Position numbers and translations under genes: made by a program. Positions 1 through 64,000 of a stretch of 64,000 nucleotides of DNA are shown in pieces; positions within the stretch are counted from its first letter, which is position 1; the number at the start of each line of letters is the position of its first letter. This DNA is from Escherichia coli 042 (GTDB taxonomy: Bacteria; Pseudomonadota; Gammaproteobacteria; Enterobacterales; Enterobacteriaceae), in the NCBI RefSeq assembly GCF_000027125.1, contig NC_017626.1; one strand, written 5' to 3'. The notes under the pieces were generated by a model. That model had not been told where the DNA came from, searched no databases, and saw nothing but the letters and a program-made list of their open reading frames with translations.

Positions 1-18333: not shown

Positions 18334-19070
18334 TGGACCGTTTGATTTATACCGCCCTGAGCGGTGCTTCTCAGACCCTGTACGAGCAGCAGATTAGCGC
18401 CAACAACCTGGCGAACGTCAACACCAACGGTTTTCGCGCCGACATGGCGATGGCGACCAACGACAAGGTGAAAGGCGGCGGCTTCGACACGCGCTATATG
18501 GCGCAGGAAGGGGCCAGCGGCGTGAACGACAGCACGGGTGTAGCGGAGAAAACCGAACGCCCGCTGGACGTGGCGATTCAGGGCGCGGGTTACATTGCGG
18601 TGCAGGATAAAAACGGCAACGAAGTGTATACCCGCAACGGCAACATTCAGCAGGACGACCAGGGGCAACTGGTCATCGACGGCAATCTGGTGCTGGGGGA
18701 TAACGGGCCGATCATTCTGCCGCCGAACGCCATCGCCTCGTTTGGCAGCGACGGCACGCTGTCGGTGACGCCCGATGACGGCGACGTGACCGCGACGATG
18801 GATATCGACCGCCTGAAGCTGGTGGATATTCCGGTTGCTAACCTGGCGAAAAATCCTGAAGGGATGCTGATAACTGCCGACGGCGTTCCGGCCCAGCGCG
18901 ATGAAAATATCAAAGTCAGTGGCGGTTTTCTCGAAGGCAGCAACGTCTCGGCGGTGAGCGAGATGATGTCGTCCATCGCCATGAACCGCCAGTTTGAAGC
19001 GCAGATCAAGATGATGAAAACCGCCGAAGATATCAGCGACGCGGGCAACCGCTTATTGCGCGGCTCGTAA
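18333..19070 (+). CDS. lfgF: FlgF homolog (rod)
   Basis: 245-aa ORF with rod-type termini (ISANNLANVNTNGFRAD; MNRQFEAQIKMMKTAED). Confidence 0.85.
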   Translation: MDRLIYTALSGASQTLYEQQISANNLANVNTNGFRADMAMATNDKVKGGGFDTRYMAQEGASGVNDSTGVAEKTERPLDVAIQGAGYIAVQDKNGNEVYTRNGNIQQDDQGQLVIDGNLVLGDNGPIILPPNAIASFGSDGTLSVTPDDGDVTATMDIDRLKLVDIPVANLAKNPEGMLITADGVPAQRDENIKVSGGFLEGSNVSAVSEMMSSIAMNRQFEAQIKMMKTAEDISDAGNRLLRGS

Positions 19071-19077
19071 CCGCACA

Positions 19078-19215
<138 letters not shown>

Positions 19216-19248
19216 CCGCGGCCGAAAAACAACACGGAATTTACCACC

Positions 19249-20034
19249 ATGAACGCAGCACTATGGATCAGCAAAACCGGCCTCTCGGCGCAGGATGCTG
19301 AAATGAGCGCGATTGCCAACAACATCGCCAACGTTAACACCACCGGCTTCAAGCGTGACCGGGTGATGTTTCAGGATCTGTTCTACCAGACCCAGGAAGC
19401 GCCGGGCGCGATGCTCGATCAGAACAACATCATGCCGACCGGGCTGCAATTCGGTAGCGGCGTGCGCATTGTCGGCACCCAGAAAACCTTCACCGAAGGC
19501 AACGTCGAAACCACCGACAACGCCATGAATGTCGCCATTATGGGGCAGGGGTTTTTGCAGGTGCAAAAGGCCAACGGCGATATCGCCTATACCCGCGACG
19601 GCAACTTGCAGGTGAACGCCGACGGCGTACTGACCAACTCGCAGGGCTTGCCGTTGCAGCCGGAAATCGACGTTCCGGCGGGGGCGACCAACGTCGCGTT
19701 TGGCGAGGACGGCACGGTGACGGCGATCTTACCCGGCGACAGCGATGTGACCGAGTTAGGGCAACTGACACTGGTGAACTTCGCCAACCCAGCGGGGCTT
19801 TCTGCCGAGGGCGACAACCTGTATCTGGAAACCGCCGCCAGCGGTCAGCCGACCGAAGGTGTGCCGGGCGAAGATGGGCTTGGCACCTTGCAGGACAACG
19901 CGCTCGAAGGCTCGAACGTGGATATCGTCAACGAAATGGTGGCGATGATTACGGTGCAACGCGCGTACGAGATGAACGCCAAAATGGTGTCGGCAGCGGA
20001 CGATATGTTGCAGTACATCAGCCAGACGCTGTAA
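19249..20034 (+). CDS. lfgG: FlgG homolog (distal rod)
   Basis: 261 aa from ATG 19249 (MNAALWISKTGLSAQDAEMSAIANNIANVNTTGFKRDR); track ORF start at 19123 lies inside the REP cluster. Confidence 0.88.
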   Translation: MNAALWISKTGLSAQDAEMSAIANNIANVNTTGFKRDRVMFQDLFYQTQEAPGAMLDQNNIMPTGLQFGSGVRIVGTQKTFTEGNVETTDNAMNVAIMGQGFLQVQKANGDIAYTRDGNLQVNADGVLTNSQGLPLQPEIDVPAGATNVAFGEDGTVTAILPGDSDVTELGQLTLVNFANPAGLSAEGDNLYLETAASGQPTEGVPGEDGLGTLQDNALEGSNVDIVNEMVAMITVQRAYEMNAKMVSAADDMLQYISQTL

Positions 20035-20046
20035 GGGAGTGGGGGC

Positions 20047-20163
20047 AACGTGCGGTCTGATGCCCTCACCCCGGCCCTCTCCCACAGGGAGAGGGGGAAA
20101 AGCGGTGCACGATGTAACAACGCGCACAGGTCAGTCCCCTCTCCCTTGAGGGAGAGGGTTAGG
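20047..20163. repeat. ~115-bp interspersed element with inverted termini, copy B
   Basis: CTGATGCCCTCACCCCGGCCCTCTCCCACAGGGAGAGGG...CCCCTCTCCCTTGAGGGAGAGGGTTAGGGTGAGGGGG; same family as 12821-12936. Confidence 0.75.
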
Positions 20164-20240
20164 GTGAGGGGGAACAAACAGCTCCGCACCCACTAAACAA
20201 CCGGCCACCCCCGTGGCCTGCAACACTAAACAGGCAGAAC

Positions 20241-20906
20241 GTGAAAAATTATCTCTGGCTGGTGGCGCTGCTTCCACTCCTTAGCGGGTGTGAATCACAG
20301 GCCATTCTGGTCAAAAAAGACGACGCATACTTTGCGCCACCCAAAACCGAAGCGCCGCCTCCGGCAGACGGGCGTGCCGGGGGCGTGTTTGAAACTGGCT
20401 ACAACTGGTCGCTAACCGCCGACCGGCGGGCTTACCGCGTGGGCGATATCCTGACGGTGATCCTCGAAGAATCTACCCAGTCGAGCAAACAGGCGAAAAC
20501 CAACTTCGGCAAAAACAACACCGTCGATATCGGCGCGCCGACCATTTTTGGTCACACCAAAGATAAGCTTTCCGGCTCTATCGACGCCAACCGCGACTTT
20601 GACGGCAGCGCCACTTCCCAGCAGCAGAACAGCCTGCGCGGGGAGATCACCGTTTCCGTCCATGCGGTGCAGCCCAACGGCATTCTGGAAATTCGCGGCG
20701 AAAAATGGCTCACCCTCAACCAGGGTGATGAGTACATCCGCTTAAGCGGCCTGGTGCGCGCCGACGATATCCAGAACGACAACTCGGTTTCCTCCCAGCG
20801 GATCGCCGACGCCCGCATTTCCTATGCCGGACGCGGCGCGTTAAGCGACGCCAACGCCGCAGGCTGGCTGACGCGGTTGTTTAACCATCCTCTGTTCCCG
20901 ATTTAA
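20241..20906 (+). CDS. lfgH: FlgH homolog (L-ring lipoprotein)
   Basis: 221-aa ORF with lipobox (LLPLLSGC). Confidence 0.88.
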
Positions 20907-20920
20907 TGCCGGAGAGTGCA

Positions 20921-22021
20921 ATGCAAAACTGGATAAAGGCCGCAGCGATCGCTGTAAGCCTGGCGCTGCCCGGCGTGGCGCTGGCGCAATCGCTGGAGTC
21001 GCTGGTCAACGTACAGGGCGTGCGTGAAAACCAACTGGTCGGCTACAGCCTGGTGGTCGGCCTCGACGGCACGGGTGATAAAAACCAGGTCAAATTCACC
21101 AACCAGACCATCACCAATATGCTGCGCCAGTTTGGCGTGCAGCTGCCGAATAAAATCGACCCGAAGGTGAAAAACGTCGCGGCGGTGGCGGTGAGCGCCA
21201 CGCTGCCGCCGATGTACTCGCGCGGGCAGACCATTGACGTCACCGTTTCGTCGATTGGCGATGCCAAAAGTATTCGCGGCGGCACTTTATTGCTTACGCA
21301 GCTGCACGGCGCAGATGGCGAAGTGTATGCCCTGGCGCAGGGAAGTGTGGTGGTGGGCGGGATGAATGCCACCGGGGCCAGCGGTTCCAGCGTGACGGTT
21401 AACACACCGACCGCCGGGTTAATTCCCAACGGCGCGACGGTGGAGCGTGAGATCCCCAGCGATTTTCAGATGGGCGACACCATCACCCTCAACCTGAAAC
21501 GCCCGTCGTTTAAAGATGCCAACAATATTGCGGCGGCGATCAACGCTTCGTTTGGCGGCATCGCCACCGCGCAGAGTTCCACCAACGTTACCGTGCGCGC
21601 GCCCACCAGCCCCGGCGCGCGGGTGGCGTTTATGTCGCAACTGGATGATGTACAGGTGCAGGTAGAGAAAATCCGCGCCCGCGTGGTGTTTAACTCGCGC
21701 ACTGGCACGGTGGTAATGGGCGATGGCGTTGCGCTGCACGCGGCGGCGGTGTCGCACGGCAGTTTGACCGTCTCGATTAACGAAACCAGCAACGTCAGCC
21801 AGCCGAATGCCTTTGCGGGCGGGCGCACGGCGGTAACGCCGCAGAGCAATATCGCGGTGAATCACGCCCGTCCGGGGGTGGTGAGTTTGCCGGAGTCGAG
21901 CAGCCTGAAAACGTTGGTTAATGCGTTGAACAGTTTAGGCGCGACGCCGGATGACATTATGTCGATTTTGCAGGCGCTGCATGAAGCGGGCGCGCTGGAT
22001 GCCGACCTGGAGGTGATCTGA
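20921..22021 (+). CDS. lfgI: FlgI homolog (P-ring)
   Basis: Signal peptide ([23 protein letters not shown]) and FlgI-like body; start at 20921 with GGAGA ribosome-binding site preferred over track start 20906. Confidence 0.85.
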
Positions 22022-22320
22022 TGAAAGTTAACGGCAGCGGCGGGATTGATGGCAGCGACGCATTAATGGGGCCGAAGGTTCAGGCCAATGATATCAAGCA
22101 GGCTGCGGAACAGTTTGAGGCGATTTTTTTACGCAACATGTTGAAAGAGATGCGTAAAACCAACGAGTTGTTCGATTCGAAAGATAACCCGTTTAACAGC
22201 GATTCGGTGCGCATGATGCAGGGGTTTTATGACGATGAGTTGTGTAACACCCTGGCGCAGCAGCACGGGATTGGGATTGCGGCGATGATTGTGAAGCAGT
22301 TGTCGCCGAAGCATAAATGA
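22021..22320 (+). CDS. lfgJ: FlgJ homolog, rod-binding domain only, no muramidase domain
   Basis: 99-aa ORF with FlgJ N-terminal-type sequence (AAEQFEAIFLRNMLKEMRK); ends before a REP cluster with no room for a glucosaminidase domain. Confidence 0.75.
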   Translation: MKVNGSGGIDGSDALMGPKVQANDIKQAAEQFEAIFLRNMLKEMRKTNELFDSKDNPFNSDSVRMMQGFYDDELCNTLAQQHGIGIAAMIVKQLSPKHK

Positions 22321-22334
22321 GGCTCCGACGTTCG

Positions 22335-22421
22335 GTGCCTGATGCGACGCTGGCGCGTCTTATCAGGCCTACGAGTCGCCCGTATGTAGGCCGGATAAGG
22401 CGTTCACGCCGCATCCGGCAC
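22335..22421. repeat. REP/BIME cluster
   Basis: GCCTGATGCGACGCTGGCGCGTCTTATCAGGCCTAC followed by GTAGGCCGGATAAGGCGTTCACGCCGCATCCGGCA. Confidence 0.85.
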
Positions 22422-22495
22422 CCGGTTTACGGAACTTAAGAATCCCCAACCTAACGCCGCTTTTAACCGGCACGATTTACCGGTAAGGATCCAAC

Positions 22496-23872
22496 ATGGA
22501 CATGATTAACATCGGCTACAGCGGCGCATCAACCGCGCAGGTGGAGCTGAACGTCACGGCGCAAAACACCGCCAACGCCATGACCACGGGCTACACCCGT
22601 CAGGTGGCGGAGATCAGCACCATCGGTGCCAGCGGCGGTTCGCCGAACAGCGCCGGTAACGGCGTGCAGGTCGATAGCATTCGCCGCGTCTCCAACCAGT
22701 ATCAGGTGAATCAGGTGTGGTATGCCGCCAGCGATTACGGCTATTACAGCACCCAGCAAGGGTATCTCACGCAACTGGAAGCGGTACTGAGCGACGATAA
22801 CAGCAGCCTGAGCGGCGGCTTCGATAACTTTTTCGCCGCCCTTAACGAAGCGACCACCAGCCCCGATGATTCCGCCCTGCGCGAGCAGGTGATCAGCGAA
22901 GCCGGGGCGCTGTCGCTGCGTATCGACAACACGCTGGATTACATCGACTCGCAAAGCACGGAAATCATCAGCCAGCAGCAGGCGATGGTGTCGCAAATTA
23001 ATACGCTCACCAGCGGTATCGCCAGCTATAACCAGCAAATCGCTCAGGCCGAAGCCAACGGCGATAACGCCTCCGCGCTGTACGACGCCCGCGACCAGAT
23101 GGTGGAAGAACTCAGCGGGATGATGGATGTGCAGGTCAATATCGACGACCAGGGCAACTACAACGTTACCCTGAAAAACGGTCAACCGCTGGTGAGCGGG
23201 CAGCAAAGCTCGACCATCGCGCTGGAAACCAACGCCGACGGCACGCCGACCATGTCGCTGACCTTCGCCGGAACCACCTCGACGATGACCACCGACACTG
23301 GAGGTTCATTAGGCGCACTGTTTGATTATCAAAACGACGTGCTGACGCCGCTGACCGACACCATCAACAGCATGGCGTCGCAGTTTGCCGATGCGGTCAA
23401 CAATCAACTGGCGCAGGGCTACGATCTCAACGGCAACCCCGGCGAGCCGCTGTTTATTTATGACGCCAGCAACGCCGATGGCCCGCTGACCGTCAACCCG
23501 GATATCACCGCCGATGAGCTGGCGTTTTCCAGTTCACCGGACGAAAGCGGTAACAGCGACAACTTACAGGCGCTGATCAATATCTCCACCGAACCGCTGG
23601 AGATAGCCAACCTCGGCAGCGTGACGGTCGGGCAGGCGTGCTCGTCAATCATCAGCAATATCGGCATTTACAGCCAGCAAAACCAGACGGAAGTCGATGC
23701 CGCGTCCAATGTCTATTCCGCAGCGCAAAACCAGCAGAGCAGCGTCAGCGGCGTCAGCATGGACGAAGAGGCGGTTAACCTGATCACCTATCAACAAATT
23801 TATGAAGCCAATCTGAAAGTCATTTCCGCCGGGGCCGAGATTTTCGATTCGGTGCTGGAAATGTGCAGCTAA
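22496..23872 (+). CDS. lfgK: FlgK homolog (hook-associated protein 1)
   Basis: 458-aa ORF with axial-protein N-terminus and FlgK position. Confidence 0.85.
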   Translation: MDMINIGYSGASTAQVELNVTAQNTANAMTTGYTRQVAEISTIGASGGSPNSAGNGVQVDSIRRVSNQYQVNQVWYAASDYGYYSTQQGYLTQLEAVLSDDNSSLSGGFDNFFAALNEATTSPDDSALREQVISEAGALSLRIDNTLDYIDSQSTEIISQQQAMVSQINTLTSGIASYNQQIAQAEANGDNASALYDARDQMVEELSGMMDVQVNIDDQGNYNVTLKNGQPLVSGQQSSTIALETNADGTPTMSLTFAGTTSTMTTDTGGSLGALFDYQNDVLTPLTDTINSMASQFADAVNNQLAQGYDLNGNPGEPLFIYDASNADGPLTVNPDITADELAFSSSPDESGNSDNLQALINISTEPLEIANLGSVTVGQACSSIISNIGIYSQQNQTEVDAASNVYSAAQNQQSSVSGVSMDEEAVNLITYQQIYEANLKVISAGAEIFDSVLEMCS

Positions 23873-23886
23873 GCGGGAGCGCGAAA

Positions 23887-24816
23887 ATGCGAGTAACCAC
23901 CCAACAAACCTACGTCTCGATGACGCAAAGTTTTAATAATCTCTCCGGCGATCTGGCGCATGTGGTCGAGCAGATGGCAACCGGCAAGGAAATTTTGCAG
24001 CCGTCGGATGACCCGATCGCCGCCACGCGCATCACCCAGTTGAACCGCCAACAGTCGGCGATTGAGCAGTATCAGAGCAATATCGACTCCGCGTCGGCGG
24101 GGTTAAGTCAGCAGGAATCAATCCTTGATGGCGTCAACAACAGCCTGCTGGCGGTGCGCGACGACCTGCTGGAAGCGGCGAATGGCACCAATACCGCCGA
24201 TTCGCTCGCAAGTCTCGGGCAGGATATTGAGTCGCTCACCGAATCAATGGTCGTGGCGCTGAACTATCAGGACGAAGACGGGCATTACGTGTTTGGCGGT
24301 ACCATCAACGATCAGCCGCCGATTGTGGCGGTGGACGATGACGGCGATGGCGTGACCGACAGCTACAGCTATCAGGGCAACAGCGACCACCGCCAGACCA
24401 CGGTGTCGAACGGCGTGGAAGTGGATACCAACGTGGCGGTGAGCGATTTCTTCGGCAGCAATTTAGATGTGCTCAACACACTGAATACCCTGTCGCAGGA
24501 GTTGCAAGACCCAAACGTTGACCCGGCCGATCCGCAGGTGCAGAGCGATATTCAGAACGCCGTTGATGTGGTGGACACCGCCTCGGATAACCTCAACGCC
24601 TCGATTGCGTCGCTCGGCGAGACGCAGAACACCATGTCGATGTTGAGCGATGCGCAGACCGATATCTCTACCTCTAATGATGAGCTGATTGGTTCATTAC
24701 AGGATCTCGATTACGGCCCGGCGTCGATCACCTTTACCGGACTGGAAGTAGCAATGGAAGCTACCCTCAAGACTTACTCGAAAGTGAGTGAGTTGAATTT
24801 GTTCAGCGTTCTCTAA
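23887..24816 (+). CDS. lfgL: FlgL homolog (hook-associated protein 3)
   Basis: Start at ATG 23887 (MRVTTQQTYVSMTQ) with GGGAG ribosome-binding site; flagellin-like N-terminus (GKEILQPSDDPIAATRI); track start 23863 overlaps lfgK. Confidence 0.82.
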   Translation: MRVTTQQTYVSMTQSFNNLSGDLAHVVEQMATGKEILQPSDDPIAATRITQLNRQQSAIEQYQSNIDSASAGLSQQESILDGVNNSLLAVRDDLLEAANGTNTADSLASLGQDIESLTESMVVALNYQDEDGHYVFGGTINDQPPIVAVDDDGDGVTDSYSYQGNSDHRQTTVSNGVEVDTNVAVSDFFGSNLDVLNTLNTLSQELQDPNVDPADPQVQSDIQNAVDVVDTASDNLNASIASLGETQNTMSMLSDAQTDISTSNDELIGSLQDLDYGPASITFTGLEVAMEATLKTYSKVSELNLFSVL

Positions 24817-24832
24817 CTCTTTCAGGAACAGT

Positions 24833-25810
24833 ATGCAGGTCGGACTTACATCTTCGTCACTCGCCACCGGCGGCGCGCATAGCGCTGCGGTATCGTCGTC
24901 AACCGTTGCGCCCACTCAGGCGGTGCGGCAAAAACTCCCGGCGACGGCGAGTGAATATCCGGCCTCGCCGCTGATTACCACTCGCCCGCAGCGTTACAGC
25001 GTGCAGCTTAACGACCAGCTCACCACGTTGCAGCAGGCGGATCACTATCTCGGGCAACTGGAGCAGCAGTTGCTCGATTATCGTCACAGCCAGCGCAAAG
25101 GCGGGCAGGCGCAGAGTTCGGCGCTGATGCAGATGCTGGACAAACGCACCGCGCTTTCCGGCGGTGCGGTGGACCGCCAGTTGCAGCCAGTGTTGCAGGG
25201 GGAAGCGCGGGTGACTTTTCACTCGCCGGATCTGGCGAATCTGGTACACAATCCCACGCCGGGAACGCGCATGTTCAGCGTCTCTGACGGGCGGCAGACT
25301 CAGCTTTCGGCGGTGATGCTGTCTGAGGATGACAGCGCTGGGCAGTACCAGACGCGGCTGACCAACGCCCTGCGCCGCGTGGGCGTGCAGATGCATCAAA
25401 ACGCCGATGGTATAAGTTTCTCCACCACTGAAAAACAGTGGCCCAACATTGAAAGCACCCTAAGCGTGCGCACCGATGGTGATAAATCAGCGTTTATGCC
25501 ACTAAAAACCTTTGCCGAACCGTCGCAGGCGGACCGCTTAGTGCAAAGCCTGCAACAGGGCGGAGCGGGGATTTCTCAGACGTTAGAAAGCATTAATCAG
25601 CAGCGTGTGCAGATGGCGGTACAGCAGGAAAAGGCGCGGCAGTTGATCGACGGCATGTCGCGCTTCCCGCAAACGGAAAGCGCCGTGCAGGCGTCGGAAA
25701 ATCTCGGCGGCGTGCTGGATAGCGCCAATCATAACTATCAGGTTTTATTGCAGGCGGTGAACGGTCAGGCGCGAATTTCCAGCCAGACGGTGAGGAGTTT
25801 ATTGGGTTAG
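24833..25810 (+). CDS. lafW: Lateral-flagellar protein of uncertain role
   Basis: 325-aa Gln/Ser-rich ORF after lfgL; symbol assigned by position in the Flag-2 gene order, not by motif. Confidence 0.55.
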   Translation: MQVGLTSSSLATGGAHSAAVSSSTVAPTQAVRQKLPATASEYPASPLITTRPQRYSVQLNDQLTTLQQADHYLGQLEQQLLDYRHSQRKGGQAQSSALMQMLDKRTALSGGAVDRQLQPVLQGEARVTFHSPDLANLVHNPTPGTRMFSVSDGRQTQLSAVMLSEDDSAGQYQTRLTNALRRVGVQMHQNADGISFSTTEKQWPNIESTLSVRTDGDKSAFMPLKTFAEPSQADRLVQSLQQGGAGISQTLESINQQRVQMAVQQEKARQLIDGMSRFPQTESAVQASENLGGVLDSANHNYQVLLQAVNGQARISSQTVRSLLG

Positions 25811-25828
25811 GGTTATTGTCATTGTTGC

Positions 25829-25874
25829 TTTTATAGCTATTAAGCTATAGTTTATCTATAGCATAAAAGCTATG
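25829..25874 (+). promoter_or_regulatory. Palindrome-rich putative operator/promoter of the toxin-antitoxin pair
   Basis: Repeated TATAGC/GCTATA and CTATAG half-sites (TTTTATAGCTATTAAGCTATAGTTTATCTATAGCATAAAAGCTAT) just upstream of the toxin gene. Confidence 0.45.
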
Positions 25875-25882
25875 AGGGACCG

Positions 25883-26227
25883 ATGATGTGGGACGTCGAG
25901 ACAACGGAGACTTTCGACAACTGGTTTGATGCCCAGACTGTTGCGCTGAAAGAAGATTTACTTGCTGCAATGCTGATTCTTGCTGAGTATGGCCCACAGT
26001 TGGGCAGACCCTTTGCGGATACGGTTAATGATTCACAGTTTTCAAATATGAAAGAATTACGCGTCCAACATCAGGGAAACCCGGTACGTGCTTTTTTTGC
26101 TTTCGATCCTGCGCGCCGTGGCATTGTATTATGTGCGGGTGATAAAACGGGGTTAAATGAGAAAAAGTTTTATCGCGATATGATCAAGCTCGCTGATTCT
26201 GAATACCGTAAGCATCTGAAAAAGTAA
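25883..26227 (+). CDS. HigB/RelE-superfamily toxin-like protein (Gp49-like)
   Basis: 114-aa ORF resembling the HigB/Gp49 killer family (ELRVQHQGNPVRAFFAFDPARRGIVLCAGDK), paired with a downstream HTH protein. Confidence 0.7.
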   Translation: MMWDVETTETFDNWFDAQTVALKEDLLAAMLILAEYGPQLGRPFADTVNDSQFSNMKELRVQHQGNPVRAFFAFDPARRGIVLCAGDKTGLNEKKFYRDMIKLADSEYRKHLKK

Positions 26228-26236
26228 GGAACGATA

Positions 26237-26536
26237 ATGGCTACTCTAAAAGAACTGATGGCAAAGCAAAGCCCTGAAAGCCAGGCGCGTATTGCGGCAA
26301 AAGTTGAGGAAATGCGCCAGACCATCGCCTTGCATCAGCTGAGAGAAGAACTCAATATTTCGCAAACGGAAATGGCGGCAGCGATGGGCATTAAGCAACC
26401 GACTCTTGCAAAAATGGAGCAGGCAGATAACGATCCTCGGTTGTCTACGCTAAAACGCTATGTTGCGGCTTTAGGTGGGGAATTGAGTATCGACGTTAAA
26501 CTGCCGAATGGTAAGAGAATTGCATTTCAGATTTAA
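26237..26536 (+). CDS. HigA-like HTH (XRE-family) antitoxin
   Basis: 99-aa ORF with HTH (LNISQTEMAAAMGIKQPTLAKME), 10 bp downstream of the toxin gene. Confidence 0.7.
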   Translation: MATLKELMAKQSPESQARIAAKVEEMRQTIALHQLREELNISQTEMAAAMGIKQPTLAKMEQADNDPRLSTLKRYVAALGGELSIDVKLPNGKRIAFQI

Positions 26537-26593
26537 TTTTGGGGTGCATTTTATGAACCGGATTAGATAAAACGGTATCTAATCCGGTAAACA

Positions 26594-27487
26594 TCAGCAT
26601 TTCTGCACAGTATTTAACAACTTCTCTAAATTCTGATACATCGCGCTATTAATATCGCTATTCTGCCAGCTATCCACATTAAAAGTTAATTGCCAGCTAC
26701 CGTTGCACTGGTTGCGCAGAACAATATCACTCTCCAGTCGGTTACGAACATATTTATAATAGGTTGTCATTGTCATATTATGCGCTGACAATAAATTATC
26801 GAGTTTGTCTTTTCCTGGTGCGAGGGTTTGTGACAGTAACGGTACGGAATTATTTTCCTTTCCAGAACTAAGATGAAATATTTTTATTCTTGGACTGTTA
26901 ATTGACTCTTTTACCAGTTGCGGGGCGTCAGGTGTACTTTTCAAGTGTGAATACCCCACGGTTGAGCCAACCAATATAACAGCTGCGGCCAACGCTAACC
27001 CCATCAGTCCTTTATGTTTTTTTCTAACAGGCACATACGGTGTTGTCGAAGATATCTCTTCTGGGGCTGTATCCTGTATCTGGTCGGTAATAATCAGCGC
27101 TTCTGCAGGCGATGACTCCGGCAAAGACACATACTCTTTATTGCATAAGTAACCTTTCTTCGGAATTGTTTTAATAATGTTCTGTTGTTTGCCATCATCG
27201 TCGATAGCAACGCGCAACGCATGGATCGCCGTCGGCAGGCTGTTTCCGCCGACAATACGGTTCTTCCATACTTCGGCACATAAATAAGATCGCGATAAAA
27301 CCACATCGGCATTTTTTGCTAATGTTTCCAGCAAAATAAAATGGTATTCGCCGAGACGACGTGTTTCACCCGTTTCGCAATGTATTAAGGCATTAAGCGA
27401 CGGGTCCATCCGCCAGTTGTTGATAATAATACTCATAGTTGAGTTTACCTTAGCAAGGGATAAATGTTTCCTGATAGTGCTTTGCAT
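26594..27487 (-). CDS. lafZ: ToxR/CadC-like membrane-anchored transcriptional regulator
   Basis: N-terminal winged-helix OmpR-type segment (LRVAIDDDGKQQNIIKTIPKKGY), one TM helix (GLMGLALAAAVILVGSTVGY), periplasmic C-terminus; start may be internal ATG 27436. Confidence 0.7.
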   Translation of the reverse strand: MQSTIRKHLSLAKVNSTMSIIINNWRMDPSLNALIHCETGETRRLGEYHFILLETLAKNADVVLSRSYLCAEVWKNRIVGGNSLPTAIHALRVAIDDDGKQQNIIKTIPKKGYLCNKEYVSLPESSPAEALIITDQIQDTAPEEISSTTPYVPVRKKHKGLMGLALAAAVILVGSTVGYSHLKSTPDAPQLVKESINSPRIKIFHLSSGKENNSVPLLSQTLAPGKDKLDNLLSAHNMTMTTYYKYVRNRLESDIVLRNQCNGSWQLTFNVDSWQNSDINSAMYQNLEKLLNTVQKC

Positions 27488-27849
27488 AAAGCACAGTCTT
27501 ATACGTCCCTGAGAAGATGATTTTTCTGCGTGATAATTAATATTTTATGGTGATAAGATTATTCTTAATCACTATATAGCGTGGAAATGTAACGAAATGA
27601 CAGGACAGGTACAATAGCCAAATGTGTACTATTTGCAACGCAATGTAAATTTTGGCATCAGTACATTGAGAACAAAACGCGATAATTGATGACAATCTTA
27701 ACTATATCAAGCGTTTGATAAAGACATATTTTGATACCTGGCCATGTGGCAGATATTGCTAATAATCTTTTTATCTGAATTTAAACTCTGCTTTTTTTAG
27801 CTAAAAGTGGCATCGGATAATACGTGGCGAAAAAATTATAACGGCGATT

Positions 27850-27877
27850 TTAAGTTTGCTCCTGAGGTGTCGTTTTT
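27850..27877 (+). promoter_or_regulatory. Candidate sigma-28-type promoter upstream of lafA
   Basis: TTAAGTTT, 12-nt spacer, TCGTTTTT about 45 nt upstream of the lafA ATG; same layout as the lfgM candidate. Confidence 0.3.
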
Positions 27878-27921
27878 ACAGGGTATCGAAACGAAAACGA
27901 TTAATCCCAAGGAGCAGTATC

Positions 27922-28836
27922 ATGTTATCTATTAACACCAATAACGCCTCAATGGCCGCCGTTAATGCAATCAGCAAAAGCAGCTCTTCTCTGTCTACAT
28001 CTATGGAACGCCTGGCGACAGGTAACCGGATTAACTCTTCTGCCGATGACGCCGCAGGCAAACAAATTGCTAACCGTCTGACAGCACAGTCCAGCGGTAT
28101 GGGTGTTGCGCTGAGCAACATCAATGATGCCACCGCGATGCTGCAAACCGCTGACAGCATGTTCGACGAAATGTCTGACGTGCTGGGTCGTATGAAAGAC
28201 CTGTCAACTCAGGCAGCGAACGGCACCTACAGCGACGACGACCTGCAGGCGATGCAGGACGAATACGACGAACTGGGCCAGCAGATGTCTGACATGCTGC
28301 AAAACACCACTTACGGCGGCACCAACCTGTTCGGTGTTTCCGGTACCAGCAACACCGGTACTGACGGTCTGTTCCAGAGCGCGGTAACTTTCCAGGTGGG
28401 CGCGGAATCTTCCGACACCATGACCGTGAATATTTCAAGCCAGCTGAATACCCTGGTGACGGATCTTTCTGCAATCAGCAACTCCTTTAGTGCGGATCAG
28501 GCTGACACCACTGGCACCGCAGGCGTTTCTGGCGGTACTGAGCTGACTGCGTCTGGCTCGGCTAACCAGATGATCACCAGCATCTCTACCGCGATGGATG
28601 ACGTGTCTCAGATCCAGTCCAAGCTGGGTGCCTCTATCAACCGTCTGAACGACACTGCCAACAACCTGACCAGTATGCAAGACAACACCGAAGTCGCTAT
28701 CGGTAACATCATGGATACCGACTACGCGACGGAAGCGTCCAATATGACCAAACAGCAAGTGCTGATGCAGACTGGCATCACCATGCTGAAACAGTCCAAC
28801 AGCATGTCCAGCATGGTTTCCAGCCTGCTGCAGTAA
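27922..28836 (+). CDS. lafA: Lateral flagellin
   Basis: Flagellin N-terminus (MLSINTNNASMAAVNAISKSSSSLSTSMERLATGNRINSSADDAAG) and C-terminus (TKQQVLMQTGITMLKQSN); start at 27922 with AGGAG ribosome-binding site. Confidence 0.9.
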   Translation: MLSINTNNASMAAVNAISKSSSSLSTSMERLATGNRINSSADDAAGKQIANRLTAQSSGMGVALSNINDATAMLQTADSMFDEMSDVLGRMKDLSTQAANGTYSDDDLQAMQDEYDELGQQMSDMLQNTTYGGTNLFGVSGTSNTGTDGLFQSAVTFQVGAESSDTMTVNISSQLNTLVTDLSAISNSFSADQADTTGTAGVSGGTELTASGSANQMITSISTAMDDVSQIQSKLGASINRLNDTANNLTSMQDNTEVAIGNIMDTDYATEASNMTKQQVLMQTGITMLKQSNSMSSMVSSLLQ

Positions 28837-28837
28837 T

Positions 28838-28870
28838 GGCGGACTTGCCGATGCGGCGTAAACGCCTTAT
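28838..28870. repeat. REP unit
   Basis: GCCGATGCGGCGTAAACGCCTTATCCGGCC. Confidence 0.8.
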
Positions 28871-28880
28871 CCGGCCACGA

Positions 28881-28927
28881 ACAACACCGCCTGCGGGCGG
28901 TGTTGTGCTTTCAGCGGCAGGCTTTTT
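28881..28927 (+). terminator. Rho-independent terminator after lafA
   Basis: GC-rich hairpin (CAACACCGCC...GGCGGTGTTG inside GCCTGC...GCAGGC) followed by TTTTTT. Confidence 0.65.
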
Positions 28928-28992
28928 TCCGCCAGAACGGAAACGTCATTTCCGCCTGTTTTTCAATCTATTGATTATTCACATAAAAAATA

Positions 28993-29008
28993 TTGGCACG
29001 CCTTTTGC
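28993..29008 (+). promoter_or_regulatory. Sigma-54 (-24/-12) promoter upstream of lafB
   Basis: TGGCAC-GCCTT-TTGCC, matching TGGCAC-N5-TTGC, 33 bp upstream of the lafB ATG. Confidence 0.7.
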
Positions 29009-29040
29009 CATTAACCTGACATCGTTACCCGGAGTCATCA

Positions 29041-30357
29041 ATGATTAACCCAAGAACCATTGCGCAAGAAATTGCTTATGCGGATGTCGCCACCCAGGCG
29101 GCAAATTTGCAGGAGAAGCAGACCGAGCTGGACGCTGAAAGCAGCGGCCTGGACTCGCTCAGCTCGGCGTTAAGCGATTTCCAGAGCGCCGTTGACGCGC
29201 TGAACAGCGATACCGACGGCCCGGTGACTTTTGCCGCCACCAGCAATAATGACTCGGCGACCGTTTCCGCTAACTCGCAGGCACAGGCGGGAAGCTACTC
29301 GTTTTTCGTTGAGCAACTGGCGCAGGGGCAGCAAACCACGTTCAGTATGGGCGACGACGCCTTTTCCGCTACCGGTACTTTTGAACTGACGATGGGCGAC
29401 AGCACCATGGATATCGATCTGTCGGCGGCAGATCAGAACGGTGACGGCGACGGTTTTATCGACGCCAGCGAACTGGTGAACGCGATTAACGACTCCGATG
29501 ATAATCCAGGCGTTTCAGCGGCGTTGGTGAAAACCGACGGCACCACCACCATTATGCTCACCTCCGATAGCACCGGGGCGCAGAGCGCGTTTTCGGTGAG
29601 CGTAACGGGGCATGATGCCAGCAACGATAGCACCAGCGCGCCCGTTGCCACGGTTGTTTCCTCAGCCCAGGACGCGATTATTCATCTCGGTAGCGCCACG
29701 GGCCCGGCGATCACCAACAGCAGCAATACGTTTGATGATGTGATCCCCGGCGTCACCATGACTTTTACCGAAGTCAGCGATTCTGACAGCGACCTCACCA
29801 CTTTTAACATCAGCGAAGATTCCAGCTCCAGCCAGGAGAAAGTACAGACTTTTGTCGATGCCTATAACACCTTGATTGATACGGTTGATTCGCTAACCAC
29901 TCACGGTGATGACAGTACCAGCGCCGGGGTATTTGCAGGCGACGCCGGACTCAGTTCACTGGCGAACCAGCTCGATGACATCGCCCATGCCAGCTACAAC
30001 GGCGTGTCGATTGTTGACTATGGCATCACCCTCGATTCTCACGGCCACTTACAGATTGACTCCGACCAGTTCAACGACGAAATGGCGAAAAATCCTGACG
30101 GTCTGACCTCTATTTTCGTTGGCGACAACAGCATGGTAGCGCAGATGGACGACCTGATTAACACCTACACGGACTCCAGCAACGGCATCATCACCCTGCG
30201 CCAGCAGAACATTGACGATCAGATGAGCAAAATTCAGGACGAAGGCGATCAGCTTACTGATACCTATAACGCCAACTACGACCGTTATCTCGAGGAGTAC
30301 ACCAACACGCTGGTCGAGGTGTACACCATGAAAGCCAGCATGGCGGCATTCGCGTAA
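29041..30357 (+). CDS. lafB: FliD homolog (filament cap)
   Basis: 438-aa ORF with FliD-like termini, directly after the flagellin gene. Confidence 0.82.
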   Translation: MINPRTIAQEIAYADVATQAANLQEKQTELDAESSGLDSLSSALSDFQSAVDALNSDTDGPVTFAATSNNDSATVSANSQAQAGSYSFFVEQLAQGQQTTFSMGDDAFSATGTFELTMGDSTMDIDLSAADQNGDGDGFIDASELVNAINDSDDNPGVSAALVKTDGTTTIMLTSDSTGAQSAFSVSVTGHDASNDSTSAPVATVVSSAQDAIIHLGSATGPAITNSSNTFDDVIPGVTMTFTEVSDSDSDLTTFNISEDSSSSQEKVQTFVDAYNTLIDTVDSLTTHGDDSTSAGVFAGDAGLSSLANQLDDIAHASYNGVSIVDYGITLDSHGHLQIDSDQFNDEMAKNPDGLTSIFVGDNSMVAQMDDLINTYTDSSNGIITLRQQNIDDQMSKIQDEGDQLTDTYNANYDRYLEEYTNTLVEVYTMKASMAAFA

Positions 30358-30379
30358 CTCAGAAGGAATATCCCTAAAG

Positions 30380-30772
30380 ATGTACCAAGTACAGGACGGC
30401 TATTCGCAATATAAAGAGATCGATCTCGCGGCGCGTACCGCGGCGGCATCGCCTCTGGAACTGGTGCTGGTGCTGTTTTCTGGCCTGATGGACGAGCTGG
30501 AACGCGCCAAAAGCCATATTGAAGGGCGGCGTTTCGAGAAGAAAGCCCAGAGCATCAATAAATGCATCGACATTCTCAATGCGCTCACCAGTTCGCTGGA
30601 ATTTGAAACCGGCGGCGAGCTGGTGGTCAACCTTTCGCGCCTCTATGACCACTGCGTTTACCGATTGTATGAAGCCAGCGGCGAACTGTCGGCAGAGAAA
30701 ATCGATGAAGTGATGCTGATCTTAAGCAACCTGCGCGAAGGCTGGGAAGGGCTTTCGGGCAAGCTGGGTTAA
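30380..30772 (+). CDS. lafC: FliS homolog (flagellin chaperone)
   Basis: 130-aa ORF with FliS-like sequence (LVLVLFSGLMDELERAKSHIEG). Confidence 0.85.
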   Translation: MYQVQDGYSQYKEIDLAARTAAASPLELVLVLFSGLMDELERAKSHIEGRRFEKKAQSINKCIDILNALTSSLEFETGGELVVNLSRLYDHCVYRLYEASGELSAEKIDEVMLILSNLREGWEGLSGKLG

Positions 30773-30776
30773 GACG

Positions 30777-31088
30777 ATGGAAAAACAACGCAGGCAACTT
30801 TTCGTACTGGTCGAGGCGATGAATGAAGCCCTCGACAAGCAACGCTGGCGACGCCTTCCGGCCCTGCATCAGCAGGTGATGCGCCAGTTTCACGATTATG
30901 CGACGGCGGAAACCGATGCGACGCAGTTGTGTGCGGTGAAGGCGCAACTGTACGGCGCGTTTAATGCCCTGATTAAACGACGCGAGCAGCGCGCAGAAGT
31001 GTTGAAAGCGCGTATGGAGCAGCATCAACGGCATCAGGAAGGTGTGCTGGCCTACTCAATTGTTAATTTACTTTCGGAGAAGTCATGA
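30777..31088 (+). CDS. lafD: FliT-like chaperone
   Basis: 103-aa helical ORF after the fliS homolog (fliD-fliS-fliT order). Confidence 0.6.
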   Translation: MEKQRRQLFVLVEAMNEALDKQRWRRLPALHQQVMRQFHDYATAETDATQLCAVKAQLYGAFNALIKRREQRAEVLKARMEQHQRHQEGVLAYSIVNLLSEKS

Positions 31089-32146
31089 ATCCGGCATTGC
31101 TTGCCACGCTCGGAACGCTTGCGGAAACGGCGTCGCTGAAAGCGGATATTTTACCGCCGATGAGCGGTAAAAACGCGCCCGCGTTTACCCTGCCGAAAAT
31201 GGCGGTCGCGGCGGTGGCGGAGCGCGTTCATAGCGCTAAAACCAGTCAGCAACAGGCGACGCGCCCGCAGGAGAACGATCCGGTGGCGATGCAGGCGCTA
31301 ATGGCGCTGTTACTTCCGCAACCTGCCGCGACGCATCAGGACACGCCGCAGCCGCGAAACGTCGCAACATCGCCGGTTATTCAGCAATTGACGAAAGCGG
31401 TGGTGCAAAACGCGCCGCAACGCCCGACACAACAGCAGGAACTCACGACATTGCCGCCACAGTTGCAGGAACTGATCGGTCAGTTGCCGCAGGCGAAACC
31501 CGAACAGCAGGCCAGACTGGCAATTTACGCCAGTGAAGATTTACATGCCATTGCGCCGACGCAGCCGCGCGTCTCAACACAGCCCGCTCGCCCGAAACCT
31601 GAACTAACCCGTGTGACCGCGCGCCCACAGGTCGAGCGTAAAACGGAAAAAGTGCCGGACAGCGAACCGGTTATTGCGCGTGCGGTGTTGCAGGTTAAGA
31701 CGCCGGAGCTGGTCAGCCAGCATCAGGAGATTGTCGCCAAACCAGCCACGCTTTCAATGGACGAACTGGGCGAAAAACTGACGACGCTGTTGAAAGATCA
31801 GATCCACTTTCAGCTCAACAAACAACAGCAGATCTCCACCATCCGTCTCGATCCACCGTCGCTTGGCAAGCTCGAGATCGTCGTACAACTCGATAACGGC
31901 AAACTGATGGTGCACATCGGCGCGAACCAAAGTGAAGTTTGCCGCGCGTTACAACAGTTTAGCGACGATCTCCGCCAGCATCTGACGGCGCAAAATTTTA
32001 TGGAGGTGAACGTACAGGTTTCCTCCGAAGGGCAGTCGCAGCAACAACAACAGTCGGGCCATCAGCAGGAAGAGGTGAGTGCCGCCTTACAGCTTGATGA
32101 TGCGCCTCAATTTCAACAGAACGAATCCGTTTTGATCAAAGTGTAA
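31085..32146 (+). CDS. lafE: FliK homolog (hook-length control)
   Basis: Pro/Gln-rich linker and C-terminal FliK-type domain (LDPPSLGKLEIVVQLDNGKLMVHIGANQSEV). Confidence 0.78.
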   Translation: MNPALLATLGTLAETASLKADILPPMSGKNAPAFTLPKMAVAAVAERVHSAKTSQQQATRPQENDPVAMQALMALLLPQPAATHQDTPQPRNVATSPVIQQLTKAVVQNAPQRPTQQQELTTLPPQLQELIGQLPQAKPEQQARLAIYASEDLHAIAPTQPRVSTQPARPKPELTRVTARPQVERKTEKVPDSEPVIARAVLQVKTPELVSQHQEIVAKPATLSMDELGEKLTTLLKDQIHFQLNKQQQISTIRLDPPSLGKLEIVVQLDNGKLMVHIGANQSEVCRALQQFSDDLRQHLTAQNFMEVNVQVSSEGQSQQQQQSGHQQEEVSAALQLDDAPQFQQNESVLIKV

Positions 32147-32153
32147 AGGCAAT

Positions 32154-32621
32154 ATGAAGAAAATCGTGGTGGCGGGCGTGGTCAGCGCCGTTCTGGCGTT
32201 GGTGGTGGGGGCCGGAGCTGGATGGGGTGTCTGGCATCATTATGCCGGAAAAGGAAAACCGACTGCCGCCGCGCAGACGGAAACGGTGGAAACCCTGGAT
32301 GAAAGCAAAAGCGTGTTTGTGACGTTGCCGGAAACCATTGTCACTTTGCATGACAACAACGGCGCGGACCATTATTTGTCGGCGGAATTAGTGATGGTGG
32401 TTGCCAGTGACAAAGAAGCGGAAAAAATAAAACATCAGGAGCCGCTGTATCAAAGTATTGCAGTTGAATGCCTGACGGAAATGAAATTTGAAGATTTGCG
32501 CGGCATGAAAATATCTGCCATCCGCAAACTGATTTCGGATGCGTTAAAGAAAGATCTTCAACGTCGCAAAATGAGCGCACCGTATAAGGATTTGCTGGTG
32601 AAAAAAGTGGTCTTCCAGTAA
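32154..32621 (+). CDS. lafF: FliL homolog (basal-body-associated membrane protein)
   Basis: 155-aa ORF with one N-terminal TM helix and FliL-like periplasmic region. Confidence 0.75.
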   Translation: MKKIVVAGVVSAVLALVVGAGAGWGVWHHYAGKGKPTAAAQTETVETLDESKSVFVTLPETIVTLHDNNGADHYLSAELVMVVASDKEAEKIKHQEPLYQSIAVECLTEMKFEDLRGMKISAIRKLISDALKKDLQRRKMSAPYKDLLVKKVVFQ

Positions 32622-32640
32622 TCACCAGGCGGATATAAAC

Positions 32641-33357
32641 ATGCTACAGGATGTATTCGAGTCAGAAGAATTTGCTGCCGCGCCGGTATTAACCCCGCAG
32701 CAGGAGAGCCACTACTTGCAGGCCTATTTACCACTGGTGCGTAAAGTTGTGCGGCAACTTGCCCCGCAGTGTAATTGCATTATTGATCGTCAGGATATGG
32801 AACAAACGGCGTTAATGGGGCTGCTTAATGCCATTCGCCGCTACGGACTGCCGGACGAAGGTTTTGCGGGCTATGCCGTGCACCGTATTCGCGGCGCGAT
32901 CCTGGATGAGCTGCGCGCTCTCGACTGGCGACCGCGCCAGCTGCGACAGAAATATCATCAGATGAAAGATCTGATTCGTGAGACGCGCAAAAAACTGGGG
33001 CACGAACCGGAGTGGTCAGAACTGGCCGTGGAAGGGATTTCGCATGAAGATTATCTCGAATATCAGCAACTGGAAGGGGCGGAAACGCTCGCCAGCCTGG
33101 ACGAACTGCTGAACGGTGAAGGGCCCGGCATTCCACTTGCTGGCAGGGAACTGGAAGATCAGTTTGTCACCCAGCAAATGCTGCAACACGCGCTTTCACT
33201 ATTAAGCGAAAAAGAGCAACTGATCCTCTCCATGTATTACCAGCATGAGATGAATCTCAAAGAGATTGCGCTGGTATTAGGGCTAACCGAGGCCCGAATT
33301 TGTCAACTGAATAAACAGATCGCGCAGAAAATTCGTGATTTTGTCTATCCGAATTAA
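32641..33357 (+). CDS. lafS: Sigma-28 (FliA-family) sigma factor
   Basis: 238-aa ORF with sigma-70 region 2 and region 4 HTH (LKEIALVLGLTEARICQLNKQI). Confidence 0.85.
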   Translation: MLQDVFESEEFAAAPVLTPQQESHYLQAYLPLVRKVVRQLAPQCNCIIDRQDMEQTALMGLLNAIRRYGLPDEGFAGYAVHRIRGAILDELRALDWRPRQLRQKYHQMKDLIRETRKKLGHEPEWSELAVEGISHEDYLEYQQLEGAETLASLDELLNGEGPGIPLAGRELEDQFVTQQMLQHALSLLSEKEQLILSMYYQHEMNLKEIALVLGLTEARICQLNKQIAQKIRDFVYPN

Positions 33358-33369
33358 AGTGAAGAAATC

Positions 33370-34233
33370 ATGCAAAAAATATTAGGTTTACTGGTGGTGC
33401 TCGGCTGCGTATTTGGCGGTTATTTTGAAGCGGGCGGGCAACTAGTGGCTATCTGGCAACCGGCGGAGATGATCATTATTTGGGGTGCCGGTTTCGGGGC
33501 GATGATTATTGGTAACCCGAAACATGTGCTGAAAGAGATTGCCCATCAAATTAAAGGCGTGATCAGTAAAAAACAGCTCGGGCCGGAGTTTCAGCGCCAG
33601 CTATTAATGTGTCTGTATGAGTTGCTCGAAATGGTGCAAAACGGTGGTCTGCGCATGTTGGATCAGCATATTGAGCAGCCGGAAGAGAGCACCATTTTCC
33701 AGAAATACCCGCTGGTGTTAACCCAGAAGCGGCTGGTGACCTTTATTGCCGATAACTTTCGCCTGATGGCGATGGGCAAGATTGACGCCCATGAACTGGA
33801 AGGCATTCTCGATCAGGAACTGGACACCGCGGAAGAGTCCCTGTTAACGCCGTCGCGCTCGCTGCAACGTACTGCCGAAGCGATGCCGGGATTTGGTATT
33901 TGCGCGGCGGTGCTGGGCATCATCATCACCATGCAGTCGATTGATGGATCTATCGCCCTGATTGGCCTGAAAGTGGCGGCGGCGCTGGTGGGGACGTTTT
34001 TAGGCGTCTTTATCTGCTACTGCCTGATGGACCCGCTCGCCAACGCCATGGAACAACAGGCGCGGGCGGAACATTCTTTGCTGGAGTGCGTGCGTACTGT
34101 GCTGGTGGCGCAGGCAGGCGGCAAACCGACGCTGCTGGCGGTGGACGCCGGGCGTAAGCTGCTGCATCTGGCGTCCAAACCGACCTTCGCCAACCTCGAT
34201 GCGTGGGTGAATGCGATGCTGGAGCAAGAATAA
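33370..34233 (+). CDS. lafT: MotA homolog (stator)
   Basis: 287-aa four-TM protein with MotA/TolQ/ExbB-type C-terminal helices. Confidence 0.85.
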   Translation: MQKILGLLVVLGCVFGGYFEAGGQLVAIWQPAEMIIIWGAGFGAMIIGNPKHVLKEIAHQIKGVISKKQLGPEFQRQLLMCLYELLEMVQNGGLRMLDQHIEQPEESTIFQKYPLVLTQKRLVTFIADNFRLMAMGKIDAHELEGILDQELDTAEESLLTPSRSLQRTAEAMPGFGICAAVLGIIITMQSIDGSIALIGLKVAAALVGTFLGVFICYCLMDPLANAMEQQARAEHSLLECVRTVLVAQAGGKPTLLAVDAGRKLLHLASKPTFANLDAWVNAMLEQE

Positions 34234-34235
34234 GC

Positions 34236-35159
34236 ATGAGAAAGACGGGCAACCGCCGCGAGCGTGGGGCAAAAACCACCATCGTCCGGCGGCAGATCAA
34301 AAAGAATCATGCCGGGCATCATGGCGGGGCGTGGAAGGTGGCGTTCGCCGATTTTACTTTGGCAATGATGGCGCTGTTTATGACGCTGTGGATTGTCAAC
34401 AGCGTCAGTAAATCCGAGCGTGAAAGCATTATCGCCGCGCTGCACGGGCAGTCGATTTTCAATGGCGGCGGGTTGTCGCCGTTAAATAAAATCAGCCCGT
34501 CTCATCCGCCAAAACCTGCCACCGTGGCGGCGCCGGAAGAGACGGAGAAAAAAGCGCGTGACGTCAATGAGAAAACGGCGCTGCTGAAGAAGAAATCCGC
34601 TACTGAGCTTGGCGAGCTGGCGACCAGTATCAACACCATTGCCCGTGATGCACATATGGAAGCGAATCTGGAGATGGAGATTGTTCCCCAGGGACTGCGC
34701 GTGCTGATTAAAGATGACCAGAACCGCAATATGTTTGAACGCGGCAGCGCACAGATTATGCCGTTCTTTAAAACTTTGCTGGTGGAGCTCGCGCCAGTGT
34801 TCGACTCGCTCGATAACAAAATTATTATTACCGGGCATACCGATGCGATGGCCTACAAAAACAATATCTACAACAACTGGAACCTTTCGGGCGATCGCGC
34901 GCTTTCGGCTCGTCGGGTGCTGGAAGAGGCCGGAATGCCGGAAGATAAAGTGATGCAGGTGAGCGCGATGGCGGACCAGATGCTGCTGGACGCGAAAAAT
35001 CCGCAAAGCGCGGGCAACCGACGCATTGAGATTATGGTGCTGACCAAAAGTGCGTCCGATACGCTGTATCAATACTTTGGTCAGCATGGGGATAAAGTGG
35101 TGCAGCCGCTGGTGCAAAAGCTGGATAAGCAGCAGGTGCATTCGCAGCGAACGCGCTAG
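34236..35159 (+). CDS. lafU: MotB homolog (stator, OmpA-like peptidoglycan-binding domain)
   Basis: N-terminal TM helix (FADFTLAMMALFMTLWIV) and OmpA-like C-terminus (NWNLSGDRALSARRVL); start at ATG 34236. Confidence 0.85.
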   Translation: MRKTGNRRERGAKTTIVRRQIKKNHAGHHGGAWKVAFADFTLAMMALFMTLWIVNSVSKSERESIIAALHGQSIFNGGGLSPLNKISPSHPPKPATVAAPEETEKKARDVNEKTALLKKKSATELGELATSINTIARDAHMEANLEMEIVPQGLRVLIKDDQNRNMFERGSAQIMPFFKTLLVELAPVFDSLDNKIIITGHTDAMAYKNNIYNNWNLSGDRALSARRVLEEAGMPEDKVMQVSAMADQMLLDAKNPQSAGNRRIEIMVLTKSASDTLYQYFGQHGDKVVQPLVQKLDKQQVHSQRTR

Positions 35160-35197
35160 ATGCTGAATCTTTACGCATTTCTCAAACCCTGAAATCA

Positions 35198-35213
35198 CTG
35201 TATACTTTACCAG
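35198..35213 (+). promoter_or_regulatory. LexA (SOS) box of dinB
   Basis: CTGTATACTTTACCAG matches CTGT-N8-ACAG, 17 bp upstream of the dinB ATG. Confidence 0.85.
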
Positions 35214-35229
35214 TGTTGAGAGGTGAGCA

Positions 35230-36285
35230 ATGCGTAAAATCATTCATGTGGATATGGACTGCTTTTTCGCAGCGGTGGAGATGCGCGACAATCCCGCCCT
35301 GCGCGATATCCCTATTGCTATTGGCGGCAGCCGCGAACGTCGGGGGGTGATCAGCACCGCCAATTATCCCGCGCGTAAATTTGGCGTACGTAGCGCTATG
35401 CCGACAGGGATGGCGCTCAAATTTTGCCCACATCTCACGCTGCTTCCAGGGCGCTTTGACGCCTACAAAGAAGCCTCAAATCATATCCGCGAAATTTTCT
35501 CGCGCTATACCTCGCGCATTGAACCGTTATCACTGGATGAAGCCTATCTCGACGTCACCGATAGTGTGCATTGCCACGGTTCTGCGACCCTCATCGCCCA
35601 GGAAATCCGCCAGACGATTTTCAACGAGCTGCAACTGACGGCATCTGCGGGCGTTGCGCCGGTAAAGTTTCTCGCCAAAATTGCTTCCGACATGAATAAA
35701 CCCAACGGTCAGTTTGTGATTACTCCGGCAGAAGTTCCGGCATTTCTGCAAACCTTACCGCTGGCAAAAATTCCTGGCGTCGGCAAAGTCTCGGCGGCAA
35801 AACTGGAAGCGATGGGGCTGCGGACCTGCGGTGATGTGCAAAAGTGTGATCTGGTGACTCTGCTCAAACGTTTTGGCAAATTTGGCCGCATTTTGTGGGA
35901 GCGTAGTCAGGGGATTGACGAGCGCGACGTTAACAGCGAACGGTTGCGAAAATCCGTCGGCGTGGAACGCACGATGGCGGAAGATATTCATCACTGGTCT
36001 GAATGTGAAGCGATTATCGAGCGGCTGTACCCGGAACTTGAACGCCGTCTGGCAAAGGTAAAACCTGATTTACTGATTGCCCGTCAGGGAGTGAAATTAA
36101 AGTTCGACGATTTCCAGCAAACCACTCAGGAGCACGTCTGGCCACGGCTGAATAAAGCTGATCTAATCGCCACCGCGCGTAAAACCTGGGATGAACGCCG
36201 CGGCGGGCGCGGTGTGCGACTGGTGGGGCTGCATGTGACGTTGCTTGACCCTCAAATGGAAAGACAACTGGTGCTGGGATTATGA
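35230..36285 (+). CDS. dinB: DNA polymerase IV
   Basis: 351-aa Y-family polymerase ([33 protein letters not shown]). Confidence 0.95.
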
Positions 36286-36336
36286 TGTATACTATTATGT
36301 CTATTCTGGTGTGCATTATTATGAGGGGATCACTGT

Positions 36337-36630
36337 ATGCATCGAATTCTTGCGGAAAAATCGGTCAATATCACTGAGTTACGTAAAAACCCAGCTAAAT
36401 ACTTTATTGATCAACCAGTTGCGGTTCTTTCTAATAATCGCCCCGCAGGATATCTCTTAAGTGCCAGCGCATTCGAAGCGTTAATGGACATGCTTGCTGA
36501 ACAAGAGGAGAAAAAGCCTATAAAGGCGCGCTTCCGTCCAAGTGCTGCAAGATTAGAGGAAATTACACGCCGAGCTGAAAAATATCTTAATGATATGACG
36601 GATGATGATTTCAATGACTTTAAGGAATAA
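36337..36630 (+). CDS. yafN: YafN antitoxin
   Basis: 97-aa Phd/YefM-like antitoxin located between dinB and yafO. Confidence 0.85.
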   Translation: MHRILAEKSVNITELRKNPAKYFIDQPVAVLSNNRPAGYLLSASAFEALMDMLAEQEEKKPIKARFRPSAARLEEITRRAEKYLNDMTDDDFNDFKE

Positions 36631-36632
36631 GG

Positions 36633-37031
36633 ATGCGGGTATTCAAAACAAAACTCATTCGCCTGCAACTTACAGCAGAGGAACTTGAAGCGTTAACGGC
36701 GGATTTTATTTCCTATAAGCGTGACGGTGTTTTGCCAGATATATTTGGTCGCGATGCACTCTACGACGACTCGTTTACCTGGCCATTAATCAAATTTGAG
36801 CGAGTTGCTCATATTCATCTGGCAAATTAGAATAATCCATTTCCGCCACAGTTGCGCCAATTCAGCAGAACGAATGACGAAGCGCATTTGGTATATTGTC
36901 AGGGTGCGTTTGATGAGCAAGCATGGTTGCTCATTGCCATTCTGAAACCTGAACCTCATAAACTGGCTCGAGATAACAACCAAATGCATAAAATTGGGAA
37001 AATGGCAGAAGCGTTTCGCATGCGTTTTTGA
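36633..37031 (+). pseudogene. yafO: YafO toxin gene interrupted by an in-frame TAG
   Basis: ORF stops at TAG 36828-36830 after 65 codons; same frame stays open for 66 more codons (NNPFPPQLRQFSRTNDEAHLVYCQGAF...MRF) to TGA 37029-37031, 10 bp before yafP. Confidence 0.75.
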
Positions 37032-37040
37032 ATTTATATT

Positions 37041-37493
37041 ATGAATAACATACATATAAGAAACTATCAGCCTGGCGATTTTCAGCAACTATGCGCTATT
37101 TTCCTTCGAGCGGTTACGATGACTGCCAGTCAGCACTATTCTCCACAGCAAATTGCCGCCTGGGCGCAGATTGACGAATCTCGCTGGAAAGATAAACTCG
37201 CGAAATCACAAGTGCGGGTTGCAGTCATTAATGCACAACCGGTTGGTTTTATTTCCCGCATTGAGCATTATATCGATATGTTATTTGTTGACCCTGAATA
37301 CACCCGCCGTGGGGTTGCCAGCGCTTTGTTAAAACCTTTGATTAAGTCTGAATCCGAACTTACGGTGGACGCCAGCATAACCGCAAAGCCCTTTTTTGAA
37401 CGTTATGGTTTTCAGACAGTTAAGCAGCAGTGCGTTGAATGCCGGGGAGCGTGGTTTACTAATTTTTATATGCGATATAAACCGCAACATTAA
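37041..37493 (+). CDS. yafP: GNAT-family acetyltransferase
   Basis: 150-aa ORF with GNAT-like sequence, in dinB-yafN-yafO-yafP order. Confidence 0.88.
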   Translation: MNNIHIRNYQPGDFQQLCAIFLRAVTMTASQHYSPQQIAAWAQIDESRWKDKLAKSQVRVAVINAQPVGFISRIEHYIDMLFVDPEYTRRGVASALLKPLIKSESELTVDASITAKPFFERYGFQTVKQQCVECRGAWFTNFYMRYKPQH

Positions 37494-37569
37494 ATCCAGC
37501 TTGCAATGAAAATAACGCCCGCCTAGTATGTGCGCGTTTTCTTATTCCACAAACTGCAAGGAGGTAAAT

Positions 37570-37617
37570 CATGACAAATCCTTTATCAATGACTCTTTGC
37601 AGACCTTTCCAGGATTA
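37570..37617 (+). CDS. 15-codon small ORF with strong ribosome-binding site (possible leader peptide)
   Basis: AAGGAGGT 5 nt upstream of ATG; encodes MTNPLSMTLCRPFQD; 55 bp upstream of the rtcB-like gene. Confidence 0.3.
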
Positions 37618-37671
37618 ATTCTTTTTTTCTTGCCCTGGATTCGTCTGCCATTTCCTGATTTTTATTCATAA

Positions 37672-38823
37672 ATGGAATGGTTTATGGGCAAATATATTCG
37701 TCCCTTATCCGATGCGGTATTTACCATCGCATCTGATGACCTGTGGATCGAGAGTTTAGCGATCCAACAATTACACACCACGGCAAATTTACCCAACATG
37801 CAGCGCGTAGTAGGGATGCCAGATTTACATCCCGGACGCGGCTACCCGATTGGCGCAGCGTTCTTCTCCGCAGGCCGTTTTTACCCGGCACTGGTCGGCA
37901 ATGATATCGGCTGCGGCATGGCGCTATGGCAAACAGATATTCTCGCTCGCAAATACAACGCCGATAAGTTTGAAAAGCGATTATCAGCTTTGGATGACGT
38001 TGCTGAAGAAAGCTGGCTGGAGGAAAACCTGCCGTCAGCATTTGCACAGCATCCGTGGCGCAGCTCGCTTGGCTCTATCGGTGGCGGAAACCACTTCGCA
38101 GAACTGCAACAAGTTGATGAAATCATCGACGCTGAACTGTTTGCACTGGCAGGTCTGGATGCGCAGCATCTGCAACTGCTGGTTCATAGCGGCTCGAGGG
38201 GGTTGGGGCAGTCTATTTTACAGCGGCATATTGCCTCGTTTTCGCATCATGGTTTGCCTGAAGGCAGTGACGACGCGCTACGGTATATTGCGGAACATGA
38301 CGATGTGCTAGCGTTTGCGCGTATTAATCGCCAGATGATTGCTTTGCGCATAATGCAACAAGTTAAGGCCACCGGAAGTCCGGTTCTGGATGTGGCGCAT
38401 AACTTTGTTAGCGCGTGCCAAATCGGCGATCAACAGGGTTGGTTGCATCGTAAAGGTGCCACGCCGGATGACAACGGTCTGGTGATTATTCCCGGTTCAC
38501 GCGGTGATTACTCCTGGCTTGTACAGCCTGTTGCGAACGAAAAAACGCTCCACTCGCTGGCGCATGGGGCAGGGCGTAAATGGGGGCGCACCGAGTGTAA
38601 AGGGCGTCTGGCAGCGAAATGCACGGCGACGCAACTCTCGCGTACTGAACTTGGCAGTCGGGTAATTTGTCGCGATAAACAACTCATCTTTGAAGAAGCG
38701 CCACAAGCCTATAAATCGGCTGAAAGCGTGGTGCAATGTCTGGTGCAAGCCGGTTTAATTATTCCTGTCGCGCGGCTGCGTCCGGTGCTAACGCTCAAAA
38801 ACAGTGGAGGGAAAAAAGGATGA
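37672..38823 (+). CDS. RtcB-family RNA ligase paralog, full length
   Basis: 383-aa ORF with RtcB-like segments ([25 protein letters not shown]); stop overlaps the prfH start (ATGA). Confidence 0.8.
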
Positions 38824-39434
38824 TCTTGCTACAACTCTCCTCAGCGCAGGGGCCGGAAGAATGTTGCCTCGCAGTGAAAAAGGCGCTGGACAGGTTGATT
38901 AAAGAAGCTACCCGACAAGACGTCGCGATAACGGTGCTGGAAACAGAAACGGGTCGCTACTCTGACACGTTGCGTTCAGCGCTGATTTCTCTGGATGGCG
39001 ATAACGCATGGGCATTAAGCGAAAGTTGGTGCGGCACTATCCAGTGGATTTGTCCGAGTCCGTATCGGCCTCATCATGGGCGCAAAAACTGGTTTCTGGG
39101 CATTGGGCGTTTTACTGCTGATGAGCAGGAACAATCGGATGCAATCCGTTATGAGACGCTGCGTTCGTCGGGGCCGGGCGGTCAACATGTCAATAAAACC
39201 GACTCGGCGGTACGCGCCACGCATCTGGCATCCGGGATTAGCGTGAAGGTTCAGTCAGAGCGCAGCCAACATGCCAACAAACGGCTGGCGCGATTGCTGA
39301 TTGCCTGGAAGCTGGAGCAACAGCAACAGGAAAATAGCGCGGCGCTGAAATCGCAGCGGCGAATGTTCCATCACCAGATTGAACGTGGCAACCCGCGACG
39401 AACGTTTACAGGGATGGCTTTTGTCGCTGTGTAA
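38820..39434 (+). CDS. prfH: Peptide chain release factor homolog H
   Basis: 204-aa ORF with GGQ motif ([16 protein letters not shown]); start [16 protein letters not shown]. Confidence 0.85.
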
Positions 39435-39495
39435 TTGAGGAATGTCTCCCGCCGTTTTCTATATGAAAGCGGCGGGAAAAACGAAAGGAATAGTC

Positions 39496-40005
39496 ATGTT
39501 TATCGGTCATCTTCCGGCTGGTTATTTAATAACTTGTACTTTAATGAAACGCTTGCCACTGATTGCTCGTCATGCGCGCTGGGCGATGGTTATTGGCTTA
39601 CTTGGGGCCGTTGCGCCCGATTTTGATCTTTTTTGGTGCTATCTGGTTGATAACGGGCAACGACATCATCATCTTTACCCGTCTCATTGGCCATTATTAT
39701 GGTTTGCTCTGCTGGCGGCGACATTAGTCTGGGCAGGAATTGCGAAGAATAAACTTCCGGCGTGGCTGGGCGTGGTGTTTTGCCTGAATAGTATCGCGCA
39801 TTTATTACTCGATACGCTGGTCGGTGATATCTGGTGGCTGATGCCTTTCGTTAACCAACCGTTTGCATTCTTTCATATTACGGCGGTACATCATCCGTGG
39901 TGGCTCAATTTTTTATTACACTGGTCGTTTTTACTGGAACTGGCATTAGTGGTTGCCGCCATTGCCATGTGGTGCAGGCGTAATGCCAAAATGGTAAATG
40001 CATGA
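39496..40005 (+). CDS. Inner-membrane protein, possibly membrane-bound metal-dependent hydrolase family
   Basis: 170-aa multi-TM ORF with His-rich motifs (HARWAM, QRHHHLYPSHW, HHPWW); family assignment uncertain. Confidence 0.5.
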   Translation: MFIGHLPAGYLITCTLMKRLPLIARHARWAMVIGLLGAVAPDFDLFWCYLVDNGQRHHHLYPSHWPLLWFALLAATLVWAGIAKNKLPAWLGVVFCLNSIAHLLLDTLVGDIWWLMPFVNQPFAFFHITAVHHPWWLNFLLHWSFLLELALVVAAIAMWCRRNAKMVNA

Positions 40006-40311
40006 AAAAATTATTCTGACTTTAAGCGGCGTAACATGTTTCCTGGGGAAATTCTCCCGTGGTTAAGTATGCTCTCCTGACTTTGCCCCAGGCTCTGAAC
40101 ATATAAAATTTCTGCTTTTCACCCTTAAGTTCTTTCACGGATTCCAGCGCAAAACCTTCTTTGGTGATCAGAAATTCTCCCCATGAAATATGGTCGCAGC
40201 TATATAAATATGCGACCTTTTCATGAGTTTCATAATGTTTTGTTATTTCGATATAGATAGCCATTGGCTTCAAACAGTAGTCCACGCCCGCAGGCGTGGA
40301 CATTATTGTAA

Positions 40312-41769
40312 TTACTTCGCCGGAATTTCTTTCAGCAGTTCAGTCAGTAGTGTCCAGTAATGACCTACGCTTTCGATGTGAACTTGCTCATCCGGAGAGT
40401 GTGGACCGGTGATGGTTGGCCCGATAGAAACCATGTCCATTTCCGGATACGGTTTTTTAAACAGACCACATTCCAGGCCCGCGTGGATAATCTGGATGTT
40501 CGGCGTCTTGTTGAACAGACGCTGATAGGTTTCACGTACCAGATGCATCACCGGAGAATTAGCGTCTGGCTGCCAGCCAGGATATGCGCCTTTCGCTTCG
40601 GTTTTCGCGCCTGCCAGTTTACCCAGCGAATCCAGCATGCTCACCACGTAGTCTTTACCGCTGTCGATCAGAGAACGGATCAGGCAGTGAATTTCTACGT
40701 TATTGTCAGTCATGGTCACCACACCGACGTTCAGGGAGGTTTCGACCACACCTTTTGCCACGTCGGAGTTGCGGATCACACCGTTCGGGGTAGCGTTCAG
40801 CAGACGAATAAAGGTATCGCGAGATTTCGCAATCAGGGCAGCTTTATCGTTCGCAACAGAGTCCAGCAGCAATGCCAGATTTTTCTCTTTCTCTGCCAGC
40901 TCGTTTTTCAGGATCTCCTGATAGGTATTCACCAGAGATTTCAGTGCGTCGACTTTATCAGCTGCGACAGCAATCGTCGCAAAGGCTTCACGCGGGATGG
41001 CGTTACGCAGTGTGCCACCGTTGAAATCGATAAGGCGCAGGTCCAGCTCTTCCGCATGACCCGCCAGGAAGCGCACCAGCAGTTTGTTGGCATTACCCAG
41101 GCCAACGTGGATTTCACCGCCGGAGTGACCGCCTTTTAGACCTTTTAAGGTTAACTTGAAGGTTTCAAAACCAGCTGGAACCGCTTCACGATCTAAATGC
41201 AGGTTGGAGGTGAAGTCGATACCCCCCGCGCAACCCATGTAGATTTCACCTTCTTCTTCGGAGTCGGTGTTAATCAGAATATCAGCCTGCAACCAGTTGC
41301 TCTGTAAGCCGAACGCACCGTCCATACCGGCTTCTTCGGTCATGGTCAGCAGCACTTCCAGCGGGCCGTGAACCACGTTTTCGTCAGCCAGAACCGCCAG
41401 TGCAGAGGCCATACCAATACCGTTATCCGCACCCAGCGTGGTGCCGCGCGCTTTAACCCATTCGCCATCAATATAAGGCTGGATAGGATCTTTAGTGAAG
41501 TCATGCACGGTGTCGTTATTTTTCTGCGGCACCATATCGAGGTGGGCCTGCAAGACGACTGGTTTACGATTTTCCATACCTGCGGTAGCAGGTTTACGAA
41601 TCAGGATATTACCTACCTGATCGCGTTCGACATGGAAACCTTTCTCTTTTGCCCAACCAACAATGTATTCAGCGAGTTGCTCTTCATGATAGGACGGGTG
41701 AGGAATAGAACAGATTTTGGCAAAAATATCCCACAGCGGCTGTGGAGATAATTGAGACAGTTCAGACAC
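40312..41769 (-). CDS. pepD: Cytosol non-specific dipeptidase (Xaa-His dipeptidase)
   Basis: 485-aa M20-family ORF (MSELSQLSPQPLWDIFAKICSIPHPSYHEEQL). Confidence 0.95.
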   Translation of the reverse strand: MSELSQLSPQPLWDIFAKICSIPHPSYHEEQLAEYIVGWAKEKGFHVERDQVGNILIRKPATAGMENRKPVVLQAHLDMVPQKNNDTVHDFTKDPIQPYIDGEWVKARGTTLGADNGIGMASALAVLADENVVHGPLEVLLTMTEEAGMDGAFGLQSNWLQADILINTDSEEEGEIYMGCAGGIDFTSNLHLDREAVPAGFETFKLTLKGLKGGHSGGEIHVGLGNANKLLVRFLAGHAEELDLRLIDFNGGTLRNAIPREAFATIAVAADKVDALKSLVNTYQEILKNELAEKEKNLALLLDSVANDKAALIAKSRDTFIRLLNATPNGVIRNSDVAKGVVETSLNVGVVTMTDNNVEIHCLIRSLIDSGKDYVVSMLDSLGKLAGAKTEAKGAYPGWQPDANSPVMHLVRETYQRLFNKTPNIQIIHAGLECGLFKKPYPEMDMVSIGPTITGPHSPDEQVHIESVGHYWTLLTELLKEIPAK

Positions 41770-42029
41770 GTTAAGTCTCCTTGTCGATCACCCGCAAAAC
41801 AGTATTGCAGGTCACAGGGTTAGCAGAAAATGTTGTCAACACAAGACAGGCTTGCGAGATATGTTTGAGAATACCACTTTATCCCGCGTCAGGGAGAGGC
41901 AGTGCGTAAAAAGACGCGGACTCATGTGAAATACTGGTTTTTAGTGCGCCAGATCTCTATAATCTCGCGCAACCTATTTTCCCCTCGAACACATTTTAAG
42001 CCGTAGATAAACAGGCTGGGACACTTCAC

Positions 42030-42488
42030 ATGAGCGAAAAATACATCGTCACCTGGGACATGTTGCAGATCCATGCACGTAAACTCGCAAGCCGACTGAT
42101 GCCTTCTGAACAATGGAAAGGCATTATTGCCGTAAGCCGTGGCGGTCTGGTACCGGGTGCGTTACTGGCGCGTGAACTGGGTATTCGTCATGTCGATACC
42201 GTTTGTATTTCCAGCTACGATCACGACAACCAGCGCGAGCTTAAAGTGCTGAAACGTGCAGAAGGCGATGGCGAAGGCTTCATCGTTATTGATGACCTGG
42301 TGGATACCGGTGGTACTGCGGTTGCGATTCGTGAAATGTATCCAAAAGCGCACTTTGTCACCATCTTCGCAAAACCGGCCGGTCGCCCGCTGGTTGATGA
42401 TTATGTTGTTGATATCCCGCAAGATACCTGGATCGAACAGCCGTGGGATATGGGCGTCGTATTCGTCCCGCCAATCTCCGGTCGCTAA
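42030..42488 (+). CDS. gpt: Xanthine-guanine phosphoribosyltransferase
   Basis: 152-aa ORF with PRPP-binding motif ([12 protein letters not shown]). Confidence 0.95.
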
Positions 42489-42494
42489 TCTTTT

Positions 42495-42528
42495 CAACGC
42501 CTGGCACTGCCGGGCGTTGTTCTTTTTA
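42495..42528 (+). terminator. Rho-independent terminator after gpt
   Basis: Hairpin AACGCC...GGCGTT followed by GTTCTTTTT. Confidence 0.6.
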
Positions 42529-42579
42529 ACTTCAGGCAGGTTACAATAGTTTCCAGTAAGTATTCTGGAGGCTGCATCC

Positions 42580-43824
42580 ATGACACAGGCAAACCTGAGC
42601 GAAACCCTGTTCAAACCCCGCTTTAAACATCCTGAAACCTCGACGCTAGTCCGCCGCTTTAATCACGGCGCACAACCGCCTGTGCAGTCGGCCCTTGATG
42701 GTAAAACCATCCCTCACTGGTATCGCATGATTAACCGTCTGATGTGGATCTGGCGCGGCATTGACCCACGTGAAATCCTCGACGTCCAGGCACGTATTGT
42801 GATGAGCGATGCCGAACGTACCGACGATGATTTATACGATACGGTGATTGGCTACCGTGGTGGCAACTGGATTTATGAGTGGGCCACCCAGGCGATGGTG
42901 TGGCAACAAAAAGCCTGTGCAGAAGAAGATCCGCAACTCAGTGGTCGTCACTGGCTGCATGCGGCTACGTTGTACAACATTGCCGCCTATCCTCATCTGA
43001 AAGGAGATGACCTGGCCGAGCAAGCGCAGGCTTTGTCAAACCGCGCCTATGAAGAGGCCGCTCAGCGTCTGCCGGGCACCATGCGGCAGATGGAGTTTAC
43101 CGTACCCGGCGGTGCGCCCATCACCGGCTTTTTGCATATGCCGAAAGGCGATGGCCCGTTCCCGACAGTATTAATGTGTGGTGGTCTGGATGCGATGCAG
43201 ACGGACTATTACAGCCTGTATGAACGTTATTTTGCGCCGCGCGGCATTGCGATGCTGACTATTGATATGCCGTCGGTGGGCTTTTCTTCAAAATGGAAGC
43301 TCACCCAGGACTCCAGCCTGTTGCATCAGCACGTCTTAAAGGCGCTGCCTAACGTACCGTGGGTAGATCACACTCGCGTCGCGGCCTTTGGTTTCCGTTT
43401 CGGCGCTAACGTTGCCGTGCGTCTGGCATACCTTGAATCGCCGCGTCTGAAAGCGGTTGCCTGTCTTGGTCCGGTAGTTCATACCCTGTTGAGTGATTTT
43501 AAGTGCCAGCAACAGGTGCCGGAAATGTATCTTGACGTTCTGGCGAGCCGTTTGGGGATGCATGATGCTTCCGACGAAGCGTTGCGCGTGGAGCTGAATC
43601 GCTATTCATTAAAAGTGCAAGGATTGCTGGGACGTCGCTGCCCAACGCCAATGTTATCAGGCTACTGGAAGAACGATCCGTTCAGCCCGGAAGAGGACTC
43701 ACGCTTAATCACCTCATCATCTGCTGACGGTAAATTGTTAGAGATCCCATTTAACCCGGTGTATCGGAATTTTGACAAAGGTCTTCAGGAAATCACCGAC
43801 TGGATCGAAAAACGATTGTGTTAA
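42580..43824 (+). CDS. frsA: Esterase FrsA
   Basis: 414-aa alpha/beta-hydrolase ORF in gpt-frsA-crl order. Confidence 0.9.
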
Positions 43825-44283
<459 letters not shown>

Positions 44284-44291
44284 GTGAAATG

Positions 44292-44314
44292 TGCCGGATG
44301 CATCACATCCGGCA
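44292..44314. terminator. Bidirectional terminator hairpin between convergent crl and phoE
   Basis: GCCGGATG-CATCA-CATCCGGC stem-loop in a 38-bp convergent intergenic space. Confidence 0.55.
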
Positions 44315-44321
44315 ATATCCA

Positions 44322-45377
44322 TTAAAACTGATAGGTCATGCCAACCGCGACAATATCATCATTATTGATGTTCAGCTTATTATCGCTATCTAGTTGGTTT
44401 ATTTTATAATCAACAAATGCCGACATATTTTTGTTGAAATAATACGTAGCACCAACATCGATATAATTGACCAGATCTTCATCACCGATGCCTTCAATAT
44501 CTTTCCCTTTCGATAAGACATAACCCAGCGACGGACGCAGACCAAAGTCAAACTGGTATTGGGCGACCGCTTCAAAGTTCTGTGTCTTATTGGCAAAGCC
44601 GCCAGTTATTGGCGTCATTTTGCGTGTTTCAGAATAGAAAGTTGCCAGATAAATATTATTGGCATCGTATTTCAGACCTGTTGCCCATGCTTCTGCACGC
44701 TTGCCTGTGCCACGGCTTTGCAGATTCTGCTCGTTGGTGCGATCTGAGTTGGTATAGGCCCCACTAATGGCGAAATCGCTGCCGCCAAAGTCATATGTCA
44801 ATGACGTGCCGAAGCCATCGCCGTTTTGCTTTTTAACGTCGCGGTTTTCGTTTTTCCCTTGATATTGCAGGGTTAAGTTCAGACCATCGATAACGCCGAA
44901 GAAGTCAGTGTTACGGTAAGTGGCCAGACCGCTGGCGCGTTTGGTCATAAAGTTGTCGGTCTGCGCCGAGGAGTCGCCACCAAATTCCGGGAACATATCG
45001 GTCCAGGCTTCCACGTCATACAGCGCGCCCAGGTTACGACCATAATCGAAAGAACCCAAATCTTTATATTTCAACCCGGCAAAAGCGAGACGTGTTTTTT
45101 GCTGTGCAGTATCACTCTCTGCTTTATTACCGGCAAACTCTGCTTCCCAGCGACCATAACCGGTCAATTGATCGTTAATTTGTGTTTCGCCTTTAAAACC
45201 AAAACGGATATAACTCTGGTCGCCATCTTTACTGTCATTATCACTCATATAATGCATGGCTTTAACTTTGCCATAGACATCCAGTTTATTACCGTCTTTG
45301 TTATATATTTCTGCGGCCTGTACGGATGCAGATGCCACAATGCCCATCACCACTAATGCCAGAGTGCTCTTTTTCAT
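44322..45377 (-). CDS. phoE: Outer membrane phosphoporin PhoE
   Basis: Signal peptide [21 protein letters not shown], porin beta-barrel, C-terminal Phe; start set at the third codon of the track ORF. Confidence 0.92.
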
Positions 45378-45664
45378 TTTCATTCCTGATTTTAATTAAC
45401 GCGCGAATATTCAGCGGGAGAGTCCCGTTGAAAACAGGAAAGTTTTTAACCTGAGATTGTTAAAGATATATTACAGATTAATAATATTCTTAAAATGTGG
45501 TAATTTATTAAATCTGTAATAAAAGCGTAAACAACTGCCGCTACGCTTGCTGATCCCGCGCAACAAAACGCCATGCTTTGCTCGCAGAAGGTTGGCAACC
45601 GACGACAGTCCTGCTAAAACGTTCGTTTGATATCATTTTTCCTAAAATTGAATGGCAGAGAATC

Positions 45665-46768
45665 ATGAGTGACAGCCAGACGCTGGTGGTAAAACTCGGC
45701 ACCAGTGTGCTAACAGGCGGATCGCGCCGCCTGAACCGTGCCCATATTGTTGAACTCGTTCGCCAGTGCGCGCAGTTACATGCCGCCGGGCATCGGATTG
45801 TTATTGTGACGTCGGGCGCGATTGCCGCCGGACGTGAGCACCTGGGTTACCCAGAACTACCAGCGACTATCGCCTCGAAACAATTGCTGGCGGCGGTAGG
45901 GCAGAGTCGACTGATTCAACTGTGGGAACAGCTGTTTTCGATTTATGGCATTCACGTCGGGCAAATGCTGCTGACCCGTGCTGATATGGAAGACCGTGAA
46001 CGCTTCCTGAACGCCCGCGACACCCTGCGTGCGTTGCTCGATAACAATATCGTTCCGGTAATCAATGAGAACGATGCTGTCGCTACTGCAGAGATTAAGG
46101 TCGGCGATAACGATAACCTTTCTGCGCTGGCGGCGATTCTGGCGGGTGCCGATAAACTGTTGCTGCTGACCGATCAAAAAGGTTTGTACACCGCTGACCC
46201 GCGCAGCAATCCGCAGGCAGAACTGATTAAAGATGTTTACGGCATTGATGACGCACTGCGCGCGATTGCCGGTGACAGTGTTTCAGGCCTCGGAACTGGC
46301 GGCATGAGTACCAAATTGCAGGCCGCGGACGTGGCTTGCCGTGCGGGTATCGACACCATTATTGCCGCGGGCAGCAAGCCGGGCGTTATTGGTGATGTGA
46401 TGGAAGGCATTTCCGTGGGTACGCTGTTCCATGCCCAGGCGACTCCGCTTGAAAACCGTAAACGCTGGATTTTCGGTGCGCCGCCGGCGGGTGAAATCAC
46501 GGTAGATGAAGGGGCAACCGCCGCCATTCTTGAACGCGGCAGCTCCCTGTTGCCGAAAGGTATTAAAAGCGTGACTGGCAATTTCTCGCGTGGTGAAGTC
46601 ATCCGCATTTGCAACCTCGAAGGTCGCGATATCGCCCACGGCGTCAGTCGTTACAACAGCGATGCATTACGCCGTATTGCCGGACACCACTCGCAAGAAA
46701 TTGATGCAATACTGGGATATGAATATGGCCCGGTTGCCGTTCACCGTGATGACATGATTACCCGTTAA
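45665..46768 (+). CDS. proB: Glutamate 5-kinase
   Basis: Start [19 protein letters not shown]; amino-acid kinase domain plus C-terminal PUA domain. Confidence 0.95.
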
Positions 46769-46779
46769 GGAGCTGGCCG

Positions 46780-48033
46780 ATGCTGGAACAAATGGGCATT
46801 GCCGCAAAGCAAGCCTCGTATAAATTAGCGCAACTCTCCAGCCGCGAAAAAAATCGTGTGCTGGAAAAAATCGCCGATGAACTGGAAGCACAAAGCGAAA
46901 TCATCCTCAACGCTAACGCCCAGGATGTTGCTGACGCGCGTGCCAATGGCCTTAGCGAAGCGATGCTTGACCGTCTGGCACTGACGCCCGCACGGCTGAA
47001 AGGCATTGCTGACGATGTGCGCCAGGTGTGTAACCTTGCCGATCCGGTGGGGCAGGTAATCGATGGCGGCGTACTGGACAGCGGCCTGCGTCTTGAGCGT
47101 CGTCGCGTACCGCTGGGCGTGATTGGCGTGATTTATGAAGCGCGGCCGAACGTGACGGTTGATGTCGCTTCGCTGTGCCTGAAAACGGGTAACGCGGTGG
47201 TCCTGCGTGGCGGTAAAGAAACCTGCCGCACTAACGCTGCAACGGTGGCGGTGATTCAGGACGCCCTGAAATCCTGCGGCTTACCGGCGGGTGCCGTGCA
47301 GGCGATTGATAATCCTGACCGTGCGCTGGTCAGTGAAATGCTGCGTATGGATAAATACATCGACATGCTGATCCCGCGTGGTGGCGCTGGCCTGCATAAA
47401 CTGTGCCGCGAACAGTCGACGATCCCGGTGATCACAGGTGGTATAGGCGTATGCCATATTTATGTTGATGAAAGTGCAGAGATCGCTGAAGCCCTGAAAG
47501 TAATCGTCAACGCGAAAACCCAGCGTCCGAGCACATGTAATACGGTTGAAACGTTGCTGGTGAATAAAAACATCGCCGATAGCTTCCTGCCCGCATTAAG
47601 CAAACAAATGGCGGAAAGCGGCGTGACATTACACGCAGATGCAGCTGCGCTGGCGCAGTTGCAGACAGGCCCCGCGAAGGTGGTGGCTGTGAAAGCGGAA
47701 GAGTATGACGATGAGTTTCTGTCATTAGATTTGAACGTCAAAATCGTCAGCGATCTTGACGATGCCATCACCCATATTCGTGAACACGGCACACAACACT
47801 CCGATGCGATCCTGACCCGCGATATGCGCAACGCCCAGCGTTTTGTTAACGAAGTGGATTCGTCCGCTGTTTACGTTAACGCCTCTACGCGTTTTACCGA
47901 CGGCGGCCAGTTTGGTCTGGGTGCGGAAGTGGCGGTAAGCACACAAAAACTCCACGCGCGTGGCCCAATGGGGCTGGAAGCACTGACCACTTACAAGTGG
48001 ATCGGCATTGGTGATTACACCATTCGTGCGTAA
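46780..48033 (+). CDS. proA: Gamma-glutamyl phosphate reductase
   Basis: 417-aa aldehyde-dehydrogenase-family ORF directly after proB. Confidence 0.95.
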
Positions 48034-48147
48034 ATAAAACCGGGTGATGCAAAAGTAGCCATTTGATTCACAAGGCCATTGACGCATCGCCCGGTTAGTT
48101 TTAACCTTGTCCACCGTGATTCACGTTCGTGAACATGTCCTTTCAGG

Positions 48148-48223
48148 GCCGATATAGCTCAGTTGGTAGAGCAGCGCATTCGTAATGCGAAGGTCGTAGG
48201 TTCGACTCCTATTATCGGCACCA
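48148..48223 (+). tRNA. thrW: tRNA-Thr (anticodon CGT)
   Basis: GCCGATATAGCTCAGTTGGTAGAGCAGCGCATTCGTAATGCGAAGGTCGTAGGTTCGACTCCTATTATCGGCACCA; cloverleaf with CGT anticodon and 3' CCA. Confidence 0.95.
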
Positions 48224-48224
48224 T

Positions 48225-48503
48225 TTAAATCAATAAGTTACACATAATTAGTACCTTCCTTTTTTTTGACTGGGACAAATTTGGGACCGATGGGTTCAGG
48301 ACTGAGTCTATTTGCCGTGCGTGTTCGGTAAGGTGATTAGGCGCGAGGTGAGCATATCGACGAACCATTTCGATAGACTCCCAGCCTCCCATTTCTGAAA
48401 ATGCAAGAAGAGAAACACTGGACTGAACCAGCCTGCTTGCCTTTGCTATCAAAGTACCTTGAAGGCCAGATGATTTCTGGCGATATTTACAGCGCTTCCG
48501 CAA
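48225..48503 (-). pseudogene. 3' remnant of a P4-type tyrosine integrase gene abutting thrW
   Basis: C-terminal integrase signature [32 protein letters not shown] with the catalytic-Tyr RRYAHL motif; no N-terminal or core domains upstream. Confidence 0.75.
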
Positions 48504-48585
48504 TGAGTTTTTCTCTGTGCCGCCAGAGGCGTTCCCCGCTTTTTCAGCACCGCAATAATGTCGGCGGAATGCCAGTCCTGTTGCA

Positions 48586-49056
48586 TCATGCGGCCACCTC
48601 GCTGATAAATTTTACGCCGTCGGCGGTACGCAGCCAGCGTGGGGCTTTGAGTCCTTCCGTGAAATACCAGACCAGCTCACACAGCAGCCCGGTCAGGGTT
48701 TGCTCCATTTTTGGTTCCGCCGGACGTTCCAGCAGAAGCTGGAGTAGTGCGAGGCAGTATTCGCACAAGGAATCAGGTTCGGAAATAAAGTGCTCTGGTG
48801 TGGCGGGAAGGGTATCCACGGTCAGGCTTTCGGTAAGATGCGGTGGGATGGGGTCGTGTAGTGTGGGTTGCAGTAGCGCAAGAGCCGCGTGAAGCCGCCC
48901 GCAGAGCGCCAGTCGTAGCGCTGGATCGTCGGTTTCAATCAGGGTTTCGGCAAAGCGGGCGCAGTAGTCAGCAAGGACAGTGAAATCCGTGGTGGCATTG
49001 AAGGGGACGGTCAATAGATCGAGTAAATCGCTGTCAGTGGTGAGGATTGTAGCCAT
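48586..49056 (-). CDS. Hypothetical 156-aa protein, function unknown
   Basis: Acidic Leu-rich ORF with GGAGG ribosome-binding site 8-12 nt upstream of the ATG; no motif recognised. Confidence 0.55.
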
Positions 49057-49059
49057 AGG

Positions 49060-49260
49060 GCAACCTCCGATAAGTGGGTGTTCAAGCCACCACCGGAGAG
49101 GCTAATCTCGCGGGTGGTGGAACCGGGCAGGGTTAGCCTTACCAGCCTTATCGGACACTGGCGCGTCTTGCGACGCCCCCGCCCGGCCCACCATTGAGAT
49201 GTAACCGTGCGAACAACACAAAAAAAGACGCTGGCGCGTCATGTGTCGCCGATAAGATTT
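49060..49260. repeat. Cluster of degenerate REP-like palindromic units and hairpins
   Basis: GACACTGGCGCGTCTTGCGACGCC (49155-49178) and GACGCTGGCGCGTCATGTGTCGCC (49227-49250); CCGATAAG/CTTATCGG three times; 8-bp inverted repeat CCACCACC/GGTGGTGG (49087-49094/49113-49120); minus-strand GACGC-loop-GCGTC hairpin followed by T7 (49221-49241). Confidence 0.65.
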
Positions 49261-49402
49261 CTTCAGGAGGCTAATCCCGACGCCTGATTTTGCAGGCGCG
49301 GGAGAAAGATACTGCGATTGGTCATGAGTGGCAAGGGCTACATCATGTTTACCGACATCTCACGCAAAAATACCCTGATTATTAATAGCGAAAATCAGTT
49401 TC

Positions 49403-52400
49403 TTATTTTGGCGGTAGCTTTTTGCGGTTCTTTGCCAACTGGAATCCTTCAGGTAACGGTTTGAATTTATCGCCGCCTTTAGGCCAGCGTTTTGCCCTGC
49501 TCTGAAATGCCCTTAACGAGTCGATATCCAGCGTTGCAGCGACCACAAAGTCATTATCACCGCCCTTCACACGAGCAATATCACGCATAAAGGGTTCTTT
49601 TGCCGGGGAACGTACGCGACTATCGCCGTATTTTCGGTTATTCACTAAAATAGTATAGGCATGAATATCCAGCGCTGCTGATTCAATCAACGATGCAAAC
49701 GTATCTAGATCTTTATTCCAGCTCAATACCATTAATGCATCGAGTGCGCCCTGAAAACGGATCCTCGCTTTACTATTCTGGAGTTCAGAGCAAATCATAA
49801 CGCCAAAATTGACGCCGTGATGAATATATACCGGCTTACGTTGTTTAACATTAAGTGTCGAATCCCAAGACTTACCATAAGTTGAAAATAATGCCTCATC
49901 TTCACCTACGGCGGGTTCCAGCTTGGGTTGCCATATTTTGACACTCGCTGGATAGCCGAGTCTGTTATCTGAAAGGACAAGTACGGCCTCACTCTTCAGT
50001 TGATTATCGTCTAAGTGGCGGTATTCTGTTCCCGCAATTAGACTGATACCCGCCGAACTCAAACGATCAGCAATACTGTTAACCCAGCGTAACGGGATTG
50101 AAAGCTCAGGGAATAAAACATAATCAGGTTTAGGAGATAGTTTCAATGTTGCATTAACCAGTTCAGAAATCCGCTGGTACCTTGAACGGGACAAGTTAGA
50201 TTTATTGCAGGCCATTTTAGCCCAGTCGTCCTCCTCTGTTTTAATGCTGGTTAGCGCAACGACAACTTTATGTTTCCTGTCTGTGCCAATATGAATGAAT
50301 TTCTTAGGCCGAGCTTTTTTTGTCGCTTCATCTGAGTCCTGCTCCGATGCTAGCAACGTCGGTTTGATCCATACTCCGCGTAATGCTTGAGTATATTTTG
50401 CCCAAATGGTGGACGGTCTCTCATCTGGTTTTTTGTCGGATGTGGAGGGTAATCCAACACATTCGGGGGCCAGTTCTGATATTTCAGCGGGTGTTAAAGG
50501 ACGTGTAGGGAAAATGTAAGGTAGGTAACTTTCGTTCTTACGATTTCCTTTAGCCACTTTTTCCAGTCGGGTATTCTTGGTTGATTTCAAAAATAGCTTA
50601 ATAACGTCAATATCAATAAGCGATGAGTCGCTCATTAATTTCAGTATTTTAACTTCTTTTTTACTATCACGCTGATTAACAAGTTTTTCTGCCGACTGAC
50701 TCTTTACGATCTGTTTATAAGGTTCCTTTGCTAAATCAGCTCGAGCTACCAATGGCGCTTTTAAATAAAAATCTGCTGAATCAAAGCGAAGATCCAGTAA
50801 ATCCTTTAGATTCGTCAGACTTTGTGAAATATGATTAAAAAATGTATCCGCAAGGCACTCTTCTTTCTTTGAACGTTTATCAAGAAATAATCTGTCAGGA
50901 CTGTAATATCGTGTCGCTGCATCAACAAATAGCCAGCTTAATGTGCCTTTTATACAGCGCCAAAGATCATTTACTGCTCGAGTTTTGCAACCATTTATAT
51001 TCACTTCCTTACCTGAAGTAATCACCGATGCCAACAGGTTGATGGATTCGTAAGCTTTAAGTACAATTTTTTCCGCGTGCTGCCATTCATTCATACTGAT
51101 AGCAAAGCCAAGCAGCCTTGGCAGATAACTAAAATGTGCAAATAGATTATCAGCCCTAAGAATATGGTTGTAGGCAAACTGATAAAACTCTTCCCGCTGT
51201 TCTTTCCATTCACTTGGAGGCAGATCTCGTGCCAGTGTTTCAACGTAGCGTAATTGCAGTGACCAGCCCAAACGACGAATGGTTAATCCATCCGCACGGC
51301 GCAGAGTATCGGCATTTTCACCTACACTACCGGCAGCGGAAAGGACTTTAGCTGCGGTGGAGTGTTCCAGTTGATCCGGTGAAGGCATCAAGCGGTGTTC
51401 ACTAGAAAGCTCGTAGATCTCCTTTTCGATACTGTCGAGCAGGTCTATTCCAGCCCTCCCTTGAAGCACGAAAAGTTTTTGCTTATCGGATTGTAACTGG
51501 ATGGTGGTCTTACCCTGGAAATGCTCGCCCTGCTGTATTTGCCATATTTGTTTTTGCTCGTTTTTCAAATAAACGCAATCATTGCCAAGCCTATCTTGCA
51601 GCAATAACATAAATTCGTGATTATTAGTAATTGTCCCTGTATCGCGTATTACAAGGAACATATCATCGACATAACGACCGTAGTGAATTGGTGATAGTTT
51701 TTCAATGACTAATTTATCCCAATGGTGTAGCAATATATTTGAAATGATCCGACTGGCTGTTAATCCAATGACCAGACCACCATTAATAACAGGTGTTTTG
51801 TACGCTATTTTCTTTCCAAATGCCGCTGCGCCGTCAGACCAGTGCTTTAAGAATACTGCTAACTGTGCAGTAAACGCTTTTTCATCCTCAGTCAGTTTTA
51901 TGTTTAGTGTGTTATAGAGATCATCAGAGGTTATAGCCAGTGGATCAATAAAATGATAGTAACTTTTTAAATCCAGTGAGGCGGCGATAATGTCACGATC
52001 TTTTTCCAACTCGTCACGTATAGCTTTTAAGCCATCACCACGCCATTTTTGGTAGGGCTGGAAGTAGGGGCTAAAAGAACCCACGGCACTGATATGGAAT
52101 GGATTATCCTGCTCATTGCTAAATAATTCATCATTACGAATACGCTTTAGCCGCGCGCCATAGCAACAGTTATCTAAGCTGGCATCAAATTTATGCCCGA
52201 CCATGTTAATCCATAGTGCAGAGATAATGTGACTATCAACCGGGAAGTCACCAATAATACGAAACTCTGGTATCAGATCAAAATTATTAAATAAATGGTC
52301 GGCTGCTCGTTTAGGATTAGAAAAGTGGACGTGTCCATTTTGGGATTCATGTTTTTTCTTTGTGGTTAATTTTTTCGGTAACAAACGAAATTTGCCAATC

Positions 52401-52612
52401 AACTTCTTATTGCTACTGAATCCATCTTCGCTCTGCAAAAGATCTAAGAGTTTTTGCAGGTTTTCAAGTAATTCCTGCTCATACTCGGCAAATTTGATAG
52501 CAACAGGAAATGTATTCTCAAAGAAGCTATCGGCTTTTGCTTTCCGGTAAGCGACCAGAAGGTCTTCAATCGTCAGATCATCCCAGCCAGTGAAAATTGC
52601 CTGATATGTCAT
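49403..52612 (-). CDS. Reverse transcriptase fused to a C-terminal nitrilase-family domain (DRT type 1-like)
   Basis: 1069-aa ORF; RT motif A-like LDLKSYYHFI, motif C YGRYVDDMFLV; C-terminal nitrilase-like Glu in YVLFPELSIP and Cys in GVMICSE. Confidence 0.8.
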   Translation of the reverse strand: MTYQAIFTGWDDLTIEDLLVAYRKAKADSFFENTFPVAIKFAEYEQELLENLQKLLDLLQSEDGFSSNKKLIGKFRLLPKKLTTKKKHESQNGHVHFSNPKRAADHLFNNFDLIPEFRIIGDFPVDSHIISALWINMVGHKFDASLDNCCYGARLKRIRNDELFSNEQDNPFHISAVGSFSPYFQPYQKWRGDGLKAIRDELEKDRDIIAASLDLKSYYHFIDPLAITSDDLYNTLNIKLTEDEKAFTAQLAVFLKHWSDGAAAFGKKIAYKTPVINGGLVIGLTASRIISNILLHHWDKLVIEKLSPIHYGRYVDDMFLVIRDTGTITNNHEFMLLLQDRLGNDCVYLKNEQKQIWQIQQGEHFQGKTTIQLQSDKQKLFVLQGRAGIDLLDSIEKEIYELSSEHRLMPSPDQLEHSTAAKVLSAAGSVGENADTLRRADGLTIRRLGWSLQLRYVETLARDLPPSEWKEQREEFYQFAYNHILRADNLFAHFSYLPRLLGFAISMNEWQHAEKIVLKAYESINLLASVITSGKEVNINGCKTRAVNDLWRCIKGTLSWLFVDAATRYYSPDRLFLDKRSKKEECLADTFFNHISQSLTNLKDLLDLRFDSADFYLKAPLVARADLAKEPYKQIVKSQSAEKLVNQRDSKKEVKILKLMSDSSLIDIDVIKLFLKSTKNTRLEKVAKGNRKNESYLPYIFPTRPLTPAEISELAPECVGLPSTSDKKPDERPSTIWAKYTQALRGVWIKPTLLASEQDSDEATKKARPKKFIHIGTDRKHKVVVALTSIKTEEDDWAKMACNKSNLSRSRYQRISELVNATLKLSPKPDYVLFPELSIPLRWVNSIADRLSSAGISLIAGTEYRHLDDNQLKSEAVLVLSDNRLGYPASVKIWQPKLEPAVGEDEALFSTYGKSWDSTLNVKQRKPVYIHHGVNFGVMICSELQNSKARIRFQGALDALMVLSWNKDLDTFASLIESAALDIHAYTILVNNRKYGDSRVRSPAKEPFMRDIARVKGGDNDFVVAATLDIDSLRAFQSRAKRWPKGGDKFKPLPEGFQLAKNRKKLPPK

Positions 52613-52906
52613 GCGTTATCGTCCTTAGATTACAGTCTGTACAGAATTAGCCAGCCGTTTCATGCCCGAAGGGGGGCTCTTGACACCAGTAATCCATCAG
52701 TGAGGCTGGCAATAATTTTGATTTGTATCCATGTTACACGCTCCCCGCAACCAGTCCGAGCATATATTTGTCACATTTTTCCCGAAAGTGATTAAGTTTG
52801 AATTTTTTGTTTAATGTCGATTTTTAGTCGACAAAATGAGGAATAAGTAAACTATTTCTTGCTGTGGCGTATCCCTGAATCTACACTGGTTTAAATATTT
52901 GTACTA

Positions 52907-53710
52907 ATGTCTATTCAGAGGCGACAGTTGCCAAACTATCTAAACTGGCTGATGCAGCACACGCTACCCGGCCAGGTGCTGCTCCAGTCATGGCTTACCC
53001 GCAACGGCATAGATCGTAAGCTCTCTTATCTCTATGTGAAGAATGGCTGGCTCAGGCGGATCGCTCACGGCGTATACTGCCGGACGGGCCGTGAGCCGGA
53101 TTGGGTAGACGCGGTTTACTGCCTTCAAACACAGTGGGAAAAGCCTGTTCGGGTGGCGGGGCTAACCAGCCTTGCGCTTCAGGGCCATGCGCACTATACC
53201 GAACCGGGTAAGCCGCAGGTCTGGCTCGCGCTTCCGGCTTACGTTAAGCTGCCGGGATGGTTTGCTGCCTTCGAACAATCTGCAACATTTATCACGCTGT
53301 ATACATCGGGGCTTACCGTAGATGTAACGTCATTGACTACGGAACTGAAAATTGGCGACCGCCAGTTAGCAGGCAGTGCCCCGGAACTGGCCGCGTATGA
53401 GATCGCCTGCGGCGTTCCTTCGTTGATATCGTTCGAACATGCCGATGCTCTGTTTCAGGGGATGAATCTTCTCAGCCCGCGTAAATTGCAGGCGTTACTC
53501 TGCGCCAGTCATTCGGTTAAAACCAACCGGGTGATGCTTTACCTTGCCCGGCGTAATGGACACCCTTATTTTCAGTATCTTGATCAAAGCGGTATAGAAA
53601 CAGGTACGGGAAAGCGGCAAATCATACCTGGTGGCTGGCTGGAGCCGGATTATCAAATTACTGTTCCACGCGAATTTAAACCGGAAGGAGTCGAAGATGG
53701 ATCTGCGTGA
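52907..53710 (+). CDS. AbiEi-like antitoxin/transcriptional regulator
   Basis: 267-aa ORF immediately upstream of, and overlapping by 14 bp, a DUF1814-type nucleotidyltransferase gene; assigned mainly by that pairing. Confidence 0.6.
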   Translation: MSIQRRQLPNYLNWLMQHTLPGQVLLQSWLTRNGIDRKLSYLYVKNGWLRRIAHGVYCRTGREPDWVDAVYCLQTQWEKPVRVAGLTSLALQGHAHYTEPGKPQVWLALPAYVKLPGWFAAFEQSATFITLYTSGLTVDVTSLTTELKIGDRQLAGSAPELAAYEIACGVPSLISFEHADALFQGMNLLSPRKLQALLCASHSVKTNRVMLYLARRNGHPYFQYLDQSGIETGTGKRQIIPGGWLEPDYQITVPREFKPEGVEDGSA

Positions 53711-54617
53711 TAGCTATACCCGGCAGGTCAAACTGTTGATGGACGCTCTGCCGCATGTGGCGAAGGAGTCCGGTTTCGCATTAAAAGGCGGCACCGCAAT
53801 CAATTTGTTTGTGCAGGATTTTCCCCGTCTGTCGGTGGATATCGATCTGGCGTATAAGACTTTTGCGGATCGCGATACCGATTTGACGGCGATCAACGAC
53901 GCTTTGAAGAGAATTACTGCATCGCTGAACAGTAAACCGGGGATTACCGCGATTCGGCAGGAAAATAAAACGGATGAAAAGCGCATCATTGTGAATACGG
54001 CTGATGCCCAGATTAAGATCGAGGTTAGTCCGGTCTGGCGTGGGCTATTGTTGCCTCCGGCAGAAATGTCGGTGTGCGAACGTGTGGAAATGGAGTATGG
54101 CTTCACCACTATGAGTGTCGTTTCGCTGGCGGATCTTTATGGCGGTAAAATCTGCGCAGCGCTTGATCGTCAGCACCCGCGCGATCTGTTTGATGTGCTG
54201 AATATGCTGGAGAAACCGGGACTGATGCGGGAGATCTTTGACGGTTTTCTTTGTTATCTGGCAGGCCATCCCCGCCCCATTGCCGAGTTGCTGGCTCCAA
54301 ACTGGGATACAGAGCGGATCACGACGCTGTATGCTCAGGAATTTTCGGGGATGACTCAGCAGGAAACGTCGCTGGAATCGCTGCTGTCAGTAACGACTTT
54401 GCTGCCGCAGGCGTTGAAGTCACATCTTACGGATCTGGATCGCGAGTTCTTGCTCAGTTTTAAGCAAAACAGCCCTGACTGGTCGCGGTATCGCTATCCT
54501 GAAATTCAGCATCTTCCGGCTATTCGCTGGAAGCAACGTAATCTGGCGGTGCTGAAAGATAAAAATCCGGCGAAGTATGTGGCGGCGGTGAATAAGCTAG
54601 AGAGGGTGCTGGCGTAA
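53697..54617 (+). CDS. AbiEii-like nucleotidyltransferase toxin (DUF1814)
   Basis: 306 aa from ATG 53697 (MDLRDSYTRQ); nucleotidyltransferase signature FALKGGTAINLF...RLSVDIDLAY. Confidence 0.75.
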   Translation: MDLRDSYTRQVKLLMDALPHVAKESGFALKGGTAINLFVQDFPRLSVDIDLAYKTFADRDTDLTAINDALKRITASLNSKPGITAIRQENKTDEKRIIVNTADAQIKIEVSPVWRGLLLPPAEMSVCERVEMEYGFTTMSVVSLADLYGGKICAALDRQHPRDLFDVLNMLEKPGLMREIFDGFLCYLAGHPRPIAELLAPNWDTERITTLYAQEFSGMTQQETSLESLLSVTTLLPQALKSHLTDLDREFLLSFKQNSPDWSRYRYPEIQHLPAIRWKQRNLAVLKDKNPAKYVAAVNKLERVLA

Positions 54618-55059
54618 TCAATAGACCAGCATTAATCACAGAAGATTACCAATCAGACAGAAATGGTTAAATCGTCGAATTCATAATTAATACTTTTTCT
54701 TACGCCGCTGAACAGCTTGAAAAGGATACATATTTTAAATATCAGTGAAGTGAACAGTTTATTGCCGTTATTAATAGAGATGGAGGAATAAATACGCGTA
54801 TTCTACTATTGCAACAAAAAAAACGATGATGATCAGTTTTCATAATGAAGTAACCTGACAGATATAAAAATGTTGATTGAGGCTCAATGCCCGAATGAAG
54901 GTTGTCGAGGGAGCCAGGTGGTTTTTTCTTTTGGGTGATCTCCATTGCTGGATAGTCCCCTCTTTCTCGCTCAAAGCAGGGTGTACAGACCCTGGAATTG
55001 AACGCAGAGGGACTACCTGACACAATTTTGCACAGTGAAGAGTCGGTCGTTATTAACGT

Positions 55060-55944
55060 TCAGATTTTCAATGTATCAATGACCATCCGCAGGGCGGGGG
55101 AGACGTTGCGATGAGGGTAATAGAGAAACAATCCCTCCATTCGCAGGCTGTAACGCTGCAACACCCTGATAAGCTTACCGTGTTCTAAATCATCCGCGAC
55201 CAGTTCAACAGGAACATAGGCCAATCCGAGGCCCAGCCGGGCTGCTTCTGCTTCCATATAGCTGTCGGATAAGGCCCATTGCCCTTCAGGGCGATGAGTG
55301 ATTTTTTTATCATCCTGATTGAGTTCCCACTGGTATACGCTGCCGTCGGCAAACTGATAGGCGATACAGGGATGCGCCTTTAAATCCGCCGGGGTTTGCG
55401 GAAAACCATAGCGACGAAAATGTTCCGGAGTCCCCACAATTGCCATCTCCATATCGGGCGTGATGCGTACCGCGACCATACCCTGGCCGACTTCAGGCCC
55501 CAGGCGGACACCTGCATCGAATCTTTCCTCGATGATATCGACGAACCGGCTCTCATTTATCAGTTCAAGCCGGATATCAGGATATCGCTGTTTAAATACC
55601 GCCAGATTTGGCAGCAGGCATTTATCAATCGCGTGCTGGCTGGCATTGATACGCACCGTGCCGGAGGGCGTCTCTCGATAGTGCGCCAGCGTGGCAAGCC
55701 CAAGATCTAACATTTCAAATCCAGATGCCGTCTTCTGGTAGAGCTGCTCGCCTGCTTGTGTCAGCGACAGTTTACGCGTGGTGCGCACTAGCAGCTGGAC
55801 ACCCAGCCTTTCTTCAAGCTCGCGAACAGAACGGCTGACTCCTGACTGAGCAAGACCCAGCCGCTGAGCCGCTGCGGTAAAGCTGCCTTCTCGCACCACC
55901 TGCATAAACAGGTACAGCTCGTTGTAGTTCTCCCTTTTCGCCAT
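55060..55944 (-). CDS. LysR-family transcriptional regulator
   Basis: N-terminal HTH (FMQVVREGSFTAAAQRLGLAQSGVSRSVRELEERLGVQLLVRTTRK) and LysR substrate-binding domain. Confidence 0.88.
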   Translation of the reverse strand: MAKRENYNELYLFMQVVREGSFTAAAQRLGLAQSGVSRSVRELEERLGVQLLVRTTRKLSLTQAGEQLYQKTASGFEMLDLGLATLAHYRETPSGTVRINASQHAIDKCLLPNLAVFKQRYPDIRLELINESRFVDIIEERFDAGVRLGPEVGQGMVAVRITPDMEMAIVGTPEHFRRYGFPQTPADLKAHPCIAYQFADGSVYQWELNQDDKKITHRPEGQWALSDSYMEAEAARLGLGLAYVPVELVADDLEHGKLIRVLQRYSLRMEGLFLYYPHRNVSPALRMVIDTLKI

Positions 55945-56130
55945 TGAAACATCCCCCCTTCATGCCGGCAATCTCCGCATTAATTTATAACAATATGGTA
56001 TTAATCTTAGCATTAATCGCCCCCTAATCAGCACTAATTCTGCTCACTATAATGACCCCATCAAAGCAAAGCACTGCAGCGTTGTCCGTCGGAAACCTGT
56101 ATCTCTCTGTTGTTTTTTATGGGGATTTTT

Positions 56131-57267
56131 ATGAAAGCCTTCACCCGAACGCTAAAAACCGCGATGCCGACCATGCTGCTTTTCGCGTCATTATGTGGAG
56201 TCACGACAATGAGTTATGCTGATTCAACCAATCCTAATGCCCCTGTGTCCATGACAGATAAATGGGATAAAACGTTCGCCGAGAGCCAGAAAGTCGATCA
56301 CCGTAAAGTATCGTTCCCGAACCGATATGGCATCACCTTAGTGGGCGATCTTTACCTGCCTAAAGACCGTGGCGATCGCAAGCTGGCGGCGATTGCGGTC
56401 AGTGGGCCATTTGGCGCGGTGAAAGAGCAATCCAGCGGCCTGTATGCGCAGACGCTGGCGGAACGAGGGTTTGTTACCCTGGCGTTCGATCCTTCTTACA
56501 CCGGGGAAAGCGGCGGCTATCCGCGAAACGTCGCCTCACCGGATATCAACACTGAAGATTTCAGCGCGGCGGTGGATTTCTTAGGGCTGCAAAAAGAGGT
56601 AGATCGCAACCGTATCGGGCTGCTCGGTATTTGTGGCTGGGGCGGCATGGCGCTGAACGACGTGGCGATGGATACCCGCGTTAAAGCGGTAGCTACCAGC
56701 GTGATGTATGACATGAGCCGGGCGATGGGTCATGGTGTGGGGGATGGCAAAGACCGTTATTCTACCGCCGACCGTCGTGCCGTTCTGCAATATCTGAATG
56801 AACAGCGCTGGAAGGATGCGCAGAGCGGAACGTTCGCTCACGGTGGTCATGATATTAATGTCGACAGCAACGGCAAGGTCAGTGCGGGCGAGCGCATTCT
56901 GCCAGAAACGCTGCCGGCAAATCCTCATCCGGTACTGAAAGAGTTCTTTGACTACTATCGCATGCCGCGCGGCTTCCACGAACGTTCCGTTAACTCTACC
57001 GGGGCGTGGACGGCAACGATGCCGCTGTCATTTATGAATATGCCGCTGTTGAGCTACGCCAGTGAAATCACCATTCCGACGCTGATTGTGACCGGTGAGA
57101 AAGCGCATTCACGCTATTTTGCTGAAGATGCTTACAAGGCGGTTGGCAGTAAAGACAAAGAGTTGGTGGTGGTACCAGGGGCAAATCACGTGGACCTGTA
57201 CGATAACGTGGCCGGAAAAATACCTTTCGCGAAGTTCGAACAATTTTTCCAGACCAAACTGAAATAA
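56131..57267 (+). CDS. Secreted alpha/beta-hydrolase-fold protein
   Basis: Signal peptide (MKAFTRTLKTAMPTMLLFASLCGVTTMSYA), nucleophile-elbow-like GICGWGG; start uncertain among 56110, 56119 and 56131. Confidence 0.7.
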   Translation: MKAFTRTLKTAMPTMLLFASLCGVTTMSYADSTNPNAPVSMTDKWDKTFAESQKVDHRKVSFPNRYGITLVGDLYLPKDRGDRKLAAIAVSGPFGAVKEQSSGLYAQTLAERGFVTLAFDPSYTGESGGYPRNVASPDINTEDFSAAVDFLGLQKEVDRNRIGLLGICGWGGMALNDVAMDTRVKAVATSVMYDMSRAMGHGVGDGKDRYSTADRRAVLQYLNEQRWKDAQSGTFAHGGHDINVDSNGKVSAGERILPETLPANPHPVLKEFFDYYRMPRGFHERSVNSTGAWTATMPLSFMNMPLLSYASEITIPTLIVTGEKAHSRYFAEDAYKAVGSKDKELVVVPGANHVDLYDNVAGKIPFAKFEQFFQTKLK

Positions 57268-57342
57268 AACCTCTCCTGAATTGATGCAAAGCCACCGGTC
57301 TATGGCCGGTGGCTTTTATCCTGATCTTTGTGAAATTTCACT

Positions 57343-58536
57343 ATGTCGACACTAAGCCAAACACTATCACCTCATCATCAGCGCGCATACTGGGGCGGTA
57401 TTTTTGCCATGACCCTGTGCGTGTTTGTGCTGATTGCTTCTGAATTTATGCCCGTCAGCCTGCTCACGCCGATTACCCGCGATTTAGGCGTGACGGAGGG
57501 GCTGGCAGGGCAGGGGATTGCTATCTCCGGCGCGCTGGCGGTTCTGACCAGCCTGACGCTTTCAACGCTAGCTGGAAAGATGAATCGTAAGTTCCTGCTG
57601 CTGGGGATGACGGTTCTGATGGCCGTATCGGGGCTTATTATTGCGCTGGCTTCCAGTTATCTGATGTATATGGTCGGTCGTGCGATGATTGGTGTGGCCA
57701 TTGGCGGATTCTGGTCGATGTCAGCGGCAACGGCTATTCGTCTGGTACCGCAGCATCAGGTTACGCGTGCGCTGGCGATTTTCAACGCCGGTAATGCGCT
57801 GGCGACGGCCGTGGCCGCACCGCTGGGAAGCTATCTGGGGGCTAAGGTCGGATGGCGAGGCGCTTTCTTGTGCCTGGTGCCTATCGCGGTTGTCGCCTTT
57901 ATCTGGCAATGCATTAGTCTGCCAAGCATGGATGCGAATAAAAGCCACACGTCATGTGGCGCGGTATTCCGCTTATTTAGCCGCCGCATGGTTGTGGTCG
58001 GCATGATAGCCTGCGGCCTGTTTTTCATGGGGCAGTTTGCACTATTCACCTATGTGCGCCCGTTTCTGGAGTCGGTGACACGGGTTAATTCCTTAGGCTT
58101 GTCGTCGATTTTGTTGATTATCGGCGTGGCCGGTTTTATTGGCACGCTGGTTGTTTCGGCATTTCTCAACAGAAAATTCTACCCCACGCTGATGGCCATA
58201 CCCGGACTGATGGCCGTCATTGCCATCGGTCTGATGCTTACCGGGCATCACGTCTGGACGGTCTCGCTGCTGTTAGGACTCTGGGGCATGCTGGCCACCG
58301 CCGCGCCAACCGGATGGTGGACATGGATTGCGCGTACGTTGCCTGACAACGCCGAAGCTGGAGGCGGGCTCATGGTCGCGGTGATTCAGCTCGCCATCGC
58401 CCTTGGATCAACGGCAGGAGGCATCGTGTTTGACCGCCTTGGCTGGCAGAGCACGTTTGCTATGAGTAGCGTGCTGCTCCTTTGCGCTGGCGTACTGACC
58501 TTTGTTACCGCACGCCAGAAGGCCGGTGCGCTTTAG
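57343..58536 (+). CDS. MFS-family transporter
   Basis: 397-aa ORF with about 12 hydrophobic helices and MFS-like loop motifs. Confidence 0.8.
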   Translation: MSTLSQTLSPHHQRAYWGGIFAMTLCVFVLIASEFMPVSLLTPITRDLGVTEGLAGQGIAISGALAVLTSLTLSTLAGKMNRKFLLLGMTVLMAVSGLIIALASSYLMYMVGRAMIGVAIGGFWSMSAATAIRLVPQHQVTRALAIFNAGNALATAVAAPLGSYLGAKVGWRGAFLCLVPIAVVAFIWQCISLPSMDANKSHTSCGAVFRLFSRRMVVVGMIACGLFFMGQFALFTYVRPFLESVTRVNSLGLSSILLIIGVAGFIGTLVVSAFLNRKFYPTLMAIPGLMAVIAIGLMLTGHHVWTVSLLLGLWGMLATAAPTGWWTWIARTLPDNAEAGGGLMVAVIQLAIALGSTAGGIVFDRLGWQSTFAMSSVLLLCAGVLTFVTARQKAGAL

Positions 58537-58661
58537 TCCGGCGAGGGCGCGCGTTGCTGAATAAGTTACACAAGGCGATGAGCGCCCACTATGGGTTGGG
58601 CGCTCTTTTAAACGATTTAGGTGATTTTCTAAAACGGCTACTGCAGATTTTTTCTCTTAAT

Positions 58662-59672
58662 TTATGGGTATTTCCCCCGGAGGCGAGAAAGCGCTCTCCA
58701 CGCCCAGCCGCAAGGATCAGGACACGGGGGCAGGCATGAATCCTCCTCCTGATGGAGACGTACAGAGGCGACTTCTGCCAGCACGGAGAGTGCCAGAGTA
58801 TGCGCATCCCGGGCTTTGGGGAATATCCCGACGGGTGCCCGGATTTGCGCTGTCTCCTCCCTGGACCATCCCAGCTCGTGGAGCTTTTGCAGACGTAAAG
58901 TGTGGGTTCGATAGCTGCCCAATGCGCCGAGATAAAAGGGTTTTGCTTCTCGCGCGGCCTGCAACACTGGCAGCTCCCGGTTGAGATCATGGCACAGCAA
59001 AATGACCGCCGTATCGGTATCGATCTGAGCGCTGGCTGAGGCCGGAAAAAGATCGAAGATATGGCTGTCATAGCCTGTGGCTGCTGCAAGACTCGCGGTT
59101 GCCTGCGCCTCAAGAGAACGTCCGTAAATCATCAGCCTGACGCATGGCCTGAACCCCACCTCAAAGCCATTGAGATTCCAGCCCGTCCGGGTTTGCGTGG
59201 GCAGGCACACCAGCGATTGAGCTTGCGGATCGTAGCGCAGACCCGACGGTTTTCTCTGTTCCAGGCGGTTCAGCACGGCGAGCAGAGGCTGTGCCGAGCG
59301 TAGTTTATGGAGCGTCAGCGTGATCCCACCGCCGCAGGGCAGAACGATGTCAAACCACGGCGAACCTTCGCCATAGCGAATTTCGCGATCGCAGCCTGAG
59401 CCCATCACCTCCAGCGCTTCAAAAGCGGCAGCGGCCTCCACGCAGCCGCCAGAGACAAAACCGCAGTAACGACCATCTTCGCGCACTACCATCTGTGCTC
59501 CGAGCGGGCGCGCCGCGCCGCCGCGTATCTCCACCAGCGTCACCAGCACCGCTCCTTTACCGGACATTAGCGCCTCTACGGCGAAGCGCAGAATGGCCCG
59601 GTGGTCATCGGTGAGAAACGCCTGCTCTGGCTTATGCCAGTGCTCGTCTTTGTCAAAAAGTGGGTATGACAT
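58662..59672 (-). CDS. paoD: XdhC-family molybdenum cofactor insertion chaperone
   Basis: XdhC/CoxI-like sequence (RFAVEALMSGKGAVLVTLVEIRGGAARPLGAQMVV) downstream of the oxidoreductase genes. Confidence 0.85.
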   Translation of the reverse strand: MSYPLFDKDEHWHKPEQAFLTDDHRAILRFAVEALMSGKGAVLVTLVEIRGGAARPLGAQMVVREDGRYCGFVSGGCVEAAAAFEALEVMGSGCDREIRYGEGSPWFDIVLPCGGGITLTLHKLRSAQPLLAVLNRLEQRKPSGLRYDPQAQSLVCLPTQTRTGWNLNGFEVGFRPCVRLMIYGRSLEAQATASLAAATGYDSHIFDLFPASASAQIDTDTAVILLCHDLNRELPVLQAAREAKPFYLGALGSYRTHTLRLQKLHELGWSREETAQIRAPVGIFPKARDAHTLALSVLAEVASVRLHQEEDSCLPPCPDPCGWAWRALSRLRGKYP

Positions 59673-59681
59673 TGTTCCTCC

Positions 59682-64000: not shown

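Follow-up and report, generated by a model that had tools for sequence, protein, structure and literature searches.

In the window, a stretch of 64,000 nucleotides from Escherichia coli 042, two overlapping genes lie beside a reverse transcriptase (RT) gene and diverge from it. A sequence-only reading had taken them for an AbiEi/AbiEii abortive-infection pair, and a palindrome upstream of them for a possible AbiEi operator. We asked whether the two genes form such a pair, whether the palindrome could control it, and whether the RT gene has any part in it. Judged from its sequence, abiEi-abiEii is a standard, previously annotated E. coli AbiE toxin-antitoxin (abortive-infection) pair, and both exact proteins are present in NCBI, already named AbiEi and AbiEii. 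It is one of the common AbiE systems of E. coli; RefSeq already names it, and PADLOC or DefenseFinder would detect it. Its significance beyond correct annotation is little.

Organization and distribution of the gene pair

Both genes lie on one strand, the antitoxin gene preceding the toxin gene, which is the bicistronic arrangement of AbiE (Table 1). This order, with the toxin gene directly 3', was found in about 68 of 74 related loci from Gammaproteobacteria and beyond. The 14-bp overlap reported earlier was recovered at positions 53697 to 53710, the last being the end of abiEi, and an identical overlap was present in all close homologous loci. Given this overlap and the AAGGAG sequence within abiEi, we propose that the translation of the two genes is coupled.

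The divergent gap of 294 bp was also correct as measured from the end of the RT start codon (52612) to an ATG at 52907. The start codon of abiEi, however, is most likely not this ATG (267 amino acids) but the TTG at 52928 (260 amino acids). Homologues of AbiEi are 257 to 260 amino acids long, and their alignment begins at the TTG codon. An AGAGG Shine-Dalgarno sequence (52917 to 52921) is found 6 nucleotides 5' of the TTG, the longer frame is not open in two homologous loci (L005 and L012), which have an in-frame TGA, and the RefSeq annotation corresponds to the 260-residue form.

Table 1. Coordinates in the window of the abiE genes and of the predicted elements around them
Feature	Position	Strand	Description
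Distal unit, GTTTG	52796..52800	+	Counterpart of the proximal GTTTA box
O1, distal dyad TGTCGA-N7-TCGACA	52815..52833		Predicted AbiEi operator, upstream of the -35 element
Predicted abiE promoter	52859..52887	+	-35 TTGCTG (52859-52864), 17-nt spacer, -10 TACACT (52882-52887)
Proximal GTTTA box	52889..52893	+	39 nt before the start codon, just after the -10 element
O2, proximal dyad TGTCTA-N7-GCGACA	52908..52926		Overlaps the Shine-Dalgarno sequence AGAGG; ends 2 nt before the TTG
abiEi	52928..53710	+	Predicted antitoxin/autorepressor, 260 aa from the TTG (Pfam, PADLOC, homologue alignment, AF2 model)
abiEii Shine-Dalgarno AAGGAG	53685..53690	+	Within the 3' end of abiEi, 6 nt from the ATG; read from the sequence
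abiEii	53697..54617	+	Predicted DUF1814 nucleotidyltransferase toxin, 306 aa, ATG start (Pfam, PADLOC, motifs, AF2 model)

Of 5426 complete E. coli genomes, 832 carried the pair. Purifying selection acts on both genes, with dN/dS values of 0.07 to 0.17 (abiEi, 0.07 to 0.16; abiEii, 0.07 to 0.17). A cluster of SNPs (5%) in abiEii was considered as an oddity of the window and rejected, since the exact protein is in NCBI and the dN/dS is about 0.12; it is an ordinary recombinant allele. A search of the phage collection gave no match to the module, and the plasmid collection gave a single full-length match, the 64-kb record of E. coli MS 69-1, whose own chromosome carries a copy of equal identity. 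The module is therefore essentially chromosomal. A generic promoter/terminator scan found no terminator after abiEii.

Domains, motifs, and predicted folds

Profile searches found an AbiEi-type domain in the first protein. AbiEi matched the Pfam families AbiEi_3_N (4.5e-29) and AbiEi_3 (5.7e-35) and, nearly end to end, the PADLOC AbiEi profile PDLC02227 (1.6e-79). The sequence-only reading had expected an AbiEi_4/COG5340 protein. The first half of this expectation did not hold, AbiEi_4 being only a weak match (E value of 0.0046), but the second did, because AbiEi_3 corresponds to DUF2893, a family that Dy et al. (2014) place in COG5340 and report upstream of COG2253 toxin genes. The AF2 model of AbiEi (pLDDT of 91.4) contains a winged helix of the order H-S-H-H-S-S at residues 4 to 52, and its best PDB matches were Rv2827c (1ZEL; E value of 6e-9) and the AbiEi of Streptococcus agalactiae (6Y8Q; E value of 2e-6). 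[quoted passage not shown]

The assignment of the second protein to AbiEii/DUF1814 was confirmed by Pfam (PF08843, COG2253; 8.8e-35, residues 14 to 221) and by PADLOC (AbiEii PDLC02290; 7.9e-116, residues 5 to 305 of 306). The two signatures noticed earlier, GGTAINLF and SVDIDL, are present at residues 31 to 38 and 46 to 51. Dy et al. (2014) defined the nucleotidyltransferase (NTase) motifs as hG[G/S]x15DhD with a motif II Arg, KLxAaxxR (motif III), and +DxxD (motif IV). All four are intact in AbiEii, including the x15 spacing and the motif II Arg, as G31G32-x15-D48ID50, R44, K151-ICAALD-R158, and R162DLFD166; these residues, with S46, were invariant in 20 homologues. S46 lies two residues before the first Asp of DxD, the position of T65 in the S. 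agalactiae AbiEii and of S78 in MenT3, and the equivalent residue has been singled out in the Serratia toxin AbiE-T2 (Hampton et al. 2020, PMC7725324). The AF2 model of AbiEii (pLDDT of 90.7) had MenT4 as its top Foldseek match in the PDB (6Y56; probability of 1.00, E value of 6e-7, TM scores of 0.61/0.63), and AbiEii is predicted to have the DNA polymerase beta-like NTase fold of the MenT/AbiEii toxins.

Searches of the PDB by sequence and by profile found no relative of either protein, which places this subclass far from the structurally studied members; the link to MenT4, Rv2827c, and the S. agalactiae AbiEi came only from the comparison of predicted structures. No NCBIfam model matched AbiEi or AbiEii. 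We are highly confident that the pair, with the mechanism proposed below, constitutes a self-contained AbiE toxin-antitoxin/abortive-infection module of the AbiEi_3 (DUF2893) subclass.

Two conserved dyads flank the predicted abiE promoter

The palindrome noticed in the divergent region, here O1, occurs nowhere else in the 64-kb window (0.01 expected). O1 was kept at exactly -113 from the abiEi start codon across nine genera (loci L004 to L009 and L012; L010 and L011 have a single mismatch). The arms were conserved while the 7-nt spacer and the flanks varied, with gene dS values of up to about 1 and synonymous sites near saturation. In E. coli 4/1-1, O1 has decayed to TGTCGA-N7-TGGACG, and Mixta (L003) lacks it; O1 is therefore dispensable in some lineages. 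A second, related dyad, O2, lies 93 bp downstream within the second copy of a 38-nt direct repeat and was conserved in 10 of 10 close loci, although the Shine-Dalgarno and start signals could account for part of this conservation. A relaxed form of the dyad pattern gave 3 matches in 64 kb, all of them in this region, against 0.12 expected.

The generic scan missed the abiE promoter, which has 7 of 12 consensus positions and was recovered only from the alignment. There, the conserved positions were TTG in the -35 element and A2 and T6 in the -10 element, at a fixed spacing of 17 nucleotides, and L011 has TTGTGA-17-TATAAT. The two conserved dyads flank this conserved predicted promoter. Further downstream, 61 of 64 loci of the AbiEi_3 type have GTTT[AG] beginning precisely at -39, and an alignment of 30 leaders needed no gaps and showed GTTT in every sequence. 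The consensus of 19 units is GTTTAaataTTt-n3-aaaaTGTCnAttnanAggCGACA. Across these 30 diverse loci, the symmetry of the dyad about position 52917 was held by compensating changes (75% complementary, against 36 to 46% when the center was slid), and related dyads with altered yet symmetric half-sites occur at equal register in distant clades.

Could the palindrome be an accident? Its mere existence carries little weight: perfect inverted repeats with 6-nt arms and a spacer of up to 12 nt are at chance level in the 315-bp AT-rich region (1 observed, 1.09 in shuffles), and, this region being common to the RT gene and abiE, the palindrome might also be part of the RT promoter. What appears to give it significance is its conservation and the second copy. 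Because O1 keeps its register in genera with a non-RT left neighbor, and because related dyads recur both 93 bp away and, with changed half-sites, in distant clades, we regard chance or an RT promoter element as very improbable. A leader that is gap-free, co-varies at symmetric positions, and contains the Shine-Dalgarno sequence within O2 might also be read as an RNA element, such as a hairpin controlling translation. RNAalifold found no consensus structure in the leader (0 kcal/mol, 0 pairs), and this reading was dropped. The stem in the window would have only 4 bp with an 11-nt loop, the GTTT-dyad unit is repeated upstream of the predicted -35 element, where transcription would not reach, and AbiEi carries a predicted winged-helix DNA-binding domain; an RNA element is thus quite improbable. 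No Rfam family matched in the intergenic region. The earlier suggestion of an AbiEi operator is, in contrast, backed by phylogenetic footprinting as a predicted site, and the palindrome is very probably one of two AbiEi binding sites, with O2 the other.

The small addition made here is that genes of the AbiEi_3 type share a rigid, gap-free leader in which a GTTT box at -39 is followed by a co-varying dyad; the literature searched described no operator for this subclass. We tentatively suggest that antitoxins of this class use a rigid control unit consisting of a GTTTA box, 15 nucleotides, and a dyad centered 11 nucleotides 5' of the start codon, with a second copy often lying further upstream. 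A single repressor would then occupy the transcription-start region together with the ribosome-binding site and the start codon and, given a distal copy, could loop the promoter. The half-sites would have changed with the antitoxin (TGTC-N11-GACA here, ACACC-N3-GGTGT elsewhere), insulating co-resident AbiE systems from one another. The two dyads, the fixed-length leader, and the co-varying half-sites provide a basis for DNA-binding tests of the AbiEi_3 subclass.

The neighboring RT gene and the role of the pair

The sequence-only reading had placed the pair beside the RT gene, which is correct as to position; a functional link was unsupported. The window, 260 E. coli genomes, and L011 (RT 81% identical) all have RT and abiE side by side in divergent orientation, and a UG5-large RT of Sinorhizobium meliloti RMO17 also adjoins an AbiEii-type module, as would be expected if RT-nitrilase, AbiEi, and AbiEii were a three-gene defense system controlled jointly from the divergent region. 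This reading was examined from both the AbiE and the RT sides and rejected, and we consider it exceedingly improbable, its distribution having already largely refuted it. No RT was found within 6 kb in 73 of 74 AbiEi_3-type loci, and a co-occurrence of 1 in 74 does not identify AbiE as accessory genes of UG5/DRT systems. Of the 832 pair-bearing E. coli genomes, 260 had a detectable RT gene and about 570 gave no match to it in a DNA search; in E. coli 4/1-1, a type I restriction system, hsdRMS, takes the place of RT. Five RT homologues from other genera (72 to 76% identity) all had no AbiEii gene nearby, and four of them end a type I restriction-modification (R-M) operon. A preprint on S. meliloti treats UG5-large as an antiviral module by itself and lists the adjacent AbiEii-type module as a different system. 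O1 and O2, moreover, are unchanged in position in loci without RT. The distribution thus indicates that the RT (UG5 RT-nitrilase) is only a neighbor of abiE, and it should be analyzed without assuming AbiE membership. A type I R-M system as a general partner was rejected as well, the 74 loci containing only a 109-amino-acid hsdR remnant (L004) and weak matches. A different question is whether the pair is mainly an addiction module that stabilizes the thrW-linked island and an exchangeable defense cassette, instead of an abortive-infection system triggered by phage. The explanation preferred here overlaps with this one, the biological role being the only difference. The pair is the constant element beside a slot that holds RT (260 genomes) or type I R-M (strain 4/1-1), the left flank (tRNA-Thr, an integrase remnant, and ash) being alike in both versions. 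AbiE is reported to stabilize an integrative and conjugative element (ICE) in Streptococcus suis (PMC11062541), and AbiEi_3 antitoxin genes were essential in Tn-seq in two Pectobacterium strains carrying the toxin. In E. coli, the S. agalactiae AbiE did not protect against 32 coliphages tested, so a defense role cannot be assumed. On the other side, the L. lactis AbiE and the related DUF1814 systems SanaTA and RlegTA show phage phenotypes, and the island is already decayed (integrase remnants), leaving little mobility to stabilize. We regard a mainly addictive role as possible but rather unlikely. The defense-rich site, with a UG5 RT or type I R-M adjoining, is only suggestive of phage protection by abiE.

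Proposed mechanism

For the abiE module, we infer toxicity, a tRNA target, phosphorylation, DNA binding, and phage defense by analogy with characterized systems. Toxicity and its neutralization have indirect support in the tested Serratia homologue AbiE-2 (see below), in the essential AbiEi_3 antitoxin genes of the two Pectobacterium strains, and in the purifying selection on both genes. AbiEii, as a nucleotidyltransferase of the DNA polymerase beta fold, would most likely add nucleotides to tRNA 3' ends and so stop translation and growth, as proposed from the MenT toxins, the S. agalactiae AbiEii, and Serratia AbiE-T2. The C-terminal domain of AbiEi would neutralize AbiEii, most likely by binding to the toxin and inducing it to auto-phosphorylate at S46. 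Its N-terminal winged helix would repress the operon by binding O1, which lies 5' of the -35 element, and O2, which covers the ribosome-binding site, with the two proteins made by translation coupled through the overlap. The toxin may then be freed when phage infection, or loss of the module, lowers the antitoxin level or shifts the balance of phosphorylation.

Comparison with known systems

The closest system is AbiE-2 of Serratia sp. ATCC 39006 LacA (AbiE-A2/AbiE-T2; locus L016), which belongs to the same subclass, with an AbiEi_3 antitoxin and a DUF1814 toxin (Hampton et al. 2020, PMC7725324). Its antitoxin is 46% and its toxin 56% identical to the proteins described here. The gene order is alike and the genes overlap, by 8 bp instead of 14 bp, and both toxins contain RLSVDIDL, which includes S46. 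A GTTTA box at -39 and a dyad before the start codon are common to the two loci; however, the half-sites are of the AAACC-N3-GGTGA type in Serratia and TGTC-N11-GACA here, and Serratia has a single unit with a TTGACA -35 element where two units are found here. AbiE-T2 was toxic by 10^6-fold in E. coli, was rescued by its cognate antitoxin, and perturbed tRNAs (Hampton et al. 2020, PMC7725324). Toxicity and rescue are thus experimental results for Serratia AbiE-2, whereas the pair here is known from sequence.

In structure, the best matches of both predicted proteins were MenA4/MenT4 (Rv2827c/Rv2826c) of Mycobacterium tuberculosis, with sequence identities of only 14 to 18%, undetectable in an HMM search of the PDB. 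MenA4 (about 290 amino acids) is a two-domain wHTH protein similar in length to AbiEi. MenT4, like AbiEii, is a DUF1814 NTase, and it modifies tRNA 3' ends, as a 2026 preprint states. Rv2827c is reported to bind several inverted repeats in a negatively cooperative manner (PMC7319586).

The AbiEi-AbiEii systems of S. agalactiae and L. lactis (Dy et al. 2014; Arrowsmith et al. 2026, preprint) are, as here, bicistronic antitoxin-toxin operons, and their toxins share motifs I to IV with AbiEii. A Ser or Thr two residues before DxD is present in both; it is the phospho-acceptor in the S. agalactiae toxin, whose auto-phosphorylation is induced by AbiEi (Arrowsmith et al. 2026, preprint). The wHTH antitoxin of S. 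agalactiae represses its own promoter through inverted repeats, and AbiEi likewise has a predicted wHTH. The antitoxins in these systems are, however, of the DUF4095/AbiEi_4 type and shorter (about 195 amino acids, against 260 for the AbiEi_3 protein here), and the fold match of the S. agalactiae AbiEi was weaker than that of Rv2827c, at 11% identity. The operator in S. agalactiae consists of two adjacent 23-bp repeats overlapping the -35 element of the promoter, whereas the predicted dyads here are separated, with one over the ribosome-binding site.

Identification of the AbiE pair

Two ORFs lie in this region, both on one strand (see the table). A sequence-only reading had taken them for an AbiEi/AbiEii-like pair and named AbiEi_4 as the family of the first. 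A profile search with the second, abiEii, matched Pfam AbiEii (8.8e-35), which bore out its AbiEii/DUF1814 identity. For the first, abiEi, the match to AbiEi_4 was weak (0.0046), and the AbiEi-type assignment held instead through AbiEi_3_N (4.5e-29) and AbiEi_3 (5.7e-35). AbiEi_3, the former DUF2893, is one of the COG5340 antitoxin families encoded upstream of COG2253/DUF1814 toxin genes (Dy et al. 2014). The PADLOC AbiE models covered both proteins nearly end to end (AbiEi, 1.6e-79; AbiEii, 7.9e-116).

The signature sequences GGTAINLF and SVDIDL were both found in AbiEii, which has all the motifs defined by Dy et al. 2014: G31G32, followed after exactly 15 residues by D48-I-D50; motif III, K151...R158; and motif IV, R162-DLF-D166. 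R44 lies four residues ahead of D48. Across 20 aligned homologues, with identity down to 53%, all these residues were invariant. S46 precedes the first aspartate by two residues; it is at the same position as the phospho-acceptor T65 of Streptococcus agalactiae AbiEii and S78 of MenT3, and is the residue pointed to in AbiE-T2 by the Serratia study (Hampton et al. 2020, PMC7725324). Neither sequence nor profile searches detected PDB relatives of either protein. The AlphaFold models were confident (pLDDT of 90.7 for AbiEii and 91.4 for AbiEi), and both predicted folds are those expected. The AbiEii model resembled MenT4 (6Y56; E 6e-7, TM about 0.6), and that of AbiEi resembled both Rv2827c, the antitoxin of MenT4 (1ZEL; E 6e-9), and S. 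agalactiae AbiEi (6Y8Q; E 2e-6).

Coordinates of features in and around the abiE locus
Feature	Position	Strand or arrangement	Basis or remark
tRNA (thrW tRNA-Thr)	48148-48220	+	Rfam
C4 antisense RNA	49110-49198	-	Rfam
isrK	49221-49299	-	Rfam
c4 a1b1 target	49260-49312	-	Rfam, just below gathering score
RT gene	49403-52612	-	divergent from abiEi
O1 (distal dyad, predicted operator), TGTCGA-N7-TCGACA	52815-52833	palindrome	unique in the 64-kb window
Predicted -35, TTGCTG	52859-52864	between dyads	alignment
Predicted -10, TACACT	52882-52887	17 nt after -35	alignment
O2 (proximal dyad, predicted operator), TGTCTA-N7-GCGACA	52908-52926	over Shine-Dalgarno	second copy of 38-nt unit
abiEi	52928-53710, probable TTG start	+	260-aa form
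Shine-Dalgarno of abiEii, AAGGAG	6 nt before ATG 53697	+	read from sequence
abiEii	ATG 53697 to stop 54617	+	ORF, 306 aa

The proposed 14-bp overlap of the genes was confirmed, as was the 294-bp distance from the RT (reverse-transcriptase) gene to ATG 52907. Of the span 52907-54617 first assigned to the pair, the end stood and the start probably did not. Because the alignment of the homologues (257 to 260 aa) begins at TTG 52928, an AGAGG Shine-Dalgarno lies 6 nt upstream of this codon, an in-frame TGA interrupts the longer frame in two related loci, and the 260-aa form is the RefSeq annotation in E. coli, abiEi most likely starts there.

Predicted operators and the leader

The palindrome O1 had been proposed as a possible AbiEi operator. 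Taken alone it has no significance, since one perfect inverted repeat with 6-nt arms in this 315-bp AT-rich region is the shuffle expectation. Nine related loci of other genera have O1 precisely at -113 relative to the start codon (seven perfect, two with one mismatch), and most of these loci lack the RT; the 7-nt spacer and flanks of O1 vary among them, and synonymous divergence of the genes is near saturation. O1 closes a 38-nt unit, and a second copy of this unit 93 bp downstream yields O2; a relaxed dyad pattern occurred in the 64 kb at these sites only (0.12 expected). A generic promoter scan missed the predicted abiE promoter, which was revealed by alignment, with TTG of the -35 and A2 and T6 of the -10 conserved. 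Given the fixed position, the repeated unit, and the conserved predicted promoter between the dyads, O1 is credible as a predicted operator.

In the AbiEi_3 subclass, 61 of 64 loci have GTTT[AG] with its first base exactly at -39 relative to the start codon, and 30 diverse leaders aligned without gaps. Leader positions mirrored about a centre 11 nt ahead of the start codon stay complementary by compensating changes: 75% of cells at such positions were complementary, versus 36 to 46% when slid, and none of 500 shuffles reached the 75%. Half-sites are clade specific (TGTC-N11-GACA here, ACACC-N3-GGTGT elsewhere). Such symmetry could also reflect RNA structure. RNAalifold found none in the leader, and the GTTT box and dyad unit is present upstream of the promoter too. 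The better reading of the predicted leader dyad is therefore a site on DNA for a winged-helix protein acting as a dimer. Two 'GTTTA box + dyad' units also lie upstream of the antitoxin gene in distantly related AbiEi_3-type loci of marine Gammaproteobacteria (L044, L049, L057, L054, and others), about 65 bp apart versus 93 bp in the window; in the enterobacterial clade of 45% identity there is a single unit, and the -35 is TTGACA.

Genomic context and relation to the RT

The C4 antisense RNA, isrK, and the c4 a1b1 target lie directly past the RT stop codon, and matching E. coli records contain an integrase remnant and an 'ash family' ORF. Taken together, these Rfam RNAs and ORFs suggest a P4/P1-type integrative element, now decayed, as the carrier of the defence genes. 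A box, ATGTTACACG, at 52731-52740 (196 to 197 nt upstream of the abiEi start) may mark the left edge of a conserved abiE module or an exchangeable-cassette junction. Its TATGTTACACG version is common to loci L011, L077, L004, and L005/L012, with differing left neighbours (L011, RT; L077, hsdR; L004, an hsdR remnant). Between abiEii and a LysR-family gene, where reference annotations place a ykgR remnant, the 9-bp stretch CAGGGTGTA (54977-54985) is missing from both compared E. coli strains.

The pair was correctly placed beside the RT gene; evidence from both the AbiE and the RT sides speaks against a functional link. PADLOC (PDLC03780) identifies the RT as a UG5-large RT-nitrilase. Among 74 loci encoding antitoxin relatives, the toxin gene is directly downstream in about 68 and the RT present in one (L011). 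E. coli genomes carry the pair three times as often as the RT, and in strain 4/1-1 a type I R-M system (hsdRMS, without RT) fills the RT slot between the same flanks. Conversely, no AbiE was found near the RT homologues (72 to 76% identity) at five loci in Citrobacter, Salmonella, Yersinia, Vibrio, and Alloalcanivorax, where a type I R-M operon ends with the homologue in four of the five. UG5-large likewise adjoins an AbiEii module in Sinorhizobium meliloti; we interpret this as an encounter between two frequent inhabitants of defence islands, and a single RT-AbiE system was rejected. The AbiE genes form an autonomous module beside an exchangeable defence cassette, within what looks like a decayed integrative element at tRNA-Thr.

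In Citrobacter, Salmonella, Yersinia, and Alloalcanivorax, the RT homologue is the last gene of an hsdR-hsdM-hsdS operon, separated from hsdS by genes for KwaA-like 184-aa and 277-aa proteins or a 706-aa AAA_13 protein. No such partner accompanies the RT in the window; since a membrane partner is reported to be required for UG5-large immunity in E. coli E101, this RT may be an orphan. It is intact at 51084-51087, where a 4-bp deletion in E. coli MEI003 (L001) splits the gene into two annotated ORFs.

Distribution and allelic variation

The pair was present in 832 of 5,426 complete E. coli genomes, annotated as 'type IV toxin-antitoxin system AbiEi family antitoxin' and 'nucleotidyl transferase AbiEii/AbiGii toxin family protein', and its exact protein sequences are already in NCBI under AbiEi/AbiEii names. 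It is an ordinary, already annotated AbiE feature, and the sequence-only reading was right; the present analysis adds only a corrected start for abiEi, the ruling out of an RT link, and an operator model that can be tested. Both genes are under purifying selection (dN/dS 0.07-0.17).

In its N-terminal half, the abiEii of the window diverges by about 5% from all complete E. coli genomes, with flanks identical to strain 7/2, and no complete E. coli genome of the collection reached at least 99% identity over the pair. This is an ordinary recombinant allele, reflecting allelic mosaicism via recombination within toxin-antitoxin genes. Clusters of about 5% nucleotide difference within abiEi and abiEii span 53579-54296 and, relative to strain 7/2, also 53089-53428; the RT gene and intergenic region are 100% identical to that strain. 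Against each of the four references, AbiEii has the same ten amino-acid changes within residues 8-125.

Proposed mechanism and comparison with known systems

As a whole, the following mechanism is the most likely. AbiEii would be a toxic tRNA-directed nucleotidyltransferase that blocks translation. By analogy with S. agalactiae AbiEii and MenT toxins, for which antitoxin-induced auto-phosphorylation has been shown, binding of AbiEi would lead AbiEii to auto-phosphorylate at S46. AbiEi would additionally repress the operon via O1 and O2. What the analysis established is the domain content, motifs, predicted folds, synteny, selection, and conservation of the cis elements; DNA binding, phosphorylation, toxicity and its target, and a possible phage phenotype are inferences.

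A literature search found no operator description for the AbiEi_3 subclass. S. agalactiae AbiEi represses its own promoter through inverted repeats, which the operators predicted here parallel with a different geometry. Antitoxin genes of the AbiEi_3 type are essential in two toxin-carrying Pectobacterium strains. AbiE-2 of Serratia sp. ATCC 39006 LacA (L016), of the same subclass, shares 46% (antitoxin) and 56% (toxin) identity with the window pair; its toxin lowers E. coli viability 10^6-fold, with rescue by the antitoxin, and tRNA levels are perturbed (PMC7725324).
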